Shown here piece by piece: positions 1 through 64,000 of a DNA stretch of 64,000 nucleotides. The DNA comes from Hymenobacter sp. (lineage in GTDB: Bacteria; Bacteroidota; Bacteroidia; Cytophagales; Hymenobacteraceae). Numbering within the stretch: the stretch's first letter is position 1; every line of letters starts with the position of its first letter. The stretch spans positions 13,047 through 77,046 of the forward strand of contig NZ_DASVSI010000145.1 in assembly GCF_036388155.1 (NCBI RefSeq), given 5' to 3'. Both the position numbers and the translations under genes were made by a program. Under the pieces are notes generated by a model. The model worked only from the letters and a program-made list of their open reading frames with translations, was not told where the DNA came from and ran no database searches.

Positions 1-2
1 AA

Positions 3-566
3 CTGCCGGTGCTCGATAATCGGCACTACCGGGGCCTGGTCACCGAAGCCGACTTGGCCGACTTCGACGACCCCGAAACCCTGCTCTCGGAATTGCCCTT
101 GGGCTTCGCCGACACCTTCGTGCGCCCCGACCAGCACTTTTACCGCGTGATGGAGCTGGCCATTGAGAACAAGATTCAACTGGTGCCCGTGGTTGACGAG
201 CGGCACGAGTACGCCGGCGTGGTCACCATCGCCGACGCCTTGGCCGCTTTCGGGCAGCAGCCGGCGGGTGGCCAGGGCGGCATCATCGTCCTCACCATGG
301 AGGAGCGCGACTACTCGCTCACCCAAATCAGCCGCTACGTCGAGGAGAACAACGCCAAAATTGTCAGCGCCCTCGTGGCCCAGGACGAAATCGACCCCTA
401 CCGCATACGCCTCACCCTCAAGTTAAATACCGACAACCTGGCCCGCATCACGGCCACCCTCGAGCGGTTTGGCTACGTGGTAACGGCCCAGTTCAGCGGC
501 ACGGCCGTGGCCAGCGAAGACGAGCAGGACCGTTACGACGCCCTGCTCCGGTACCTGAGCGTGTAA
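3..566 (+). CDS. CBS domain-containing protein with C-terminal ACT-like region (5' partial)
   Basis: Frame is open from the window edge. CBS-like segment IQLVPVVDERHEYAGVVTIADAL; ACT-like tail (LTLKLNTDNLARITATLERFGY). Confidence 0.8.
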   Translation: MPVLDNRHYRGLVTEADLADFDDPETLLSELPLGFADTFVRPDQHFYRVMELAIENKIQLVPVVDERHEYAGVVTIADALAAFGQQPAGGQGGIIVLTMEERDYSLTQISRYVEENNAKIVSALVAQDEIDPYRIRLTLKLNTDNLARITATLERFGYVVTAQFSGTAVASEDEQDRYDALLRYLSV

Positions 567-575
567 GGGCGGCGG

Positions 576-2039
576 GTGTTAGGAATTTTATTGCCGTTGC
601 GGGTGCTGCTGGCCAGCCTGAGCTTATGGCAGGCTCCGGCCGATACCACGTTGCCCCGCCGGCCCTTGCTCCCCGTGGTTGCGCCAGCCGACACGCTGGT
701 GCGCATTGCGCCCTGCCCCGGTGCAGCCCGACTGGCCGTTGGGCCCTTGATTTTTGCGGGCAACAACGTCACCAAAGAGCGCATCCTGCGTGCCGAGCTG
801 GATTTTCGCGAAGGCGACACCTTGGCAGTAGCCGACCTGCCGGCCCGGCTCGAAGCCAACCGCAGCCGCCTCTTCAACCTCCAACTGTTTCATGCCGTGG
901 TGGTGCAGGCCAGCTGCGTAAGCGGCCGGCTGGCCATCGTGTTTGGGGTGCAAGAGCGCTGGTACACCTTCCCGGTGCCCATTGTTTCCCTGGCCGACCG
1001 CAACCTGCGGTCCTGGCTCGACCGGCCCGACCGGTGGCGTCGCCTCGACTACGGCGTGCACCTCACCCGTACCAATTTTCGGGGCCGCAACGAGGAAATC
1101 AACGCCAACCTGCAACTCGGCTTCAATCGCAAATACGAACTGTTTTACGAGGCGCCGGGCCTGGGCCGCTACCGCCGGCTGGGCTTTGGCGTAGGGGCGT
1201 CTTTTTCCCAAAGCCGGGCCCTGGACTACGTCACCCGCACCGACCGCCTCTTGGCGTTGCGGACCGATACAGGGTTTCCCATCCAGCGCTTTTATGTATT
1301 GGGCGGGCTGCGCCTGCGCCATACGGTTCAGTTCCTCACGGCTTTCGACGTATCGTATCACCGCGAGCGGATTAGTGATTCCGTTAATTATTACAACCCC
1401 ACTTATTACCTCGGCCGTACGCAGCGCGAATACCTCGATTTCACCCTCACCAGCACGCGCAATCAACGCAACACCTTTGCCTATCCGCTTAGCGGCCAGT
1501 TCGTGCAGGCCTCGCTCACGCACCGCGTGTTCCTCGACGCCTTCACGCCCAGCCTCACCACCCTGCGCCTGAGCTATTCGCGGTACGTGCCACTCGGCCA
1601 CGAGTTCTATTACTCCGTGGGGGTGCGGGGCCAGGCACGCCTCACGCAGCGCTTGGCCTACGCCGACAGCCGGGCCCTGGGCTACAACGATTTGGTGCGC
1701 GGCTACGACGAGTACGTAATCGACGGCCGCCATTACGGCTTGTTGCAGCAAGGCGTTTCCTACCGCGTGTTTCATCCGCCACCTGTTCGCGTGCCGTCGC
1801 TTGGCAGCCCCAAAATCAACACCATTCCACTCGCCCTCTACCTCAATACCTTTGCCGATGCCGGTTACGTTGCCACGCCCCGCGCCTTGCTTGAGAACCG
1901 CCTGCCCAATCGTTTACTCGGCGCCGTAGGGCTCGGTTTGCATCTTGTCACGTACTACGACCGGGTGTTCACGGCCGAATACACGTTCAATAGACTGGGC
2001 CAAACCGGTTATTTTTTTCGCGCTGAGTTCCCCATTTAG
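576..2039 (+). CDS. Omp85/BamA/TamA-family outer membrane protein with a single POTRA domain
   Basis: POTRA motif IFAGNNVTKERILRAEL...RLFNLQLF, followed by amphipathic beta-strands and a C-terminal GYFFRAEFPI. Confidence 0.75.
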   Translation: MLGILLPLRVLLASLSLWQAPADTTLPRRPLLPVVAPADTLVRIAPCPGAARLAVGPLIFAGNNVTKERILRAELDFREGDTLAVADLPARLEANRSRLFNLQLFHAVVVQASCVSGRLAIVFGVQERWYTFPVPIVSLADRNLRSWLDRPDRWRRLDYGVHLTRTNFRGRNEEINANLQLGFNRKYELFYEAPGLGRYRRLGFGVGASFSQSRALDYVTRTDRLLALRTDTGFPIQRFYVLGGLRLRHTVQFLTAFDVSYHRERISDSVNYYNPTYYLGRTQREYLDFTLTSTRNQRNTFAYPLSGQFVQASLTHRVFLDAFTPSLTTLRLSYSRYVPLGHEFYYSVGVRGQARLTQRLAYADSRALGYNDLVRGYDEYVIDGRHYGLLQQGVSYRVFHPPPVRVPSLGSPKINTIPLALYLNTFADAGYVATPRALLENRLPNRLLGAVGLGLHLVTYYDRVFTAEYTFNRLGQTGYFFRAEFPI

Positions 2040-2118
2040 CAGTTCCGCTGCGTTCAATCGGTTATTTAATTGTTACGTACCCGCCCCGCTGATTACGTAA
2101 TCTGGTCTCTTTCTGCGC

Positions 2119-3012
2119 ATGAAAATCGCTCTTCTCGGCAAGCCATTCGATGACGCCGCCGCCCCGGCCATCCAAGCCCTGCTCGACGACCTGGCTGCCC
2201 GCCGCGCCGAAGTGCGCATCGGCGAAGCTTTCCGCACCTTCCTCGACAACCGCCTTCGCCTGCCCGAAGGCACCACCGAGTTTCGGCGCGGCGACTCGCT
2301 GCGCGGCGTGCAATACGTGCTCAGCATCGGCGGCGATGGCACCCTCCTCGACACGGTCACGTACGTGGGCAGTTTGCAAATCCCAATTCTAGGCATTCAC
2401 ACCGGTCGCCTGGGCTTTCTGGCCACCATCACCCCCGACCGCATCGCCCAAGCCATTGACGCGCTTTATAAAGGGCATTTCAACATCGAGGAACGCAGCC
2501 TGATTCGCGTCGACACCGACCCCGACGTGTTTGGAAGCCTCAATTTTGGGCTCAACGAGTTCAGCGTCCTCAAGCGCGACACCTCGTCCATGATTGTCGT
2601 ACACACCTACATTGATGGAGAATACCTGAATTCGTATTGGGCCGATGGCTTGGTGGTGGCCACGCCCACCGGCTCCACGGGCTACTCCCTGAGTTGTGGT
2701 GGCCCCGTCATGCTGCCCCAAACAAACAATTTTATTATTGCTCCCGTATGCCCCCACAATTTGAACGTTCGCCCACTGGTGGTGTCCGACCAAAGTGTCA
2801 TATCCTTCGAAATAGAAGGCCGCAGTACTAGCTATATGCTTGCGCTTGACTCTCGTTCTTTGCCGGTAGAAGCTTCCGTCCAAATTGCTGTCCGTCGAGA
2901 AAACTTCAATGCTCGGCTAGTAAAACTTAACCACGTCAACTTTTTGAGCACCTTGCGTAGCAAACTTAACTGGGGCCTCGACCGTCGCAATCCGGCGGGA
3001 ATCCAATTATGA
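2119..3012 (+). CDS. nadK: NAD kinase
   Basis: GGDGT, GRLGFL, NE, ADGLVVATPTGSTGYSLSCGGP motifs. Confidence 0.95.
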   Translation: MKIALLGKPFDDAAAPAIQALLDDLAARRAEVRIGEAFRTFLDNRLRLPEGTTEFRRGDSLRGVQYVLSIGGDGTLLDTVTYVGSLQIPILGIHTGRLGFLATITPDRIAQAIDALYKGHFNIEERSLIRVDTDPDVFGSLNFGLNEFSVLKRDTSSMIVVHTYIDGEYLNSYWADGLVVATPTGSTGYSLSCGGPVMLPQTNNFIIAPVCPHNLNVRPLVVSDQSVISFEIEGRSTSYMLALDSRSLPVEASVQIAVRRENFNARLVKLNHVNFLSTLRSKLNWGLDRRNPAGIQL

Positions 3013-3070
3013 TGGCGGAGCTTTTTTGCCCGAAAAATCAAGTAAAGTTTTTTTAGTTCCCAAAACCGCC

Positions 3071-3078
3071 TACTTTTG
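3071..3078 (+). promoter_or_regulatory. Bacteroidota primary-sigma -7 box (TACTTTTG) upstream of the first PorG-like gene
   Basis: Matches TAnnTTTG, 75 nt before the ATG at 3153. Confidence 0.55.
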
Positions 3079-3152
3079 TCACCGTCTGAAACTGCGCATT
3101 AACTGCTCTTCTCTCAACACCTGCCCTTCGCATCCTCAATCCTAGTCGCCTT

Positions 3153-4082
3153 ATGAAAAATATTTTCACTTATTCCACGGCATTTGTGCTCGGGTTAGCC
3201 TTAGTGGCGACGCCGGAGGCCGATGCCCAACAGTTCAGCAAGCGGAAGCAATATAACTCCGTAGGCTTCAGCCTGAACGCTATGAACTATTTCGGCGATG
3301 TTACGCCGGTTACCAACTTTACTAGCTTGCGTTTTGGCGCTACCCGCGTGGGCGCTGGCGTTTCCATCACCCGTCGCTTCTACCCGCGTGTGTCGGGCCG
3401 CTTCGGGCTTTCGTACGGCCGTATCTCGGGCGACGATACCAAAGCTGCTGACCCTAATGACCCAGACGCACGCTTCCGTTACAACCGAAACATGACGTTT
3501 CGCAATGACATTTTGGAAGCTTCTGCTGTTGCCATCGTTGACCTCATCGAGAACCGTAATAACTATCTCAAACGTCCGGACTTTGTACCGTATGTATTCG
3601 CAGGCGTTGCCGGTTTCTATCACAGCCCTAAAGGTTTAGTAGGCCCAAATTCGGCTGGTTTGTCTAGCGGCTCTTATGTGTCGCTAGCCGACTTAAAGAC
3701 GGAAGGCCAAACCAGCGCGTATGGACAAACACAATTAGCTATTCCTTTTGGCGGTGGTATCCGCTATCGCATTAACCGTAACTTTGACGCTAGTCTTGAA
3801 ATTGGCTGGCGCAAAACATTCACCGATTACATTGACGACGTAGGCGGTAGGTATGCTGACCGTGCTTCCCTAACGACTGAGGCGCAGAGATATTTCGGGA
3901 GTGACATCACGCGTAGCGTTTCCACGCCGGATGCTACTTTCAACCCGGGTAATTTCCCCGGTTTCAATGCAGCCGGTAGCCAACGCGGTGACGAAGGCAA
4001 TAAAACGGACTGGTACATCGTAACGGGTGTAACTTTGAACTACATCTTGACGCCCCGCATCAAGAACCCCAAATTCCGCTAG
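3153..4082 (+). CDS. DUF6089/PorG-like outer membrane beta-barrel protein (long paralog)
   Basis: Signal peptide; NYFGDV, AIPFGGGIRY, EIGWRKTFTDYIDDV and DWY motifs; position upstream of uppS-bamA-skp. Confidence 0.75.
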   Translation: MKNIFTYSTAFVLGLALVATPEADAQQFSKRKQYNSVGFSLNAMNYFGDVTPVTNFTSLRFGATRVGAGVSITRRFYPRVSGRFGLSYGRISGDDTKAADPNDPDARFRYNRNMTFRNDILEASAVAIVDLIENRNNYLKRPDFVPYVFAGVAGFYHSPKGLVGPNSAGLSSGSYVSLADLKTEGQTSAYGQTQLAIPFGGGIRYRINRNFDASLEIGWRKTFTDYIDDVGGRYADRASLTTEAQRYFGSDITRSVSTPDATFNPGNFPGFNAAGSQRGDEGNKTDWYIVTGVTLNYILTPRIKNPKFR

Positions 4083-4131
4083 CCAGCAGCCGCTGGCTGA
4101 AGGCAACCTTTCCAGTCAGCAGTTAGTCTAA

Positions 4132-4887
4132 ATGACAAATTCAGTTTTCCAAAGCGCACTCCTCGTTTGCCTCGTGCAAGCGGGGAGTGCCTTTTTTTGC
4201 CCTTCCGCCAACGCGCAAAACACCAGTGAGCTAGGCCTTGGCGTAGGGGCTACCACTTACCGGGGCGAAATTTCCCCCCACTACCGCAGTCAGAACAACC
4301 GCCCCGGATTCACGGTCTTCTATCGCAAAGACGTTTCGGTGCCCGTTACCCTGCGCGGGGCCGTGACCGGAGGGTTCCTGCGCGCCGACGACGCCAACGT
4401 GGAGGGAGCAAACGGTAGCGCGGCTCCGTTGCACGCCTACCGGCAAGCCAATACCAAGGGTGGCGTACTGGAAGCTTCGGCAGTATTGGAATATAATTTC
4501 CTCGATTACCACTACCGCACCGACAAGCTGCACGTTACGCCTTATTTATTTGCTGGCCTTGCTGGTTTTTATGCCAGTACCACCACCGAGAGCAACAACC
4601 CGGCGCTGGGGCAGAGCTTCAACCGTGACGGTCCCACGGTAGGCTTTGCGATTCCGGCCGGGGTGGGTTTTAAATACGCATTATCGGAACATATCAATCT
4701 GGGCCTAGAAGTGGGGGTGCGCAAGACCTTCACGGACGAAATCGACCATTTGGGCGAGCAAGACCCTTTCCTGGTAAATCCCAACGACCAAGACTGGTAC
4801 TATTACAGTGGCGTGAGCTTGTCCTACACGTTTTATAAGATACGCTGCCCCGACCAGTACAAGAAAAATAAAAAGCTGCTGAAGTAG
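4132..4887 (+). CDS. porG: DUF6089/PorG-like beta-barrel (type IX secretion PorG candidate)
   Basis: YRGEI, EVGVRKTFTDEID, NDQDWYYYSGVSLSYTF; C-terminal Cys (IRCP); directly upstream of uppS as in the known porG-uppS-omp85-ompH synteny. Confidence 0.65.
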   Translation: MTNSVFQSALLVCLVQAGSAFFCPSANAQNTSELGLGVGATTYRGEISPHYRSQNNRPGFTVFYRKDVSVPVTLRGAVTGGFLRADDANVEGANGSAAPLHAYRQANTKGGVLEASAVLEYNFLDYHYRTDKLHVTPYLFAGLAGFYASTTTESNNPALGQSFNRDGPTVGFAIPAGVGFKYALSEHINLGLEVGVRKTFTDEIDHLGEQDPFLVNPNDQDWYYYSGVSLSYTFYKIRCPDQYKKNKKLLK

Positions 4888-5003
4888 TGCTGCGCGCGAA
4901 GGAACAGCTAAGGGGAGGCGCAGCAGGGCGCCGTGTGAAGACAAACAACGGCTAAATGCAACCATTTCCGTAACTTGCGGGCTCTTTTAGCGAAACCGCA
5001 AAG

Positions 5004-5750
5004 ATGACCGGCAAGGCCGAATTAGATACTCAAAATATTCCTGCTCACGTGGCCGTTATCATGGATGGTAATGGGCGCTGGGCCAAGCAGCGAGGCGGGT
5101 TGCGCGTTTTTGGACACCAAAGCGCCATCACTGCCGTGCGCGAAACCGTAGAGGAAGCCGCCGAACTGGGGGTGCGCTACCTCACGCTGTATGCTTTTTC
5201 GACGGAGAACTGGAACCGGCCGGCTCTGGAAGTGATGGCGCTCATGCAATTGCTGGTGCACACCATTCGGAACGAGACGGCTACGTTGCTCAAGAACAGC
5301 ATCCGACTGCAAGCCATTGGCGACATCAGCACGTTGCCGGACAAGTGCCAGCGAGAATTGGCTGAAGCCATAGACCTTACCAAGGCCGGCACTCGCATGA
5401 CCCTGGTGCTGGCCCTGAGCTACAGTGGACGGTGGGACCTGACCCAGGCCGCCCAGCGCATGGCTGCCGACGTGGCCAGCGGCCGCCTGCAGCCCACCGC
5501 AGTGAACGAAAAGACCGTGGCTAACTATTTAGTGACAGCTGGTATGCCCGACCCCGAACTCCTTATTCGAACCAGCGGGGAGCAACGAATCAGTAATTTT
5601 TTGCTGTGGCAATTGGCTTATACTGAATTGTATATCACCGATTTGCTGTGGCCTGACTTTCGAAAACAGCATTTTCAAGAGGCCATTCTGGCTTATCAGC
5701 GCCGGGAGCGGCGCTTCGGCAAAACCAGTGAGCAACTCACTGTATCTTAA
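5004..5750 (+). CDS. uppS: Isoprenyl transferase (undecaprenyl diphosphate synthase)
   Basis: HVAVIMDGNGRWA, YAFSTENWNR, LIRTSGEQRISNFLLWQ. Confidence 0.97.
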   Translation: MTGKAELDTQNIPAHVAVIMDGNGRWAKQRGGLRVFGHQSAITAVRETVEEAAELGVRYLTLYAFSTENWNRPALEVMALMQLLVHTIRNETATLLKNSIRLQAIGDISTLPDKCQRELAEAIDLTKAGTRMTLVLALSYSGRWDLTQAAQRMAADVASGRLQPTAVNEKTVANYLVTAGMPDPELLIRTSGEQRISNFLLWQLAYTELYITDLLWPDFRKQHFQEAILAYQRRERRFGKTSEQLTVS

Positions 5751-5759
5751 ATTTTTGTA

Positions 5760-8285
5760 ATGATTATTGTGCGTAGTTTATTTGTAAAGTTCGTTCTCGC
5801 TGTAGCCTTGTTTGGTGGCTTGGCAGTTCGGCCAGCAATAGCCCAGCAAGCGCCGGCGGGTGCCCCCGACGAGCCCAAACGGTACGAGCTAGGGGGCATT
5901 ACGGTGAGCGGAGCCCGCTACCTGGACCCAAACACTCTTATTGGCCTGACCGGTCTGAAAATTGGGGACGCCATCACGGTTCCGGGCGAAGAAATCGGAA
6001 AATCAATCCGCAAGCTGTGGGCGCAGGGCATCTTGGGCGATGTGAGCGTGAGCATTGCGCGCACAGAGGGCAACAAGATTTTTCTGGATTACAACCTCAA
6101 GGAGCGGCCGCGCTTGTCAAAATTCACCTTCGATGGCATTCGCAAAGGCCAGACCGAAGAGCTAACCAAAAAGATTGCCCTGATTCGTGGCAAGGTGGTG
6201 ACTGATGCACTCATCAACAACACCCGGACCCAGGTACGCAAATTCTACGTGAACAAGGGGTACCTTGATGCCAAAGTGAACATCATACAAGTGCCCGATT
6301 CGGCTTTGTCGAACAGCGTGGCCTTGCGCATTGATGTGGACAAAGGCTCTAAAGTTCGTATTCACGACATCGCGTTCGAGGGCAACAAGGCTTTTTCGGA
6401 CCGCAAATTGAAAGGGAAGCTCAAGAAGACCAAGGAGCGCAAGCCGTACAAATTCCTGACAGCGGGCAAGTTCCAGCGTGCGGAGTACGAAGAAGACAAG
6501 AAAAAACTGCTGGAATTCTACAACGCCGAGGGCTACCGTGACGCAACCATCGTGTCAGACACCTTGGTGCGCGACGAGCAGGGCCTAGCTTTGCGCATTC
6601 GCGTCGATGAAGGGCCGAAATACTACTTCCGTCACATCACCTGGAACGGCAACTACCTCTACGACGACAAGACGCTAGCCAATGTACTCGGCATTAAGCC
6701 CGGCAGCCCGTACAGCAAGGAAACGCTTGACAAGCGCCTGAATTACAACCCGACGGGCCAAGACATTTCTTCGCTTTACCTAAACGATGGTTATCTGTTC
6801 TTCACCATTGACCCGGTAGAAACCAAGGTCGAGGGCGACTCGATTGACATTGAAATGCGCCTCAGCGAAGGCGTCCAGGCCCACATCAAGGACATCAGCA
6901 TTGCGGGCAATACCAAGACCAGCGACCACGTGCTGCGCCGTACGCTGCGCACGCTGCCCGGCGACAAGTTCAACCGCGAATTGCTCATCCGCTCGCAGCG
7001 GGAAATTGCAACGCTGGGCTATTTCGACCCGGAAAAAATTGGCATCAACCCCATACCCAATCCTGTCGATGGCACGGTGGACATTAACTACACCGTGGTT
7101 GAAAAGCCTTCTGACCAGGTGACGCTTTCTGGTGGCTGGGGTGGTTATGCCGGCTTTATTGGCACCGTGGGGTTGGTATTCAACAACTTCTCGCTACGGA
7201 AAGCGGGCAACTTCCGGAACTGGACGCCGGTGCCCTCGGGCGACGGCCAGCGCCTGGCACTCAACGTGCAAGCCAATGGGGTGCAGTACCAGGCGTATTC
7301 GCTGTCCTTCACTGAGCCCTGGCTGGGCGGCCGGCGGCCAAACTCCTTCTCCTTCAGCTTGAACCACAGCGTGCAGCGCTTGGGCAGCAGCCTAGATGCT
7401 AATTCGGACAGCTTCATCAAGGTGAACAGCGCCACGGTGGGCCTGGGCCGCCAGCTGCGGGTGCCAGATGACTATTTTACCCTCAGCAACTCGCTGTCGA
7501 TTAGCCAGTACCAGACGCAGAACTACGCGTTGTTGCCGGACTTTACGTCGGGTTATGCCACCAACATCACCCTCAACACCACGCTGGCGCGCAACAGCAT
7601 CGACAACCCTACCTACACCCGTCGGGGTTCGGCGCTGAGCTTGAGTCTGAGCTTGACGCCGCCTTATTCTCTACTCAACCCCGACCATCCTAGCGCGAAC
7701 CGGTTGATTGAGTTTCACAAGTGGATGTTCGACGCTTCGTGGTTCACCCCCATCGTTGGCAAACTGGTACTGAACACTCGCGCTCACTTCGGCTTCTTGG
7801 GCAGCTACAATGCTAACCGGGCGATTGGGCCGTTCGAACGTTTCAAAATGGGCGGCGCTGGACTGGGCGCCAACGGCGCTAACAACTTCCTGGCTGGTAC
7901 CGACTACGTGGGCCTGCGGGGCTACGACGACCCCGAGCAACCTTTTGCCATCCCAACCGCTCAGCCCAGACAAGCGGGCGCCATTGCTTTCAACAAGTAT
8001 GTGCTTGAAATGCGCTACCCCGTCAGCCTCAACCCGGCGGCTACGGTGTACGTGCTGGCCTTTGCCGAAGCGGGCAACGCCTACGATTCTTACCGTAACT
8101 ACAACCCCTATAAGCTGTACCGTTCGGCTGGCGTAGGAGCCCGCATTTTCATGTCGGCCTTTGGCTTGCTCGGTTTTGACTACGGCCACGGCTTCGACAA
8201 CGTGGTGCCGCAAGCCGGTACCGACCCTACCAGCAGGCGCGACCCAAACCACTTCCACTTCATTATTGGTCAGCAAATTCGCTAG
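5760..8285 (+). CDS. bamA: Outer membrane protein assembly factor BamA
   Basis: Multiple POTRA repeats, FTEPWL, VGLRGY motif, 16-strand barrel ending FHFIIGQQIR. Confidence 0.95.
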   Translation: MIIVRSLFVKFVLAVALFGGLAVRPAIAQQAPAGAPDEPKRYELGGITVSGARYLDPNTLIGLTGLKIGDAITVPGEEIGKSIRKLWAQGILGDVSVSIARTEGNKIFLDYNLKERPRLSKFTFDGIRKGQTEELTKKIALIRGKVVTDALINNTRTQVRKFYVNKGYLDAKVNIIQVPDSALSNSVALRIDVDKGSKVRIHDIAFEGNKAFSDRKLKGKLKKTKERKPYKFLTAGKFQRAEYEEDKKKLLEFYNAEGYRDATIVSDTLVRDEQGLALRIRVDEGPKYYFRHITWNGNYLYDDKTLANVLGIKPGSPYSKETLDKRLNYNPTGQDISSLYLNDGYLFFTIDPVETKVEGDSIDIEMRLSEGVQAHIKDISIAGNTKTSDHVLRRTLRTLPGDKFNRELLIRSQREIATLGYFDPEKIGINPIPNPVDGTVDINYTVVEKPSDQVTLSGGWGGYAGFIGTVGLVFNNFSLRKAGNFRNWTPVPSGDGQRLALNVQANGVQYQAYSLSFTEPWLGGRRPNSFSFSLNHSVQRLGSSLDANSDSFIKVNSATVGLGRQLRVPDDYFTLSNSLSISQYQTQNYALLPDFTSGYATNITLNTTLARNSIDNPTYTRRGSALSLSLSLTPPYSLLNPDHPSANRLIEFHKWMFDASWFTPIVGKLVLNTRAHFGFLGSYNANRAIGPFERFKMGGAGLGANGANNFLAGTDYVGLRGYDDPEQPFAIPTAQPRQAGAIAFNKYVLEMRYPVSLNPAATVYVLAFAEAGNAYDSYRNYNPYKLYRSAGVGARIFMSAFGLLGFDYGHGFDNVVPQAGTDPTSRRDPNHFHFIIGQQIR

Positions 8286-8323
8286 CAGGGCACTTTGCAA
8301 GCGGCCTTTCACGTTTCAACGGT

Positions 8324-9007
8324 ATGAAGAATTTTGGTGGCCTGCTGCTGGCCTTATTGTTGCTAGCTGGAGCTTTCGAAGCCCGTGCTCAAAAATTTGG
8401 CTGGGTCGATTCGGAGTTTATCATGGCCAAAATGCCTGATTATGCCAAGGCGCAGCAAGAGCTAAACGCGATGTCCGACACGTGGCAACGTGAGATTGAG
8501 GCGCAGAAGAAAGACTTAGATAAGCTCTACCGCAACTACCAGGCGGAAGAAGTGGTGCTAACTGAGCCCATGAAGAAAAAGCGCCAGGACGAAATCCTCA
8601 AAAAGGAGCAGGACATCAAGGCGTACCAGAACAAGCAGTTTGGCTACGAGGGCCAGCTGTTTAAAAAACGGCAGGAGCTCAACAAGCCCGTTCAGGACAA
8701 AGTATTTGAAGCCGTTGAGAAAGTGGCCAAAAAGAAGCAATTGGCGGTGTTGTTCGACAAGTCGGGCGACATGACCATGCTGTATACCAACCCGGCCCAC
8801 GACTACACGGAATTTGTATTGGAGGAATTGGGTTTGGGAGCAGAAGACCGCAACCAGCCGGGCCCCAAAGGCGCCGTGAAAACGGTAACGCCACCCAAAA
8901 CCCCCACCGACCCCAATTTCGAGTCCGACTCGGGCGCTCCAGAGCCGGCATCTGCCACCAAGCCCGTTGCCAAGCCGCAGCGTGCTACCAAGAAGAGCCC
9001 GAAGTAA
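8324..9007 (+). CDS. skp: OmpH/Skp periplasmic chaperone with low-complexity C-tail
   Basis: KFGWVDSEFIM start, coiled-coil body, VLFDKSG; follows bamA. Confidence 0.9.
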   Translation: MKNFGGLLLALLLLAGAFEARAQKFGWVDSEFIMAKMPDYAKAQQELNAMSDTWQREIEAQKKDLDKLYRNYQAEEVVLTEPMKKKRQDEILKKEQDIKAYQNKQFGYEGQLFKKRQELNKPVQDKVFEAVEKVAKKKQLAVLFDKSGDMTMLYTNPAHDYTEFVLEELGLGAEDRNQPGPKGAVKTVTPPKTPTDPNFESDSGAPEPASATKPVAKPQRATKKSPK

Positions 9008-9008
9008 T

Positions 9009-9016
9009 TACCTTTG
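9009..9016 (+). promoter_or_regulatory. -7 box (TACCTTTG), putative internal promoter for the second skp
   Basis: Exact TAnnTTTG 2 nt after the first skp stop and about 30 nt before the next ATG. Confidence 0.55.
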
Positions 9017-9046
9017 TATCAATAATTTTCTGACCCCTTTTTCTTT

Positions 9047-9697
9047 TTGATGAATCTCGTGAAAACCTTTCGTCTGACGCTCGCCGCCGCTCTGCTGACC
9101 GCCGGAACCCTGGCCGCCACCTCCGCGCAGGCCCAGGCCCCCTTGAAAATTGGTTATACCGACGTGCAGTACGTACTGGCTCGGATGCCCGAAAGCAAGC
9201 AAATTGAATCAGACCTCAAAGCGTACAACACCCAACTGGAGGGCCAGCTGAAGAGCAAAGCCACCGAATTGGAAACCAAATACAAGACATATCAGCAGGG
9301 CGAAGCCACCATGACTGATATCGTGAAAGCTGACAAGCAGAAAGAACTGCAGAGCATGCAACAGTCCATTCAGGAGTTTCAGCGCAGCGCCGAGCAGTCG
9401 CTGCAGCAGAAGCAGCAGACCCTGCTGAAGCCAGCTCTGGACAAGCTGCAGAAGAACATCGACGCCGTGGCCGAAGAAAACGGGTATACCTACGTGTTCA
9501 ACTCGGACGGCGGCGGCAGCCCCCTGCTGTTGCACGCTCCCAAGGACGGTGACATTTCGGACTTGGTGCTGAAGAAAATGGGCATCAATCCCGCCGCTAC
9601 TCCGGCGCCGGTTACTTCGGGCCCGAAGGCTGCGCCTGCCGCCGCCCCTGCTGCCTCGCCAACGGCTGGCAAGACCAAAACCAAGACCAAGAAATAA
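9047..9697 (+). CDS. skp: OmpH/Skp periplasmic chaperone (second copy)
   Basis: KIGYTDVQYVL, Gln-rich coiled coil, GYTYVFN, DISDLVLKKMG. Confidence 0.9.
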   Translation: MMNLVKTFRLTLAAALLTAGTLAATSAQAQAPLKIGYTDVQYVLARMPESKQIESDLKAYNTQLEGQLKSKATELETKYKTYQQGEATMTDIVKADKQKELQSMQQSIQEFQRSAEQSLQQKQQTLLKPALDKLQKNIDAVAEENGYTYVFNSDGGGSPLLLHAPKDGDISDLVLKKMGINPAATPAPVTSGPKAAPAAAPAASPTAGKTKTKTKK

Positions 9698-9720
9698 GCG
9701 GCGCTTTCCGCCAGAAACCG

Positions 9721-9751
9721 AAAAAGCCGAAGCACTTGCTTCGGCTTTTTT
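9721..9751 (+). terminator. Intrinsic terminator after skp
   Basis: AAAAAGCCGAAGC-ACTT-GCTTCGGCTTTTTT. Confidence 0.8.
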
Positions 9752-9780
9752 CATTTAATACATGCACTAGTAAATTAGCC

Positions 9781-10836
9781 ATGGAAAGTAACGAGCTAAG
9801 CGCTGACGGCCCCGAAATCGAAGATTTTGATGAGGCCGAGGGTGGCGACGAACTCTACGAGCACCACCGCATTGTGGTAGACCGGGGGCAGGAGTTGCTG
9901 CGCATCGATAAGTTCTTGCAAAACCGGCTGCGCAATACCTCGCGCAATAAAATTCAAGAGGCCATTCGGGCCTTGGCCGTGGAAGTAAATGGGGCGCCGG
10001 TAAAGCCCAACTACCGCATCAAGCCCCAGGACACGATTACCATTACGTTGCCTGAGCCCCCGCGTGATAACCGCGTGGTCCCCGAGGAGATGCCCTTGGA
10101 CATTCGGTATGAAGACGCAGAGCTTCTCATTGTCAATAAGCCGGCTGGGCTGGTGGTGCACCCTGCTTATGGCCACTGGCAGGGCACGCTGGTAAACGGC
10201 CTTGCTTTCCATTTGGCAAACCTGCCTACGGGGCGTAACGGCGAGATTCGTCCAGGTTTGGTGCACCGCATCGATAAAGATACTTCAGGCTTGTTGGTGA
10301 TTGGCAAAACCGAGTTCGCGATGACGCATCTGTCGCTGCAGTTTTTCCATCATACCATCAAGCGGAGCTACTTGGCGCTGGTGTGGGGCACCCCGCCCGG
10401 GCCAACGGGCACCATTAGCGGCCACATAGGCCGCAGCCTGCGCGACCGCAAGGTGCAAGCAGTGTACCCAGGTGGCGAGCAGGGGAAGCCCGCTGTGACG
10501 CATTATGAGGTGCTGGAAAGCTTTGGGCCCGTCACGTTGGTGCGCTGCGTGCTCGAAACCGGGCGCACGCACCAAATCAGGGCGCACATGCAGCACATTG
10601 GCCACCCGCTGTTCTCGGATGCCACTTACGGGGGCGACCGTATTCGGGTAGGGCAGAACACTGGGGCGTACCGGGCGTTTGTCGAGAATGCGTTTCAACT
10701 AATGCCGCGGCAAGCACTGCACGCGCGTTCCCTGGGATTTACCCACCCAACCTCTGGCGAGCAGCTGTATTTCGAGGCAGAGTTGCCGCAGGATTTTGAA
10801 CAGGTATTAGAAAAGTGGCGCGCGTGGGCAGCATAA
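9781..10836 (+). CDS. rluD: RluA-family pseudouridine synthase (RluD-like, S4 domain)
   Basis: RIDKFL S4 domain, VHRIDKDTSG catalytic motif, LETGRTHQIR. Start placed at ATG 9781. Confidence 0.9.
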   Translation: MESNELSADGPEIEDFDEAEGGDELYEHHRIVVDRGQELLRIDKFLQNRLRNTSRNKIQEAIRALAVEVNGAPVKPNYRIKPQDTITITLPEPPRDNRVVPEEMPLDIRYEDAELLIVNKPAGLVVHPAYGHWQGTLVNGLAFHLANLPTGRNGEIRPGLVHRIDKDTSGLLVIGKTEFAMTHLSLQFFHHTIKRSYLALVWGTPPGPTGTISGHIGRSLRDRKVQAVYPGGEQGKPAVTHYEVLESFGPVTLVRCVLETGRTHQIRAHMQHIGHPLFSDATYGGDRIRVGQNTGAYRAFVENAFQLMPRQALHARSLGFTHPTSGEQLYFEAELPQDFEQVLEKWRAWAA

Positions 10837-10853
10837 TACCTCGCACATGGACC

Positions 10854-10889
10854 AAAAAAAGCCCCGATGCACTTGCATCGGGGCTTTTT
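10854..10889. terminator. Bidirectional terminator between rluD and the TPR gene
   Basis: A7-GCCCCGATGC-ACTT-GCATCGGGGC-T5 between convergent genes. Confidence 0.85.
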
Positions 10890-10905
10890 ATTTCAGACAG
10901 TCGCG

Positions 10906-12543
10906 TTATTTCTTTTTAACCGTGGCTTTTGCAGGAGCTTTGCTGGGAGTACGGGGCTTAGCCGTCAGCACGTCGATGTTGTTCTTGGCACCTTCGTTGG
11001 TGGGGTCCAGGGCTAACACTTGCTCGAAGTTGGACTGCGCAGCGGCTTTGTCGCCTTTCTGGTAGTTGTACACGCCCAGGTAGCCATAAGCGGCCACGAG
11101 GCCTTCTTTGAACTTGGCCGGGTCAGCGCCTTCGGCCTTCGACAGCTCGATGTACTTTTCGTAGTGCGTCTTGGCCAAGCCTTGCTTGCCATCGGCGTCA
11201 CGGGCGGCGTTCACGCGGGCACGAGCCAATACGGCCGGAGCGTAGGTAGGACGAGCGGTTTGGATGATGCCGAATACGCTGTCAGCCTGCGTGTACTGTT
11301 TGGCACTGCTAAAAGCAGAAGCCAAACGGAACTGGTCGGTAAGGTCACCGCCATTCTTCAGCTTTTCCTTGAAAATCCGAATGGCGCCCGTGTAGTCCTT
11401 CTTGGCCAGGTAAGCCGTGGCCAAGTCGTTCTGCAATTCGCTTTTCTTGGCTGGGTCGGTAGTGGCCGTGATGGCTTTGTTCAGGATGGCAATGCCTTCG
11501 TCGGCACGGCCAGCGCGTGCAAGAATACGGCCCTGGTAAGAGTAATCTTCCGGAATGATTTTCTCCGGAGGAGTAGTCTTCATGTAATTATCCATCGCCG
11601 TAGCCGCGGCAGCAAAATCGCCGGTTTCATACAGCAAGTAGGGCTTCAGACGGTTCATGGTGAGGTTTTTGGGGTCTTTCTCAAGAACCTTATTTACCTC
11701 GGCCAACGCTTCAGGATACTTTTTGGTCAAGTACAAGAACGACGCGTTCTGGGCATCCGTGGCAGGAGTACGTTCCGCCAATTCCAGGTATTTCTGGAAA
11801 GAGCTAGCTGCCAAATCGTACTGACCGGCGTAGTAGTACATGTCAGCCAGTTCGCGGTGAGCCGGTGCATAGCTAGGGTCCAGCTCGATGGCCTTGTTGA
11901 GGCTTTCGCGGGCGGCGTTGAAGTTGCGCGAACGCACGCTCAACTGGCCCTTCTTGTAGTGGGCTTGGGCGTAGCTCGGGTTGGCCGCAATGGCTTGGTC
12001 GTAGCTGGACATGGCTTGACCACCTCCTTGGTCAGAAAGCAAGAATACGTCGCCACGGGCCACCATCAAAGTGGGGTCCACTTTGCCTTTGCTAGCGGTT
12101 TGAGCTGCAGTGATGTACGTCTCGGCCTTGCCCATTTGTTTCAAGTCCGACTCCCCATAGGCTTGGGCAATCATCGTCAGCAACTTGGCATCCTTGTTTT
12201 TGGTCGCCTTGGCAGCAGCATCGAATTTAGATTCGGCGGGTCCCAGTTGGCCTTTGGCCAGCAGTGCGCGGCCGGCAGCTACTTGGCCAAACGGCGTCGA
12301 GCCAGCAGCTTTGTCGAAATAGAAGGCAGCCGAGTCCGGCATGTCGCGCATCTGATACAAACGGCCCATTTCGAAGGCTGTTTCGGGCGTGGTGCCCGGG
12401 CGTAGGGCGGCACGGGCTTCGTTGTACCGGCCCAGTTCAATGGCGCGTTGAGCAGTTTGCACGTTTTGGGCGGTGGCCGCCGTAGTGCCAGCTGCCAGTA
12501 GTGCGGCAGTGAGCAGCGGCTGTTTCCAGGGCTTGAAACTCAT
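10906..12543 (-). CDS. Secreted multi-TPR protein
   Basis: Signal peptide (MSFKPWKQPLLTAALLAAG) and many TPR helices (AYYKKG, AIELDP, LALDP). Confidence 0.85.
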   Translation of the reverse strand: MSFKPWKQPLLTAALLAAGTTAATAQNVQTAQRAIELGRYNEARAALRPGTTPETAFEMGRLYQMRDMPDSAAFYFDKAAGSTPFGQVAAGRALLAKGQLGPAESKFDAAAKATKNKDAKLLTMIAQAYGESDLKQMGKAETYITAAQTASKGKVDPTLMVARGDVFLLSDQGGGQAMSSYDQAIAANPSYAQAHYKKGQLSVRSRNFNAARESLNKAIELDPSYAPAHRELADMYYYAGQYDLAASSFQKYLELAERTPATDAQNASFLYLTKKYPEALAEVNKVLEKDPKNLTMNRLKPYLLYETGDFAAAATAMDNYMKTTPPEKIIPEDYSYQGRILARAGRADEGIAILNKAITATTDPAKKSELQNDLATAYLAKKDYTGAIRIFKEKLKNGGDLTDQFRLASAFSSAKQYTQADSVFGIIQTARPTYAPAVLARARVNAARDADGKQGLAKTHYEKYIELSKAEGADPAKFKEGLVAAYGYLGVYNYQKGDKAAAQSNFEQVLALDPTNEGAKNNIDVLTAKPRTPSKAPAKATVKKK

Positions 12544-12598
12544 AGGAAATGAAAAAGATGAAAAGCGAAAATGAAAAATTAATACGCGCACGGGGCGC

Positions 12599-13594
12599 TT
12601 ACAGTTTAGGTGTCGTCACGATGCGAGCTTGCATCTGCGCCGGGAGCAAGCCCGACTTTTGAAAAATCAGCTGACCGTTCTTGCCTGCCACAAAAGATGC
12701 AAACCCCGTGCCCAACCCGGCGCGTGCCTCGCGGCTGATGATGTAAAGGTTGCGGCGGAGTGGGTAGTTCTGCAAATCCGGGTATTCGGCCAACTGTGCC
12801 GGGGTTTTCTCGGCCAAGTATACTTGATACGGTTGAATAAAGTCGTTGGGCTTGGGATTGGGCCGTGCTGTAATGCTTGCCACCCGTACCTTGTTCATGA
12901 ACTTCATGGCAGCGGGGTCGTCGCGGTCCGAAATCCAGTTCACCCCCACAACCCCAATCGCGCTCGGATGCGTTGCAACATAATCCAGCAGCGCCGGGTT
13001 CGACGTGGCCGCAAACACCCGCGGCGTCAGGGTCGTACCGCGCGTTATTGAGTCGCGCACATAACGGGCCGTGCTGCTGCGGTTGGCGTCAAACACCACG
13101 TTGATGTTGGCCAGTCCTTTCTTACCGCTGATTTTGTCCCACGTAGCGGTTTTACCCGTGAAAATATCGGCCAGCTGCGCCACCGTCAGCAAGGAGTCCG
13201 GGTTGTCGCGGTGAAGCACAATGGCCAGCCCGTCGATGCCAATGTGCGTGGTTCGGGGCACGATGCTCTGCTTGACAAAATCTGCCTTTTCCTCGGCATT
13301 GAGCTCCCGTGACACGACGGCCACTTTCACCTTGTCGTTGATAAGGTCCAGCATGACGTTTTCTTCGGGCTGGAACGTCATTTTCACATGGGCGTTGGGA
13401 TACAGCTTCGAAAAAGTATCAATCTGAGCCTGCAGAATAGGCGCAAACGTCTCATCTACACTTAAGGCCACAGTGCCGCTGGTAGGCGTGTCCTGCGCGC
13501 CCGGCGAGCCCGGCCCATTGCATGCCACTACGGTCAGCGCACCAGCCACAACTACCGCGGCACTGGAAACTAACTTGTGGGCTGACTTAATCAT
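12599..13594 (-). CDS. PstS-family (PBP2) substrate-binding lipoprotein
   Basis: Lipobox VVAC; VDETF, IGIDGLAIVLH, VFDANRSST, AIGVVGVNW, YPLRRNLY. No pstCAB in the window. Confidence 0.8.
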   Translation of the reverse strand: MIKSAHKLVSSAAVVVAGALTVVACNGPGSPGAQDTPTSGTVALSVDETFAPILQAQIDTFSKLYPNAHVKMTFQPEENVMLDLINDKVKVAVVSRELNAEEKADFVKQSIVPRTTHIGIDGLAIVLHRDNPDSLLTVAQLADIFTGKTATWDKISGKKGLANINVVFDANRSSTARYVRDSITRGTTLTPRVFAATSNPALLDYVATHPSAIGVVGVNWISDRDDPAAMKFMNKVRVASITARPNPKPNDFIQPYQVYLAEKTPAQLAEYPDLQNYPLRRNLYIISREARAGLGTGFASFVAGKNGQLIFQKSGLLPAQMQARIVTTPKL

Positions 13595-13859
13595 GTTCGT
13601 CAAGGGTATTGGTTTTACTAAAATTAGTTTGATAGCCTCGGTAGAATCGCACTGCTCCGTACAGGACAAACACGGTCCCCAGTATTATGCGGCCAGTTGG
13701 GCCTAGCTGCAGCAAGCCACCACCTGCGGGTTGGGTGGCCGAGTACCACAGCCAAAAGCCCAGCCCCATGTACACCATGGCCATCACCAGGACAAAGTAA
13801 CGCACTAGTCGCTGAGGCGACTTACCAAGCCGTTCCTCAGTAGTTGGACGATTAAGCAT
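13587..13859 (-). CDS. Small two-TM membrane protein
   Basis: Two hydrophobic segments (FVLVMAMVYMGLGFWLW; IILGTVFVLYGAVRFYRG); 8-nt overlap with the downstream start. Confidence 0.65.
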   Translation of the reverse strand: MLNRPTTEERLGKSPQRLVRYFVLVMAMVYMGLGFWLWYSATQPAGGGLLQLGPTGRIILGTVFVLYGAVRFYRGYQTNFSKTNTLDEHD

Positions 13860-14248
13860 AAATATCAATGATGAGATAAAAAAGCCATTACACCTTCGCA
13901 AAGGCTGTTTTAAACCCTCATCACCTGTGTAAAGGTTCGCTGGCTTCGGTGGTGAAGCCGCAAGCAGGCTGCAAAAAAGCCAAGAATTAACGGGTTTTCA
14001 TAACTGCGAATTGCTTCTATGTACTACTAGCGCGCTTTTATAGTTATAAAAAGAACGATTTATTTAAATGTATGCTGCCTCGCTTGTGGGGGCCTGTATT
14101 AAGTTGAACTGCACATAGGCTTGCATTTCACACGCCTGGCGGTGCCTTGAGTTGTTTTTACGTACAGCAATGGCCACCCCAAACGCGCCAGCCTAACTCG
14201 TTAGTATGAGTGGATGGAAAATGGGCATTCTTCCTGCGGCTAGCGCAA

Positions 14249-14289
14249 CAAAAAACCCGAACCAAGCGGTGAAGCTTAATTCGGGTTTT
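14249..14289 (-). terminator. Intrinsic terminator after tonB
   Basis: AAAACCCGAA/TTCGGGTTTT stem with an inner AAGC/GCTT stem; U-tract on the minus strand. Confidence 0.7.
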
Positions 14290-14317
14290 AAGTAGAGGCG
14301 GCCGGAGCTACGCTCAG

Positions 14318-15145
14318 TTATTGAATTTTGAAGGTAATCGGTACAGTAAACGACACGCTAACTGCCCGGCCATTCTGCTTGCCCGGAACAAATTTGGGCA
14401 GGGTCTTTACCGCCCGAATCGTTTCCTCGTCCAAGCCCGAACCAAGGCCCTTTACCACTTTTACATCCGAAACGTCACCTTGGGCATTCACCGTGAAACT
14501 CACGAAAATACGCCCTTCGACTTGGTTACGGAGCGCCAGGGGAGGGTACTTGGTGGCTTTCTGGATGGCTGCTACGATGGCTGCGTTGCCGCCACCACCG
14601 GGTAGCTCAGGCATTTGCTCAACGTAGGTGTAGACTTTGTTCTCTACAACTTCCTCAACCACTTTGTCGCCTTCGCCCGAAAGCTCTGACAAATCTACTG
14701 CGTCCGTGTTGCCTTTTACGGTTACGGTCGCAACGGTTTTGTCTTTCAGCTCTTCCTGGTCGGGCACTTCCTCCTTTTTCACTTCCTCATCCTTCTTCAC
14801 CACTGGAGGCGTGAACTTGATGGTCGTGAGTTTGGGGGGAGGGGGTGGTGGCGCCTCGGGCGGCGGCGGAGGGGGTGGCGGCTTGGTGTCGTCAAGAGGC
14901 GGGGCCTCCATCAGCACGTTTTCCTGGAGATTCTTTTTGGGCTCCTTCGGCAACCTGTCTTTCAGGTATTGCGAAATGAGCGGGAAAGCAATCAAGAGCA
15001 GGAAAACCGCCGTGGCAATAATCAGTGCCCGCGTAACGTGCCGCTGGTACAAGCGACGCAGTACGTAGGCCCCGTATGCCTTGTTGCGGCCTTCAAAAAC
15101 GATGTCGTTTAAGCTGGCCTTGGCGATTTGCGCGTTATCCATCAT
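14318..15145 (-). CDS. tonB: Energy transducer TonB
   Basis: N-terminal YGAY.LR, TM helix, polyproline tract, TonB_C domain (YPPLALRNQVEGRIFVSF; PGKQNGRAV). Confidence 0.95.
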   Translation of the reverse strand: MMDNAQIAKASLNDIVFEGRNKAYGAYVLRRLYQRHVTRALIIATAVFLLLIAFPLISQYLKDRLPKEPKKNLQENVLMEAPPLDDTKPPPPPPPPEAPPPPPPKLTTIKFTPPVVKKDEEVKKEEVPDQEELKDKTVATVTVKGNTDAVDLSELSGEGDKVVEEVVENKVYTYVEQMPELPGGGGNAAIVAAIQKATKYPPLALRNQVEGRIFVSFTVNAQGDVSDVKVVKGLGSGLDEETIRAVKTLPKFVPGKQNGRAVSVSFTVPITFKIQ

Positions 15146-15678
15146 AGGGCTGATTCTTTAATGAGGTCCAAGTCGTCTTTGGGTACCTTCACCAGCGCGT
15201 ATTTTTTCTGGTTCGTGATGTTCATCTCGTCCAGAATGTCCACCATGTTTTTGTACTTGGCGTCCTCGGTTGGTTTGATGAGGATAATGGGCTCAGGGCG
15301 TTGGCGCTGACGCTCCAGCAGGACCTGACGGATGCCATTGGCCGAATAGTTGGTCACTTTCAGCTCGGGCTTCGGTACGGTCTTGTCGTTGGGCGTGTTC
15401 AGACCGAAGTAGTAGTACGCCTTGTTGTCTTTGCCGAGAAGGATGGTCATGGCTTGCGAGGCCTTGATTTTGGTATCCTCCACGTCGTCGGTCTTCTTCA
15501 CCGGCATCGTGAGCTGCATCACGTTGGGCTTGGCGAAGGTGGTGGTCAGCATGAAGAAGGTGAGCAGTAGAAAGGCCAAATCTACCATCGGGGTCATGTC
15601 GATTTTGGTCGACATTTTCTTGGCCCGTTTTTTCCCACCTTTCCCACCGGAATCGGCTTTTCCTTGAATTTCTGCCAT
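15142..15678 (-). CDS. exbD: ExbD/TolR family protein
   Basis: IDMTPMVDLAFLLLTFF; YKNMVDILDEM. Confidence 0.93.
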   Translation of the reverse strand: MAEIQGKADSGGKGGKKRAKKMSTKIDMTPMVDLAFLLLTFFMLTTTFAKPNVMQLTMPVKKTDDVEDTKIKASQAMTILLGKDNKAYYYFGLNTPNDKTVPKPELKVTNYSANGIRQVLLERQRQRPEPIILIKPTEDAKYKNMVDILDEMNITNQKKYALVKVPKDDLDLIKESAL

Positions 15679-15735
15679 GGGATTTACTGAAGTGAATGAA
15701 CGGAAGAATGTGTGGCTTGTGCGGCCTGCTCAGAA

Positions 15736-16371
15736 CTACTGAGCAGATGCAACAGGCTTGTTCTCCAAGTCCGTGATAAGGTTGAAACGGTTGATGTCGC
15801 GTTCCTGCAGAAGCTTGATTACCTTCTGCACCGTCGGTACGTCGGCGTTGCCGTCGCCTTTGATGGCGATGTAAGTAGGCTTCTTAAAAATGGCCTGGTT
15901 AGCACGGCGAGCTTCCAGTACCCAGTCGATGAGCTGGTTGTTGAGCGAGTCGATGGGGACTCCGGGCTGCTGTGCATTCAGCGCCTTGCGCTCCTCCTTT
16001 TCAACGTTGAGGTAAGAACCCAGTTGGTTGATGGGGAGACCGAAGTTGGGTAGGTTACCGAACTCCTTGGCCTGCTCCGCAGTGAAGTTGACACCGTATT
16101 TGGCGCCGACGCGCTGCAGGGCCTGGATTTTGGTTTTGGGGTCATCAACGCCAAAAAACACTCTGTCTTTTTTTTTGTCGATGGTCAGCGTAATAACGTT
16201 GCTCTCGGGCAGTTTGAGTTCCGAGATAGACGATGGCGTATCTACTACCACGGTCTCTTCGGGGGCAAACTTGGTGGTGAGCATGAAGAACGTCACCAGC
16301 AAGAAGGCCAGGTCCACCATCGGCGTCATGTCGAGCGACGGCGAGGTACGGTGCGGTTTTACTTTAGGCAT
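15736..16371 (-). CDS. exbD: ExbD/TolR family protein (second)
   Basis: LDMTPMVDLAFLLVTFF; IKGDGNA. Confidence 0.93.
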   Translation of the reverse strand: MPKVKPHRTSPSLDMTPMVDLAFLLVTFFMLTTKFAPEETVVVDTPSSISELKLPESNVITLTIDKKKDRVFFGVDDPKTKIQALQRVGAKYGVNFTAEQAKEFGNLPNFGLPINQLGSYLNVEKEERKALNAQQPGVPIDSLNNQLIDWVLEARRANQAIFKKPTYIAIKGDGNADVPTVQKVIKLLQERDINRFNLITDLENKPVASAQ

Positions 16372-16456
16372 TGCGAGGTGGGATTAAAAGGGGGCAATTC
16401 GTTTGGTTTCTCTAAACGAACTGCCCCGCATTTTAGTGCATCAGTAATAGACGGAA

Positions 16457-17350
16457 TTAAACCGCCCGAACCGGCTGACCCGTGTTCGCATTGCTACCAT
16501 GCTGACCAGCGAAGGTCTGGATGATGCTGAAGCCAGCTTCGTCGATGCTGTAGGTCAGCTCGTCAATTTTGCTGGTGAAGTAGTTGTAGGCCACAATGGC
16601 GAGGGCCGACGTACCGATACCCAGAGCCGTGTTGATGAGTGCTTCCGAGATACCGTTTGCCAGAGCTACGGCGTCGGGGCTACCGGCCTGCGCCAGAGCG
16701 GCGAAGGCGTTAATCATGCCGAACACCGTGCCGAGCAGACCGGTCAGCGTGGCGATAGAAGCCAAGGTCGAGATGATAACGAGGTTTTTCTCCAGCATGG
16801 GCAATTCGAGCGCCGTGCTTTCTTCGATTTCTTTCTGGATGGCCAGCACGCGCTGGTCGGTGCCCATGCTCGTTTCGCGCGACATCTCGTTGTACTTCAG
16901 CAAGCCGGCTTTTACCACGTTGGCTACCGAACCTTTCTGCTGGTCGCAAGCGGCGAGGGCGCCGTTGATGTCGTTGGCGTTCAGTTTTTGACGCACGGAA
17001 CGCACAAACGACTCGATGCTCTTGCTGCCTTTGGCCTTGCTGATGGTGAGGAAACGCTCAATGGAGAACGTAATCACGCAGAGCAACATGGTCATGAGGA
17101 CCGGCACGATAACACCGCCTTTGTACACAATGCCGAGGTAGTCACCGGCCAGGGGGTTGTTCTTGTTGTCGCCTCCTTGGAAGTGGCTGCCGTCACCTAA
17201 GACAAATTTGTAAACGACAACGCTGACGATAAAGGCGAGGATGATAACCAGGACGGAGAACAGCGAGGCTCCACCGCTGCTTTGGGCGTCGGCTTTAGCG
17301 GCCGTAGCGGCGGGCCGGGGGCTCGTATTCATGGCATTTTTCTGTTCCAT
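16457..17350 (-). CDS. exbB: MotA/TolQ/ExbB proton channel protein
   Basis: ATLTGLLGTVFGMI and GISEALINTALGI TM motifs. Start placed at ATG 17350. Confidence 0.93.
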   Translation of the reverse strand: MEQKNAMNTSPRPAATAAKADAQSSGGASLFSVLVIILAFIVSVVVYKFVLGDGSHFQGGDNKNNPLAGDYLGIVYKGGVIVPVLMTMLLCVITFSIERFLTISKAKGSKSIESFVRSVRQKLNANDINGALAACDQQKGSVANVVKAGLLKYNEMSRETSMGTDQRVLAIQKEIEESTALELPMLEKNLVIISTLASIATLTGLLGTVFGMINAFAALAQAGSPDAVALANGISEALINTALGIGTSALAIVAYNYFTSKIDELTYSIDEAGFSIIQTFAGQHGSNANTGQPVRAV

Positions 17351-17530
17351 TGTTCCGGAGTGTTTGGGGTTGTTGTGTGAAGTAGTTGAATTGAGTGGGT
17401 AAATAAAAAGCAAAAAGTTGGTTAGGAGCGCAGGGCGCAGCAAAAGAACAATCGATAATCCCAGAGTGAAAAGGATTAGAAAGTGGCATTTACCGCATAC
17501 CAAACTACACAACCGCCTTCCTTAGCTGGG

Positions 17531-17562
17531 CAAACCTAACCAAAAAGCACGGCCTGACCAAA
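17531..17562 (-). promoter_or_regulatory. Canonical Bacteroidota -33/-7 promoter for the exbB operon
   Basis: On the minus strand, TTTG (17562-17559), 20-nt spacer, TAGGTTTG (17538-17531). Confidence 0.7.
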
Positions 17563-17620
17563 GAAAAATTGGCCGGAGCCAACAGAAAGGCAAGGAAAGT
17601 AAGGTATATATATACCAACG

Positions 17621-18478
17621 CTAATTGGCGTTGTCGGGTTGGGCAGGGCGCTGTTTGGCCTGTTCCCAGTACACGTCCATTTGCGCCAATGTCAGGTCGG
17701 ACAGCCGCTGATTGTTGGCAGTAGCCGCCGCCTCTAGATACTGAAAGCGGCTGATAAACTTGCGGTTGGTGCGTTCTAAGGCTTCTTCGGGGTTGATGCC
17801 AGCGAAGCGGGCGAAGTTGACCAGAGAAAATAACAAATCGCCGAACTCAGATGCTGCTTTATCGGCATCCATTTTCTCCGGATTGCCATGGCTATACTCT
17901 TCGCCAAATTCTCCCAACTCTTCGCGCACTTTCTCCCACACCTGCTCGGGCTGCTCCCAATCGAAGCCCGCACCGCGGGCTTTTTCCTGAATGCGCATGG
18001 CCTTTATCAGGGCTGGCAACGACGTGGGCACGCCGCCCAGCACCCCCGTAGTGGTGCCTTTTTCTCGGAGCTTGAGCTGCTCCCAGTTGCGCTTCACCGC
18101 CTCTTCGTCGTCGGCTTGCACATCGCCGTAAATGTGTGGGTGACGGTAAATCAGCTTTTCGCATTGCGCGTTGAGCACGTCGGCAATGTCAAAAGCGCCT
18201 TTTTCGGCGGCGATACGGGCATAAAAAACCAGGTGCAGCATCACATCGCCCAATTCTTTTTTGAGGTCGGGCAGGTCATCGCGCAAAATCGCGTCGCTGA
18301 TTTCGTACGTCTCCTCGATGGTGAGGTGGCGCAATGATTGCAGGGTTTGTTTTTTGTCCCACGGGCATTCGGCCCGAAGGCGGTCCAAAACATCAAGCAA
18401 ACGCCCAAAGGCTTCTAGTTGAGCGGGCCGGCGAGCGCTGGTAAGCAGGACGGTAGAGTCGTTGGGGGTGTTTTCCAT
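17621..18478 (-). CDS. mazG: Nucleoside triphosphate pyrophosphohydrolase MazG
   Basis: CPWDKKQT, IEETYE, KEELGD, KLIYRHPHIY, EFGDLLF; tandem MazG domains. Confidence 0.95.
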   Translation of the reverse strand: MENTPNDSTVLLTSARRPAQLEAFGRLLDVLDRLRAECPWDKKQTLQSLRHLTIEETYEISDAILRDDLPDLKKELGDVMLHLVFYARIAAEKGAFDIADVLNAQCEKLIYRHPHIYGDVQADDEEAVKRNWEQLKLREKGTTTGVLGGVPTSLPALIKAMRIQEKARGAGFDWEQPEQVWEKVREELGEFGEEYSHGNPEKMDADKAASEFGDLLFSLVNFARFAGINPEEALERTNRKFISRFQYLEAAATANNQRLSDLTLAQMDVYWEQAKQRPAQPDNAN

Positions 18479-18523
18479 CGTATCAAAGATAAAACTTGCC
18501 GCCGCCAAGCGGTTGATAGTACC

Positions 18524-18531
18524 TAATTTTG
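18524..18531 (+). promoter_or_regulatory. -7 box (TAATTTTG) for glmM
   Basis: TAnnTTTG 20 nt before the GTG at 18552. Confidence 0.55.
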
Positions 18532-18551
18532 GCCTTTCAAATTTCTACTCC

Positions 18552-19949
18552 GTGACACTCATAAAATCTATTTCTGGCATTCGCGGCACCATTGGCGGCC
18601 CCGTTGGGCAAGGCCTGACTCCGCTTGACGTGGTGAAGTATGCCGCCGCTTACGGGAGCTGGGTTAAAACCCAGGCCACCGACAGCAAGCTCATCGTCAT
18701 TGGCCGCGACGCCCGTATTTCCGGCGAAATGGTTAGCCGCCTCGTGGCGGCCACCCTCCAAGGCCTCGGACTTGACGTGTGCGACCTGGGCCTGAGCACC
18801 ACGCCCACCGTGGAAATGGCCGTGCCCGCCAAAAAAGCTGCCGGGGGCATCATCCTCACGGCCTCGCACAACCCCAAGCAGTGGAATGCGCTGAAGCTGT
18901 TGAATGCCCACGGCGAATTTATTTCTGACACCGACGGGCAGCAGGTGCTCGCGTTGGCGGAGAGCGAAGGTTTTGAGTTTGCGCCCGTCACCAAGCTCGG
19001 TCAATACACCGTCGACACAACCTTCCTCAAAAAGCACATCAAGGCAATCTTGGCGCTGCCATTGGTCGACGTTGAAGCAATTAAAGCACGCAACTTCCGC
19101 ATTGTGGTAGATGCGGTGAATTCTTCGGGTGGCTTTGCAGTGCCGCAACTGCTGGAGGCCCTGGGAGTAACAACCATTGAAAAACTGCACTGCGAGCCCA
19201 CCGGCGACTTTGCGCACAACCCCGAGCCGCTGCCCGAACACCTGCGCGACATTGCCAAGGTGCTGGAAAAAGGCGGGTTCGACCTTGGCATCGTGGTAGA
19301 CCCGGACGTTGACCGTCTGGCGCTTGTAAGCGAGAACGGCGAAATGTTCGGCGAAGAGTACACGCTGGTGGCCGTGGCCGACTACGTGCTGAAAGCCTTG
19401 GGCGGTGGCAACACCGTGAGCAACCTGAGCAGCACCCGGGCCCTGCGCGACGTGACCGAAAAAGCGGGCGGCCAATACGCCGCCGCCGCGGTGGGCGAGG
19501 TGAACGTGGTGACCAAAATGAAGGAAACCAACGCCGTAATTGGCGGCGAAGGCAACGGTGGCATCATTTACCCGGAGCTGCACTACGGCCGCGACGCCTT
19601 AGTGGGCATCGCGCTGTTCTTGACGCACGTGGCCAAGTCGGGCCTCACCATGACTCGGTTGCGCAACTCGTACCCGAAGTATTTCATCTCGAAAAACAAG
19701 ATTGAGCTAACGCCGGAAATAAACACGGACGACGTGCTGGTGCAGATGGAGAAGCGCTACGCCAAGCAGCCGGTGAACACCATCGACGGCGTAAAAATCG
19801 AGTTCGACAAAGAGTGGGTGCACTTGCGCAAGTCCAACACGGAACCCATCATCCGGATTTACGCCGAATCGGATTCCAACGCCACGGCCGATTATTTGGC
19901 CCAGAAAATCATTGGCGACATCAAGGAAATTATTTCCGTGAAAGCGTAG
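18552..19949 (+). CDS. glmM: Phosphoglucosamine mutase / phosphohexomutase
   Basis: SISGIRG, TASHNP phosphoserine loop, DPDVDR metal loop, GEGNGG. GTG start. Confidence 0.88.
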   Translation: MTLIKSISGIRGTIGGPVGQGLTPLDVVKYAAAYGSWVKTQATDSKLIVIGRDARISGEMVSRLVAATLQGLGLDVCDLGLSTTPTVEMAVPAKKAAGGIILTASHNPKQWNALKLLNAHGEFISDTDGQQVLALAESEGFEFAPVTKLGQYTVDTTFLKKHIKAILALPLVDVEAIKARNFRIVVDAVNSSGGFAVPQLLEALGVTTIEKLHCEPTGDFAHNPEPLPEHLRDIAKVLEKGGFDLGIVVDPDVDRLALVSENGEMFGEEYTLVAVADYVLKALGGGNTVSNLSSTRALRDVTEKAGGQYAAAAVGEVNVVTKMKETNAVIGGEGNGGIIYPELHYGRDALVGIALFLTHVAKSGLTMTRLRNSYPKYFISKNKIELTPEINTDDVLVQMEKRYAKQPVNTIDGVKIEFDKEWVHLRKSNTEPIIRIYAESDSNATADYLAQKIIGDIKEIISVKA

Positions 19950-20094
19950 TAATCGGTTGGTCGACAAACGACTGAGCCATTGGTGAGCGGTAGTATCGGA
20001 GCGGTTACGGCCAATCTATCCGAGCTTTGTATGACGATATTGCGAAACTGCTAGGTGCACCCACACCTTGCAGTTCCGGTCTTCACTTCTGTAT

Positions 20095-21264
20095 ATGACG
20101 CAAACCACCTCTTCCACCCCTTCATTCGTTTATTTCGACAACGCCGCCACCACCCCGCTCGACCCTGAGGTGCTGCAAGCCATGCTGCCTTTTCTGAGCC
20201 AGCACTACGGCAACCCCAGCAGCTTGCACGGTCCCGGCCGGCAGGTGCGGGCGGCCATTGAAAACGCCCGCAAAACCGTAGCCCACCTGCTCAATGCCGC
20301 GCCGGCCGAAATTATTTTTACCAGCGGCGGCACCGAAGCCGACAACTACGCCGCCTTCGGCAGTATCCGGACGCTGGGGCTGAAGCACGCCATCACGTCG
20401 CCGCTGGAACACCATGCGGTGCTGCATCCCTTGCAAGCACTGGCCAAGTCCGGTGAAATTGAGCTGCACTACGTGCGCCACAACGAGCAGGGCACCCTGG
20501 ACATGGCCCATCTGGAAGAGCTGCTGGCCGGCCGGTCGCGCACGTTCGTCAGCCTGATGCACGCCAACAATGAGATTGGCAACCTCAACGACATTGTAAC
20601 CATTGGGGAAATTTGTGCTCAGCACAATGCCGTATTCCATACCGACACGGTGCAGACCATGGGGCATTACCGGCACGATGTGCAGCAGCTGAAAAACCAC
20701 TTTTTGGTAGGTTCGGCGCACAAGTTCCACGGCCCCAAAGGCGTTGGGTTCATCTATACGCGTAGCGGCGTGCAAGTGAGTCCGCTCATCCACGGCGGCG
20801 CGCAGGAGCGCAACGTGCGCTCGGGCACTGAGAACGTGTACGGCATTGTGGGCCTGGCCAAAGCGCTGGAAATTGCCGTTCGCGACCTAGCGGCGCACCA
20901 AACGCACGTGCAAGGGTTGAAAAACCGCTTCATCGAAAAGCTGCGGGCCGAAATTGACGACGTGCAGTTCAACGGCTGCTCAGAAATTGCTGATAAAAGC
21001 TTGTACACCGTGTTGAGCGTGAGCTTGCCGCCTTCAGCAATCAGTGAAATGCTGTTGTTCAATTTGGACATTAGCAAAGTAGCGGCGTCGGGAGGCTCGG
21101 CGTGTACCAGCGGGGCGCAGGCTGGCTCGCATGTACTTGAAGCATTGGGTTGCGACCCAGACCGGGCCACGGTACGCTTCTCGATGAGCAAGATGAACAC
21201 CGAGGCCGAAGTAGACTATGCCGTAGCGGCGCTGGCCAAGCTGTACCGTCCGGTGACGGCGTAA
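20095..21264 (+). CDS. iscS: Cysteine desulfurase (IscS/NifS group I)
   Basis: YFDNAATT, YGNPSS, SAHKFHGPKG (PLP Lys), SGGSAC. Confidence 0.9.
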   Translation: MTQTTSSTPSFVYFDNAATTPLDPEVLQAMLPFLSQHYGNPSSLHGPGRQVRAAIENARKTVAHLLNAAPAEIIFTSGGTEADNYAAFGSIRTLGLKHAITSPLEHHAVLHPLQALAKSGEIELHYVRHNEQGTLDMAHLEELLAGRSRTFVSLMHANNEIGNLNDIVTIGEICAQHNAVFHTDTVQTMGHYRHDVQQLKNHFLVGSAHKFHGPKGVGFIYTRSGVQVSPLIHGGAQERNVRSGTENVYGIVGLAKALEIAVRDLAAHQTHVQGLKNRFIEKLRAEIDDVQFNGCSEIADKSLYTVLSVSLPPSAISEMLLFNLDISKVAASGGSACTSGAQAGSHVLEALGCDPDRATVRFSMSKMNTEAEVDYAVAALAKLYRPVTA

Positions 21265-21318
21265 CTGGAGCTGTTGAGGGGCGAATAGTGGTGTCAACCC
21301 TCGCAAGCCGCAACTCTT

Positions 21319-22512
21319 CTAAAACTGCCCGGTAGCCCCACCGCCGCCCGATTGCCCGCCGCCAAACTCGAAGCCGCTGGTGACGGGAGCCTCCGGCGCG
21401 TGAGCGGTTTGGGCTTGAATCAGGTTTTCGAGGTTGAAATGGCGCGGCTCGTCGGGCAGGGAGGTGAGGCCGAAGCGGGCCGGCCGTAGCACCCGCAGCA
21501 GCCCGCCGGCCAGCACCGTGAGCACAACCCCGCCCACCAGGGCCGCAATTTCGGGCGGCAGCAGCGAGCGGTAGTACCGCAGGGTAAAGAGCGAAAACGC
21601 CAGCGCCAGCAGGCCCAGCAGGAGCAGGGCACGGTCGGCCCGGCGCAGTCCCAGCGTCACGTAAAGCAGGGGAATGCCGGCCGTGAGCGCATAAAACATC
21701 GGCGCAAACGGAATTTGGGTGGAGGTAAACTGGTGGCGCAGTTCCGCGTTGCCTTCCCGCACCACCAGGTAGTTGCCGGCGAGGTACAGCACCGCTAGCC
21801 CCAGCACCTTGAGCACAAGTAGGCAATTGGCGTAGCAGTCGGCGAGGTACGTGCTGGCTAGGCGCCGGGCCAGTGCACGGTACAGCAGCAGCAGGCCCCC
21901 GGCGGCGGCCATCAGGAGGAAGGGAAGCAGCATCTGGCCCAACGCACTGTTGAACCCAAGCAGCGCGACTAATAGCAGTGTCACGGTAACGGCCGCTGCC
22001 GTCACGATGGCATCGGCGTAGCGTAGGACGGCGGCTCCCAACAGGGCAAGTACCAACAGAAACACCGGGTAGCTGGCCCCTAGACTGAGGTAATAGCGAC
22101 CGCTCAGGGGCCACAGGTGTTCCGAAAAAGCGTAGTAGATGAGCCCGCCAGCGCTGGTTAGCCCCGCGTATAGCAAGGCATTGTCGACCCCGGCGTGGTA
22201 GAAGCGTCGCTCTTTAATCATCAGCTCCAGGATACCGAAACAGGCTGCGCAAAAGAACAGCCCCGCGGCGAACGGCGAATTGCCCCCCACAACCAGAAAG
22301 ACAAAGCCGCTGCCCAGCGCCAGCCCGATGGCCGCGAAAATAAACAGCCCCACGCGCAGGGGCCAGGCCGGCCGGTAGTATTCCAGTGGGTAGGCCGCTT
22401 CGATGGCGGTCAGTTGGTCGGCGCTGACCAGCTGCTGGCGCTGCCATCGCGCCGCCCGGTTCCGCACCGCCGCATTGAAGGCCCAATCTAGGTTGTAAGC
22501 CGGTATTTTCAT
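21319..22512 (-). CDS. Polytopic membrane protein, partner of the DUF2157-like gene
   Basis: About 10 TM segments; Gly-rich acidic tail GFEFGGGQSGGGGATGQF; ATGA overlap with the upstream gene. Confidence 0.75.
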   Translation of the reverse strand: MKIPAYNLDWAFNAAVRNRAARWQRQQLVSADQLTAIEAAYPLEYYRPAWPLRVGLFIFAAIGLALGSGFVFLVVGGNSPFAAGLFFCAACFGILELMIKERRFYHAGVDNALLYAGLTSAGGLIYYAFSEHLWPLSGRYYLSLGASYPVFLLVLALLGAAVLRYADAIVTAAAVTVTLLLVALLGFNSALGQMLLPFLLMAAAGGLLLLYRALARRLASTYLADCYANCLLVLKVLGLAVLYLAGNYLVVREGNAELRHQFTSTQIPFAPMFYALTAGIPLLYVTLGLRRADRALLLLGLLALAFSLFTLRYYRSLLPPEIAALVGGVVLTVLAGGLLRVLRPARFGLTSLPDEPRHFNLENLIQAQTAHAPEAPVTSGFEFGGGQSGGGGATGQF

Positions 22513-23552
22513 GCTTGCGGAGAGGACGTGGGCGACTTAGGCACGTCGGTTGGTCCGCGCATGATTTTCTTGATGTTGATAAAGAAAACCACCACCAGTA
22601 TGGCTGACAGCGGAAACTGAAAGAACGCAGCCATGAAAACGAGTTCGGAAGGCAACAGCATCACGACCTGCACCAGCACGTAGCCCACCGCGAAGTAGGC
22701 GTAGCCGGCCGCCAGCACCAGAAACCAATACGACTGCGTGCGCCGGGCATACCAGTACAGGCCCGCGCACAGCGCCAGTATCACCACCACGTAGCTCAGC
22801 CCCAGTATCGGCTGGTCGTGCAAGGCTGCCTGGACCAGCAAAGTAGCCAGTGCGGCCAGTGCCAGGTTGCTACCCAGCAGCAGGTAGGTGAAAGCAAAAT
22901 GCGCTTTGCGGTCCCGGTATTCGGAGTAGAAACCCGCCGCCATCAATAGCAGTCCCAAGCCGATAGCTGCCCCGCGAATGCGGTCGTTCCAAAACTCGTT
23001 CTCGGTGAGCACGGCCAGGGGCGCCACCGTAAGGCCCACCCACGAGGCCAGCGCCGTGAGGCCCATGGCAAGTACGCCGCGGTGGTCGAATGCATAAGCG
23101 AGCGGTAGAAATACCAGCGCAGGTACCGCCGTAGCCAGCCCGTAGCGCGTACCAAAAACGTTGTATTGATACTGCGCGTAGCCTTCCAATACCACAAACA
23201 GCAGACAGCCGAGCAGCAGCAGGTAGTCGGCCCCAACGGAAGTGCGCGAACTCATTCCCCAAGTAAAAGGCGCCCGGTGCCGGGCCGCATAGCCGAAGCA
23301 GGCAGCCATTAGGGCAGCAATTACTAAGATGATAAAGCCGTGCCCAATGCTATCGATATTCTGGTAAATGAGCACGCCCAAGCCACCCGCCAGCAGCGTG
23401 ATGCCCAGGTAGAGCAGCGCCCGCAGCTCGTAGTGCAGCGAAAAGGGGCGGGCTTCGTCGGCCGCCGCAATGGCGGCCGCCTGCTCGGGCAGAAACAGGC
23501 CCCGGGCCTGCAAATCGGCCAGGTAAGGGTTAGACTCAGGCGAGAACGGCAT
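22509..23552 (-). CDS. DUF2157-like predicted membrane protein
   Basis: N-terminal LQARGLFLPEQAAAI, FSLHYELRALLYLG, about 9 TM segments. Confidence 0.75.
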   Translation of the reverse strand: MPFSPESNPYLADLQARGLFLPEQAAAIAAADEARPFSLHYELRALLYLGITLLAGGLGVLIYQNIDSIGHGFIILVIAALMAACFGYAARHRAPFTWGMSSRTSVGADYLLLLGCLLFVVLEGYAQYQYNVFGTRYGLATAVPALVFLPLAYAFDHRGVLAMGLTALASWVGLTVAPLAVLTENEFWNDRIRGAAIGLGLLLMAAGFYSEYRDRKAHFAFTYLLLGSNLALAALATLLVQAALHDQPILGLSYVVVILALCAGLYWYARRTQSYWFLVLAAGYAYFAVGYVLVQVVMLLPSELVFMAAFFQFPLSAILVVVFFINIKKIMRGPTDVPKSPTSSPQA

Positions 23553-23722
23553 GGGAGGGAACCGGTTGTTGTGGCACCGGGGCGGCTGCAATTACAGCAT
23601 TTGTAGGGGCAACTGTGCCGCTACGGCTCCGTACTTTGGGCCGGGCATTAGTAGCAGGCCGTGGAAGTAGGCCGACTATTTTTGCCTTGTTTCGTAAGTC
23701 AACGCATCACCCATCATCTGAC

Positions 23723-24382
23723 ATGGCCGACATCAATATTCAACGCAAGAAATCGGCTCCGAGTCCGTGGATTCTGGTGCTGCTGGCAGCTATAGTGCTG
23801 GCTGCGGCGGCCTATTTCTTTTTACGGCCTAACCCAGCCGATGAAACTGCCCCGGCAGCGACTACCGCTCAGGAGGGAATCGTTGACACCGCCGTAACGG
23901 CCACCTCTACCCAATTAGCTATTGATTCTGCAACGGCTGCGCCTGATAGGAACAGCACTTCCAGCGTTGGCGAGTCGGAAACGGCGGCTTCGCTAGCGAC
24001 TCAGGCGTCGTCGGACCCGTCCGCTCCTGACTACGCGCTCAACGGCCTGCAAAAGCTGACGGGCGTGCTGGTGGCACTGGCCGACCGGGACGACCTTCGC
24101 GACCCAACCGTCATCGAGCAGCGCGACAACTTAACCAGTGCCACCAACCGCTTGGGCGAACCCAATGCGGGGCTGCGCGCCGGATTTGTGGCCGCGGCTT
24201 CGCTCATCCGCGCCATGCAGCAAAAGGCCTATCCGGAATTGGGCGACGTGGCAGACGATTTGGTGCGCCAGGCCAACCAGCTTTCTGGCCGCAGCGCAAC
24301 CGCCGCCGAACAGCAGCAGAACAAGCAATTTCTTGCCCAGGCCGCCGACGCCGTGCGCGTGCTGAGCGAGCCTGCCAAATAA
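23723..24382 (+). CDS. Membrane-anchored hypothetical protein
   Basis: MADINIQRKK, then W-rich TM, Thr/Ala linker and a helical C-terminal domain. Confidence 0.7.
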   Translation: MADINIQRKKSAPSPWILVLLAAIVLAAAAYFFLRPNPADETAPAATTAQEGIVDTAVTATSTQLAIDSATAAPDRNSTSSVGESETAASLATQASSDPSAPDYALNGLQKLTGVLVALADRDDLRDPTVIEQRDNLTSATNRLGEPNAGLRAGFVAAASLIRAMQQKAYPELGDVADDLVRQANQLSGRSATAAEQQQNKQFLAQAADAVRVLSEPAK

Positions 24383-24396
24383 CGTACCCTTAGGTT

Positions 24397-24837
24397 ATGG
24401 ATACTCCCGTGCTACGTCGCTTGCGCGACCTGACCGATTTTGAAGTGGCCGACGGCAACCCCGACGTACGCGGGTGGACCGTGCGCGGCGGCGATGGCCA
24501 AGCCCTGGGCGTGGTACACGAGCTGATTGTGGACCTTCAAGCGCTGAAAGTGCGCTACCTCGACATCGAGCTAGACACCCGCTTTCACATAAACGAGCAC
24601 GAAAACCACATTTTGCTGCCCATTGGGGTGGCCTCCCTCGATAGCGACGGCGACAACGTTTTTGTGCCCGCGCTCAATGCGGAGTCGGTGTTGAACTACC
24701 CGCCCTACGTCGAAATTCAGATTACGCGCGAGTACGAAACCGCCATGATGCGCGCGCTAGGGTTAGAGCCGGTGCCCGACGGTGACTTCTACGGCAGCCC
24801 CGCGCATGATGTAAGTGCGTTTTATCGCCGCCGCTAG
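24397..24837 (+). CDS. PRC-barrel domain protein
   Basis: FEVADGNPDVRGWTVRGGDGQALGVVHELIVD...VRYLD, as in the PRC-H C-terminal barrel. Confidence 0.85.
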   Translation: MDTPVLRRLRDLTDFEVADGNPDVRGWTVRGGDGQALGVVHELIVDLQALKVRYLDIELDTRFHINEHENHILLPIGVASLDSDGDNVFVPALNAESVLNYPPYVEIQITREYETAMMRALGLEPVPDGDFYGSPAHDVSAFYRRR

Positions 24838-24882
24838 GCTCACCGCACGCAACCTTTTGGGTATGAAGTAGCTCTTGCTGCC

Positions 24883-25623
24883 ATGAACCTACTTGTACTC
24901 TTTTCATTGGCCGCTTTCTTACTGGCAGGGTGCGCCCGTACGCTGGTGCCTCACACTGCCTATATCCCGCTCACCCGCGACCAAGGCCAAGCCGAGATAC
25001 GGATTTCGACGGGCACCAACGCCAGTGAATTGCAAGCCGGTTATCAAGTCACCAACAAACTGGTAGTGCATACCGCTTTACTCAGCAAGGGACGCTTGAG
25101 CACCGCCAAGGGCTTTCGCTCCGCGGACCTGGGCCTGGGGTATTACTACGAGTCGCCGAATGGCTTGTGGCGACTGGGTGGGCACGCGGGTTTGGCTACG
25201 GGGGGTGGCAGCTCGGGCAGCACTGGCGCATGTTTCGAGTGCACTGGCACTGGTTCTGCTACGGAATACCGGGTACGTTATACCTATGGCTATGTCCAGC
25301 CCACTGTGATATTAGTAGAGGACAACCGAAGCTGGGGCTTTGGCTTGCGGGTGGGCCGAGCCTATTACCACCGCTTCGAAAGGATGCGCGCTGATACGCT
25401 CGGTGGCCCGGTCCAGACCACGTCCTTTGCCGGGCGCCAAATCACCTTTATTCAACCAACCTTTCAATACGGCTACCAGGTGTCGCGCTGGTTTGCGCTT
25501 TCCGGCGTCTTGGGCCTGCAAGGGTTCGTCGAGACGCCACAAATTGGAAACGACATGAGCCTTTTTGTGGGGCAGGTGAGCGCACACATAGTGCTAAACA
25601 AGCGCGGGACCGAAAAACCTTAG
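24883..25623 (+). CDS. Hypothetical lipoprotein with beta-barrel-like strands
   Basis: Lipobox LAGC; alternating aromatic strands; CFEC motif. Confidence 0.65.
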   Translation: MNLLVLFSLAAFLLAGCARTLVPHTAYIPLTRDQGQAEIRISTGTNASELQAGYQVTNKLVVHTALLSKGRLSTAKGFRSADLGLGYYYESPNGLWRLGGHAGLATGGGSSGSTGACFECTGTGSATEYRVRYTYGYVQPTVILVEDNRSWGFGLRVGRAYYHRFERMRADTLGGPVQTTSFAGRQITFIQPTFQYGYQVSRWFALSGVLGLQGFVETPQIGNDMSLFVGQVSAHIVLNKRGTEKP

Positions 25624-26714
25624 CTGCGTTTAATCATCTCCACCACGGTGTCAACCCACTGCGGCTCGGAGTTTAGGGAGGGTACAAGCTGCCAATGGCC
25701 TCCACCTGATTCCTCAAATAGGTCCTTGAATTCCTCGCCCACTTCGATGGTCGTCTCCAAGCAGTCGGCAACGAAGGCGGGGCTGAAAGCCAGCACGTTT
25801 TTGATGCCTTTGGCCGGGAATTCCTTCAGTACCTCGTCCGTGTAAGGCTGCAGCCACGGGTCGCGCAAACGGCTTTGCAAGCGGCTCTGGAAGCTGACGG
25901 TATACTGCTCGGGCTTCAGGCCCAACTCTGCCGCAACTAAGCGCGACGTGGCAAAGCATTGCGCGCGGTAGCAGTACTGGTTCTGGTCGGTGAGGGTGTC
26001 GCAGCAGCTGCCGAAGCGGCAGTAATTGGTCGGGTCTCCTTTCTTGACGTGGCGCTCGGGGATGCCGTGGTAACTGAACACCACGTGGTCGTAGTCGTGC
26101 TTAGCCATCTCGGCCCGGCCGCGCGCCGCAATGGTGGCAATGAAGCCCGGCTCGGTGGCAAACTGGCTGATGAAGCTGATGCTGGGCACTATCCACCAGT
26201 CTTTCACAATGTCCATCACCTTTTCCTGTACCGACCCGGTGCTGGCCGAGGCATACTGCGGAAACAGCGGCAGCACCACAATGCGCTCCACGGCTGCATC
26301 CTGCAGTTCCTTCAGCGCGCTCGCAATGCTGGGGTTCTGGTAACGCATACCAAAGGCCACCACGTAGCCAGGGCCCAGCGCAGCCTGTACTTTCTTCTGA
26401 AGGTCAAGCCCGTGGAACAGCAGGGGAGAGCCGCGCTCCGTCCAAAGCTCCTGGTAGATTTTGGCCGACTTGGGCGCGCGCAACGGCACCACCAAGCCCT
26501 GAAACAGTGGGTAGCGAATGGCCGCTGGCATGTCTACCACTCGGCCATCGGTGAGAAATTCGTTGAGGTAACGGCGCACGTCCGGCGTTTTCGGCGAGTC
26601 GGGCGTGCCAAGGTTGACGAGCAAAACGCCAACGCGGCGGGCGGTAATAGTGGCCGCAGCCGCAGCAGGCGTTGGCGCAGCAGCGGTGTTGGGAGCAGAG
26701 GTAAGAGGATTCAT
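25620..26714 (-). CDS. hemH: Ferrochelatase
   Basis: LLVNLGTP, MRYQNP, PLFPQYASAST, FSYHGIP, FVADCLET. Confidence 0.95.
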   Translation of the reverse strand: MNPLTSAPNTAAAPTPAAAAATITARRVGVLLVNLGTPDSPKTPDVRRYLNEFLTDGRVVDMPAAIRYPLFQGLVVPLRAPKSAKIYQELWTERGSPLLFHGLDLQKKVQAALGPGYVVAFGMRYQNPSIASALKELQDAAVERIVVLPLFPQYASASTGSVQEKVMDIVKDWWIVPSISFISQFATEPGFIATIAARGRAEMAKHDYDHVVFSYHGIPERHVKKGDPTNYCRFGSCCDTLTDQNQYCYRAQCFATSRLVAAELGLKPEQYTVSFQSRLQSRLRDPWLQPYTDEVLKEFPAKGIKNVLAFSPAFVADCLETTIEVGEEFKDLFEESGGGHWQLVPSLNSEPQWVDTVVEMIKRS

Positions 26715-26906
26715 CGGTGCAAAGTTCAGCAGCAGCGCGCGGACTACCGGCCGTGCGGCTAAGCAACCGTTTTGGCAGGGCCTTGGTTTGCCTGCTTCAG
26801 CAAAGGCCATGTGGCTGCGCTGCCAAAGCCGCGTTTTGGGCACTGGCAGCCGGTGCCACCTCCTGCCTTCTTTGGGGCAGTAATAGCTTTTGCCATGCAA
26901 ATCTCG

Positions 26907-26914
26907 TACCTTTG
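26907..26914 (+). promoter_or_regulatory. -7 box (TACCTTTG) for era-der
   Basis: Exact consensus 27 nt before the era GTG. Confidence 0.6.
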
Positions 26915-26941
26915 CGGCCCTGATTATCAAACCCATCCATC

Positions 26942-27838
26942 GTGAACCCCGAAATTAAACCCCATCGTGCCGGCTTCGTGAGCATCATCGGCAAGCCCAA
27001 CGTGGGCAAGTCCACGCTCATGAACGCGCTGGTGGGCGAGCGGCTCAGCATCGTTACCAGCAAGGCCCAAACCACCCGCCACCGCATCCTAGGGATTCTC
27101 AACGGCGAAGATTTTCAGCTCATTTATTCCGATACGCCGGGCATCATTCAGCCGAAGTACGAGCTCCACAACGCCATGATGTCGTTTGTGTACTCCTCGC
27201 TCGAAGACGCCGACGTGGTCCTGTTCGTGACGGATATTTATGAAAAGCACGACGAAGAACCTGTGGTGGAGCGGCTGCGCAAAATGGTGGACACGCCTAT
27301 TATTCTGCTGGTTAACAAAATCGACCAGGCCGACCAAGCAGAAGTAGAAGCCAAGCTGGCCTACTGGAAAGAACAGCTTCCCAACGCCACCGAGGTATTG
27401 CCCATTTCAGCCCTCAATGCATTCGGCACCGAGAAGGTGTTGCAGATGGTGCTGGAGCGCCTGCCTATTCACCCCGAATACTATCCAAAAGACGAACTAA
27501 CTGACAAGCCAGAGCGTTTTTTTGCTGCAGAGATGGTTCGCGAGAAAATCTTCAAGCTGTATAAAAAGGAGATTCCCTACAGCTGCGAGGTTGTCATCGA
27601 AGAGTTCAAAGAAGAAGAAACCATCATCCGCATTCGCGGCATCATTTACGTGGAACGCAGCAGCCAAAAAGGCATCATCATCGGTGCGGGCGGCGAGGCG
27701 CTGAAGAAAGTTGGCACCTGGGCCCGGGAGGAAATGGAGAAGTTTTTCCTGAAGAAGGTGTTCCTCGAACTCCACGTAAAAGTGAACGAGAACTGGCGCA
27801 CCGACCCCAAGGCCCTGAGCCGTTTCGGCTACCAGTAA
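26942..27838 (+). CDS. era: GTPase Era
   Basis: GKPNVGKS, TTR, DTPG, NKID, C-terminal KH domain. Confidence 0.97.
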   Translation: MNPEIKPHRAGFVSIIGKPNVGKSTLMNALVGERLSIVTSKAQTTRHRILGILNGEDFQLIYSDTPGIIQPKYELHNAMMSFVYSSLEDADVVLFVTDIYEKHDEEPVVERLRKMVDTPIILLVNKIDQADQAEVEAKLAYWKEQLPNATEVLPISALNAFGTEKVLQMVLERLPIHPEYYPKDELTDKPERFFAAEMVREKIFKLYKKEIPYSCEVVIEEFKEEETIIRIRGIIYVERSSQKGIIIGAGGEALKKVGTWAREEMEKFFLKKVFLELHVKVNENWRTDPKALSRFGYQ

Positions 27839-27839
27839 A

Positions 27840-27904
27840 GTAGCGCGGACTTTTAGTCCGCGACGCAATAGCACTACCACGCGCGGACTAAAAGTCCGCG
27901 CTAC
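27840..27904. repeat. GTAG-type REP doublet (REPIN-like)
   Basis: GTAGCGCGGACTTTTAGTCCGCG at 27840-27862 and its exact reverse complement at 27882-27904; each unit is GTAG plus an internal palindrome. Confidence 0.85.
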
Positions 27905-27983
27905 ATCAAATCCGACCATCTATAACCTAAATAACCCCGGGCACTGCCGAATCTAGGTCGGGTCGGCGGCTGGGGCACACAAC

Positions 27984-29312
27984 ATGTCTAAGCAAAACAC
28001 CATCGCCATCGTGGGGCGGCCCAACGTGGGCAAATCCACGCTATTCAACCGCCTCGTGGGCCAGCGCAAGGCCATCATGGACAACGAGAGCGGCGTTACC
28101 CGCGACCGCCATTATGGCTACGGCGACTGGATTGGCAAGAACTTCACCGTCATCGACACGGGAGGTTACGTGCACAATTCGGAAGATATTTTCGAAGGTG
28201 AAATCAACAAGCAGGTAAAGCTAGCCATTGAAGAGGCCGACGTGGTCCTGTTCATGGTAGACGCGGAAGCCGGCGTGCACGGCCTCGACGAAGAGTTTGC
28301 GCACGTGTTGCGGCGCTACATGGGCAAAAAGCCCATCTACCTGGTGGCCAACAAGGCCGACACTAACCTGCGCGCCCACGGCGCTGGCGAGTTTTACTCG
28401 TTGGGTCTGGGCGAGGGCGAGATTTTTGCCATCAGCAGCCAGAACGGCCACGGCACCGGCGAATTGCTGGACGCTGTGGTGAGCCACTTCGACGACCCAG
28501 GCGTAGAAGAGCCCGAGTCGGAAATCCCGCGCATTGCCGTGGTCGGCCGCCCCAATGTGGGCAAGTCGAGCCTGGTAAACCTGCTGTTGGGCGAAGACCG
28601 CAGCATTGTGACCGACATTGCCGGCACCACCCGTGACTCGATTTCGGCGCGCTACAACGCGTTTGGCAACGAGTTTATCTTGGTGGACACGGCCGGTTTG
28701 CGCCGCAAGGCCAAAGTGACCGAGGACATCGAATTCTACGCCAACATGCGCAGCCTGCGTGCACTGGAAGAGTGCGACGTCTGCATTGTGATGCTCGACG
28801 CCAGCCGCGGCATTGAGGCCCAGGACGTGAACATCATCACCCTGGCCGACAAGAACCGCAAAGGCATTGTCATCTTGGTGAACAAGTGGGACTTGGTGGA
28901 AGATAAAAATACCAACACCGCCAAGGAGTTCGAAGCGAAAATCCTGGAGAAGATTGCGCCCATCGCGTACATCCCCGTCATTTTCGTGTCGGTGCTCAAC
29001 AAGCAGCGCGTGCACAAGGCCATAGAAACGGCCATTGAGGTGTACCACAACAAGCGCCGCAAAATCCCGACTTCGCAGCTGAACGACATCATGCTGAAGG
29101 AGATTGAGAAGTACGGCCCGCCGGCGCTGAAAGGCAAGATGATTCGCATCAAGTACGTGACGCAATTGCCCACGCACAACCCGGTGTTTGCCTTCTTCTG
29201 CAACCTGCCGCAGTACGTGCAAGCCAACTACACGCGCTACCTGGAAAACCGCATGCGTGAGCATTTTGACTTCAGCGGCGTGCCCATTGGCATTGTGTTC
29301 CGGAAAAAATAG
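27984..29312 (+). CDS. der: Ribosome biogenesis GTPase Der (EngA)
   Basis: Two GRPNVGKS P-loops, DTGG/DTAG, NKAD/NKWD, KH-like C-terminus. Confidence 0.97.
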   Translation: MSKQNTIAIVGRPNVGKSTLFNRLVGQRKAIMDNESGVTRDRHYGYGDWIGKNFTVIDTGGYVHNSEDIFEGEINKQVKLAIEEADVVLFMVDAEAGVHGLDEEFAHVLRRYMGKKPIYLVANKADTNLRAHGAGEFYSLGLGEGEIFAISSQNGHGTGELLDAVVSHFDDPGVEEPESEIPRIAVVGRPNVGKSSLVNLLLGEDRSIVTDIAGTTRDSISARYNAFGNEFILVDTAGLRRKAKVTEDIEFYANMRSLRALEECDVCIVMLDASRGIEAQDVNIITLADKNRKGIVILVNKWDLVEDKNTNTAKEFEAKILEKIAPIAYIPVIFVSVLNKQRVHKAIETAIEVYHNKRRKIPTSQLNDIMLKEIEKYGPPALKGKMIRIKYVTQLPTHNPVFAFFCNLPQYVQANYTRYLENRMREHFDFSGVPIGIVFRKK

Positions 29313-29483
29313 CGCGGCGCGGCGGTAACGTCCAAAAGGCTCTTTTTGTCAATTTCTTATAAACCTTGGTTGGGGTGGGTTACCTTCTATAAGCTCGGGT
29401 ATAAAGCCCCGAATTTGGAACCCGTCGCTGGTGGGTGCTCGAAGGTTAACTCGATTTAACATCAATATCTAACCCAACCCAAG

Positions 29484-29735
29484 ATGAAAAAAGTATTGTT
29501 CCTCGCCCTGGCCGCTGCCTCGTTCTCGTTCACCGCTTGCGAAAGCAAGAAAGAAGAGGCTGTTGAACAGTCGGCTGACAACGTAGAAGCAGCTGGCGAA
29601 GCCAAAGCTGAAGGCATGGAAGCCTCTGCTGACTCGGTACGCGAAAGCGCCGATGCTAGCGCCGACAAAATGGAAGCTGGTGCCGACAAAATGGCTCCTG
29701 CTACCGAGACTCCCGCTGAAGAAGTTAAGAAGTAA
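29484..29735 (+). CDS. Small acidic Ala/Glu-rich lipoprotein
   Basis: Lipobox FTAC19; repetitive AD(N/S/K)(V/M)E units; own terminator. Confidence 0.8.
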   Translation: MKKVLFLALAAASFSFTACESKKEEAVEQSADNVEAAGEAKAEGMEASADSVRESADASADKMEAGADKMAPATETPAEEVKK

Positions 29736-29754
29736 TTCTTGCTTCCAAGAGCAC

Positions 29755-29791
29755 AAAAAAGCCCCACCGGCAACGGTGGGGCTTTTTTTTT
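29755..29791. terminator. Bidirectional terminator
   Basis: A6-GCCCCACCG-GCAA-CGGTGGGGC-T9 between convergent genes. Confidence 0.85.
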
Positions 29792-30380
29792 ATTCCCCCA
29801 AGGTTGTTTCGGGGGTGCCCAGGCGCCGGTTCAGCAAGTTGTCGACCACCTCAAATAGGCGGCGCGGCTCGTAGGTGCGCCATGGCAAATCGTCGAGCTG
29901 GCCACCAAAATTGATGTAGTTGTCGACGTTGTATTGGTGCATTTCGCGTTGCACGTGCTCCTGGAAGTTCACGCCCGCAATCCAGCCTTCTTCCACGTCC
30001 TCAAACCATTCCTCGTAGTACGAATCGTCGGAGCCGTGGAAATTGAACACGTTCTCGCCCACCAGCACAAACTTGCGCACGCCCTCGTGCACCAGCACGT
30101 CCACGATGTTGCGCTTCAGCTCCATGATGTCGTTTTCGATGGCGTCGTTCCATTCTCCAATGAATTCGAGCACGGCCACGCCGTCCTCGTAGTCCACAAA
30201 CAGTATTTTCAGGAACAGCGTGTCCGACCCCAGGCTGTCCCATTGCGGGTGGATGTAGTACCCGTATATGGTATTGGTGAAGCTCTCGAGACTATTCTCG
30301 GCTTCAAACAACGGAGAACGAGGGTCTTCCGAAGCCGAATATTGGTCAATCCAGTTGTAGTGGGGCTCGATGGTGTGCAT
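29790..30380 (-). CDS. Conserved acidic hypothetical protein, possibly STAS-like
   Basis: 196-aa ORF with biased codon usage; YIHPQWD, GEWND, FHGSDDSYYEEW. Confidence 0.75.
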   Translation of the reverse strand: MHTIEPHYNWIDQYSASEDPRSPLFEAENSLESFTNTIYGYYIHPQWDSLGSDTLFLKILFVDYEDGVAVLEFIGEWNDAIENDIMELKRNIVDVLVHEGVRKFVLVGENVFNFHGSDDSYYEEWFEDVEEGWIAGVNFQEHVQREMHQYNVDNYINFGGQLDDLPWRTYEPRRLFEVVDNLLNRRLGTPETTLGE

Positions 30381-30497
30381 GATAGGGAAGGAGGGGTTTG
30401 CTTAAAACGCACCATCGTGCGTCCGGTTACCCATTTCGCTGCCAAGCGAACGGCGTTTTCTAACGCCAAACCTGCCCACCCGCGTTCCTGTTCGGGC

Positions 30498-31292
30498 TTA
30501 GCGCGCCATCAAGGCGGCGCGCACGCTGCCGTGTTGTTTCAGCAGGGCAGCCGCTTCCGCTTCGTCAATGCCGAGCTCGTCCATCAGCATCCGTTCGCCG
30601 CGCTCCACCAACTTCACGTTGGAAAGTTTCATGTCGACCATCTTGTTGCCCCGCACGTAACCCAACCGCACAAACGTGGCCGTGGTGAGCATGTTGAGCA
30701 CCATTTTCTGCGCCGAACCAGCCTTGAGGCGGGTGCTACCGGTCAGAAACTCCGGGCCCGTCACCACTTCCACGGGGAATTCCGCAGCCGCAGCCACGGC
30801 CGAGCCCGCATTGCAGACCACGCAGCCCGTGGCCACGCCCATGGCGCGCGCCTGCGTGAGGCCTCCTATCACGTAAGGAGTGCGGCCCGATGCGGCAATG
30901 CCCACCAGCACGTCCTTGCTGCTGATGCTGTGCGCCTGCAAGTCCTTCCAGGCTTGTTCGGCGTCGTCTTCCGCGCCCTCCACCGCCACCCGAATGGCCG
31001 AGTCGCCGCCCGCCATGATGCCCACTACCATTTCGGCGGGCACTCCAAACGTGGGCGGGCACTCCGAGGCATCCACCACACCCAACCGGCCACTGGTGCC
31101 AGCACCAATGTAAAAGAGCCGTCCGCCCGCCCCGAGCCGCGCCACCGTCACTTCGACCAACTGCTCTATCTGAGGCAGTGATTTGGCCACCGTTTGGGGC
31201 ACTGTGTGGTCGAGCTGGTTCATGGCTTCCAGCACAGCGGTGGTGGAAAGGGTCTCGAGGTGGTCGTAGTAGGAGGGGGATTCGGTGGTCAT
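30498..31292 (-). CDS. murQ: N-acetylmuramic acid 6-phosphate etherase
   Basis: GAGTSGRLGVVDASECPPTF, GIAASGRTPY, TGPEFLTGSTRLKAG, MVDM. Confidence 0.95.
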   Translation of the reverse strand: MTTESPSYYDHLETLSTTAVLEAMNQLDHTVPQTVAKSLPQIEQLVEVTVARLGAGGRLFYIGAGTSGRLGVVDASECPPTFGVPAEMVVGIMAGGDSAIRVAVEGAEDDAEQAWKDLQAHSISSKDVLVGIAASGRTPYVIGGLTQARAMGVATGCVVCNAGSAVAAAAEFPVEVVTGPEFLTGSTRLKAGSAQKMVLNMLTTATFVRLGYVRGNKMVDMKLSNVKLVERGERMLMDELGIDEAEAAALLKQHGSVRAALMAR

Positions 31293-31301
31293 GCGGTGGG
31301 A

Positions 31302-31565
31302 TTATATCAAGTGGCCAATGACGGCAAAATTATCAAATACATTGGCCGTGTGCGGCGCGTCCTTGTCAAGCTCCGCCGTGAGGTCTTGCCCCGCCCAGTG
31401 CTCGTAGTGGTTGCCGCGCCGCCACAGGCGCGACTTGCTCACATCATAAATCTTGCCCTGGTACGCCACCCAGATTTCGTCGCGGTCCTGCCCGTTGCGC
31501 AGGGCCAGCTGGCCTTTGGTATAAGTTTTAGTTGTCAGTTGTTCGTTGTCAGTTGTCTGGCTCAT
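31302..31565 (-). CDS. Cytochrome b5-like heme/steroid-binding domain protein
   Basis: IWVAYQGKIYDVS, HYEHWAGQDLT, APH. The only in-frame ATG near the domain is at 31565. Confidence 0.85.
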   Translation of the reverse strand: MSQTTDNEQLTTKTYTKGQLALRNGQDRDEIWVAYQGKIYDVSKSRLWRRGNHYEHWAGQDLTAELDKDAPHTANVFDNFAVIGHLI

Positions 31566-31624
31566 GAGGTAACAGGTGGGCAATGCAATGCTAACAACTG
31601 ACAACGAACAACTGACAACTAAAA
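31526..31624. repeat. 31-bp perfect inverted repeat built from 7-mer units
   Basis: 31526-31556 TTTTAGTTGTCAGTTGTTCGTTGTCAGTTGT is the reverse complement of 31594-31624; units GTTGTCA/GTTGTTC. Confidence 0.95.
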
Positions 31625-31625
31625 C

Positions 31626-32783
31626 CTAACTCAGCAGGGCTTGCAGCCGAATCCAGCGTTGCGGCAAGTCGCCCTGGGAGGCGTTCAGGTAGTCTTCGTA
31701 AGTGCAGGGCACCACGCGTTTCACGGCGTTGTCGCCTAGGCGCTCTACCTCCATCCACCACTTGTCGGCGCGGCGCGATTTGTAGAACACCAGCTTGTCG
31801 GGATTGCCGGGCAATACCACGGTGTAGGTAAGAAAGCGAAACGTGCCGAAGCCGGTTTCGGGGCGGCGGTGGTAGAAGCCTTCCACGAAATACCACAGCA
31901 TGGTGGCCAGCGTGGCAGCGGCCAAGCCGTTGGGGTCGATGTCGGCCCGGTAGCCGTACAGGCCAAAAGAGCTGAGCTGCTCGTTGTGCCCGGCATACCA
32001 GCACAACTGGGCCGCGTCTTCGTTGCTGAGGCCAAAAGGGTTGGCCGGGTAGTAGCCGGGCGCGTCCTGCCACCGCAATGCCGCAATGTCCACGCTCATA
32101 AAGTCGGCCTGGCGCACCAGTGGCTCGGCCTGGCGGCGGTCCGCCCGCACTTCGCCCACGCTCATGGTTTCAAAATGCAGCTTTTCCAGCGCCACCAGCA
32201 CTTCCGGGGGCGTGAGGTACTGCTGGTGCGCCAGATGCGCCAGGCTGAATATGAAATTGGGCTCGTGCACCAATTGGCGGCGCAAGTGGCTTTCCTCGGG
32301 CGCAACGCTGGAGTTGGGCTCGGCCATGTCGGCCCGCGAGTCTACTACCGTAAAGCTGATGGGGCGGTCCTGCGCTTCGTAGGCCAGGAACTGGCCGTAG
32401 TCCAGGTCGTGGCTGCCGCCAAGCAGCACCGGCACCGTGTTTTCTTCCAGCAGGGCGCCGATGATTTCGCGCAGGCGCTGGTAGGTGTCCTCCAGCGTGA
32501 GGCCGGGCCGCAGGTTGCCCAAGTCCACCAGCCGCACGTTGCCCGTCCCTTTTTGCAATTGGTAAAACCGCTGGCGCACCTCGTTGGCGCCGTGGCGCCG
32601 CGCCGACGGGGGCCCTGCCGCGCTGCCCCGCCACTCGTCCAAGCCCACAAGGGCCACGTCAGCAGCGCGCCAGTCGGGGAAGTTCTCGGTGAAGCGGGTA
32701 GCGTAGGCCGCCAGCGTAGTGGGCACGGGGGCGGCTTCGGTGAGCGTTTCCGGCAGAGGGTCAAAAAACAGGGCCAGGTTCAT
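31626..32783 (-). CDS. Arginase/formiminoglutamase-family protein with degenerate metal motifs
   Basis: DLGN, LLGGSHD, VVDSRAD, SVDI, PANPFGL; extra C-terminal domain. Confidence 0.8.
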   Translation of the reverse strand: MNLALFFDPLPETLTEAAPVPTTLAAYATRFTENFPDWRAADVALVGLDEWRGSAAGPPSARRHGANEVRQRFYQLQKGTGNVRLVDLGNLRPGLTLEDTYQRLREIIGALLEENTVPVLLGGSHDLDYGQFLAYEAQDRPISFTVVDSRADMAEPNSSVAPEESHLRRQLVHEPNFIFSLAHLAHQQYLTPPEVLVALEKLHFETMSVGEVRADRRQAEPLVRQADFMSVDIAALRWQDAPGYYPANPFGLSNEDAAQLCWYAGHNEQLSSFGLYGYRADIDPNGLAAATLATMLWYFVEGFYHRRPETGFGTFRFLTYTVVLPGNPDKLVFYKSRRADKWWMEVERLGDNAVKRVVPCTYEDYLNASQGDLPQRWIRLQALLS

Positions 32784-32981
32784 CAGGGACGGAAAGGCAA
32801 GCGCCCAAAATTACGCAGGAAAAAGGCGCATTTGTGGGCTTTTTGACTGTTTTTGCTCCCCGTTTGGTTTTTGCTTGTAGGCACAACGCTAGGACAACCG
32901 AAACGTTGCCGTAGCATTGCCCGAAAAAAAGCTCTTTATTTAAACTGAAATTCACTCATTCCGCTTTTTCCACCCCCACCC

Positions 32982-34763
32982 ATGGACGTTCGCCGCGCTT
33001 TCGATATCCTGCCTCACCAACTGGCCACTTCGCCTAAAAGTGACGCTTTAGCCGCCAAGACTGACGGTCAATGGGTACCCAAAAGCACCCAGCAACTGCA
33101 AGACGAGGCCAACCTGGTCAGCCTGGGCTTGGTGGCCTTGGGCCTCAAGCACGGCGACAAAGTGGCCATCATCAGCATGAACCGGCCCGAGTGGATGCTG
33201 GCCGATTTCGGCATCTCGCAGATTGGCGCCGTGAGCGTGCCTATGTACCCGAGCATCACCGTCGAAGACTACAAATACATTTTCACCGATGCCGGCGTAC
33301 GCGCCGTGTTCGTGGCCGACGAAAAGCTATACGACAAGGTGAAAGAGGCCACGGCTGGCCTCGACATTCCGGCGGAAAACATCTTTACTTTCGACCGCAT
33401 TGCCGGCGCTCGTCATTTCGACGAATTGCTGGCTTTGGGCAAGAAAGGCAACGCCGCCGACCTAGAGCCCCTGAAAGCCGCCGTGCAGCCCGACGACTTG
33501 CTGACCCTCATCTACACCAGCGGCACGACCGGCAGCCCTAAGGGCGTCATGCTCAGCCACGACAACATCTTGAGCAATTGCCGCAGCTCGCAGCGCTTCG
33601 TACCCGTTACCAAGGATGATAAGGCGCTGAGCTTTCTGCCTTTGTGCCACATTTTCGAGCGGATGGTTACCTATCTCTACATGTTTAACGGCGTGAGCAT
33701 TTACTACGCCGAGAGCATGGAAGTCATTGCCGACAACCTGCGCGAGGTGAAGCCCCAGATTTTCACCACCGTGCCGCGTTTGCTGGAGAAGGTGTACGAC
33801 AAGATTGTGGCCAAAGGCCACGAGCAGGAAGGCGTGAAGAAAAGCCTGTTCTTCTGGGCGTTGGACTTGGGCTTGAAGTTCGACACGCAGAAGAACCAGG
33901 GCTTCATGTACAACACACAGCTGGCCCTGGCGAACAAAATCATCTTTAATAAGTGGCGCGACGCCTTGGGCGGCAACTTGCGCTGCATCGTGAGCGGCGG
34001 CGGTGCCTTGCAGCCGCGCTTAGCGCGCGTGTTCTGGGCCGCTGGTATTCGGGTGATGGAGGGCTACGGGCTGACGGAAACTTCGCCCGTGATTGCGGTG
34101 GGCGGCTACGAGCCCGAAAACAACATGATTGGTACCGTGGGGCCGATTATTGACAACGTTGAGGTCAAGATTGCGAGCGACGGCGAGATTCTTACTAAGT
34201 CGGCCTCGGTAATGAAGGGCTACTACAACAAGCCCGACCTCACGGCCAAGGAGTTCGACGAGGAAGGCTGGTTCCACACCGGCGACATTGGCGAACTGGT
34301 GAATGGCAAGTTCTTAAAAATCACCGACCGCAAGAAGGAAATGTTCAAGACCTCGGGCGGCAAGTACATTGCCCCGCAGGTTATTGAGGGCAAGCTGAAA
34401 GAAGACCCGCTCATCGAGCAAGCCATGGTGGTGGGCGCCGACCAGAAGTTTCCTTCGGCCTTGGTCATCCCCTCATTTGCCGACCTAAAAGGCTGGTGCA
34501 AGCGCAACGACGTTGACTGCAACTGCTCCAACGAGGAACTGATTAAGAACGAGAAGGTAGTGGACCTCTACGAGGACCTGGTGAAGAAGTACAACAAGAG
34601 CTTCGCGCAATGGGAGCAGGTGAAGCGCATTGTGCTGCTGCCGGAGCTGTGGAGCGTGGAGACTGGCGAACTAACGCCTACCATGAAGGTGAAGCGCAAG
34701 GTCATCACCGAGAACAACAAAGACTTGATAGAGGGCCTGTACCATCACGCCGAGAAGCGGTAG
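32982..34763 (+). CDS. Long-chain fatty acid-CoA ligase (AMP-dependent synthetase)
   Basis: IYTSGTTGSPKGVM, GYGLTE, WFHTGDIG, ITDRKKEMFK. Confidence 0.93.
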   Translation: MDVRRAFDILPHQLATSPKSDALAAKTDGQWVPKSTQQLQDEANLVSLGLVALGLKHGDKVAIISMNRPEWMLADFGISQIGAVSVPMYPSITVEDYKYIFTDAGVRAVFVADEKLYDKVKEATAGLDIPAENIFTFDRIAGARHFDELLALGKKGNAADLEPLKAAVQPDDLLTLIYTSGTTGSPKGVMLSHDNILSNCRSSQRFVPVTKDDKALSFLPLCHIFERMVTYLYMFNGVSIYYAESMEVIADNLREVKPQIFTTVPRLLEKVYDKIVAKGHEQEGVKKSLFFWALDLGLKFDTQKNQGFMYNTQLALANKIIFNKWRDALGGNLRCIVSGGGALQPRLARVFWAAGIRVMEGYGLTETSPVIAVGGYEPENNMIGTVGPIIDNVEVKIASDGEILTKSASVMKGYYNKPDLTAKEFDEEGWFHTGDIGELVNGKFLKITDRKKEMFKTSGGKYIAPQVIEGKLKEDPLIEQAMVVGADQKFPSALVIPSFADLKGWCKRNDVDCNCSNEELIKNEKVVDLYEDLVKKYNKSFAQWEQVKRIVLLPELWSVETGELTPTMKVKRKVITENNKDLIEGLYHHAEKR

Positions 34764-34851
34764 GAGTAAGAAGAGGTAGGGAGTGAGAAGCTTGAAGCCG
34801 AAGGATTGGGTTATACCTTTATGGCAAACTATCATTTCTTATTTCTTTTTA

Positions 34852-35628
34852 ATGAAACACTCTCTACTCTTTGTGTCTGCCATCTGTGTGGGAACATTGC
34901 TTAATGGCTGTAAAGGCAAAGACGGCGACCCCGGACCCGCAGGTCCGGCCGGACCAAGCCTCACCGGTGGCATCGTAGGCTTCATGGATACCATGGACGA
35001 ATTTGGTGTCACACAGGCAAAAAATGGAGTAACGGTGACTTTGGAGAACGTCACACCTGCCGTCACGGTTACTACCGATGCCAGCGGCCGTTACGAACTG
35101 GCCAATGTAAAAAGTGGTACCTACACCATGGTATATACCAAGCCCGGCTATGGTACCATCAAGGTGCAAGGCTACCCGCACGTTGGTGGCAGCCAGCCCA
35201 GTTTTCTTTACACGCGCCAGCTTATGGGCGTTTCGGGTACCACGGTTACCTCGACAGCGGTAGGTCCGATTCAAGGCACGGGAGCAAACCGGTATCGTCT
35301 GATAACGGCCGCTCTTGCCAATCCTAGCCAGTCCATAAACCGGGGGCTTCGTGCCCACATGTTCCTTGGGACTTCGGCCACCGTCACCTCAGCAACCGGG
35401 GTTAGCTACTTTAGCGGCTCTTCGAATGGCTCTACCAGTGATTTCTATATGGAAGGCCCGGCTCTTAATCAGCAGGGCTTCGCCAGCGGCTCAACCGTAT
35501 ATGCTATCATTTACGGTGCTCCTTACGGATACGGAGAAGACAGCTACACCGACATCATGACGGGTCGCCGGGTATACACTTGCCTGAACCCGAACGGTAC
35601 GCGCGTGGTGTCGTTCATTGTACCCTAG
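34852..35628 (+). CDS. Lipoprotein with short collagen-like repeat and carboxypeptidase-regulatory-like Ig domain
   Basis: LNGC lipobox, GKDGDPGPAGPAGP, TTDASGRYELANVKSGTYTMVYTKPGY. Confidence 0.75.
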   Translation: MKHSLLFVSAICVGTLLNGCKGKDGDPGPAGPAGPSLTGGIVGFMDTMDEFGVTQAKNGVTVTLENVTPAVTVTTDASGRYELANVKSGTYTMVYTKPGYGTIKVQGYPHVGGSQPSFLYTRQLMGVSGTTVTSTAVGPIQGTGANRYRLITAALANPSQSINRGLRAHMFLGTSATVTSATGVSYFSGSSNGSTSDFYMEGPALNQQGFASGSTVYAIIYGAPYGYGEDSYTDIMTGRRVYTCLNPNGTRVVSFIVP

Positions 35629-35655
35629 TTTGGGTATTAGGATTTGCTGTATTTG

Positions 35656-35690
35656 AAAAAAGTCGTCTGAATTTTCAGACGGCTTTTTTT
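35656..35690 (+). terminator. Intrinsic terminator
   Basis: AAAAAAGTCGTCTGA-ATTT-TCAGACGGCTTTTTTT. Confidence 0.8.
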
Positions 35691-35698
35691 GTTATAAA

Positions 35699-35716
35699 TG
35701 TTATGCAAGCCTAACA
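35699..35716. promoter_or_regulatory. Putative MarR operator 1 (TGTTATGC-AA-GCCTAACA)
   Basis: Near-palindrome 9 nt upstream of the -7-like TAAGTTTA (35726); matches the sites at 40075 and 40143. Confidence 0.7.
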
Positions 35717-35752
35717 AATTATTCGTAAGTTTACCGCTCTTACAGCCCGCTT

Positions 35753-36232
35753 ATGAAACCCGAAGAAACCGTAGACTACAACATTAAAGTGGCCTGGCAC
35801 GCGATTTCGCGGATGTATAACACCCAGGCGGCGCAAAACGACATCACTACCAGCATCGGCTTCGTGTTGTTGAACATCGACCAGGAGAAGGGCACGCCGG
35901 CCACCAAAATTGCGCCGCTGCTCGGCCTCGAAACCCGCAGCCTCACCCGCATTTTGCGAAGCATGGAGGAAAAGGGCCTCATCTACAAGCAGGCCGACTC
36001 GGTGGACAAACGCTCGGTGCGCATTTTCCTCACGCCGCTTGGCTTGGAGAAAAAGGAAGTGTCGCGGCAGACCGTGCGCCACTTCAACCTGAAAATGCGG
36101 GAAAAAATCTCGCAGAGCCAGCTTGACAACTTCTTCAAAGTGGCCGCCCAGATTACGGGCATGATTGAGGGCAAGACCCTCTTCGAAGACTTTGTGCTGA
36201 AACCCTTGCGGCAGGAGCCCTCGGCAGCCTAA
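35753..36232 (+). CDS. MarR-family transcriptional regulator
   Basis: wHTH with LTRILRSMEEKGLIYK and DKRSVRIFLTPLG. Confidence 0.92.
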   Translation: MKPEETVDYNIKVAWHAISRMYNTQAAQNDITTSIGFVLLNIDQEKGTPATKIAPLLGLETRSLTRILRSMEEKGLIYKQADSVDKRSVRIFLTPLGLEKKEVSRQTVRHFNLKMREKISQSQLDNFFKVAAQITGMIEGKTLFEDFVLKPLRQEPSAA

Positions 36233-36299
36233 AAGCAGGCGGCGAACGGCTTTTGCCACCCCACTTCATTTCTTTCCCACCCCTTCACCCCATCAGAGG

Positions 36300-38708
36300 A
36301 TGAATAGAACCATCAAGAAAGTTGCCGTGCTCGGTTCCGGCGTCATGGGCTCGCGCATTGCCTGCCACTTCGCCAACATTGGCGTGCAGGTGCTCTTGCT
36401 CGACATCGCGCCGAAAGAATTGCTGCCCGACGAAGAGAAAAAAGGCTTGAAGCTAGACGCGCCAGCGGTGAAAAACCGCTTGGTGAACGCCGCGCTGCAA
36501 GCCGCCATCACTTCCAACCCGTCGCCGCTCTACCGCAAGGCCGACGCCAGCCGCATCAAGACCGGCAACTTCGACGACAACCTGAAGGAAATTGCGGGCT
36601 GCGACTGGACCATTGAAGTGGTTGTGGAGCGCCTCGACATCAAAAAGAGCCTGTTTGAGCGCGTGGAGCAATTCCGCAAGCCCGGCACGCTCATCACCAG
36701 CAACACGAGCGGCATCCCAATTCACTTGATGACGGAAGGTCGCTCCGACGATTTCAAGAAGCATTTCTGCGGCACGCACTTCTTCAACCCGCCGCGCTAC
36801 CTGAAGCTGCTCGAAATCATCCCGACGCCGGACACCGACCCGGCCATCGTGGATTTCCTGCTGCATTACGGCGACCTGTACCTGGGCAAAACCACGGTAC
36901 TGGCCAAGGACACCCCGGCGTTCATCGCCAACCGGGTGGGCGTGTTCGCCATCATGGACGTGCTGCGCATCATGCAGGAGCTGGGCCTGACGGTGGAGGA
37001 AGTGGACAAGCTCACCGGCCCGGTAATTGGCCACGCCAAGTCGGCCACCTTCCGCACTTCCGACGTGGTAGGCCTTGATACCTTGATGAACGTGGCCAAT
37101 GGCCTGGCCCAGGGCCTGCCAAACGACGAAGCCAAGGACGTATTCCAGCTGCCCGATTTCCTCAAGAAAATGGGCGAGAACAAGTGGCTGGGCGACAAAA
37201 CCGGCCAGGGATTCTACAAGAAAGTAAAAGGCGAAGGCGGCAAGTCGGAAATTCAGGCGCTGGACCTTGCTACGCTGGAATACAAGCCCAGCGCCAAGGT
37301 GAAGTTCACGACGTTGGAGCTAACGAAGAGCATGGATACCCTGGCGCCGCGCTTTGCGGTGCTGGTAACGGGTAAGGACAAAGCCGGCGAATTCTACCGC
37401 AAGAGCTTCGGCAGCCTGTTTGCCTACGTGACCAACCGCGTGCCCGAAATCACCGACGCGCTCTACAAGATTGACGACGCCCTCCGCGCCGGTTTCGGCT
37501 GGGAAATGGGGCCGTTTGAAACCTGGGACGCCATGGGTGTGCAAAAAGGCATCGAGCTGATGCAAGCCGAAGGCAAGCAGCCCGCTGCCTGGGTTACTGA
37601 AATGCTGGCCGCCGGCCACACCACGTTCTACAAAGTAAACGCGGCCGGCAGTAAGGAATACTACGACGCCGAGACCAAGAGCTACCAGCCCATCCGCGGC
37701 GTGGAGAATTTCATCATTCTTGACAACCTGCGGACCACCGGCAAGGTGCTGTGGAAAAACGCTGGCGCCTCAATCATCGACCTCGGCGATGGCATCCTGA
37801 ACGTGGAGTTCCATTCCAAGATGAACTCGCTGGGGCAGGACGTTATCGAAGGCGTGCTGCGCGGCGTTGACATGGCTGAAGCCGGCTACCGCGGCCTCGT
37901 GATTGGCAACGACGCGCCGAACTTCTCGGCCGGCGCTAACCTGGGCTTGGTGTACATGCAGGCGCTCGAGCAGGAGTTTGAGGAGCTGAACATGATGATT
38001 GCGCAGTTCCAGAACGCCATGATGCGCATGCGCTACAGCAGCATTCCGGTGGTGGGCGCCCCGCACGGCCTCGCGCTGGGCGGCGGTTGCGAAATCAACC
38101 TGCACTGCGACCGGGTGGTGGCCGCGGCCGAAACCTATATGGGCCTCGTTGAATTCGGCGTGGGCCTGATTCCGGCCGGCGGCGGTACCAAGGAAATGAC
38201 CTTGCGCACGGCGGCCAAGTACGAAGAAGGCGAGCCCGAGCTCAACCTGATTCGCAATACCTACATGACTATCAGCACGGCCAAAGTTTCGACGTCGGCC
38301 GCTGAGGCGTTCGACCTTGGCTTCATGCGCCGCGGCGACGAGATTGTGGTGAACAGCAACCGCGTGATTGCCGCCGCCAAAGCCGCCGCCCTCGACCTGG
38401 CCGATGCCGGCTACACCCAGCCGATGCCGAAAACCAACATCAAAGTGCACGGCAAGGGCGCGCTGGCCATGTTCAAAACCGGCGTGTACGCCATGCAGCA
38501 GGGCAACTACATCTCGACGCACGACCAGCTCATTGCCGACAAACTGGCTTACGTGATGTGCGGCGGCGACCTCTCGTCGCCCACGGAAGTGAGCGAGCAG
38601 TACCTGCTGGATTTGGAGCGCGAAGCCTTCCTCAGCCTCTGCGGCGAGCGCAAGACGCTGGAGCGCATCCAGAGCATCCTGACCACCGGCAAGCCGCTGC
38701 GCAACTAA
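36300..38708 (+). CDS. fadN: 3-hydroxyacyl-CoA dehydrogenase / enoyl-CoA hydratase (FadN-like)
   Basis: GSGVMG Rossmann motif, EVVVE, SNTSGIP, HFFNPPRY, C-terminal crotonase FSAGANL/LGGGCE. Confidence 0.9.
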   Translation: MNRTIKKVAVLGSGVMGSRIACHFANIGVQVLLLDIAPKELLPDEEKKGLKLDAPAVKNRLVNAALQAAITSNPSPLYRKADASRIKTGNFDDNLKEIAGCDWTIEVVVERLDIKKSLFERVEQFRKPGTLITSNTSGIPIHLMTEGRSDDFKKHFCGTHFFNPPRYLKLLEIIPTPDTDPAIVDFLLHYGDLYLGKTTVLAKDTPAFIANRVGVFAIMDVLRIMQELGLTVEEVDKLTGPVIGHAKSATFRTSDVVGLDTLMNVANGLAQGLPNDEAKDVFQLPDFLKKMGENKWLGDKTGQGFYKKVKGEGGKSEIQALDLATLEYKPSAKVKFTTLELTKSMDTLAPRFAVLVTGKDKAGEFYRKSFGSLFAYVTNRVPEITDALYKIDDALRAGFGWEMGPFETWDAMGVQKGIELMQAEGKQPAAWVTEMLAAGHTTFYKVNAAGSKEYYDAETKSYQPIRGVENFIILDNLRTTGKVLWKNAGASIIDLGDGILNVEFHSKMNSLGQDVIEGVLRGVDMAEAGYRGLVIGNDAPNFSAGANLGLVYMQALEQEFEELNMMIAQFQNAMMRMRYSSIPVVGAPHGLALGGGCEINLHCDRVVAAAETYMGLVEFGVGLIPAGGGTKEMTLRTAAKYEEGEPELNLIRNTYMTISTAKVSTSAAEAFDLGFMRRGDEIVVNSNRVIAAAKAAALDLADAGYTQPMPKTNIKVHGKGALAMFKTGVYAMQQGNYISTHDQLIADKLAYVMCGGDLSSPTEVSEQYLLDLEREAFLSLCGERKTLERIQSILTTGKPLRN

Positions 38709-38712
38709 TCAT

Positions 38713-38821
38713 TTGTCATGCTAACAAAGGCGGCATCTTATCACAGCCGCTTTTGTTAGCGTTTTAACAACCCCCAGCAGCGCCGGCGTGATAAGGGCCT
38801 TCGCTGCACTCAGGATGACAA
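38713..38821. repeat. TGTCAT...ATGACA-bounded palindromic repeat (CGTC/TGTC-type), left arm rearranged
   Basis: TTGTCAT/ATGACAA termini; CTTATCAC (38737-44) pairs with GTGATAAG (38788-95); internal 15-bp hairpin 38720-34/38746-60. Confidence 0.7.
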
Positions 38822-38831
38822 TCAACTTAAC

Positions 38832-40016
38832 ATGTCTAACACTGCATATATCGTAGCCGGTTACCGCACGGCCGTGGGCAAAGCCACCCGCGGCGGTTTC
38901 CGCTTCACTCGGCCCGACGACCTCGCAGCCACCGTTATCAAGCACCTCGTGGCCCAAGTGCCGGCGCTTGACCCCGCGCGCATCGACGACGTACTGGTGG
39001 GCAATGCCGTGCCCGAAGCCGAGCAAGGCCTGCAAATGGGCCGCCTCATTTCGCTGCTGGCGTTGCCCATCAACGTGCCCGGCCTCATCGTGAACCGCTA
39101 CTGCGGCTCCGGCGTGGAAACCATTGCCATGGCCGTGGGCAAAATCTCGGCCGGTATGGCCGACTGCATCATTGCCGGCGGCACCGAGAGCATGAGCATG
39201 GTGCCCACCGTGGGCTGGAAAACCGTGCCCAACTACAACTTGGCCACCAAGCACCCCGACTACTACATGGGTATGGGCCTCACGGCCGAAGCCGTGGCCA
39301 ACGACTACAAAATCAGCCGCCAGGACCAGGACGAATTCTCTTACAACTCGCACCAGAAGGCCATCAAGGCCATCGAAGGCGGCAAGTTTAAGAAGCAAAT
39401 TGTGCCCGTGACTGTGGACGAAACCTACGTGGACCAGGCCACCGGCAAGAAGAAAACCCGCTCGTTCGTGGTGGATACCGACGAAGGTCCGCGCGCCGAC
39501 ACCTCGGTGGAAGCCCTCGCCAAACTGCGCCCCGTGTTCGCCGCCAACGGCACCGTGACAGCCGGCAACTCTTCCCAAACTTCCGACGGTGCTGCCTTCG
39601 TGCTGGTAATGTCGGAGCGCATGGTGAAAGAATTGAACCTGGAGCCCATTGCCCGCATGGTCAATTACGCTTCCGAAGGCGTTGACCCGCGCATCATGGG
39701 CATGGGCCCGATGGTGGCTGTGCCCAAAGTGCTGAAACAAGCCGGCATGAAGCTCGAGGACATCGATTTGATTGAAATGAACGAGGCGTTTGCCTCACAG
39801 TCCATCGCCGTGATGCGCGAACTGGACATGAACCCCGAAAAGCTGAACGTGAACGGCGGCGCCATTGCCTTGGGCCACCCCCTGGGCTGCTCCGGTGCCA
39901 AGCTCTCCATCCAGCTATTCGACGAGCTGCGCGAGCGCGGCCAGAAGTACGGCATGGTCACTGCCTGCGTGGGCGGCGGCCAAGGCGTGGCCGGTATTTA
40001 CGAGTTGCTAAAGTAG
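38832..40016 (+). CDS. fadA: Acetyl-CoA C-acyltransferase (thiolase)
   Basis: NRYCGSG catalytic Cys, [24 protein letters not shown]. Confidence 0.93.
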
Positions 40017-40026
40017 CCAAGGCAGT

Positions 40027-40074
40027 TATCGGCGAAAGAAAGCCCCGCTCACCCGGGGTTTTCTTTCGCCGATA
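40027..40074. terminator. Long hairpin / terminator after the thiolase gene
   Basis: TATCGGCGAAAGAAAGCCCCG paired with CGGGGTTTTCTTTCGCCGATA. Confidence 0.65.
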
Positions 40075-40092
40075 TAGTAGGCGTGCCTAACA
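40075..40092. promoter_or_regulatory. Putative MarR operator 2 (TAGTAGGC-GT-GCCTAACA)
   Basis: 8 nt upstream of the -7-like TATATTGC (40101). Confidence 0.7.
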
Positions 40093-40142
40093 TTTTTTCT
40101 TATATTGCAACACTAAAACCGCTGGCTCATTGTTTGTCTAAA

Positions 40143-40160
40143 TAGTAGGCTAGCCTAACA
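40143..40160. promoter_or_regulatory. Putative MarR operator 3 (TAGTAGGC-TA-GCCTAACA)
   Basis: 16/16 half-site identity to operator 2; 31 nt before the acyl-CoA dehydrogenase ATG. Confidence 0.7.
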
Positions 40161-40191
40161 ATTTTTAATCTTAATCCCCACCTTAACCGTC

Positions 40192-41982
40192 ATGGAAGTA
40201 ACGCAGCAAGCCAGCCTGAAGGGCGGCGAATTCATCATTAAACCGACGGATGCGCAGAGCGTCTTCACGCCGGCTGATTTCACCGAGGAGCAGAATTACA
40301 TGCACCAAACCTGCCTGGATTTCGTGCAGGCTGAAGTGCACCCGCTGCTCGAGCGCCTCGACAACCACGAGGAGGGCCTGATGCGCGGCCTGATGGAAAA
40401 GGCTGGTCAACTCGGCCTGTTTGGGGTGAGCGTGCCCGAGCAATTCGGCGGCCTCGACATGGATTTCCCCACGGCCCTGCGCGTGACCGAAGGCGTGGGC
40501 GGCGGCCACTCGTTCCCCGTAGCGTTTGCGGCCCACACGGGCATTGCCCTGCTGCCTATTCTGTATTTCGGCAACGACGAGCAGAAGGCCAAGTACCTGC
40601 CCGGCCTCACCAGTGGCGAGCTGATGGGTGCTTACTGCCTCACCGAGCCCGGCTCCGGTTCCGACGCCCTGGGCGCCAAAACCAAAGCTGTGCTCAACGC
40701 CGAAGGCACGCACTACGTGCTGAATGGCCAGAAAATGTGGATTACGAACGCCGGTTTTGCCGACGTATTCATCGTGTTTGCCCAGATTGACGGCGACAAG
40801 TTCACCGGTTTCATCGTGGAGAAAAACACGCCCGGCCTGAGCCTTGGCAACGAGGAGCACAAGATGGGCATCAAGGGCAGCAGCACGCGTCAGGTGTTCC
40901 TGGCTGATGCCTTGGTGCCGAAAGAGAACGTGCTGGGCGAGATTGGCAAAGGCCACCTCATCGCCTTCAACGTGCTGAACATCGGTCGCATCAAGCTGGC
41001 CGCTGCCTGCTTGGGCGCAGCTAAAATGGCGGCTACGTTGAGCGTGAAGTATGCCAACGAGCGGGTGCAGTTCAAACTGCCCATCTCCAAGTTTGGCGCC
41101 ATTCGGCACAAGCTGGCGCAGCAGGCCGTGCGTCTCTACGCTGTCGAGTCGGCTATTTACCGCGCGGGCTCCGACATCTACCGCATGGAGCAGCAACTCA
41201 TGGCGGAGGGCAAAGGCTCGAACGAGGCCTTGCTAGGCGCTGCCCGCGAGTTTGCCGTGGAGTGCGCCATTCTGAAAGTGGAAGGCTCGGAAGTGCTTGA
41301 TTATGTAGTGGACGAAGGCGTGCAGGTGTACGGTGGCTACGGCTTCTCGGCCGACTACCCCATGGACCGTGCCTACCGCGACTCACGCATCAACCGCATT
41401 TTCGAAGGCACCAACGAAATCAACCGCCTCCTGGCCGTTGACATGATTTTGAAGAAAGGCCTGAAAGGTGAAATCGACCTGATGGGCCCGGCCCAGGCGG
41501 TGCAGCAAGAGCTGCTGAGCATCCCCAGCCTGAGCCAGGACGAGGCCACCGGCCTGTTCAGCAAGGAGTACAAGACCATTGCCAACCTGAAGAAGGCGGT
41601 GCTCATGGTTGCTGGTTCGGCTGTGCAGAAGTTTACTGCCACCCTCGCCAAGGAGCAGGAGTTGTTGATGAACATCGCCGACATGGCCATCAAGGTGTAC
41701 ATCGCCGAGAGCACCCTGTTGCGCGTGGAGAAGGAAGCCGCGGCCAAGGGCGAAGAAGTCCTGGCTGCCGAGATTGACATTGCCCGCGTGTACCTAGCCG
41801 ATGCCGTGGACATTGTGGAGAAGGCCGGCAAAGACGCCGTTGGCAGCATGGCCGAGGGCGACGAGCAGCGCCTGTTGCTCATGGGCCTGAAGCGCTTCAC
41901 CAAGACCGAGCTGTTGAACGTGAAGGAATCGCGCCGCCGCATCGCCGCCAAGCTGATTGAAGCCAACGAGTACAGCTTCTAA
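40192..41982 (+). CDS. Acyl-CoA dehydrogenase (FadE/AcdA-like with C-terminal extension)
   Basis: YCLTEPGSGSDA, NGQKMWITN, KMGIKGSST, GGYGF, IFEGTNEI. Confidence 0.93.
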   Translation: MEVTQQASLKGGEFIIKPTDAQSVFTPADFTEEQNYMHQTCLDFVQAEVHPLLERLDNHEEGLMRGLMEKAGQLGLFGVSVPEQFGGLDMDFPTALRVTEGVGGGHSFPVAFAAHTGIALLPILYFGNDEQKAKYLPGLTSGELMGAYCLTEPGSGSDALGAKTKAVLNAEGTHYVLNGQKMWITNAGFADVFIVFAQIDGDKFTGFIVEKNTPGLSLGNEEHKMGIKGSSTRQVFLADALVPKENVLGEIGKGHLIAFNVLNIGRIKLAAACLGAAKMAATLSVKYANERVQFKLPISKFGAIRHKLAQQAVRLYAVESAIYRAGSDIYRMEQQLMAEGKGSNEALLGAAREFAVECAILKVEGSEVLDYVVDEGVQVYGGYGFSADYPMDRAYRDSRINRIFEGTNEINRLLAVDMILKKGLKGEIDLMGPAQAVQQELLSIPSLSQDEATGLFSKEYKTIANLKKAVLMVAGSAVQKFTATLAKEQELLMNIADMAIKVYIAESTLLRVEKEAAAKGEEVLAAEIDIARVYLADAVDIVEKAGKDAVGSMAEGDEQRLLLMGLKRFTKTELLNVKESRRRIAAKLIEANEYSF

Positions 41983-42000
41983 TCCACCTTTTGGTCTAGT

Positions 42001-42043
42001 AAACAAGAAAGCCGCTCCCGACTGGGAGCGGCTTTCTTGTTTT
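42001..42043. terminator. Bidirectional terminator
   Basis: AAACAAGAAAGCCGCTCCC-GACT-GGGAGCGGCTTTCTTGTTT. Confidence 0.85.
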
Positions 42044-42059
42044 TAGGACAGTCCAGAGG

Positions 42060-43514
42060 CTACTTCACTACCACCTTTTCCAGCTGCAACGCGGCCGATT
42101 TTTTGCTCGGTCGGCTCACGGCGATGATGGTTTTCTCGTTGAGCCAGCCCGTAAAGTCTTTCACGTAAGCCAATTGCTGGTCGGCCGCCACGTTTAGCTT
42201 GAGGCGTTCGGGAGCGCCTACCACGCCGGTTTGCGCATTGATGCGGCGCAGGTAGAGGTCCGATTTTTTGTCAATGCTTTCGAGGGTAACCAGCTGGATG
42301 GTGTTGCCGAACACCGCCGCCCGGAAACCAATGCCGGTGAAACTGTCCACGGCCGGCGCAACTTGGTTTTTGGCCACAATGCTGTGCCAGGTGGGCTGGC
42401 CGTATTCGTTGTAGCCGAACACGTGCAGCTCACGGGCGTGTACGGGCGATTCGCTGCCGCCTTCCTCAAAATGCCGCTCGGCAATCACCACCAGTTGCTT
42501 CTCGGGCGTGAGCAGCAACTCGCCCAGATATACATCCTGCAGCTGTTTCACGTCCACGCCACTGGCTTTGCTTACTTCGGCCAGGTAGGCAGGCGTGAAG
42601 CGAAACTCCGGCGAGAACTTCATGTCGCCGGCGCCGCTAAAGTCGTATTTCACCACCTTCAGGCTGTAGTATTCTCCGCTCACGTAGTCGGCGCACAGCG
42701 CGGCGGCGTACAGGCTGCCATCGTTGAGCACGGTGAAGCGGGCATCGCGGATGGTGACGGCCTTGCCGCCAAAAGTGCCGCCCACGGGCACTCCCAGGAC
42801 TTTAATTTCGGGAGAATTGTCGGCGGTGTAGCGGCGCACGGTCAGCTTCTTCATGCCGTCGCTAACCATTGTCACGTACTGCGTGCCGTCGTTGGCCACG
42901 TGCACGGTCGGGGAGAAGAAGTCGCCCTGGTCGCGGAAATTGTAGGCCTTCTGTTGCAGCTGATTCAAGTTCTGGTCGAACAGCGTGGACGCAATGCTTA
43001 CCACCTGCTGCCCGCGGGTGAGGTAGCGAAACGCCAGCAGCCGCGACCCATCGGGCGAGATGGAAACGCTGGGACGCCGGTCGCGGGGTGCCACCGCCAT
43101 CACCATTTTAGCCGGGCTGCGCTGGCCGTTTTGCATGTTCACGGCCACCACGCTAAGGTTTTGGCCGCCATCGTCTTTGTGATGCAGCACCACCAAGGCT
43201 TGCTGCGGGCCCCGCCCGAAGGCTTCCAACGTTTCGCCTGGGTTGATGGGAATGGTGGTGCTCCATTGCTTTTTCAACTCGACGTCGTAGCGCTCCACGG
43301 AGTAGCCGCCTGCGCTTTGGTGCGCCAGAATCACAAACCCCGAACCATCGGCCAGGGGCAGCGTCTTGCGCGGCACGCGCATGTCGTACCGGTCGGGCCC
43401 TTGCTCCGGCAGGTAGCTAAAAGGGGCGGACTTTACTTTTTGAGCCATCACCGGGGCTGCGCTGCCCGTCAGCATCCATCCCGTCAATCCAATCAGCAAT
43501 GCTCTATGCAACAT
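42060..43514 (-). CDS. Secreted hypothetical protein, beta-propeller-like
   Basis: Signal peptide ending MAQ; repeated short beta-strands (SISPDGSRLL, HVANDGT, LLTPEKQL). Confidence 0.7.
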   Translation of the reverse strand: MLHRALLIGLTGWMLTGSAAPVMAQKVKSAPFSYLPEQGPDRYDMRVPRKTLPLADGSGFVILAHQSAGGYSVERYDVELKKQWSTTIPINPGETLEAFGRGPQQALVVLHHKDDGGQNLSVVAVNMQNGQRSPAKMVMAVAPRDRRPSVSISPDGSRLLAFRYLTRGQQVVSIASTLFDQNLNQLQQKAYNFRDQGDFFSPTVHVANDGTQYVTMVSDGMKKLTVRRYTADNSPEIKVLGVPVGGTFGGKAVTIRDARFTVLNDGSLYAAALCADYVSGEYYSLKVVKYDFSGAGDMKFSPEFRFTPAYLAEVSKASGVDVKQLQDVYLGELLLTPEKQLVVIAERHFEEGGSESPVHARELHVFGYNEYGQPTWHSIVAKNQVAPAVDSFTGIGFRAAVFGNTIQLVTLESIDKKSDLYLRRINAQTGVVGAPERLKLNVAADQQLAYVKDFTGWLNEKTIIAVSRPSKKSAALQLEKVVVK

Positions 43515-43837
43515 ATAAGGTGGCTAAGGTTGAAAATAAACACAGGTTTCGGCCCAATGGCCTGGCCAAAAGTACCGCCCGCAGGCTGCATTGGCCCACT
43601 TTGGCCAGCTTGTAGCTCAGCCAACAGGTGGAGCTAACAAAAAAATGTTCTAAGCATAACACTAATAGGGTCACTTCCGTACAGGGACACCGTTTACTTC
43701 GTGTCGGCTCCCGGAAGCCCCAAATCAGCAACCTGGATTAGACAGAAATAGGGACAATTCAACGTGCGTCAGCGGCCTTTAAACGTCTGGTTTCACGATT
43801 TCAACCAACACCTACCCACTTAGCCTGCATATAGGCT

Positions 43838-43845
43838 TACCTTTG
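43838..43845 (+). promoter_or_regulatory. -7 box (TACCTTTG) for the small gene at 43869
   Basis: Exact consensus, immediately preceded by the AGCCT-N6-AGGCT palindrome (43822-43837). Confidence 0.6.
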
Positions 43846-43868
43846 CACCCGCATTACGTTATACTAGC

Positions 43869-44096
43869 ATGAAATCATTACTCAAGTTTAGTCTCTTGTC
43901 TGCCCTGATTATCAGCGGCAAACTCACCAAACAGGCCGCTCCGGTGGCCGTGGCCCAGACCGTAGAGACTACTACCATCCCCGATACTTCGGTTGTATTT
44001 GTTCATCACATGCTGCCCAACGAAACGGTAAAGCCTGTTCGACAGCAAAGCCAGACTCGGCAGAGCAATCCATCGTTTGTCTCCCAAATGTTTTAG
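43869..44096 (+). CDS. Small hypothetical secreted protein (75 aa)
   Basis: Signal-like N-terminus MKSLLKFSLLSALIISG; flanked by its own promoter box and terminator. Confidence 0.6.
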   Translation: MKSLLKFSLLSALIISGKLTKQAAPVAVAQTVETTTIPDTSVVFVHHMLPNETVKPVRQQSQTRQSNPSFVSQMF

Positions 44097-44104
44097 GTTA
44101 AAGC

Positions 44105-44133
44105 AACGACTTGCAAGTAAGTCGTTTTTTTTT
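44105..44133 (+). terminator. Intrinsic terminator
   Basis: AACGACTT-GCAAGT-AAGTCGTT followed by a T-run. Confidence 0.75.
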
Positions 44134-44157
44134 GCCCTAGAAAAACCAGGACCATCC

Positions 44158-46257
44158 TTAACTGATTCGGCTCCAATTGACGGCCGTGGCCGGCAGGCTC
44201 TCAATGTGCCGACGGATGTTGGCGTTGTCTGGGTGCACTAAGTCGGGGTCTTCTGTCAGCAGGGTTTGCGCGGCGGCTCGGCTCTCGCTCAGAATGCGGC
44301 CGTCTTTGGCCAGGTCGGCAATGAGCAAGTCCAGCACTCCGCTTTGCTGAGTGCCCATGAGGTCGCCCGGGCCGCGCAGCTTCAGGTCGATGTCGGCTAT
44401 TTCGAACCCGTTGTTGGTGCGGACCATGGTTTCCAGGCGGGTGCGGGCGTCTTTGCTTAGCTTGAAGCCCGTCATCAGGATGCAGTAGCTCTGGTCGGCG
44501 CCCCGGCCCACCCGGCCACGGAGCTGGTGCAGCTGCGAAAGCCCAAACCGCTCGGCCGACTCAATGACCATTACGGAGGCGTTGGGCACGTTCACGCCGA
44601 CTTCGATAACGGTGGTTGCCACCATAATCTGGGTTTCACGCTTGATGAAGCGCTGCATCTCGAAATCCTTCTCCTCCGCCTTCATGCGCCCGTGCACAAT
44701 GCTGATTTGGAACTCCGGAAAGGCGCGGGATACGCTTTCGTAGCCGTCGGTTAGGTCTTTGTAGTCCATCGTTTCCGACTCCTCAATCAGCGGGTACACG
44801 ATGTAAACCTGCCGGCCCAGCTTGACTTGGTCGCGAATGAACTCGAACACTTTCAGGCGGTTGGCGTCGTATCGGTGCACGGTCACGATGGGTTTCCGGC
44901 CGGCGGGTAGCTCGTCAATCACGCTCACGTCGAGGTCGCCATATAGCGTCATGGCCAGGGTGCGCGGGATGGGCGTGGCCGTCATCACCAGCACGTGGGG
45001 GATGATGTGTGGGTTTTTCTGCCACAGCTTCGAGCGCTGAGCCACCCCAAAACGGTGTTGCTCGTCCATGATGGTGAGGCCCAGGTTGCGGAACTGCACC
45101 ACGTCTTCTAGCAAAGCGTGGGTGCCCACCAGCATGTGCATGGTGCCGTTGCGCAGGGCTTCGTGCAACACGCGCCGTTCGGCCGTGCGGGTACTGCCCG
45201 TGAGTTTGCCAATGCTGATGCCCAACTCGTCGGCATACACTTTCAAACCGGTGTAATGCTGGTCGGCCAGAATTTCGGTGGGGGCCATGATGCAGCTTTG
45301 GGCGCCGTTGTCGGCCGCCATCAGCATGGCAATGAAGGCCACAATGGTTTTGCCCGAGCCCACGTCGCCTTGCAGCAGGCGGTTCATCTGCCGCCCAGTG
45401 CAAAAATCCTTATAAATGTCATGGATAACGCGTTTTTGCGCGCCGGTTAGGTCAAACGTCAGATGGTTTTTGTAAAAGTCCACTAGAGTTGGGACTTCTT
45501 TAAAAATCTGACCCGCGAGCGTCACTTTGCGCTGGTCGCGCTGCCGTAGCAGCTTGAGTTGCACGTAAAACAGCTCTTCAAACTTCAGGCGGAACTTGGC
45601 TGCGGCTAGTAGCTCGGGGCTTTGCGGGAAGTGAATCTGTTGCAGCGCCTGGGCCTTGCTCATCAGGCCGTAGTGCTCTACGAGTGCCGGCGACAACGAC
45701 TCCGTGATGTGAGACTGGGCTAGCTTCAGCAGCTCGGCCACCATCCGCATGATGGCTTTGCTGTCGACGCGGTGATAATTCTTGAGCTTCTCCGACGTGT
45801 TGTATACCGGCTGCAGGAAGCTTTGGCCCGGTTTGGCTTCGGTTACTTCCTCCAGTTCCGGGTGGGCCATCTGTGGCCGGCCGTTGAACATGGTGGGCTT
45901 GCCGAAAACGATGTATTCCTGATTATTTTTGGTGTATTGCTGCACCCACTTCACGCCCTTGAACCACACCACTTCCAGCTCGCCGGTGCCGTCGCCCACC
46001 TTGGCCACCAGGCGCTGCTTGGGGCCTTCGCCAATTAATTCTTTGCCGCGCAGCAGGCCCTTTACTTGCACGTAAGGCAAGTCGTCGTGCAAATCGGCAA
46101 TGCTATACACCTGCGTCCGGTCCAGGTAACGGAAAGGGTAGCGCTGAATCAGGTCCCCGTAGGTGAACAGCCCCAACTCCTTGCCCAGCAACTGTGCGCG
46201 CTGGGTACTGCCCACCGTGCGCAAAAACTCCAGCCGGGTATTGAAGAAATTACTCAT
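44158..46257 (-). CDS. recG: ATP-dependent DNA helicase RecG
   Basis: Wedge OB-fold, QGDVGSGKT, APTEILA, DEQHRFG, MTATPIPRT, QLHQLRGRVGR, DLKLRGPG. Confidence 0.97.
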   Translation of the reverse strand: MSNFFNTRLEFLRTVGSTQRAQLLGKELGLFTYGDLIQRYPFRYLDRTQVYSIADLHDDLPYVQVKGLLRGKELIGEGPKQRLVAKVGDGTGELEVVWFKGVKWVQQYTKNNQEYIVFGKPTMFNGRPQMAHPELEEVTEAKPGQSFLQPVYNTSEKLKNYHRVDSKAIMRMVAELLKLAQSHITESLSPALVEHYGLMSKAQALQQIHFPQSPELLAAAKFRLKFEELFYVQLKLLRQRDQRKVTLAGQIFKEVPTLVDFYKNHLTFDLTGAQKRVIHDIYKDFCTGRQMNRLLQGDVGSGKTIVAFIAMLMAADNGAQSCIMAPTEILADQHYTGLKVYADELGISIGKLTGSTRTAERRVLHEALRNGTMHMLVGTHALLEDVVQFRNLGLTIMDEQHRFGVAQRSKLWQKNPHIIPHVLVMTATPIPRTLAMTLYGDLDVSVIDELPAGRKPIVTVHRYDANRLKVFEFIRDQVKLGRQVYIVYPLIEESETMDYKDLTDGYESVSRAFPEFQISIVHGRMKAEEKDFEMQRFIKRETQIMVATTVIEVGVNVPNASVMVIESAERFGLSQLHQLRGRVGRGADQSYCILMTGFKLSKDARTRLETMVRTNNGFEIADIDLKLRGPGDLMGTQQSGVLDLLIADLAKDGRILSESRAAAQTLLTEDPDLVHPDNANIRRHIESLPATAVNWSRIS

Positions 46258-46266
46258 TCTTCGTCC

Positions 46267-46857
46267 CTACTTATACTTCAGCGTGTTAATCATGCGTACC
46301 ATGTCGGTTTTCACGTATTCAATCACGGGCGCCAGCGAGTCGTTGGCCGTGGCCGTTTTGAAGTACAGGGCCCCGCGCAGGAAGTGCTTGGTGCTATCGG
46401 TGGTGTAGAACTGAAACTGGCTGGGCACCTCGCCCTGCAGTTCAAACACCGAAGCCCGAATGCCGCTGGGCGTCTTCAAAATGCGCTCATCAATGGCCGT
46501 GGCCTTGATTTCGTGCTTGCCCGTCAGTTTGCGGGCGTCCTCCATCATCTTGTTGTACAGGCGCCGGTCGCGCTGCACGTCCATGTAGGTAATCTGCACG
46601 TTGGCGTTCAGCTTGGGGTAGTACACGTTCAGCCAGTGCGGCTGCGCCATGTACGAAGAGTCCCGCTTTATCACCGCTTCCTTTGAGTATTCGAAAGAAT
46701 AAGGATGGCCGCCGGGCAGTTGCTGGTAGCTGTGCTTCGGCAAATCGATGCGGTTGTAGCCTTTGGGCTTGGGCGTAAAATCCGGCGCCGACGAGCAGCC
46801 CGCCAGCAACCCAACTCCCACCATCAGCCCAAGTGTTATTCTCAGTATCGACACCAC
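46267..46857 (-). CDS. gldD: Gliding motility lipoprotein GldD
   Basis: LAGC lipobox, PKPKGYNR, QFYTTDSTKHFLRGALYF, DSLAPV. GTG start is approximate. Confidence 0.9.
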   Translation of the reverse strand: MVSILRITLGLMVGVGLLAGCSSAPDFTPKPKGYNRIDLPKHSYQQLPGGHPYSFEYSKEAVIKRDSSYMAQPHWLNVYYPKLNANVQITYMDVQRDRRLYNKMMEDARKLTGKHEIKATAIDERILKTPSGIRASVFELQGEVPSQFQFYTTDSTKHFLRGALYFKTATANDSLAPVIEYVKTDMVRMINTLKYK

Positions 46858-46943
46858 GTAGTTTATGCTTAAAAATGACAACGCGGCCACTGGCTGCGCC
46901 TCACGGGACCAAAGGTAACCGGTGGCCCGTGCCGGTGGCAACG

Positions 46944-46973
46944 AAAAAAGCCCCGGTCAAGTGCCGGGGCTTT
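46944..46973 (-). terminator. Intrinsic terminator after ssb
   Basis: A6-GCCCCGG-TCAAGTG-CCGGGGC. Confidence 0.7.
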
Positions 46974-46995
46974 GGGTATTCGTTTCAATACTGGG

Positions 46996-47418
46996 CTAAA
47001 AAGGCAGCTGGTCTAGCTCCGGCTCTTGGCGAAACGTCTGCTGAGCTTCGGGCGCGGCCGCGTCATTAGCCGGGCCGCTTCCCTGCGGACGGCCGCCCAG
47101 CATCGAAATTTCATCGGCGATGATTTCGGTGATGTAGCGCGTCTGCTGGTCCTTGTCCTGGTACTGACGGGTACGCAGCTTGCCTTCAATGTAGACTTGT
47201 TGGCCCTTTTTCAAAAACTTGTCGGCCATGTCGGCCAAGCCGCGCCAGGCCGAGATGTTGTGCCACTCGGTGCGTTCCACCCGGGTGCCTTGCTTGTCTT
47301 TGTAATACTCGTTGGTGGCGAGGGTGAAGTGAGCCACGCTCACGCCGCCTTCCAAATGGCGCACTTCGGGGTCTTTGCCCAGGTTGCCTACCAAAATCAC
47401 CTTGTTCACTCCGGCCAT
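46996..47418 (-). CDS. ssb: Single-stranded DNA-binding protein
   Basis: [31 protein letters not shown], acidic tail DQLPF. Confidence 0.97.
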
Positions 47419-47558
47419 ATTATTGCACGTTAGGAAATACAGAATCAAAAAAGCCACCCGGCTTTTCCTTGCCTTAAAGATACGGAGACGAATTTAAGTT
47501 AGCTAATATTTTGCTAAAATTATCGGCAATAATTTCTAATTAGAATGGCAAGCCGTAC

Positions 47559-48629
47559 TCACAAGTATTGGCCACAGTAATTAGCAATGAGCTTGGGCTT
47601 CGGCAGAGCCTCTATTTCGTCAACCGAATACGCCCGCAAGCCTAAGTCGCGCAGCGTAGCTTCGGGCAACGGTTGCGTTAGGGACATGGGGTGAAACCGC
47701 GCTTCTAGTTTCTGATGGCTCAGCACGTGGCGGTAAGCGGACGTTGGCTCGGCGGCTTGGCTGGTATCTAGCTCTGCGCCCAGGGCGTCGAGGTGGCGCA
47801 CCAGTTCCGCCGGAGGCAGGTCCGGCACCAACGTCTCCGCCATCGCAAAATCGTAGAGCCCCTGCCAGATGTCCTTCTCCCGGCGCTCGCGCAGATAAGT
47901 CTGCTGGCCATGCCGCAACACGAAGTAGTGGAAGTAGCGCGTTCGCGAGGCTTTGGCCTTGCTCTTCACCGGCAGCAATGCCACTTCGCCATGTTGGAAC
48001 GCCCAGCACTGGCTTTGCAATGGGCAAAACAAGCAATCAGGCTTGGCCGGCGTGCATTGAATGGCCCCAAACTCCATGATGGCTTGGTTGAAGTCGGCTG
48101 GTGCAGTAGCCGGAATGTGCTGGTCGGCCACCGCCTGGAACTCCTTGCGCGAGCTGGGGGCGGCAATGTCGGAATGCAAACCAAAAATGCGGGCCAATAC
48201 ACGGTACACGTTGCCGTCGAGCACCGCAACGGCCTCATCAAAAGCAAAAGAGGCAATGGCTGCCGCAGTGTAGGGCCCCACGCCGCGCAGTTTCAGCAAG
48301 CCGGCGTAGTTGTTGGGAAATTGCCCACCGTATTCGGCCACCACTTGCTGGGCGGTGTGGTGCATGTTGCGGGCCCGGGAGTAGTAGCCCAATCCTTGCC
48401 AGTAGCGCAACACTTCGGCCTCGGGCGCAGCCGCCAACTCTTGAACCGTGGGGTACGCCGCCAGAAAAGTTTCGTAGTAGGGAAGGCCCTGTGCCACCCG
48501 GGTTTGCTGCAGGATGACCTCCGACAGCCAAATAGCGTATGGGTCACGAGTGTGGCGCCACGGCAAGTCGCGATGATGGCGCGGATACCAAGCCAGCAAC
48601 GCCGCCGCTAGAAAGGAAGAATTTGTCAA
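47559..48629 (-). CDS. mutY: A/G-specific adenine glycosylase MutY
   Basis: SEVILQQT, WQGLGYYSRARN, LRGVGPYTA, DGNVYRV, CTPAKPDCLFCP Fe-S motif. Confidence 0.96.
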   Translation of the reverse strand: MTNSSFLAAALLAWYPRHHRDLPWRHTRDPYAIWLSEVILQQTRVAQGLPYYETFLAAYPTVQELAAAPEAEVLRYWQGLGYYSRARNMHHTAQQVVAEYGGQFPNNYAGLLKLRGVGPYTAAAIASFAFDEAVAVLDGNVYRVLARIFGLHSDIAAPSSRKEFQAVADQHIPATAPADFNQAIMEFGAIQCTPAKPDCLFCPLQSQCWAFQHGEVALLPVKSKAKASRTRYFHYFVLRHGQQTYLRERREKDIWQGLYDFAMAETLVPDLPPAELVRHLDALGAELDTSQAAEPTSAYRHVLSHQKLEARFHPMSLTQPLPEATLRDLGLRAYSVDEIEALPKPKLIANYCGQYL

Positions 48630-48677
48630 AATTTTGAAAGAGAATAATTTGGACCAGGGAGTTGTTTAGACGCTCAG

Positions 48678-48709
48678 GTTGGTAAAACAAAAAAAGGGGA
48701 CTACCTTTG
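48678..48709 (+). promoter_or_regulatory. -33/-7 promoter for the HU gene
   Basis: GTTG (48678-81), 20-nt spacer, TACCTTTG (48702-09). Confidence 0.6.
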
Positions 48710-48818
48710 TGGCCCCAATTCAAGGGCGAACCGCCTACCGGGCAAGGGCTTACGCTGGAATCTGGGATTTTTTGCCTAAAAATGTATTTTTTTTCAACCA
48801 CCTAAGTACCATACCAAC

Positions 48819-49127
48819 GTGACTAAAGCTGAGGTAATCGCCGAAATCTCCACGAAGACCGGCATCGAGAAAGCAGATGTATTGATGACTGTTGAGGCTT
48901 TCTTCAAAGTCGTGAAAGATTCCATGACGGAAGGCAACAACATTTATGTGCGCGGCTTTGGCTCGTTCGTGAACAAGAAGCGCGCCCGTAAAGTAGCCCG
49001 CAACATCTCGAAAAACACGTCGCTCATCATCGAAGAGCACTATATCCCGAGCTTCAAGCCGTCGAAAACTTTCGTGGCAAAAATCAAGAACAGCAAGAAG
49101 GTTAAAGCCGTTTCGGCCAAAGCCTAA
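48819..49127 (+). CDS. HU/IHF-family DNA-binding protein
   Basis: MTKAEVI, VRGFGSF, ARN, PSFKPS. Confidence 0.93.
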   Translation: MTKAEVIAEISTKTGIEKADVLMTVEAFFKVVKDSMTEGNNIYVRGFGSFVNKKRARKVARNISKNTSLIIEEHYIPSFKPSKTFVAKIKNSKKVKAVSAKA

Positions 49128-49203
49128 GTTTTTTGGTGGGGCGTGCTACGAATTCGGTTGTTTGATTGTTAACTGCCAAATGCGTCCCATCAACTAACAC
49201 GTT

Positions 49204-49260
49204 ACCGGCCGCGCCGCCGGTGTCTTTTCCGCGAGGGGAAGCCCGGCGGCCGGTTTTTTT
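49204..49260 (+). terminator. Terminator/attenuator hairpin after the HU gene
   Basis: GCCGCCGG (49213-20) pairs with CCGGCGGC (49243-50); GCGA loop; T7 tail. Confidence 0.6.
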
Positions 49261-49266
49261 CAGCCC

Positions 49267-50229
49267 ATGGCTACTACCCGTCCAGCTTCTCATCAATTGG
49301 TTGTCCTTGCCGGTGCCCTTGCACTGGTCGGGGCGTTGTTTGTGTTGCCCAAAGGCATTGTAAAGCCGAAAGAAAGCCGCTCGGAACTGAGCAGCGACGC
49401 CGCCAAAACGGCCAACCGCGACGGCGGCGGACCCAATACCAACGGCTCCAAAACCGAAGCGTCGTCGGGCCCAGTGCCCGCTACCGCCACCGATAACGGC
49501 GGTGCCCACTCCGACGACGATGGCCACGACCACAGCGCTTCGGCTCCGGCCGCCGCGCCCCACACCACGGCCACTCCCGCCCAACGGCAGGAACTGACAC
49601 GGTTGCTGGCCGAGTACAAGGCTGCCCCCGACGCCGCTACCCGCGCCACGGTGGCCACCACCTTGGCCCGTCGCTACGACGGCGTGGAGCGGTTCGACAG
49701 CGCCGGGTATTACCTGGAGCAGGTGGCGTTGGCCCGCCCCAGTGCCCAAGCGTGGCAGCGGGCAGCGGATGCTTATTTTCAAGCGTTTAGCTTTGCAGCG
49801 TCGGACGAGCGGGTGAAACTGCTTGGCGGCAAAGCCCGGGAGTTGTACAGCAAGGTGTTGAAAACGGAGCCAGGCAACCTCGACGCCAAAACCAACCTCG
49901 GCATGGCTTACATGGCTTCCGAGGACCCCGTGCAGGGCGTAACGTTGCTGCGCGAAGTGCTGGAAGCGGACCCGCGCAATGAGAAGGCCCTGTATAACAT
50001 GGGCATCTTGGCGGTGCAAAGCGACCAGTACGACAAAGCCGTGAAGCGTTTCCAGGATTTGGTGAAAGTCAATCCGAAAAACGTAAACGGCCAGTTTTAC
50101 CTTGGCGTCACCTTAGCCCGTACCGGCGCCAAGGAAGAAGCCAAGGCCGCGTTCCTGGCAGCCAAAAGCCTCAGCAACGACCCGGCTCTGGCCGCTTCGG
50201 TTGAAGAAGAAATTGCCAAATTGAAATAG
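49267..50229 (+). CDS. Membrane-anchored TPR protein
   Basis: N-terminal TM, His-rich linker (HSDDDGHDH), TPRs (AKTNLGMAY, ALYNMG, GQFYLG). Confidence 0.85.
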   Translation: MATTRPASHQLVVLAGALALVGALFVLPKGIVKPKESRSELSSDAAKTANRDGGGPNTNGSKTEASSGPVPATATDNGGAHSDDDGHDHSASAPAAAPHTTATPAQRQELTRLLAEYKAAPDAATRATVATTLARRYDGVERFDSAGYYLEQVALARPSAQAWQRAADAYFQAFSFAASDERVKLLGGKARELYSKVLKTEPGNLDAKTNLGMAYMASEDPVQGVTLLREVLEADPRNEKALYNMGILAVQSDQYDKAVKRFQDLVKVNPKNVNGQFYLGVTLARTGAKEEAKAAFLAAKSLSNDPALAASVEEEIAKLK

Positions 50230-50270
50230 AATAGAAAATACCCAATCACCAACTTAACCCCCCAAGCATC

Positions 50271-50360
50271 ATGCCCTGCGGTAAAAAAAGAAAGCGTCAC
50301 AAGATTGCCACCCACAAGCGCAAGAAGCGCCTGCGCAAGAACCGCCACAAGAAGAAGTAA
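50271..50360 (+). CDS. 29-aa basic protein, ribosomal protein bS22 / AURKAIP1-COX24 (mS38)-like
   Basis: Hand translation: MPCGKKRKRHKIATHKRKKRLRKNRHKKK*. Below the ORF-track cutoff. Confidence 0.85.
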   Translation: MPCGKKRKRHKIATHKRKKRLRKNRHKKK

Positions 50361-50572
50361 GCCTCACGGGGCGTAGCGGCGGCCAGCAGTTTTCCTAACG
50401 GGAAGGGAGCAAGCCGCCTATCTCTCACGTAGCCTCCTGGATGTGGCCACGCTGAGTGCTTTTCCCGTGGCTCGCGAGGGAAGCCAGAACCCATGGTTCT
50501 GGCTTCCCTTTGCCGGTTTCGGGGTAGTGCTATGTGGTGGATTCGAGGGGTTACCCTAACTAAATCAACGCT

Positions 50573-52180
50573 TTGAGTAATGAATTAGTCATTAATTCTA
50601 CTCAGGAAGGCGAGCGGATTGCGTTGTTGCAAGACAAACGGTTGATAGAATACCACTTCGACCGCAACGACACCAACTACTCAGTAGGCGACATCTTCCT
50701 GGGCACCGTGAAAAAGGTGATGCCCGGCTTGAATGCGGCTTTTGTGGACATCGGCTACGAAAAAGACGCATTTCTGCATTACGGCGACCTCGGCGAGCAG
50801 TACAACTCTTTCACGAAGTGGGCCCGGACGGTGCAAAGTGGCCGCGCCACCACCTCCGGGCTCGAAAAATTCACGTTTGAGCCACCCCTCGAAAAAGTGG
50901 GCAAGGCCGAAAGCGTTTTTAAGAAAGGCCAACAGATTGTTGTCCAAATCATCAAGGAGCCCATTTCCACTAAAGGGCCCCGCGTAAGCACCGACATCTC
51001 GATGGCCGGGCGCTACCTCGTGCTGATGCCGTTTTCGAACACCATCAGCGTGAGCAAAAAAATCGTGAGCAAGGCGGAGCGCGACCGCCTCAAGCGGCTC
51101 ATTGCCAGCATCAAGCCCGAAAACTTTGGCGTCATCATTCGCACCGTAGCGGAAGGGCGGGAAGTGGCCGAGCTCGACAAGGACATGCAGGACATGGTGG
51201 CCAAGTGGGAACAACTCTACACCACCCTGCGCACGGCCAAGCCGAACGACAAAGTGTTGGGCGAACTCGGCCGCACTTCGTCCATGGTCCGGGACATGCT
51301 GAACGAGTCATTCGACAGCATCATGGTGGATGCTCCGACGATGTACGAGGAGATGCGCGACTACCTCCAAAAGATTGCGCCCGACAAGCTGGGCTTGCTG
51401 AAGCTGCACAACTCGAAGATTAAAATCTTCGAGCAAACCGGCATCGAGAAGCAGCTGAAGACGCTGTTTGGCAAGACGGTGACGGTGCCGGGTGGCGGCT
51501 ACCTCGTCATCGAGCACACCGAGGCCTTGCACGTAATCGACGTGAACTCGGGCAGCAAAAGCAACCAGGAAAACGACCAGGAAGCCACTGCCTTGATGAT
51601 TAACATGTTGGCAGCCAAAGAAGTGGCCCGTCAGCTGCGCTTGCGCGACATGGGCGGCATCATCGTGGTTGACTTCATCGACATGCGTTCGGCCGAAAGC
51701 CGGAAGAAAGTGGAGGACACGGTGCGCGACGTGATGAAGGCCGACAAAGCCAAATTCACGGTGTTGCCCATCACCAAGTTTGGCCTGCTGCAAATCACCC
51801 GTCAGCGGGTGCGGCCCGCCGAGAACATTGTGACTGGCGAGGTGTGCCCCACCTGCGGCGGTACCGGCAAGATTTCGGCCTCCATCCAGGTCACGGACGA
51901 CATCGACAACAGCATCGACGACTTGCTGGTGAACCAGAACCAGTCGGGCATCACGCTGTCGGTGCATCCGTTCCTGCACGCCTACTACACCAAAGGGCTG
52001 GTTTCGCGCCAAATGAAGTGGTACTTGAAGTACTACAAATGGGTGAAGGTGGTGAAAGACAGTAGTCTGGGTTTGACTGACTACCGCATTGAAGACGAGC
52101 GAGGCGAAGAAATTCAGCTTCGTTCATCGGCCGCTGCCATGAGCCGCCTGCAAGACCGTGAGGTCGAGATTGTGGACTGA
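50573..52180 (+). CDS. Rne/Rng-family ribonuclease
   Basis: S1 domain (PGLNAAFVDIG), KEPISTKGPR, VIDVNSG, GGIIVVDFIDM, CPTC. TTG start. Confidence 0.95.
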   Translation: MSNELVINSTQEGERIALLQDKRLIEYHFDRNDTNYSVGDIFLGTVKKVMPGLNAAFVDIGYEKDAFLHYGDLGEQYNSFTKWARTVQSGRATTSGLEKFTFEPPLEKVGKAESVFKKGQQIVVQIIKEPISTKGPRVSTDISMAGRYLVLMPFSNTISVSKKIVSKAERDRLKRLIASIKPENFGVIIRTVAEGREVAELDKDMQDMVAKWEQLYTTLRTAKPNDKVLGELGRTSSMVRDMLNESFDSIMVDAPTMYEEMRDYLQKIAPDKLGLLKLHNSKIKIFEQTGIEKQLKTLFGKTVTVPGGGYLVIEHTEALHVIDVNSGSKSNQENDQEATALMINMLAAKEVARQLRLRDMGGIIVVDFIDMRSAESRKKVEDTVRDVMKADKAKFTVLPITKFGLLQITRQRVRPAENIVTGEVCPTCGGTGKISASIQVTDDIDNSIDDLLVNQNQSGITLSVHPFLHAYYTKGLVSRQMKWYLKYYKWVKVVKDSSLGLTDYRIEDERGEEIQLRSSAAAMSRLQDREVEIVD

Positions 52181-52195
52181 CGGCAAATGCACCAT

Positions 52196-52247
52196 CAACA
52201 AAAAGCCCCGCCGTCTGCACGAATGCAAACGGCGGGGCTTTTTGTTG
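52196..52247. terminator. Bidirectional terminator
   Basis: CAACAAAAAGCCCCGCCGT paired with ACGGCGGGGCTTTTTGTTG. Confidence 0.85.
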
Positions 52248-52270
52248 GGCCAGACGGGCTAACGTCCGGC

Positions 52271-52951
52271 TTAGAACTTCATGCCCAGGTCTAGGGCTAC
52301 GCCGCTGTTTTTGATGGTTACGTCGTTAAAATTGCGGGTTTTCTCAAAGTACCGGTCGATGTCGACCAAACCCCGATTGTAGCGAATGCCGCCAAATACC
52401 TTCGTGTTTGTTCCTAGCTGATATTCAACACCTAAGCTGGCCAAGGCGTCGGCGTCGAAGAAGTAGACGTAGTCGCTGGCTTTGTTTTCCTCGCCCGTTG
52501 CTGGGTCGGTGTAAAACTTATTGCTGTTGATGCGGGTGCCAATGGGCACGTTCAGCGAGCCACCTACCTGGAAGTACAGACGCGTGGCTGGTGCAATCTC
52601 GTTTGTAAAAAGTTTGACGCTCAGCGGCAGTTCCAGGTATTGCATGCTGATGTCCTGTTTGGCATTGATGGCCGAGCCAGTGTTCGAAGCATCTTTATAC
52701 GTAATGCTGCCGCCTTTACCGTTGAGGAGTAGGCCGGTGCTGAAAGCGTAGTTCTCGCCAAAGAAGTAATCCACCACCAAGCCGCCGCCGAAACTGAATT
52801 TGCTGCCGTCGCTGGCAAAACCGTAGTTGGCAGGTGACTCGGCCCGCAGGCTAGTGATGGATGGCGAAATTTTCAGGCCTATTTCAACCTGGGCCGAAGC
52901 AGTACCAATGGTGGCCCCAAGAGCAAACAGAGCAAGCAATAGTTTTTTCAT
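52271..52951 (-). CDS. Outer membrane beta-barrel (PorT/porin-family, OMP_b-brl_2-like)
   Basis: Signal peptide, YLELPLSVKL, RYNRGLVDI, terminal LDLGMKF. Confidence 0.82.
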   Translation of the reverse strand: MKKLLLALFALGATIGTASAQVEIGLKISPSITSLRAESPANYGFASDGSKFSFGGGLVVDYFFGENYAFSTGLLLNGKGGSITYKDASNTGSAINAKQDISMQYLELPLSVKLFTNEIAPATRLYFQVGGSLNVPIGTRINSNKFYTDPATGEENKASDYVYFFDADALASLGVEYQLGTNTKVFGGIRYNRGLVDIDRYFEKTRNFNDVTIKNSGVALDLGMKF

Positions 52952-53007
52952 ACGATGCGAAAGGATGGATTGCGGACTGCCGACACGGAGTGGCGGCGGG
53001 TTTTGGC

Positions 53008-53015
53008 TAATTTTG
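53008..53015 (+). promoter_or_regulatory. -7 box (TAATTTTG) for gldB
   Basis: Consensus 16 nt before the GTG at 53032. Confidence 0.55.
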
Positions 53016-53031
53016 TCCCAAAGTAACGCGC

Positions 53032-54057
53032 GTGAAAAAGAATAATTTTGCCTGGCGGCGCTGGCTGCCCCTGTTTATAGGTGTGAGCCTAGGCCTGCAG
53101 GCCTGCAAAAGCGGCCCCGCAGAGGGCTGCCGGGTCGATGCCGCGGCCGACGCCCCGGCCGTGGCCGTGCGCTTAAAACGGTTGGAACCCGCCTTCTTTC
53201 AAATAAAGACGGCCGCCGACGCCCAGCAGTTTATGGATGCCAACCCGGCGTTTGCCCGGTACTACCTGCAGCGCCAACCGGCCAACACCCAAGCGCTTGC
53301 AGCAGGCCTGACCGAGTTGGCCACCAACGCGGCGCTGCAGCAGCTCGGCCGGGAAACCACAGCGGCTTTTCCGGACAGCGCAGCACTGAGGCGGAATTTG
53401 GGCGAGATGTTTCGCCGGGTGCACCACTATTTTCCGGATTTCCAGGCACCCCCAGCCGTCACGTATGTGAGCGGTTTCCTGGCCAAAGATATTTATGTGA
53501 ACGACAGCTTGCTGGTGCTTAGCCTCGACTGGTTTGCGGGCCCCAAGGCCAGCAAGCGGCCCGACCTGCCCCAGTACATGTTGCGCCGCTACACGCCAGC
53601 AGGGCTGCTGCCAATGCTGACGCAAAACGTGTCGACCAAATACAACCGCCACGAGCTGACGGCCAACACCACGCTCGATGCCATGGTGCACGCCGGCAAG
53701 GGCCTGTATTTCGCCAGCCTGATGCTGCCTTGCACGCCCGACTCGCTGCTGCTGGGCTACACCGCCCGCGAAATGCTGGGCCTGGAAGCGAACGAGGCCC
53801 GCGTATGGGGGCATTTTTTGGAAAAGAACCTGCTGTATTCTACTACGCCCTTTTTGGTGCAGAAGTACGTAGGCGAACGCCCCAACGTGCCCGAAATCGA
53901 CAAGACGTGCCCGGGCCGGGTAGGGCAGTGGGTGGGCCTGCAAATCATCCGCAAGTACGTGGCCGAGCATCCGGAAGTGAGCCTGGGCCGCCTGATGGCC
54001 GAAAAGAATGCCCAGCGCATTCTGAACGACTCGCACTATCGGCCGAAAAGGGAATGA
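53032..54057 (+). CDS. gldB: Gliding motility lipoprotein GldB
   Basis: LQAC lipobox, LSLDWFAG, MVHAGKGLY, KYVGERP, CPGRVGQWVGLQIIRKY. Confidence 0.88.
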   Translation: MKKNNFAWRRWLPLFIGVSLGLQACKSGPAEGCRVDAAADAPAVAVRLKRLEPAFFQIKTAADAQQFMDANPAFARYYLQRQPANTQALAAGLTELATNAALQQLGRETTAAFPDSAALRRNLGEMFRRVHHYFPDFQAPPAVTYVSGFLAKDIYVNDSLLVLSLDWFAGPKASKRPDLPQYMLRRYTPAGLLPMLTQNVSTKYNRHELTANTTLDAMVHAGKGLYFASLMLPCTPDSLLLGYTAREMLGLEANEARVWGHFLEKNLLYSTTPFLVQKYVGERPNVPEIDKTCPGRVGQWVGLQIIRKYVAEHPEVSLGRLMAEKNAQRILNDSHYRPKRE

Positions 54058-54133
54058 GTGAATGGGCGAATGCGTGACTGGGTGAATGCAGCACAACCAT
54101 TCACCCAGTCACGCATTCGCCCATTCACTCATT
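54053..54133. repeat. 36-bp perfect inverted repeat built from 8-mer units
   Basis: 54053-54088 AATGAGTG-AATGGGCG-AATGCGTG-ACTGGGTG-AATG is the reverse complement of 54098-54133; 9-nt loop. Confidence 0.95.
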
Positions 54134-54139
54134 GATGCC

Positions 54140-55345
54140 ATGCACATTGCCGTCTTCAGCCAGTACCACACCAACCCCGATTGTCCGGCTACCAGCCGGC
54201 ACTACACGCTGCTGGCGCACATTGCCAAAACGCACCGGGTTACGCTGCTGACCACTCCTGCCTGGAAACCCCAGCGGCTGACGCAGGAATTCCCGTGGGT
54301 GCCGGAAGGCGTGGAGATGCGGGAAGCCGCTGTGCCCTACGAAAACAAGATGGGTCCTGCCCGGCGGGCGTTGGCCTTTGCCCAATACGCGGCGTGGGCG
54401 GTACGGGAAGGGCTGCGCATTGACAAGCCGGACGTTATTTGGGGCATTAGCACGCCGCTGACGGCGGCTTGGGCGGCGGCGCAGGTGGCGCGGTGGCGCA
54501 AGGTGCCGTGGGTGTTTGAGGTGCAGGATTTGTGGCCTTCTTTCCCTATTGCCATGGGAGCGGTGCCTACCGGGCTGGCTCGCCGGCAACTTTATCAACT
54601 AGAGAAGCGGCTGTACCAAAGCGCCCGGCACATTCTGCCGCTTTCGCCCGACATGGCTCGCTATGTGACGGACCTAGGCATTGCAAGAGCCAAAGTAACA
54701 ACTGTTCTAAACGGGACTGATTTGGATTTAGCGGCACGCGCTACTCCAGCGGAGGCGCAGCTGCGGCGCTCACAAGGACTGGAAGGCAAACAGGTGGTGC
54801 TCTACGCAGGCACCTTCGGGCGAGCCAATGACATTCCGACCTTGCTGGCAGCGGCCGAGGCAATGGCTGCAACCGCGACTGACGCGGTGTGGCTTTTTCT
54901 GGGGCACGGTTTTCATGAGCCGTTGATTGCGGCGGCAGCGGCGCGGTGGCCGGGCCGTATTCGGCTGGTAGGCGGCCAGGCCCGGCACGAGGTGTTCACG
55001 TGGTTTGCATTGGCCGACGTGTCGGTGGTGTCGTTTCTGGCACTGCCGGTGCTGGACTCAAACTCTCCGGCTAAGCTGTACGATTCGCTGGCTGTGGGCA
55101 CGCCGGTCATCGTCACCAACCAAGGATGGACCAAAGAGCTGGTGGAGCGGCACGGCTGCGGGTGGTACGTGCCAGCCGGCAACGCTGAAGCGTTGGTCAC
55201 GCAAGTGCACCAAGTGTTGGCTCAGCCTGACTTGCGGAATGAAGCGGGCCACAAAGGGCGTCAGCTGGCGGCGGCAGAATTTGACCGGCAGCAATTGGCA
55301 GGAGTTGTGCAGCGGGTTTTAGAAGCGGCTCAAGTAACTGCATGA
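54140..55345 (+). CDS. Glycosyltransferase family 4 (WbuB-like)
   Basis: FEVQDLWP, LYAGTFGRAND, PAKLYDSLAVGTPVI. Start placed at ATG 54140. Confidence 0.9.
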   Translation: MHIAVFSQYHTNPDCPATSRHYTLLAHIAKTHRVTLLTTPAWKPQRLTQEFPWVPEGVEMREAAVPYENKMGPARRALAFAQYAAWAVREGLRIDKPDVIWGISTPLTAAWAAAQVARWRKVPWVFEVQDLWPSFPIAMGAVPTGLARRQLYQLEKRLYQSARHILPLSPDMARYVTDLGIARAKVTTVLNGTDLDLAARATPAEAQLRRSQGLEGKQVVLYAGTFGRANDIPTLLAAAEAMAATATDAVWLFLGHGFHEPLIAAAAARWPGRIRLVGGQARHEVFTWFALADVSVVSFLALPVLDSNSPAKLYDSLAVGTPVIVTNQGWTKELVERHGCGWYVPAGNAEALVTQVHQVLAQPDLRNEAGHKGRQLAAAEFDRQQLAGVVQRVLEAAQVTA

Positions 55346-55445
55346 CTTTTGTACCAAGTCACTTGTGCTTTGTGCGGCTTTGTGCTCCAAATGGAACTCT
55401 GTGTGCTGAAAAACCCGAGTATGAGCTTGTAAGCGGAGTGGTGGG

Positions 55446-56123
55446 CTAATTTTCCGGAATCGGCTCGTAAGCCTTTTCCTTGCCGAAGTGCTTTTCGAAA
55501 TAGGCGCAGCTAGGCGCTAGCGGGCAAATAGTGCACTTGGGCGAGCGAGCCACGCAGATGTAGCGCCCATGCAAAATCAGCCAGTGGTGAGCCTTATTGA
55601 TGTATTCCTCCGGAATGTAGCGCACCAGGGCCTTTTCCACAGCTAGCGGGGTGGTAGCCGTTTTGGGCACGAGGCCAATGCGGTGCGACACCCGGAATAC
55701 GTGGGTGTCGACGGCCATGGCGGGCAGGTTGTAGATGACCGACGCCACCACGTTGGCGGTTTTGCGGCCCACGCCGGGCAGACGTTGCAGCTCTTCAATC
55801 TGGCTGGGCACTTCGCCCGCAAACTCCTCGGTGAGCATGCGGCCCAGGCCGGCCAGGTGCTTGGCCTTGTTGTTGGGGTAGGAGACGCTGCGGATGAAGG
55901 GAAAAATGTCGTCGGCAGTGGCCATGCCGAGGTGGGCGGCGGTTGGGAACTGCGCCAGCAGGGCCGGCATCACTTGGTTCACGCGCTTGTCGGTGCACTG
56001 GGCGCTCAGCACCACCGCCACAATCAACTCGTAAGGGTTGTTATACGCCAACTCGGTCTTGGGCTCCGGAAAGTTGGTCGTGAAGTAATCGAGGAAGTAT
56101 CGGAATCGGTCGGCGCGGCGCAT
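55446..56123 (-). CDS. nth: Endonuclease III
   Basis: LSAQCTD, LPGVGRKTANV (HhH), VDTHVFRV, CVARSPKCTICPLAPSC. Confidence 0.96.
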   Translation of the reverse strand: MRRADRFRYFLDYFTTNFPEPKTELAYNNPYELIVAVVLSAQCTDKRVNQVMPALLAQFPTAAHLGMATADDIFPFIRSVSYPNNKAKHLAGLGRMLTEEFAGEVPSQIEELQRLPGVGRKTANVVASVIYNLPAMAVDTHVFRVSHRIGLVPKTATTPLAVEKALVRYIPEEYINKAHHWLILHGRYICVARSPKCTICPLAPSCAYFEKHFGKEKAYEPIPEN

Positions 56124-56147
56124 GAGCAGGGACAGGATGCAGGAGGG

Positions 56148-56155
56148 CAAAAATA
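56148..56155 (-). promoter_or_regulatory. -7 box (TATTTTTG) for nth
   Basis: TAnnTTTG on the minus strand, 24 nt before the ATG and adjacent to the 42-bp hairpin. Confidence 0.5.
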
Positions 56156-56159
56156 AGAA

Positions 56160-56250
56160 CGGCCACGCCGAACGCAGGGAAGCCCCTCTGCCGCGCAAGT
56201 AATCTATGTACTTACGCGGCAGAGGGGCTTCCCTGCGTTCGGCGTGGCCG
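56160..56250. repeat. 42-bp inverted repeat (1 mismatch, 7-nt loop)
   Basis: 56160-56201 versus 56209-56250; loop ATCTATG. Confidence 0.95.
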
Positions 56251-56341
56251 CCGTTGAAATTCGCTGCTCCTCAATCCGAAGCTTTGGCCTGCCCGCGCGA
56301 ACGCACGGGCCAGAGCGGCCGCCACAAGAAATCGAAGGGGC

Positions 56342-56572
56342 TTAGGACTTGGCTAAGAAGGTGCGCGAGTAGCGCAAAATTGCCTCGGAGGTTTCGGGCC
56401 GGGGTTCGCGACGTACGCCGTCGAGAGCCCGCTGGGCCAAAAGGAGGTCGGCGCACGAAGAAGCCAATTCCGGGTCGTGCAATAACGCCTCCTCTACCTC
56501 GCGCTGCCTTTCAGGAGGCAATTCGTTGTACACATACTGGAGCAGTATCGAATGGGGTAATAGTTGAATCAT
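56342..56572 (-). CDS. Small hypothetical protein, anti-sigma-like N-terminal helices
   Basis: LLQYVYNELPPERQREVEEALLHDPELA resembles ASD helices but has no HxxxCxxC; overlaps the sigma gene end. Confidence 0.65.
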   Translation of the reverse strand: MIQLLPHSILLQYVYNELPPERQREVEEALLHDPELASSCADLLLAQRALDGVRREPRPETSEAILRYSRTFLAKS

Positions 56573-57146
56573 AATGGAAAGAGTTTGCAGTCATTTTCTT
56601 CCGCAGGTTTATCAACGCGTAGCGCATGCGGCCCAGGGCCGTGTTGATGCTGACGCCGGTTGCGTCGGCAATTTCCTGGAAGCTCATGTCGCCGTAGTGG
56701 CGCATCAACAACACCTCCTTTTGGGCGGCGGGAAGTTCTTGGATTAACGCCCGAAGGCGGTTGTGGGTTTCTTCGCGGGCCAGAATATCGTCCGGGCCGT
56801 CGTCGGCGAGGGTGAGCGTGTTGGCCAGGCGGTCGTTGTCGGTGAGGCTAATGTGGGGCACACGCTTGCCGCGCCGGAACGAATCGATGGCCAGGTTATG
56901 GGCAATGCGGCAAATCCAGGGCGCGAATTTGCCTTCTTCGTTGTAACGCCCACTTTTGAGCGTGTGAATAGCCTTGATGAATGTGTCCTGCACCAAGTCT
57001 TCGGCCACGTCCTCGTCGCGCACGATGAGGAGAATCGTGGTGAATACACGGCTCCGGTGACGCTCCAGGAGGAGGCCGAAAGCGGATTCCTGGCCAGCCA
57101 GGTAGAGCGAGATGAGCGCGGAGTCGCTCGGTTGCAAGAGGTCCAT
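56511..57146 (-). CDS. ECF RNA polymerase sigma-70 factor
   Basis: Region 2 AEDLVQDTFIKA...WICRIAHNLAID; region 4 MSFQEIADATGVSINTALGRMRYA. Confidence 0.93.
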   Translation of the reverse strand: MDLLQPSDSALISLYLAGQESAFGLLLERHRSRVFTTILLIVRDEDVAEDLVQDTFIKAIHTLKSGRYNEEGKFAPWICRIAHNLAIDSFRRGKRVPHISLTDNDRLANTLTLADDGPDDILAREETHNRLRALIQELPAAQKEVLLMRHYGDMSFQEIADATGVSINTALGRMRYALINLRKKMTANSFHYDSTITPFDTAPVCVQRIAS

Positions 57147-57443
57147 AAAGGGCTACGGAATAAGGGAACGTAGAGCTCTAGGCCATAGTATGCAGTTACC
57201 GAGAAAAATTTAGGAGAGCGACCGGAAGTCGGACAATTGCAGCCCGCTAGAATCAGACCAAATGTATAGAAATGCGGTGCATATCCGCAATAGCACAAAA
57301 ATAAAAAAAGCCGAAATCTTTTGGGTGAAAGCAAGCAACCTTCGTCAAATCTTCATCTAGGCCCTTTTCTTGCCGGGCGGTTGGGAAGAAAAAAATAAAA
57401 TTTATTTGCTTCGCCCACCAAATGCTAAGGCACTCTGCTTCAG

Positions 57444-57845
57444 CTAGCGGGCCAGCCACTGATAAGCCGCTGCCTCGTCGGTAAAAAGGGCGGTGAAATA
57501 GCCTTGGTCGGGGCGCGGATGGGCGCTGATGCTGGCCACCGAACTGTCGGACTGTTCCTGCTTGGCGCGCAAGGGCGAGGCCAGGAAAGCAATGCGGACG
57601 GGCGCCGCGTAGCGGCGCGGAAGCTTGGGGAAAAAGTCGTTGTTCATCCAGGCCGTTAGCGCCGGTGAGGCCAGCTCTTCGCGGCGCAAGTCGAGCAGCC
57701 AGCGCCAGCAATTCATCTCGTCGGCCGCCGCCAAGATGGCAAAGTACCCCGCCTGCAACTCGGCCGCGGTAATTTCGCGTTGCCAGCGGGCCACGAGGGC
57801 CGGCAAGTCGGGGCGGGGCGTTATTTCCAGGCCAAGGGTTGACAC
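57444..57845 (-). CDS. SpoIIAA-like / STAS-SEC14-type hypothetical protein
   Basis: WLLDLRR, W(M)NNDFFP, RIAFLASP, FTDEAAAYQWL pattern. Confidence 0.65.
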   Translation of the reverse strand: MSTLGLEITPRPDLPALVARWQREITAAELQAGYFAILAAADEMNCWRWLLDLRREELASPALTAWMNNDFFPKLPRRYAAPVRIAFLASPLRAKQEQSDSSVASISAHPRPDQGYFTALFTDEAAAYQWLAR

Positions 57846-57972
57846 GAGCCAGACGGTGGAAGCGGTGAAAAATCAACAGACAAGATAGGCGAAACCACCG
57901 GGCCATGCCAACGCGCTTTTTCGGCTGGCCCTACCTTCGGGCCTCGCCGCCGTAAAGGCGTTTTTCGAGCGT

Positions 57973-59253
57973 ATGCTTCCTGCCGACCCTGCTGCTACCC
58001 CCCCCGTTCACGACCCGTATGCTGCCTTGCGCCTGCCCGACTTTCGTAGGTTGGTGTCGGCCAGAGTTTTGCTCACCGTAGCCACCCGGGTACAGGGGCT
58101 GGTGGTGAGCTGGCAGATATTCAAACTCACCAACAACCCGCTGGCTCTGGGCTTAATTGGCTTGTCCGAAGCCATTCCGAGCATTGTGGTGTCGCTCTAT
58201 GCCGGCTACGTGGCCGACTCGGTGCGGCGCAAGAACATTGTGGTGGCCGCCTTGGCCGTGCTCGTGCTGTGCGCCGTAGCCCTGGCCTACTTTGCCAGCC
58301 CCTACGGCATTGGGTGGCTCGCGAAAGGTTCGCTGTACACGCTGCCGCTGTACGGGGTCATTTTCGTGAGCGGCATTGCGCGCGGGTTTATGGGGCCGGC
58401 GCTGTTCTCGTTTATGCCCCAACTGCTGCCCGACCGGGCGCTGCTGCCCAACGCCATCACCTGGAACAGCACCACCTACCAGGGCTCGGCGGTGCTGGGC
58501 CCCGCCATTGGCGGCTATTTGATTGCCCACTTGGGCGTGGCCAATTCCTACGTGGTCAGCACGGTGCTGCTGGCACTGGCGCTGTTTCAGTTTGCCCGCA
58601 TTGCCGGCCGGCCCCTGCCCCCGACGGAGGGCGAGCGTCTCAACTTGAAAGACAGCGTCCTAAGTGGCTTGAAGTTCATTTTTAGCAACCAATTGGTGCT
58701 GGCGGCACTGTCGCTCGACATGTTTGCAGTGCTGTTTGGCGGGGCGGTGGCGCTATTGCCGGTATTTGCTTCCGATATCTTGAAAGTTGGCGCCACGGGC
58801 TTTGGTCATTTGGAAGCGGCGCCGGCTGTGGGTTCTGTACTCATGGCGGTGGTACTGACCTATTTCCCGCTGCGGCACCACGTGGGGCGCAAGCTGCTGT
58901 GGTCAGTGGCAGGGTTCGGCGTGGCCACCATTGGCTTTGCGCTGTCCACCAACTTTGTGCTGTCCCTGGTGCTGCTTTTCCTCACGGGCGTATTCGATTC
59001 GGTGTCGGTGATTGTGCGCTCTACGCTCATTCACACCTTCACGCCGGAGTACATGAAGGGCCGGGTATCGGCGGTAAACAATATTTTCATCGGCTCCAGC
59101 AATGAAATTGGTGCGTTCGAAAGCGGCGCCGCCGCGCGCCTGATGGGCACGGTGCCGTCGGTAGTATTTGGCGGTGTAATGACCCTGTTGGTGGTGGCGA
59201 TAACTGCCTGGAAAGCCGATAAGCTGCGACGCCTGGAGTTGGGCACGAAATAG
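57973..59253 (+). CDS. MFS transporter (EntS/DHA3-like)
   Basis: 12 TM; AGYVADSVRRK motif A, GPAIGG, MKGRVSAV. Confidence 0.9.
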   Translation: MLPADPAATPPVHDPYAALRLPDFRRLVSARVLLTVATRVQGLVVSWQIFKLTNNPLALGLIGLSEAIPSIVVSLYAGYVADSVRRKNIVVAALAVLVLCAVALAYFASPYGIGWLAKGSLYTLPLYGVIFVSGIARGFMGPALFSFMPQLLPDRALLPNAITWNSTTYQGSAVLGPAIGGYLIAHLGVANSYVVSTVLLALALFQFARIAGRPLPPTEGERLNLKDSVLSGLKFIFSNQLVLAALSLDMFAVLFGGAVALLPVFASDILKVGATGFGHLEAAPAVGSVLMAVVLTYFPLRHHVGRKLLWSVAGFGVATIGFALSTNFVLSLVLLFLTGVFDSVSVIVRSTLIHTFTPEYMKGRVSAVNNIFIGSSNEIGAFESGAAARLMGTVPSVVFGGVMTLLVVAITAWKADKLRRLELGTK

Positions 59254-59277
59254 AGTTATTCACAGCCGCTCAATCAG

Positions 59278-59916
59278 CTAGTCGCACAGCGCGGGCAGGT
59301 CTGGGTTTCGGGCAAACTCCATCATGGTGTGCAACTGCGCCAGCGTGGTGCGGTCGGTGGACAGCTCCAACGAGTCCAGTTCGGATTGGTGCACCCAACG
59401 GGCCGCAGAAGTTTCAGACGTGTTGGCTTGCAGACTGCCGCCCACTTCCCGACATAGCACAAAGGCCTTGTACACGTACCAGGGCTGGGGCGGGTGGGCG
59501 TGGCGCTTTTTGTCCAGCAAGGCTAGCAGGCGCACGGCTTCGGTTTCAAGGCCCGTTTCTTTCCAGGCTTCCTTCACCGCTACTTCGAAGGGCGTGTACC
59601 CAATGTCGGCCCAACCGCCGGGCAGCGTCCACCGGTTGCCGTCCATTTTCTCCTGCACCATCAGCACTTCATCGGTGCCGCGAAACAGCACCGACCGAAC
59701 GTCGACTTTGGGGGTTGGGTAATTGGTCTCGCCGGCAAACAGGGCGTTGAGCTGGGCCACAGGCTCGCCGGTGAGCATGGCCATCATTTGCAGGCTGAGG
59801 TCGTGGATTTCGTGGTAGCGCTCTTGGGCATAGGAACCGGACTCATACACCAGGCCAGTTTGGGCAAGGGCTTGCAGGCGCTGGGCAATGCCCAGCCAAT
59901 CAAGTTTGGGGTCCAT
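59278..59916 (-). CDS. Nudix hydrolase with N-terminal helical extension
   Basis: YPTPKVDVR, Nudix box PGGWADIGYTPFEVAVKEAWKETG. Start placed at ATG 59916. Confidence 0.88.
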   Translation of the reverse strand: MDPKLDWLGIAQRLQALAQTGLVYESGSYAQERYHEIHDLSLQMMAMLTGEPVAQLNALFAGETNYPTPKVDVRSVLFRGTDEVLMVQEKMDGNRWTLPGGWADIGYTPFEVAVKEAWKETGLETEAVRLLALLDKKRHAHPPQPWYVYKAFVLCREVGGSLQANTSETSAARWVHQSELDSLELSTDRTTLAQLHTMMEFARNPDLPALCD

Positions 59917-60589
59917 GAGAAGAGGAAGAAGAGTCAGAGAAAGGTAAATTACTACTGCCGGCCAGCAACGCCGCGTACTGCTCGGGGGTGTCCACGTCCA
60001 GCAGGCCCGCCGGAAAAGGCACGCGGCCGACGTCGTTGCCCAAGCTGGCAATAAGCCGATTGGCTCCCTGAGTACCTTGAAGCTGGCTCAAAGCCGGAAA
60101 CAGGGTGTGGTGAAAAACTGCCGGCACGCCCACTGTGTCCCCATAGGCAGCGGCTACGATGGGCGCCTGGCTTTGCTGCTGCTCAGCTACCAATTGCCGC
60201 AGCAGCTCCGCGGTAACCAGCGGTTGGTCGCTGAGCATGATGAGGGCGGCGCGCGGCTGCGCAGCCTGCACCGCTGCTAGCCCAGCCCGAATGGACGAAG
60301 CCATGCCCGTTTCCCATTCCAAATTGCGCACCACCCAAATGGGCAGGTCCGACACTTCGGCGGCCAATGCGTCGTGTACAGCGCCCGTTACTAACACAAT
60401 GGGCGCGCAGCTGGTGGCTACAGCGGTTTCAGCGGCGTGGCGCAGGAGCGTGCGGCCGCGGTAAGGAAGCAGTTGCTTCGGCTGGCCCATGCGCGTAGAG
60501 GCACCAGCCGCCAGAATGAGCAGCGCCACCGCCCCGGAGGATTCCGGAACGGTGGCGCTGGCAACGAAAGACGAAGTCTGGTCGGACAT
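59900..60589 (-). CDS. MocA/MobA-like nucleotidyltransferase (molybdenum cofactor cytidylyltransferase)
   Basis: LAAGASTRMGQPKQLL, GMASSI, LSDQP, DVDTP; coupled to the xanthine-dehydrogenase-family genes. Confidence 0.88.
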   Translation of the reverse strand: MSDQTSSFVASATVPESSGAVALLILAAGASTRMGQPKQLLPYRGRTLLRHAAETAVATSCAPIVLVTGAVHDALAAEVSDLPIWVVRNLEWETGMASSIRAGLAAVQAAQPRAALIMLSDQPLVTAELLRQLVAEQQQSQAPIVAAAYGDTVGVPAVFHHTLFPALSQLQGTQGANRLIASLGNDVGRVPFPAGLLDVDTPEQYAALLAGSSNLPFSDSSSSSHGPQT

Positions 60590-62922
60590 TACACCGATTT
60601 GGTGCCCAGGATTTTTTCGGGCGTAATGGGCAGGTCGCGCACGCGCTTGCCGGTGGCGTGAAATACGGCATTGGCCACGGCTGCCGAAACACCCACCATC
60701 GAAATCTCGCCAATGCCCTTCACGCCCATGGCGTTGATATAAGGGTCGTGCTCGTCGATGAATTCCACGGTCATGTCCGGAATGTCGGCGTTGACCGGGA
60801 TGTGGTAGTCGCCGAGGTCGGCGTTGGTGTAGCGGGCGTAGTGTGGGTCGCGGGCGGTGGCTTCCATCAGCGCCGCGCCGATACCGAAAATGCTACCGCC
60901 GATAATCTGGCTGCGGGCGGTTTTGGCATTGAGAATGCGGCCGGCGCCGTGCACGCTCACCCACCGCGTCACGCGTACTGTGCCCAGGTCGGGGTCGACT
61001 TGTACTTCGCAGAAGTGGGCGCCGAAGGAGTGCATGGAGTGCTGGCCTGCCGTTTCGGTGTTGTTGTTCGGGCCGGCGGGGTTGGAGGGGCGGCCGGTTT
61101 CGTAGCCGGCGCCATACTTGCCCTGGCCGCTGCCTTCCACGTCGTCCATGCCCGCGCGCTTCATCAAGGCCATGAAGTCTTCGCCTTTGGCAGGCTTGCT
61201 CTTCAACTGCAGGCGGCCTTTTTCCACCGTTACATCCTCGGGCTTAGCCTTGAAAAGCGGAGACTTGGAGTCTTTGATGGCCACTTTGGTGAGGCGCTCC
61301 CACACGTCCTGCGCCGCCATGTAGACGGACGAAGACACCGTGCCAGCTGCCACCGAGCCGCCCGAGTTGGGAGCAGTGGGCAGTTTGGTATCGCCCAGTT
61401 CGAAGCGAATTTTCTCGGGTGGCAGGCCTAACGAGTCGGCCGCTACTTGCGTCATCACGGTGTAGGTGCCGGTGCCTAGGTCGGTAGCGCCGGATTGCAC
61501 CACGGCGTGGCCGTCGGCGTAGAGGCGCACGCGGGCGGTGCCTTGCGAGTTATGCACGGGGTAGCTGGCCGTGGCCATGCCCATGCCGACCAGCAAGCGG
61601 CCGTTGCGGGTTTGGCCGGCCTTGATGTTGCGCTTGCTCCAGCCGAATAGCTCGGCGCCGCGCTGGTAGCACTGCTTTAGGCTCTTGCTACTCCAGGGCT
61701 GGCCGGTGCTGGGGTCTTTCTCGGCGTAGTTCCGCAGTCGGATTTCGATGGGGTCAACACCCAACTGGTAGGCCAAGTCGTCCATCAAACACTCCAAGGC
61801 AAACGAGCCGGGCGCCTCGCCAGGGGCGCGGGTGAAGGTGGACGTCATCACATTGGCCCGGCCCAACTCGTAGTGCGACTCGAACGTGGGGCAGTCGTAC
61901 AGCAAGTTGATGATTTTGCTGTTAGCTTCTGCGTAATTGTCCCAGGGCGACGTAGTCGAGGTTTTCTCATGAATCAGGGCCGTGAGCTTGCCTTCCCTGG
62001 TCGCGCCCATGGTGAGGGTTTGGGTCTGGTCTTCGCGGTGGCCCATGCTGGTGTACTGCTGCTTGCGGGTGAGCGCCAGCTTCACCGGCCGGCCCAGGGC
62101 TTTGGCGGCCAGCACCGTAAGCACCGTGTGCGGCCAGCACGAGCCTTTGCAGCCAAAGCCGCCGCCCAAGTATTTGGTGATGACACGCACCTGCTCCTGC
62201 GGCAGTCCCAGCATGGCGGAAAGCGCCTTTTGCGTCCGCGTCACGCCCTGGGTCGACTCATACACCGTGAGGCGGTCGGGCGACTCCCACACGGCGGTGG
62301 TTGCGCCGGGCTCCATGGGGTTGTGGTGGTTGATGGCGTGGGTGTATACACCCGTCAGCTTGATGGCCGAACTAGCCAGGGCAGCCTGCGCATCGCCGCG
62401 CCGGGTGTAGCCGTCCTGCTTGCCGTCCTGAATTTTCTGGGGGTTGAACAGCTTGGCTTCTTTGTCGGTGTAGGCGGCAATGGGCTTTTCGGCCGCGTAG
62501 CTCACCCGCACCAAGGCAGCGGCGTGGGTGGCGCGGTCCAGGGTGTCGGCCACGACCAGCGCCACCGGCTGGCCGGCGTAGTGGATGATGTCCGAGGTCA
62601 TCGGCATGAAGCCCATGGGCGCGCCAATGGCTTTTTTGCCTTCGGCGTCGTTGGGTGTTTTGGCCAGTTTGGGCAGGTTCAGGTGGGTGTAGATGGCCAG
62701 CACGCCGGGCTCTTTGGCCGCCACGCTGGTGTCAATCTGCTGAATGCGGCCCTTGGCAATGTCGCTGGTTTTCAACACGCTGTACGTCAGGCCCGGCAGC
62801 GGAAACTCGGCCGAATACCTGGCTTTGCCCGTCACCTTGTCGCGGCCGTCGACGCGGTTCAGCGGTTTGCCGACCACGCCCGGCTTGGGCGAGGTTTCGA
62901 AAAAAGCGGGTTCATTTTCCAT
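60589..62922 (-). CDS. Xanthine dehydrogenase family molybdopterin-binding subunit (PaoC/YagR-like)
   Basis: RVDGRDKVTG, YLGGGFG, TRAPG, DLGTGTYT, KGIGE. Confidence 0.93.
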   Translation of the reverse strand: MENEPAFFETSPKPGVVGKPLNRVDGRDKVTGKARYSAEFPLPGLTYSVLKTSDIAKGRIQQIDTSVAAKEPGVLAIYTHLNLPKLAKTPNDAEGKKAIGAPMGFMPMTSDIIHYAGQPVALVVADTLDRATHAAALVRVSYAAEKPIAAYTDKEAKLFNPQKIQDGKQDGYTRRGDAQAALASSAIKLTGVYTHAINHHNPMEPGATTAVWESPDRLTVYESTQGVTRTQKALSAMLGLPQEQVRVITKYLGGGFGCKGSCWPHTVLTVLAAKALGRPVKLALTRKQQYTSMGHREDQTQTLTMGATREGKLTALIHEKTSTTSPWDNYAEANSKIINLLYDCPTFESHYELGRANVMTSTFTRAPGEAPGSFALECLMDDLAYQLGVDPIEIRLRNYAEKDPSTGQPWSSKSLKQCYQRGAELFGWSKRNIKAGQTRNGRLLVGMGMATASYPVHNSQGTARVRLYADGHAVVQSGATDLGTGTYTVMTQVAADSLGLPPEKIRFELGDTKLPTAPNSGGSVAAGTVSSSVYMAAQDVWERLTKVAIKDSKSPLFKAKPEDVTVEKGRLQLKSKPAKGEDFMALMKRAGMDDVEGSGQGKYGAGYETGRPSNPAGPNNNTETAGQHSMHSFGAHFCEVQVDPDLGTVRVTRWVSVHGAGRILNAKTARSQIIGGSIFGIGAALMEATARDPHYARYTNADLGDYHIPVNADIPDMTVEFIDEHDPYINAMGVKGIGEISMVGVSAAVANAVFHATGKRVRDLPITPEKILGTKSV

Positions 62923-62976
62923 GGCGGAAGTAGGTCAGCGTGAAATATTAAAGGTGCGGCATTGGCTGGGGCCGCG

Positions 62977-63068
62977 GTAGAGACGCAACATCTTGCGTCT
63001 CGTCGTTGAACGATGCCGTCTGAACTCTTGCGGCCCGGTCCCGGAGACGCAAAATGTTGCGTCTCTAC
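62977..63068. repeat. GTAG-type REP doublet (second family)
   Basis: GTAGAGACGCAACATCTTGCGTCTC (62977-63001) and an inverted copy at 63044-63068 with 1 mismatch. Confidence 0.85.
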
Positions 63069-63084
63069 ATCGTTCAATTATTAT

Positions 63085-64000
63085 TTAGGCCGCCGTCAAG
63101 TCGGTAAGCGCCCGTACCAACGTGCTTTGGGCTAGCTCCACTTTGAAGCGGTTTTGCTCGCGAGGCTGGGCCTCGCGTACCGCCGCCGCGGCCGCTGCTC
63201 GGAAAGTGGCTTCCGAAGCCGGGGACCCAGTCAGTATCTTTTCGGCCGCCATCGAGCGCCACGGCTTGGTGCCTACGCCGCCCAAAGCCACCCTAGCCGA
63301 GCGAATCTGACCGGCCTGTACGTCCAGTCCCACCGCGGCCGAAACCAGCGCAAACGCATACGAAGCCCGGTCGCGCACCTTGAGGTACATCGACTTGCGC
63401 GCATGAGCCGCCGCGGGCACCAAAATGGAAACAATCAGTTCGCCGGGTTCCAGCACCGTTTCGCGCTGGGGCGTGTTGCCGGGCACCACGTGGAAATCGA
63501 GGAGCGGCACGCGGCGCTGCTTGCCCTTGGCATTTTCCAGCAGCAGCACGGCATCCAGGGCCACCAGAGCCACAGCTAGGTCGCCTGGGTGCGTGGCGAT
63601 GCAGGCCTTGCTGCCGCCCAGTATGGCTAGGTTGCGGTTTTCGCCTTCCTGTGCCGGGCAGCCGGTGCCGGGCTGGCGCTTGTTGCAGGGAAAGGCCGTG
63701 TCGCGGAAATAGCCGCAGCGCGTGCGCTGCAGCAAGTTGCCGCCGATGCTGGCCATGTTGCGCAACTGGGGCGAGGCCGCCTGCAGCAGCGACTGCGAAA
63801 TCATGGGAAACTGCTGCATCACCAGCGCGTTTTCGCCCACGTCGCTCATGCGTTCCAGCGCGCCAATGCGGAGGCCGTCGGAGGTCTGCTCGATGCCTTT
63901 GAGGGCGAGCATGTTGATGTCGACCAACTGGCTGTGGTTTTCCACGTTCAGCTTCATCAGGTCGAGCAGGGTGGTGCCGCCGGCAATGAAAGCCGCTCCC
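63085..64000 (-). CDS. Xanthine dehydrogenase family FAD-binding subunit (PaoB/YagS-like), 5' partial
   Basis: FIAGGTTLLDLMK at the window edge, ASPQLRNMASIGGNLLQRTRC, YLKVRDRASYAFA. Confidence 0.92.
   Translation of the reverse strand, partial: GAAFIAGGTTLLDLMKLNVENHSQLVDINMLALKGIEQTSDGLRIGALERMSDVGENALVMQQFPMISQSLLQAASPQLRNMASIGGNLLQRTRCGYFRDTAFPCNKRQPGTGCPAQEGENRNLAILGGSKACIATHPGDLAVALVALDAVLLLENAKGKQRRVPLLDFHVVPGNTPQRETVLEPGELIVSILVPAAAHARKSMYLKVRDRASYAFALVSAAVGLDVQAGQIRSARVALGGVGTKPWRSMAAEKILTGSPASEATFRAAAAAAVREAQPREQNRFKVELAQSTLVRALTDLTAA

Follow-up and report, generated by a model that had tools for sequence, protein, structure and literature searches.

A long heptamer-repeat hairpin spans the boundary between an arginase-like gene and a small cytochrome b5-like gene of Hymenobacter sp., with the b5 start codon in its loop and the b5 N-terminus encoded by its second arm. 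This is probably the product of an old insertion of a palindromic repeat that seeks out gene boundaries, since absorbed into the b5 coding sequence and largely tolerated. On present evidence, the single hairpin at b5 is not an exceptional regulatory device. The features discussed here lie within a stretch of 64 000 nucleotides (the window) and are collected in table 1.

Table 1. Features of the arginase-like/b5 junction and of a second hairpin in the window.
Feature	Position	Strand	Description	Basis
arginase-family (formiminoglutamase-like) gene	31626..32783	-	385 aa	ORF list; PF00491, E 1.8e-14
5′ arm (mRNA)	31594..31628	-	U/G-rich: GGUUUUAG UUGUCAG UUGUUCG UUGUCAG UUGU; non-coding	inverted repeat, fold, cross-species conservation
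loop	31557..31593	-	37 nt; contains b5 start codon; sequence unlike loops of other family copies	
b5 ATG (predicted start)	31563-31565	-	loop nt 29-31 of 37; 6 nt ahead of 3′ arm	
3′ arm	31522..31556	-	A/C-rich: ACAA CUGACAA CGAACAA CUGACAA CUAAAA; perfect part 31526-31556	
cytochrome-b5-like heme/steroid-binding domain protein	31302..31565	-	87 aa	PF00173, E 2e-7
second short-repeat hairpin	54053..54133	+	GAATGNGT octamers; perfect 36-bp arms; 9-nt loop	

An inverted-repeat search returned two arms of 31 nt each (31526-31556 and 31594-31624) that are complementary throughout, as the original prediction had stated, and the repeat extends to 35 nt at 97%, with one wobble and 37 nt between the arms. 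Folding of the minus-strand RNA gave −70.7 kcal/mol against −36.7 ± 3.6 for shuffled sequences (z = −9.55; 0/200 shuffles equalled it). Each arm is built of about four 7-nt units, detected by TRF with a period of 7, or 14. The anatomy described in the original prediction holds in detail: the perfect 5′ arm begins 1 nt past the arginase-like stop codon (TAG, 31626-31628), with pairing running on over the stop codon itself; the b5 ATG is within the 37-nt loop; and the 3′ arm is in-frame coding sequence, supplying b5 codons 4-13/14 (TTDNEQLTTK). One of the three frames through this arm is open, namely the one that joins the ATG to the conserved b5 core, which begins at Y15 (YTKGQLALRNGQ...). The hairpin at 54053..54133 has the same architecture with other repeat units, and likewise bridges a stop-to-start junction.

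The two genes are syntenic in 93 of the 110 loci examined, and b5 orthologues were present in all 24 genomes of the genus that were compared. The public annotation carries the same 87-aa b5 protein with the same start. Between the loop ATG and the b5 core we found no other in-frame ATG, GTG or TTG, in agreement with the original prediction, and none after the hairpin. Upstream, the only in-frame candidates are two TTG codons in or adjoining the 5′ arm; they are unconserved as starts and were rejected. The tryptic peptide predicted for initiation at the loop ATG is (M)SQTTDNEQLTTK or SLTTDNEQLTTK. Use of this start codon, folding of the RNA in vivo and any processing of the transcript are treated throughout as predictions.

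Several familiar explanations for a hairpin between two genes were set aside. Comparison with Rfam yielded nothing at or above the gathering threshold, the sub-threshold matches being generic hairpin matches to miRNA precursor models (best 39.4 bits versus 70). An intrinsic terminator was rejected because the 35-bp stem is A/U-rich, the 37-nt loop is oversized and there is no U-tract, with ACUUAUACCAAA lying 3′ of the stem. The stop-hairpin-start layout, together with GTTAGGC and GCCTAAC at the inner ends of the arms, prompted an analogy with integron attC sites; here, the core/inverse-core order runs the other way and the genes on either side are housekeeping genes in conserved synteny, so the analogy was rejected. 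The loop begins TAGCATTG, similar to the −7 box of Bacteroidetes, and a promoter in the loop could yield a b5 mRNA carrying the A/C arm alone. As a general account this was dropped, since TAnnTTTG is found in 0 of 47 family copies, and a putative internal promoter is conceivable for the b5-junction copy alone.

To define the wider family, we required at least three TTGYYNG units in the 5′ arm and at least three CNRRCAA units in the 3′ arm, with the T/G-rich arm first. In the Hymenobacter genome, 6.1 Mb in size, there are 126 arms and at least 47 TG..AC hairpins of this kind, compared with 0-9 matches for control tetramers, and the b5-junction hairpin fits the pattern on both arms. The order of the arms is invariant (47 TG..AC pairs, no AC..TG pairs). 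We rejected this 47:0 bias as a sign of function, as a founder palindrome would trivially pass it on to its copies, whatever their insertion orientation. The median stem is 30 bp and loops range from 8 to 74 nt, apart from two long ones; with a 35-bp stem and a 37-nt loop, the b5-junction copy is inside the family size norm (stem approx. 30 bp, loop approx. 8-75 nt). Arm identity is 0.85 from copy to copy and 0.91 inside a single copy. When the 47 loops were compared with each other by blastn, only matches of 11-17 nt were obtained, composed of heptamer fragments.

The placement of these hairpins is distinctive. The two flanking genes are co-directional for 36 of the 47, gaps to the flanking genes are mostly below 15 nt on both sides, and the A/C arm stops 3-15 nt short of the next ATG in most copies, although the gene boundaries come from a crude purpose-made caller that may bias start-side, but not stop-side, distances. 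Solo arrays point at starts too, and heptamer arrays adjoin stop codons as closely as start codons. Sixty per cent of the copies occupy junctions no longer than 25 nt, a class that accounts for 16% of all junctions and 0.7% of the intergenic sequence, and the residual spacer at family junctions has a median of 18 nt. Neighbouring genes include murG, lpxC, lpxD, nusA and icd. The b5-junction copy follows the placement rule on the stop side (1 nt) and departs from it on the start side, where the loop contains the ATG and the stem ends 44 nt further downstream. Three copies, this one included, have a negative start-side gap; among the A/C arms examined, only that at the b5 junction belongs to a reading frame that opens at an ATG immediately before the arm and runs on as a substantial ORF.

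Across Hymenobacter, the number of heptamer-pattern matches per genome varies from 0 to 236. Elsewhere in the order, 15 of 16 genera have 0-1 matches and the sixteenth has 27. We found no paper on palindromic repeats of Hymenobacter, and the heptamer hairpins are best read as a previously undescribed family in this genus. Several unrelated types of repeat unit share the same hairpin architecture and, if this reading holds, would represent sister families. TG..AC pairs spaced 300-6000 nt apart were screened at the level of the enclosed ORFs, ahead of any domain search, and none surrounds one transposase-like unit; an autonomous parent element of this design was provisionally set aside on this ground. 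The genome also holds REP-like, GTAG-tagged palindromes and Y1_Tnp genes; of the four Y1_Tnp matches, three are flanked by other palindromes, one by none and none by heptamer arms, so an association of the RAYT/REP kind was rejected. No target-site duplication was recognized at the b5 and murG junctions, where the alleles of available species are too remodelled, and very close relatives provided no clean filled/empty pair at these two junctions.

Comparison of the arginase/b5 junction across approximately 93 Hymenobacter genomes revealed three states: empty, occupied by the heptamer hairpin, or occupied by a different, MITE-like palindrome. The original prediction proposed a search of orthologous loci for empty alleles with a shorter N-terminus, and these exist: 'empty' junctions of 29-65 nt are accompanied by short b5 N-termini such as METLPTYT and MSDALKTYT. 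Junctions in the heptamer state carry ATGAGCC in the loop and an in-frame arm of 42 nt, kept in at least eight species. ATGAGCC is at the same place in nine of the loci, with ATGAACC in one other; the spacing from ATG to TAY is 42 nt in eight or more species, and changes in length are multiples of three. The dispersed family, the empty alleles and an arm in frame in at least eight species support the proposal that a short-repeat element was inserted and absorbed into the coding sequence. The three states are interleaved on a quick tree that is poorly resolved, leaving the number of gains and losses uncertain. Two loci (L035 and L067) retain the N-terminal peptide after loss of the 5′ arm, and many close relatives have a decayed or lost hairpin and retain the gene. 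The b5 core is well conserved in the hairpin-bearing species.

These observations suggest the following history. Each element consists of a 5′ arm of TTGTCAG/TTGYTNG units, an unrelated local loop and, as its 3′ arm, CTGACAA/CNRRCAA units that finish with CTAAAA, and such elements fill the few nucleotides from a stop codon to the next start codon, mostly within co-directional gene strings. One copy probably entered the arginase-like/b5 junction in the ancestor of a large part of Hymenobacter. With a working start codon at the 3′ edge of its loop, the A/C-rich arm would have become part of the coding sequence, adding to the N-terminus a stretch of low complexity that the protein can do without, MS[L/Q]TTDNEQLTTK. 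The junction appears to be a hotspot that has been remodelled repeatedly, by decay of the 5′ arm, loss of the element or replacement by another palindromic family. In present-day hairpin-bearing species the stem would form in the polycistronic mRNA, displaying the AUG in the 37-nt loop, and arm complementarity may be upheld by templated correction within the palindrome or by selection on the palindrome as DNA.

The pattern of substitutions in the arms bears on this last point. Across species, 94.2% of cells are paired, five pairs show double changes and 0/500 shuffles reach the observed score. Identity between species is 0.78 in the non-coding 5′ arm, 0.66 at 4-fold sites and 0.35-0.41 in the loop. 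Slow evolution of the 5′ arm and significant covariation are equally expected of a functional RNA hairpin. Selection on an RNA helix normally yields an excess of G·U over A·C mismatches. In the sense orientation, the family has 30 G·U and 39 A·C mismatches, thus no G·U excess, in a test whose power is modest with 69 transition-type mismatches; at the arginase/b5 locus the figures are approximately 10 and 7. Because the mismatches show no preference for G·U above A·C, selection acting on the sense RNA is not indicated, and their strand symmetry suggests that complementarity is upheld mainly at the DNA level. None of the tests made here lends support to the functional half of the original prediction.

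The main alternative is a functional intercistronic RNA hairpin, acting as a site for RNase III or other double-strand-dependent processing or as a stability signal that uncouples upstream from downstream cistrons; at b5, a cut between the AUG and the gene body would bring about down-regulation. We consider this unlikely, though several observations speak for it. The near-perfect 35-bp stem far exceeds the approximately 20 bp needed by RNase III, and the genome encodes rnc (PF14622 match, 110 bits), so that a site of this type, as originally suggested, is possible in principle. Moreover, the arms co-vary, the non-coding arm is conserved above the level of 4-fold sites, the family sits within co-directional gene strings that leave no room for promoters, and the b5-junction hairpin, having no U-tract, is not a plain terminator. 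Set against this are the absent G·U excess at the family and locus levels alike and the fact that cleavage in the stem would decapitate b5, separating the AUG from a body whose core is nonetheless well conserved in hairpin-bearing species. In many close relatives the gene persists with a decayed hairpin or none at all, and copy number ranges from 0 to more than 200 per Hymenobacter genome. Persistence of the N-terminal peptide in L035 and L067 after the 5′ arm was lost, a finding that the original prediction itself named as counting against it, argues against an essential regulatory role.

Conversely, the palindrome could conceivably have a function as DNA, through cruciform or hairpin extrusion, as the site of a heptamer-reading protein or as a replication or recombination signal, with any effect on the mRNA incidental. 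The strand-symmetric mismatch spectrum, the conserved arms with freely varying loops, and the use of one architecture by several unrelated unit types are all compatible with such a role. There is, however, no obvious reason for a DNA signal to lie within a few nucleotides of stop and start codons, the distribution across species is patchy, and we know of no candidate heptamer-reading protein; we regard a function of this kind as highly improbable.

We also considered whether the hairpin is likely to control b5 translation. Opening the region from −12 to +13 at b5 was calculated to cost 11.9 kcal/mol, at the 77th percentile of the genome's genes, and opening −15 to +16 to cost 19.9 kcal/mol, at the 93rd percentile. 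The modelled cost at the b5 start is thus raised, not exceptional, and the median for genes adjoining family hairpins is 6.3, versus 7.4 for the background. The description of the start codon as 'caged' is correct in placing it within a hairpin loop and too strong in its implication: the AUG would be displayed in a large loop, with the mRNA sequestered from +10 onward. Only the top 4-6 bp would have to open, at this raised but unexceptional cost, and therefore moderate attenuation of b5 is expected rather than an on/off cage. The effect of the hairpin on b5 expression would accordingly be mild in the model. For translational coupling, the stem would have to block de novo initiation at b5 until melted by ribosomes ending the arginase-like gene. 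The stop codon lies 1 nt from the stem base and pairs into it, and the approximately 20 kcal/mol for −15 to +16 would favour such an arrangement. Yet the known footprint implies that a ribosome at the UAG spans only approximately 13 nt downstream, about one-third of the 5′ arm, whereas the base pairs obstructing initiation lie in the stem top, some 30 nt further, and approximately 20 bp would stay closed. The AUG is already single-stranded in the 37-nt loop, the cost for −12 to +13 is unremarkable, and species with a truncated 5′ arm retain the same gene and peptide. Coupling by stem melting, as originally put forward, is thus geometrically weak, the ribosome reaching some 13 nt into a 35-bp stem, and we judge it very unlikely.

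A further translational model takes its cue from the closest described system, the TAACTGA heptamer direct repeats found upstream of start codons in Beggiatoaceae, cyanobacteria and five Bacteroidetes (MacGregor 2015, Front Microbiol, PMC4679880). Those arrays have been proposed to serve as a translation-initiation leader or a site for a post-transcriptional factor; they are single and unstructured, with one inverted pair among approximately 170 sets, and CAACTGA is rare as a direct repeat in the BOGUAY genome (PMC4679880). Both systems use tandem 7-nt units, which differ in one base (TAACTGA versus CAACTGA/CAACTAA), in 2-6 copies per array. Both are intergenic and mostly 'forward', end a few nucleotides before a start codon and sometimes overlap the upstream stop; both have a patchy phylogeny that includes a few Bacteroidetes. 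In contrast to the TAACTGA repeats, nearly all Hymenobacter arrays have an inverted partner approximately 30 nt away, with which they form a 30-bp stem, and their units are degenerate in a fixed order, where TAACTGA repeats are pure. At the b5 junction the units are CAACTGA, CAACGAA/G and CAACTAA rather than TAACTGA, and the array lies downstream of the AUG, although most family copies have the upstream position seen for TAACTGA.

By analogy, the A/C array could act as an unstructured initiation leader or as a site for a factor (S1, Csp or CsrA-like), which the U/G arm would sequester under some conditions, such as temperature or helicase level. Bacteroidota largely do without Shine-Dalgarno pairing and prefer A-rich unstructured leaders, which suits the model, as do the existence of the TAACTGA precedent and the position of most A/C arms and solo arrays just ahead of an ATG. 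At b5, however, the array is inside the coding sequence and cannot be a leader; the stems, with −55 to −70 kcal/mol, greatly exceed the stability that a thermometer-type switch would allow; the mismatches show no strand asymmetry; and arrays lie as tight to stop codons as to starts. A leader/anti-leader switch is, in our view, quite unlikely.

The preferred reading, a tolerated insertion, has parallels among known palindromic repeats. Correia/nemis, ERIC, RUP, BOX and SMAG elements are abundant short palindromes that are co-transcribed with flanking genes and form long hairpins, and Correia hairpins of Neisseria are RNase III substrates that alter the expression of neighbours. Families of the Correia/ERIC type have conserved internal sequence and recognizable target duplications. 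The Hymenobacter copies differ in having only their arms in common, with no duplication or autonomous partner recognized. Judged as a MITE, the heptamer hairpin possesses terminal inverted repeats (approx. 30 bp) and lacks a common internal sequence. Rickettsia palindromic elements (RPEs), attributed to Ogata et al. in 2000, reportedly lie in frame within a coding gene and are translated as a tolerated extra peptide. RPEs are 100-150 bp long, with both arms within the ORF. The b5 hairpin would resemble them in placing a palindromic repeat in frame as a tolerated extra peptide; here, one arm is coding and the other intergenic, straddling the start codon, and there is no sequence relationship.

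Intercistronic RNase III sites of phage T7, where internal loops direct single cuts, have a demonstrated function. They resemble the b5 hairpin in lying precisely where one cistron of a polycistronic mRNA gives way to the next, but the b5 stem is perfect and includes part of the downstream coding sequence. REP/BIME and REPIN sequences are short extragenic palindromes mobilized by RAYT (Y1) transposases (cf. PMC3116915, PMC3733652). The heptamer hairpins are similarly short, palindromic, high in copy number and often placed between co-directional genes; they lack the GTAG/CGTC tag of REP sequences (the arms begin GTTTTAGTTG) and are internally repetitive.

The combination of common arms and unrelated loops invites one more explanation, which we hold to be quite unlikely: the heptamer and octamer hairpins would form a class of boundary-seeking repeat of their own, in which the arms alone are copied and installed around a resident spacer, so that the stems juxtapose stop and start codons and, in Bacteroidota poor in Shine-Dalgarno sites, allow shunt-like re-initiation by terminating ribosomes over the hairpin base. 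Copying of arms alone would explain why arms are shared and loops are not, and shunt-like coupling would explain why elements are tolerated or even favoured in tight operon junctions ahead of essential genes. If that were true, the b5 copy would be the exception, showing that such an element can donate a new N-terminus.

If the preferred reading of an absorbed insertion holds, ordinary genes repeatedly acquire new first codons and initiation regions from palindromes that fill gene junctions. At the arginase/b5 junction, close relatives differ in the N-terminus of b5, of which at least three versions occur, and repeats supplied two of these. Junctions of this kind offer a natural series in which Shine-Dalgarno-independent initiation in Bacteroidota can be set against very stable structure beside the start codon. 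They equally offer one for the spread of repeats with conserved arms and unrelated loops, and for the long-term complementarity of palindromes. In genome annotation, start codons close to such elements call for care.

Read along the minus strand, the junction between the arginase-family gene and the Cyt-b5-like gene (b5) runs ...CTG CTG AGT TAG G TTTTAGTTGTCAGTTGTTCGTTGTCAGTTGT, a 37-nt loop ending CCTCATGAGCCAG, ACAACTGACAACGAACAACTGACAACTAAAA and CTTATACC.... A repeat finder recovered both arms with a perfect core of 31 nt, and Tandem Repeats Finder gave each arm a period of 7 (or 14). Folded as RNA, the 151-nt region reaches -70.7 kcal/mol, whereas dinucleotide shuffles give -36.7 +/- 3.6 (z = -9.55). 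Conceptual translation of the 3' arm yields TTDNEQLTTK; no other in-frame ATG, GTG or TTG lies between the ATG in the loop and the conserved core, which starts at Y15, and public pipelines annotate an identical 87-aa protein. The hairpin, the AUG in its loop and the coding 3' arm of the original prediction are borne out by the repeat finder, fold, ORFs and public annotation.

Coordinates of the b5 junction, its states across Hymenobacter and other elements discussed (window positions unless a contig, C, of the genome under study is named)
Feature	Position	Strand	Detail
b5 hairpin arms	31522-31556 / 31594-31628	(-)	repeat finder: 35 nt, 97%, gap 37 nt
Arginase-family ORF (PF00491), stop TAG	31626-31628	(-)	ORF and domain match
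b5 ATG, Cyt-b5-like heme/steroid-binding ORF (PF00173)	31563-31565	(-)	loop nt 29-31
Junction state (i), empty			stop-to-Y codon 29-65 nt; N-termini e.g. METLPTYT, MSDALKTYT, MIDNDPLPLYT
Junction state (ii), heptamer hairpin			ATGAGCC in loop plus 42-nt in-frame arm, MSLTTDNEQLTTKTYT
Junction state (iii), MITE-like palindrome			arm sequence GCTCAGCATGACC provides in-frame ATG (MTVPENQ...) in several species
Octamer hairpin	54053-54133	(+)	perfect, 36 bp, GAATGNGT octamers, 9-nt loop
Palindrome CGGCCACGCCGAACGCAGGGAAGCCCCTCTGCCGCG	56160-56250		perfect, 36 bp, 19-nt loop
Heptamer hairpin with nested insertion	C66:50647-50980		254-nt loop
Y1_Tnp (IS200/RAYT-like) genes	C9:12480-12710; C12:61474-61677; C181:2487-2717; C172:8809-9168		four genes

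The Hymenobacter genome (6.1 Mb, 61% G+C; window at C145:13047-77046) is rich in palindromes: with a minimum arm of 16 nt and a maximum loop of 80 nt, 851 perfect inverted repeats were counted. Among them a large MITE-like family, GTCATGCTGAGCG...GAAGCATCTC, accounts for 216 perfect copies, alongside REP-like repeats tagged with GTAG and short-tandem-repeat hairpins of several kinds. The b5 hairpin belongs to a family of CAACNNN heptamer palindromes. A strict arm pattern, at least two CAACNNN units followed by CAAC, matched 126 arms, whereas control tetramers with equal base composition gave 0-9. These gave 47 pairings of T/G-arm, loop and A/C-arm and none in the reverse order; we rejected this 47:0 bias as a sign of function because a T/G-first founder palindrome retains its order in either insertion orientation. 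A typical copy reads TTAG TTGTCAG TTGYTNG TTGTCAG TTGTTAG, loop, CTAACAA CTGACAA CNRRCAA CTGACAA CTAAAA, with a stem of median 30 bp and 0-7 mismatches. The identity of A/C-arms is 0.85 from copy to copy and 0.91 between an arm and its own partner. Loops span 8-74 nt, plus two long ones that hold nested elements, and no similarity was found among the loops of family copies. One such loop, on C66, contains MITE-like copies, and a b5-junction hairpin in another assembly (locus L033) carries a second hairpin within its 135-nt loop; hairpin loops appear to be insertion hotspots. Perfect hairpins of the octamer type (GAATGNGT) number at least 17 and those of a GAATGAR heptamer type approximately eight, and there are therefore several sister families with a common architecture. 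The octamer copy in the window spans another stop-to-start junction; the palindrome at 56160-56250 resembles a divergent member of the MITE-like family.

Family copies sit tightly between genes, as judged with our own crude codon-usage gene caller (5060 genes, 86% coding). Co-directional genes flank 36 of the 47 copies, and most elements come within 15 nt of the neighbouring gene boundary, on stop and start sides alike; the residual spacer without the element has a median of 18 nt. Junctions of at most 25 nt hold 60% of the copies, while making up 16% of all junctions and 0.7% of intergenic bases. In several copies the element's own terminal TTAG provides the upstream stop TAG, and the next ATG follows 0-10 nt after CTAAAA. 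Downstream genes include murG, lpxC, lpxD, nusA and icd. The start-side gap is negative in three copies, including that of b5, which is atypical of the family: among the A/C arms checked for open frames, it alone continues into a substantial ORF that opens with an ATG immediately before the arm.

The b5 gene was found in all 24 same-genus genomes compared, and synteny with the arginase-like gene holds at 93 of 110 loci examined. The junction takes three main states: empty, heptamer hairpin or MITE-like palindrome. The heptamer state is carried by the genome under study, comparison genome G020, H. lapidarius, H. cyanobacteriorum, Hymenobacter sp. IS2118 and several MAGs, with variants in H. saemangeumensis, H. 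persicinus, H. fastidiosus and others, some with 130-nt loops and N-terminal extensions of several dozen residues. At L041, L042, L044, L062 and L074, in other Hymenobacter species, b5 starts in frame (MTVPENQ...) at an ATG within the 3' arm of the MITE-like palindrome, GTCATGCTGAGCG...GCTCAGCATGAC. The empty junction of H. jeongseonensis (L055) retains a footprint, CAGCATGACCGTTC, that includes the MITE-like start codon; this start codon therefore came from the repeat and outlasted its deletion. A quick ML tree shows the three states intermingled among closely related genomes, making the junction a hotspot of gain, loss and replacement. Alignment of orthologous loci thus recovered the empty alleles with shorter N-termini that the original prediction had called for, and outgroup families also have short b5 N-termini (MELKTYT, MNQYT). 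Together with family membership, these alleles bear out the proposal that a short-repeat element was absorbed into the coding sequence. Conservation of the N-terminal peptide without the inverted repeat, a pattern raised beforehand, was seen at two loci: at L035 most of the 5' arm is gone (z = -1.5) but MSLTTDNEQLTTKTYT is still encoded, and at L067 the coding arm alone remains. MSLT.D-type N-termini without a hairpin in the deeper-branching L007, L016 and L081 suggest that the insertion is old.

L038 and L041 are both labelled Hymenobacter negativus BT442 and carry a heptamer hairpin and a MITE-like palindrome, respectively. Their b5 proteins match the query at 89% and 82% identity, and one or both of the labels are probably wrong. 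L057, L075, L096 and L100 (Janthinobacterium lividum MAGs) and L101 (a Rhodanobacter MAG) are typical Hymenobacter loci that fall inside Hymenobacter on the tree, and are probably mis-binned or mislabelled contigs. In L011 (genome G019, 81% complete), the b5 frame lacks ATG, GTG or TTG from the preceding stop to the core and the conserved ATGAGCC is shifted one base out of that frame; this points to a frameshift in the gene or to an error in the assembly.

The ftsW-murG junction, compared across 30 Hymenobacter genomes (L115-L144), has a start region as variable as that of b5. The genome under study and G020 carry a heptamer hairpin there, while others have the MITE-like family, octamer (GGTGAGNT) or GAATTCT-type hairpins, GCTAACA arrays, or near-overlap with almost nothing between the genes. 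The MurG N-terminus varies with junction type (MRIII... versus MTN.PL...).

For the heptamer allele in nine species, RNAalifold predicted 27 pairs, five with double (compensatory) changes; pair 22-101 is U-A in four species, C-G in three and G-C in one. Cells are paired in 94.2% of cases on this structure, falling to 24-59% when the partner is shifted by 1-3 columns, and none of 500 shuffles matched the observed covariation score or the count of doubly changed cells. In the coding arm, several of the compensations leave the amino acid unchanged (GAA to GAG, CAA to CAG), and the non-coding arm carries the matching change. Over ten species, identity (mean or median) is 0.75-0.78 for the non-coding 5' arm against 0.66 at 4-fold degenerate sites of the flanking genes, and 0.35-0.41, essentially random, for the loop. 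Covariation and arm identity above that of 4-fold sites indicate that complementarity is actively kept. A sense RNA helix under selection is expected to show G·U far above A·C among its mismatches. The 36 co-directional copies, a sample of limited power, showed no such excess (30 G·U, 39 A·C and 30 transversion-type mismatches on the sense strand); the b5 locus has approximately 10 G·U versus 7 A·C. Within that limit, the result favours upkeep at the DNA level, either through selection on the palindrome as DNA or through templated correction, a known mutational process in quasi-palindromes.

The original prediction held that the start codon is caged. The predicted fold leaves the AUG unpaired, with the mRNA entering the stem from +10. 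Opening -12..+13 is predicted to cost 11.9 kcal/mol and -15..+16 to cost 19.9 kcal/mol, against medians of 7.6 and 9.6 for 241 random genes of this G+C-rich genome, of which 23% and 7% equal or exceed the b5 values. For genes directly following family hairpins the median is 6.3 kcal/mol, not above the background of 7.4 kcal/mol. The b5 start region is thus predicted to be harder to open than average but not exceptional, and with the AUG single-stranded, 'caged' is too strong. Translational coupling, in which ribosomes leaving the upstream gene melt the stem for b5, is poorly supported by the geometry: with a ribosome at the UAG, unwinding would be confined to the bottom third of the stem, well away from the AUG-proximal pairs. 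RNase III cleavage of the stem is possible, since an rnc gene is present, although a cut would part the AUG from the body of the gene. A canonical terminator was rejected as the U-tract is absent; the b5 hairpin matched no Rfam family at threshold, and the Bacteroidetes -7 box is absent from every family copy. On this indirect evidence, the proposed regulatory roles are unlikely to account for the persistence of the hairpin.

The family is patchily distributed. A four-unit pattern has 137 matches in the genome under study, 169 in G020 and 236 in G019, and only 0-2 at the low end of the genus (e.g. G001, G002, G012, G017, G018 and G021); 15 of 16 other genera of the order have 0-1, and the sixteenth, G027, has 27. 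This patchiness, with presence/absence variation at fixed junctions, is what would be expected of a self-propagating repeat. No autonomous element was found among T/G-arm and A/C-arm pairs 300-6000 nt apart in the genome, and the palindromes flanking its Y1-transposase genes are not of the heptamer family. The Y1_Tnp gene on C181 lies between GTAGCGTGGACTCTG... palindromes; gene and palindromes are a candidate REP-RAYT pair for the GTAG-tagged family, which has 66 copies.

Correia/nemis elements are MITE-like intergenic palindromes, and Rickettsia palindromic elements are translated within genes; the Hymenobacter family behaves like the former, and its b5 copy, with one arm predicted to be coding, resembles the latter. 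We rejected membership of the MITE class, as the interior is not common to copies, and of the REP/RAYT class, as tag and cognate transposase are lacking. We found no description of Hymenobacter palindromic repeats in the literature. The nearest is that of the TAACTGA heptamer direct repeats of Beggiatoaceae, cyanobacteria and five Bacteroidetes (MacGregor 2015, PMC4679880), from which the Hymenobacter units differ by one base. Those repeats mostly end a few nt from start codons; their mode of spread is not known and a post-transcriptional role has been proposed (PMC4679880). The main difference is that nearly every Hymenobacter array has an inverted partner. The absorption of a family element into the predicted b5 coding sequence is documented here, and the original evolutionary inference was right. 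The family-level result is of more interest than the single b5 hairpin: short-repeat hairpins with conserved arms and unrelated loops fill gene junctions, where they are maintained in palindromic form and have repeatedly supplied the genes beside them with start codons and N-termini.

Follow-up and report, generated by a model that had tools for sequence, protein, structure and literature searches.

The window, a 64,000-nt stretch of Hymenobacter sp. (GCF_036388155.1 NZ_DASVSI010000145.1:13047-77046), carries a cluster of fatty-acid degradation genes in the order ligase, 281-aa insert, marR, fadN, fadA, fadE (Table 1). The ligase adjoins marR in most Cytophagales, and the 281-aa CarboxypepD_reg protein that separates the two here was found in only three of 80 related loci; judging by this gene order, it is outside the conserved cluster. 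The fadE product scored 846 bits against NF058590 (cut-off 600), and that of fadN scored 587 bits against the NCBIfam model Staph_FadB, which is under its cut-off of 999.

Table 1. Genes and predicted regulatory features around marR; positions are counted from the first nucleotide of the window
Feature	Position	Strand	Basis and remarks
FadD-like long-chain fatty-acid--CoA ligase, AMP-forming	32982..34763	+	Pfam AMP-binding 263 bits; NCBIfam FadD11-like
281-aa CarboxypepD_reg protein, between ligase and marR	34783..35628	+	Pfam PF13620
Terminator-like hairpin with T7 run, closes the upstream gene, directly before the marR operator	35664..35690	+	stem 35664-35681, T run 35684-35690
Predicted operator O(marR) TGTTATGCAAGCCTAACA	35699..35716	.	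pattern match; dyad
-7-like box TAAGTTTA before marR	35726..35733	+	Bacteroidota consensus TAnnTTTG; 9 nt after O(marR)
marR, 159-aa MarR-family winged-helix regulator	35753..36232	+	PF01047
fadN (FadN/FadB type), 802-aa 3-hydroxyacyl-CoA dehydrogenase / enoyl-CoA hydratase	36300..38708	+	Pfam 3HCDH_N, 3HCDH, ECH_1
fadA, 394-aa 3-ketoacyl-CoA thiolase	38832..40016	+	Pfam Thiolase_N, Thiolase_C
17-bp terminator-like hairpin after fadA, before the fadE promoter region	40031..40070	+	detected core 40043-40058
Predicted operator O1(fadE) TAGTAGGCGTGCCTAACA	40075..40092	.	pattern match; dyad
-7-like box TATATTGC before fadE	40101..40108	+	consensus match only; 8 nt after O1
Predicted operator O2(fadE) TAGTAGGCTAGCCTAACA	40143..40160	.	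pattern match; dyad
fadE, 596-aa acyl-CoA dehydrogenase, Bacillus FadE type	40192..41982	+	NCBIfam NF058590; Pfam Acyl-CoA_dh_N/M/1 and C-terminal domain

The regulator belongs to the MarR family, as it matches PF01047 (46 bits, cut-off 24.6, residues 37-89); no specific model for it was found in NCBIfam. Its AF2 monomer model (pLDDT 89) has the canonical MarR topology, that is, six helices (7-28, 33-40, 50-57, 61-73, 95-118, and 121-139) and a beta-hairpin wing (strands 77-81 and 89-93). A Foldseek search with the model yielded MepR, CouR, MarR, and SlyA with probability 1.0 and TM of up to 0.76, and the nearest solved MarR proteins have only 15-25% identity to the Hymenobacter protein. Residues S63, R66, D85, and R87 are invariant and map to helix 61-73 and strands 77-93 of the model, which we interpret as the recognition helix and the wing. 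Two other identities were rejected: a GntR-type FadR, as there was no GntR or FCD match and only MarR-type models of Pfam and NCBIfam were found, and a TetR-type protein (FadR/YsiA, PsrA, FadP), as TetR_N is missing and the protein, 159 aa long, combines a wHTH with a beta wing. The distinction from both kinds of FadR had been drawn in an earlier note on this DNA.

The same note had reported three copies of an 18-bp motif, and all three are found at the positions it gave, one upstream of marR and two upstream of fadE. These are imperfect dyads with 6-7 of 8 positions in agreement between the left and right halves. With at most two mismatches, the pattern proposed for them matches only these three sites in 64 kb, the chance expectation being 0.15 (dinucleotide-preserving shuffles of the window), and none of 100 shuffles reached the observed count. 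GCCTAACA occurs in the window exactly three times, each time within one of the dyads. This right half, which had been called invariant, is indeed the same in the three sites here, but other Hymenobacter read GCATAACA, GCCGAGTA, GCCTACTA, etc. As a general motif, the proposed pattern does not hold: it is a variant local to this species. The broader consensus is T-R-N-T-M-K-G-C-WW-G-C-M-K-A-N-Y-A across Hymenobacter and TAnTATGC-RY-GCATAnTA across the class, the latter being the ancestral form of the dyad. With the broad matrix, O(marR) scores 27.3 and is the top site of the genome.

O(marR) is separated from the marR ATG by 36 nt (the site starts at about -54), while O2(fadE) lies 68 nt downstream of O1, with 32 nt between it and the fadE ATG. 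As had been noted, the first two copies precede -7-like boxes by 8-9 nt (9 nt at marR, 8 nt at fadE O1); therefore, the expected -33 position would fall inside O(marR). The boxes are weak consensus matches, e.g., TATATTGC, and at the marR promoter the GTA(A/T)GTTTACCG block is kept across the genus. No -7-like box was found after O2(fadE). This copy, suggested to be past the predicted start, has the predicted promoter on one side and the fadE ATG on the other. At six other genes, the last TA of the dyad opens a TAnnTT box, and predicted -33/-7 elements are overlapped or abutted by the dyad at several genes, among them marR, fadE (O1), and EtfD. The spacing of the two fadE sites, 67-70 bp, is a non-integral number of helical turns, and therefore cooperative looping at fadE is not obviously favoured.

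The half-site TTGTAGGC pointed out before the ligase is present as a sequence, but is not a site. No full dyad was found before the ligase (the intergenic PWM maximum is -3.8), nor was an operator found upstream of it in any of 80 related loci, and hence the half-site is a chance match.

The dyad is found 38-195 nt upstream of marR in all 22 intact Hymenobacter orthologues and in 78 of 80 named Cytophagales loci. In all 22 Hymenobacter loci, the dyad, which starts there at about -54 relative to the marR ATG, and the adjacent -7 box are kept while the flanking DNA is unalignable. Across the class, the dyad is upstream of marR within the same range, and fadN directly follows marR, in 29 out of 29 sampled loci; taken together, about 130 of the 132 orthologous loci, which represent several orders, have a dyad before marR. 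The fadE sites recur as a pair with 67-70 nt spacing in 20 of the 23 other Hymenobacter genomes, and 24 of the 28 named Hymenobacter-like loci have this pair too. Presence at orthologous promoters had been singled out in the earlier note as a test of its proposal, and the motif was found in every lineage examined.

When the genus matrix was applied to the whole genome (6.1 Mb), nine sites scored above 20, compared to the mean of 0.45 for twenty symmetric column-permuted matrices. All nine are intergenic or at the 5' end of a gene. One lies before marR and two before fadE, and the others precede fadL, which encodes the outer-membrane fatty-acid channel, the N-terminal gene of EtfD, genes for a FAD-binding dehydrogenase, for a 165-aa protein, and for an alpha/beta hydrolase, and a GMC oxidoreductase/thioesterase pair. 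Three of the sites are genus-wide: the fadL site (25/25 genomes, with symmetric substitutions preserving the dyad, e.g., TAGTCGGCAAGCCGACTA), the EtfD site (every Hymenobacter genome with the upstream region examined), and the site of the 165-aa gene (22/23 Hymenobacter genomes and one other family). The thioesterase and FAD-dehydrogenase sites are not genus-wide, being present in 7/24 other Hymenobacter genomes and in 2/6, respectively. The etfB site is degenerate here (AAGGCTGCATGCATAACA, broad-matrix score 15.6) and was found in only 6/23 other Hymenobacter genomes. As for EtfD, genes of 464 and 301 aa are collinear with the M. smegmatis protein (PDB 9OJN; PMC13083937), the former matching the chain as far as residue 478 (E 5e-38), the latter residues 480-703 (E 1e-68); by this similarity, the pair is a two-gene split EtfD (ETF:quinone oxidoreductase) homologue. 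The scan had been expected to yield fad, etf, and lipid genes, and it did (fadL, EtfD, fadE, marR-fadN-fadA, thioesterase). The regulon as originally outlined, marR-fadN-fadA and fadE, is retained but turns out to be larger, with fadL, the split EtfD, the 165-aa protein, and the thioesterase added. A common, conserved operator thus precedes fad, etf, and transport genes, as in a fatty-acid degradation regulon.

In five genera of Flavobacteriaceae, each genome has 4-8 exact copies of TATGCRYGCATA, compared to 0-1 for the control. There, dyads precede marR-fadN, etfB (5/5), and genes for TonB receptors and a 4HBT_2 thioesterase, and also FadH, FabK-like, and FabH-like genes. Among the genomes listed, enrichment of the operator-type dyad was confined to those with MarR: operator-type spacers were seen in 25 of 34 dyads in genomes with MarR and in 9 of 40 in genomes without it (Fisher p = 1.8e-5).

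These genome comparisons support the core reading, that MarR autoregulates and controls beta-oxidation genes through the dyad, and the backing by comparative genomics is strong both for the regulon and for autoregulation. The 159-aa MarR would bind the 18-bp dyad as a dimer. As its own promoter has a dyad over the -33 region, MarR would autoregulate marR-fadN-fadA; the two dyads 68 nt apart would provide control of fadE, and single dyads would act at the promoters of fadL, the split EtfD, the 165-aa protein, the acyl-CoA thioesterase, and lipase-like hydrolases. The etfB promoter with its weaker dyad would also belong to the regulon. Since the dyads overlap or abut core promoter elements, MarR most likely represses, by blocking RNA polymerase. 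A ligand derived from fatty acids would release it, the most plausible candidate being long-chain acyl-CoA from the adjacent operator-free ligase. We infer acyl-CoA sensing from the ligase without an operator beside marR and from the CouR precedent. As a whole, this MarR regulon with the repressor mode and a fatty-acid-derived ligand seems to be the best explanation, and we hold it with good, if not full, confidence.

A less probable version has the same regulon and binder, with a free long-chain fatty acid or another intermediate as the effector in place of acyl-CoA. Ligands of MarR proteins are commonly small, anionic, and lipophilic, Pseudomonas PsrA is a precedent for a free-acid effector, and a ligand from outside the cell is plausible, as fadL belongs to the regulon. 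In addition, sensing of fatty or naphthenic acids by a Pseudomonas MarR is reported in a preprint (10.1101/2025.09.24.678253). On the other hand, three of the characterised regulators are acyl-CoA sensors, namely, GntR FadR, the TetR FadR of Bacillus and Thermus, and DesT. Moreover, CouR (5cyv, 6c2s) is a MarR fold able to bind a CoA thioester, and the ligase without an operator (0/80 loci) fits a constitutive ligase making the inducer. None of this is decisive.

We regard it as unlikely that MarR is an activator or a dual regulator at some or all promoters. This would resemble E. coli FadR, which represses fad and activates fab, and would agree with the Flavobacteriaceae dyads before FabH-like and FabK-like genes, which look biosynthetic, and with dyads far upstream (fadL, -87; the 165-aa gene, -90). 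However, a dyad over or abutting the predicted -33/-7 elements, as at marR, fadE O1, EtfD, and others, is classic repressor geometry, and O2 sits between the predicted fadE promoter and the ATG. That another transcription factor binds the dyad, the marR-proximal copy being coincidental co-regulation, is still harder to believe. The association of MarR with the dyad is purely correlative, but it extends to nearly all orthologous loci in several orders and, among the genomes listed, operator-type dyads are enriched only with MarR; in addition, two 8-nt halves with a 2-nt centre suit a MarR dimer, and autoregulation through a site beside the own gene is usual in the family. Almost no weight is left for the dyads being chance matches or copies of a dispersed (REP) repeat with no regulatory role. 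Hymenobacter do carry REP-like palindromes (GTAGCGCGGACTTTTAGTCCGCGC is found 30 times in this genome), but the dyad is unrelated to them in sequence, high-scoring sites number only about 10 in 6.1 Mb, each at the 5' end of a gene from a functionally coherent set, and their position is fixed across species while the flanks diverge. Such an origin is already refuted by the shuffles, the conserved positions, and the permuted-matrix scan.

As the dyad recurs, conserved in hundreds of related bacteria, before genes of uptake, beta-oxidation, and electron transfer, MarR is, on this genomic evidence, very probably the master switch of fatty-acid degradation in the aerobic Bacteroidota. Our literature search found no publication describing such a MarR fad regulator in Bacteroidota, and the earlier note also knew of none. 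If the reading is true, fatty-acid degradation in these bacteria has a still undescribed MarR-type master regulator.

Bacillus subtilis FadR (YsiA, TetR family; lcfA-fadR-fadB-etfB-etfA and fadN-fadA-fadE) has much in common with this system: the fadN-fadA-fadE order and the enzyme types, the regulator inside the fad cluster beside the ligase, and the palindromic operator at its own and fad/etf promoters. It is induced by acyl-CoA, as is presumed for Hymenobacter MarR. By contrast, the Hymenobacter regulator is a MarR winged-helix protein without TetR_N, the operator sequences are unrelated, and outer-membrane FadL and the split EtfD are added to the regulon. Similarly, E. coli FadR (GntR, FCD) is a global fatty-acid regulator over fadL, fadE, and fadBA, and the Flavobacteriaceae dyads before fab-like genes suggest a possible dual fad/fab role as in E. 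coli. However, Hymenobacter MarR is half the size and has no GntR or FadR_C domain, and the Hymenobacter ligase has no site, whereas fadD is a FadR target in E. coli.

CouR/FerR-type MarR proteins (5CYV, 6C2S) act as dimeric repressors of a CoA-dependent catabolic operon, and ligase-made hydroxycinnamoyl-CoA frees them from DNA. The match of the CouR fold to that of Hymenobacter MarR is generic (TM 0.69-0.70, Foldseek ranks 8 and 40), at only 16-24% identity. Still, CouR/FerR are local regulators for aromatic substrates, while Hymenobacter MarR would act on aliphatic ones and regulon-wide. FabT of streptococci and enterococci, a MarR-family regulator of the fab operon, has a palindromic operator and acyl-ACP as the corepressor. 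It is thus also a fatty-acid regulator with an acyl-thioester co-regulator, but it governs biosynthesis with a corepressor, whereas the predicted targets of Hymenobacter MarR are catabolic and an inducer is the expected kind of ligand. FabT was absent among the top structural or sequence matches of Hymenobacter MarR. PsrA (Pseudomonas/Shewanella) and FadP (Burkholderia) are lineage-specific FadR replacements reconstructed by comparative genomics; as predicted here, they control fadBA, fadE, and etf via palindromic sites (PMC5343134), although, unlike Hymenobacter MarR, they are TetR-family proteins of Proteobacteria.

Three copies of an 18-bp palindromic site, presumed to be bound by the 159-aa MarR-family protein encoded nearby (MarR), are present before marR (O(marR)) and fadE (O1(fadE) and O2(fadE)), exactly where an earlier note made from the sequence alone had placed them. 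When searched with up to two mismatches, the pattern proposed in that note matched three times in 64 kb, all three matches being these operators, compared with 0.15 matches on average in the shuffled window sequence. All three occurrences of GCCTAACA in the window fall within an operator, and each operator is an imperfect dyad with 6–7 of 8 positions symmetric. Two other, weak matrix matches in the window, at 46284 (score 12.3, before recG) and 45891, were judged to be chance. The gene assignments of the note around the operators were confirmed by profile searches. Names of near-identical proteins identify the genome as that of a Hymenobacter. Terminator-like hairpins precede both operator regions (35664–35690 and 40031–40070), suggesting that fadE is transcribed separately from marR-fadN-fadA.

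Table. Predicted operators and associated genes in the window (window coordinates) and elsewhere in the genome (contigs C36, C75, and C121).
Feature	Coordinates	Sequence	Basis
O(marR)	35699–35716	TGTTATGCAAGCCTAACA	read from sequence
O1(fadE)	40075–40092	TAGTAGGCGTGCCTAACA	read from sequence
O2(fadE)	40143–40160	TAGTAGGCTAGCCTAACA	read from sequence
AMP-forming ligase	32982–34763		profile searches
281-aa CarboxypepD_reg protein	34783–35628		profile searches
MarR	35753–36232		profile searches
FadN	36300–38708		profile searches
Thiolase FadA	38832–40016		profile searches
Bacillus-type FadE	40192–41982		NF058590, 846 bits (cut-off 600)
Operator before fadL (PF03349)	this genome		genus matrix >20 bits
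Operator before membrane 4Fe-4S protein gene	this genome		genus matrix >20 bits
Operator before 165-aa Ala/Lys-rich protein gene, then ABC1/UbiB kinase	operator C36:43627; gene C36:43717–44214		genus matrix >20 bits
Operator at divergent GMC-oxidoreductase/4HBT_2-thioesterase pair	this genome		genus matrix >20 bits
Operator before alpha/beta hydrolase	this genome		genus matrix >20 bits
Operator before PRK12834 FAD-binding dehydrogenase	gene C121:91658–93313		genus matrix >20 bits; score 26.7; ends 9 nt before ATG
Split EtfD, adjacent 464-aa and 301-aa genes	C75:3972–6429 (outside window)		sequence match to PDB 9OJN

Upstream of marR, 22 intact Hymenobacter orthologues are unalignable apart from one conserved block, comprised of the 18-bp site (mostly TAGTATGCAAGCATAACA), a spacer of 8–9 nt, and GTA(A/T)GTTTACCG, which includes the Bacteroidota −7-type box TAnnTTTG. 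The site before marR is also found in other families of the order, e.g., TGTTATGCATGCATAATA. In a sample of 301 Bacteroidota genomes, MarR is present in 45 genomes from 27 genera; in all 29 loci listed from this sample, fadN lies directly 3′ of marR and the dyad TAnTATGC(A/G)(T/C)GCATAnTA is located 24–195 nt upstream of marR, often doubled with the copies 29–30 nt apart. A pattern scan of named genomes yielded at least 594 relatives, of which the best 80 loci were examined. A high-scoring site was found 38–152 nt before marR in 78 of these 80, with almost no equally high scores elsewhere in the loci (14 kb each), whose usual gene order is ligase-marR-fadN-fadA-fadE and whose genera include Hymenobacter, Pontibacter, Rufibacter, Algoriphagus, Fulvivirga, Marivirga, Chryseolinea, and Spirosoma. 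Thus, the motif recurs at orthologous promoters, on which the earlier note had made its proposal depend. The pair of sites before fadE, 67–70 nt apart, is a feature of Hymenobacter alone, shared by 20 of 23 other genomes and by the named loci of this genus; in other families fadE is situated close behind fadA and has no site of its own.

Here, and in just 3 of the 80 related loci, the 281-aa protein with the CarboxypepD_reg domain is encoded between the ligase gene and marR. The same N-terminal domain is found in Flavobacteriaceae TonB-dependent receptors carrying the MarR dyad, and the protein may be a fragment or remnant of a TonB-dependent receptor.

For the regulon in this genome, 44 distinct Hymenobacter sites were combined into a symmetrised matrix (the genus matrix), which was scanned over 6.1 Mb. 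It gave nine matches above 20 bits, with a gap below 22, whereas 20 symmetric column-permuted matrices gave 0.45 matches on average. The nine matches are the three window operators and those before fadL, the membrane 4Fe-4S protein (EtfD) gene, the PRK12834 dehydrogenase, the 165-aa gene, the GMC-oxidoreductase/thioesterase pair, and the alpha/beta hydrolase, in line with the expectation that such a scan should retrieve fad, etf, and lipid genes. An earlier, broader matrix adds weaker sites before etfB and a second hydrolase. The fadL site is present in 25 of 25 genomes, its sequence varying yet remaining palindromic (e.g., TAGTCGGCAAGCCGACTA and TATTCGGCACGCCGAATA), and the EtfD site was found in every genome for which the upstream region was examined. 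The site of the 165-aa gene is found in 22 of 23 Hymenobacter genomes and in one other family, that of etfB in 6 of 23 other Hymenobacter genomes and two other families, and that of the thioesterase in 7 of 24 other Hymenobacter genomes. Of 41 relatives, just six have the gene for the PRK12834 FAD-binding dehydrogenase, and two of these six have the site; we therefore treat it as species-specific rather than as a core member, possibly an enzyme with an accessory role in lipid catabolism. The ligase is ruled out as a member, since no operator was found upstream of it either in this genome (best score −3.8) or in any of the best 80 related loci, and the half-site noted there earlier is attributed to chance. 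Target half-sites in Hymenobacter read T(A/C)GGC, while the site of marR itself keeps at least one TATGC half, and both in most species. New in this window are the Hymenobacter operator variant, the duplicated fadE operator, and the genus-wide members fadL, split EtfD, and the 165-aa protein.

The split EtfD is encoded by two adjacent genes. The 464-aa membrane Fe-S protein matches Mycobacterium smegmatis EtfD (PDB 9OJN; PMC13083937) up to chain residue 478 (E 5e-38), and the 301-aa product of the next gene matches residues 480–703 (E 1e-68), so that together they are collinear up to residue ∼703 of the single 1042-aa mycobacterial protein. Given this collinearity, the target of the predicted operator is a split EtfD, a protein whose role in beta-oxidation has been described (PMC8593149). 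The 165-aa protein has a conserved N-terminal region of ∼75 aa, no Pfam family match, and a sole NCBIfam match that is spurious. Its operator is among the best-scoring, and the gene has an Abhydrolase_3 lipase/esterase gene on its 5′ side and an ABC1/UbiB kinase gene on its 3′ side. The protein is a candidate for a new protein of lipid metabolism.

In five Flavobacteriaceae genera, exact TATGCRYGCATA occurs in 4–8 places per genome, compared to 0–1 for the reversed control. Every site was fetched and the downstream genes were typed by Pfam. The dyad precedes marR-fadN in five of five genomes, and in all five (loci L190, L191, L193, L202, and L204) it is also found between etfB and a divergent pyruvate/2-oxoacid dehydrogenase-E1-beta-like gene; the regulon may therefore extend to a 2-oxoacid dehydrogenase. 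Other sites lie before TonB-dependent receptors (five sites), a 4HBT_2 thioesterase, the 2,4-dienoyl-CoA reductase FadH, and NMO/FabK-like and FabH-like genes. The scan of related genomes proposed in the earlier note thus returns marR-fadN, etfB, FadH, and thioesterase genes.

The raw count of TATGCNNGCATA was too noisy for a phyletic test and became informative only when sorted by spacer type. Among the genomes listed, operator-type spacers (AT, AA, TT, AC, and GT) account for 25 of 34 TATGC-NN-GCATA matches where MarR is present and for 9 of 40 where it is absent, the latter share being close to the chance expectation of 31% (Fisher p = 1.8e-5). Taken together, the conserved sites, the regulon, the Flavobacteriaceae scan, and this linkage support the proposal that MarR regulates its own gene and the beta-oxidation genes through the dyad.

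By Pfam, the protein is a canonical MarR, and its AF2 model (pLDDT 89) matches MepR, CouR, MarR, and SlyA in Foldseek. S63, R66, D85, and R87 are invariant and lie in helix 61–73 and strands 77–93 of the model, taken to be the recognition helix and wing. Residue 69 is R in the aligned Hymenobacter sequences and K in the Flavobacterium protein. We found no specific NCBIfam family (best score 37.7, cut-off 200) and no close solved relative (best PDB sequence match E 2e-6), and all database names are generic.

O(marR) ends 9 nt before TAAGTTTA, and O1(fadE) 8 nt before TATATTGC. If promoter positions are read from consensus boxes and the spacing usual for Bacteroidota is assumed, an operator 8–9 nt before the −7-like box would contain the −33 element. 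At six other genes, among them EtfD, the FAD dehydrogenase, the 165-aa gene, and the thioesterase, a TAnnTT box starts with the terminal TA of the operator. A sigma-70-type promoter scan was uninformative (1 match, 3.5 expected), as is expected for Bacteroidota. This geometry fits repression by occlusion, in which MarR bound to the dyad would cover the promoter. O2(fadE), placed after the predicted fadE promoter and before the ATG, could provide an additional roadblock or serve a second promoter. Cooperative looping between the two fadE sites is not favoured, as their 67–70-bp spacing shows no helical phasing; a roadblock, or two promoter-operator units stacked one after the other, seems more likely. 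As for the ligand, we lean slightly toward long-chain acyl-CoA over free fatty acid, the main alternative. Acyl-CoA is favoured by the adjoining ligase gene that has no operator, by the fact that most characterised fad regulators are acyl-CoA sensors, and by the example of CouR (5CYV), which shows that the MarR fold is able to bind CoA thioesters.

How fatty-acid degradation is controlled is established for Proteobacteria (GntR-type FadR; TetR-type PsrA and FadP) and, with TetR types, for Firmicutes, Thermus, and Actinobacteria. For the Bacteroidota, which are dominant in soil, oceans, and animals, we found nothing on such control in the literature searched and no description of this regulator, in agreement with the earlier note. 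Bacillus FadR/YsiA is a functional counterpart, the fadN-fadA-fadE enzymes and etf genes being common to both, and so equally are E. coli FadR, PsrA, and FadP. GntR/FCD and TetR features were looked for and not found, which excludes membership in the GntR FadR or TetR FadR/PsrA/FadP families. Within the MarR family, the closest conceptual relatives are CouR, which is catabolic with a CoA-thioester inducer, and FabT, which is biosynthetic and acyl-ACP-dependent.

We give even chances to a joint reading in which MarR and its dyad would form the master switch of fatty-acid catabolism in all aerobic Bacteroidota (Cytophagales, Flavobacteriales, and allies), a third, independently evolved protein scaffold, beside GntR and TetR, through which beta-oxidation responds to acyl-CoA. 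Its regulon would cover uptake (FadL, TonB receptors), beta-oxidation, ETF/EtfD, and possibly fab genes, with target half-sites drifting from TATGC to T(A/C)GGC in Hymenobacter and the 165-aa protein as a new component of lipid metabolism. If so, the drift at targets as opposed to the ancestral half or halves kept at marR would offer a natural series for studying co-evolution of operator and regulator. Conceptually, this would be another non-orthologous regulator replacement and no new principle. Both regulator and operator can be read from sequence, the pair is conserved in hundreds of genomes (at least 594 relatives by pattern scan), and the regulon is predictable. This opens lipid sensing and use by these bacteria to test, allows thousands of proteins that at present are named just “MarR family” to be annotated more precisely, and provides functional hypotheses for the 165-aa protein, the PRK12834 dehydrogenase, and the TonB receptors. 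Genetic tools for Bacteroidota could gain a compact lipid-responsive switch.

Elsewhere in the window, an ORF of 484 aa (42060–43514, minus strand) has no Pfam family match, nor does an ORF of 415 aa (29934–31181, plus strand), which overlaps an opposite-strand SIS-domain gene and may be spurious. A REP-like palindrome, (GTA)GCGCGGACT-NNNN-AGTCCGCGC, is found at 27881–27901 and in 29 other places, i.e., in 30 copies in the genome; it is also intergenic in other Hymenobacter species, e.g., upstream of marR at several loci.
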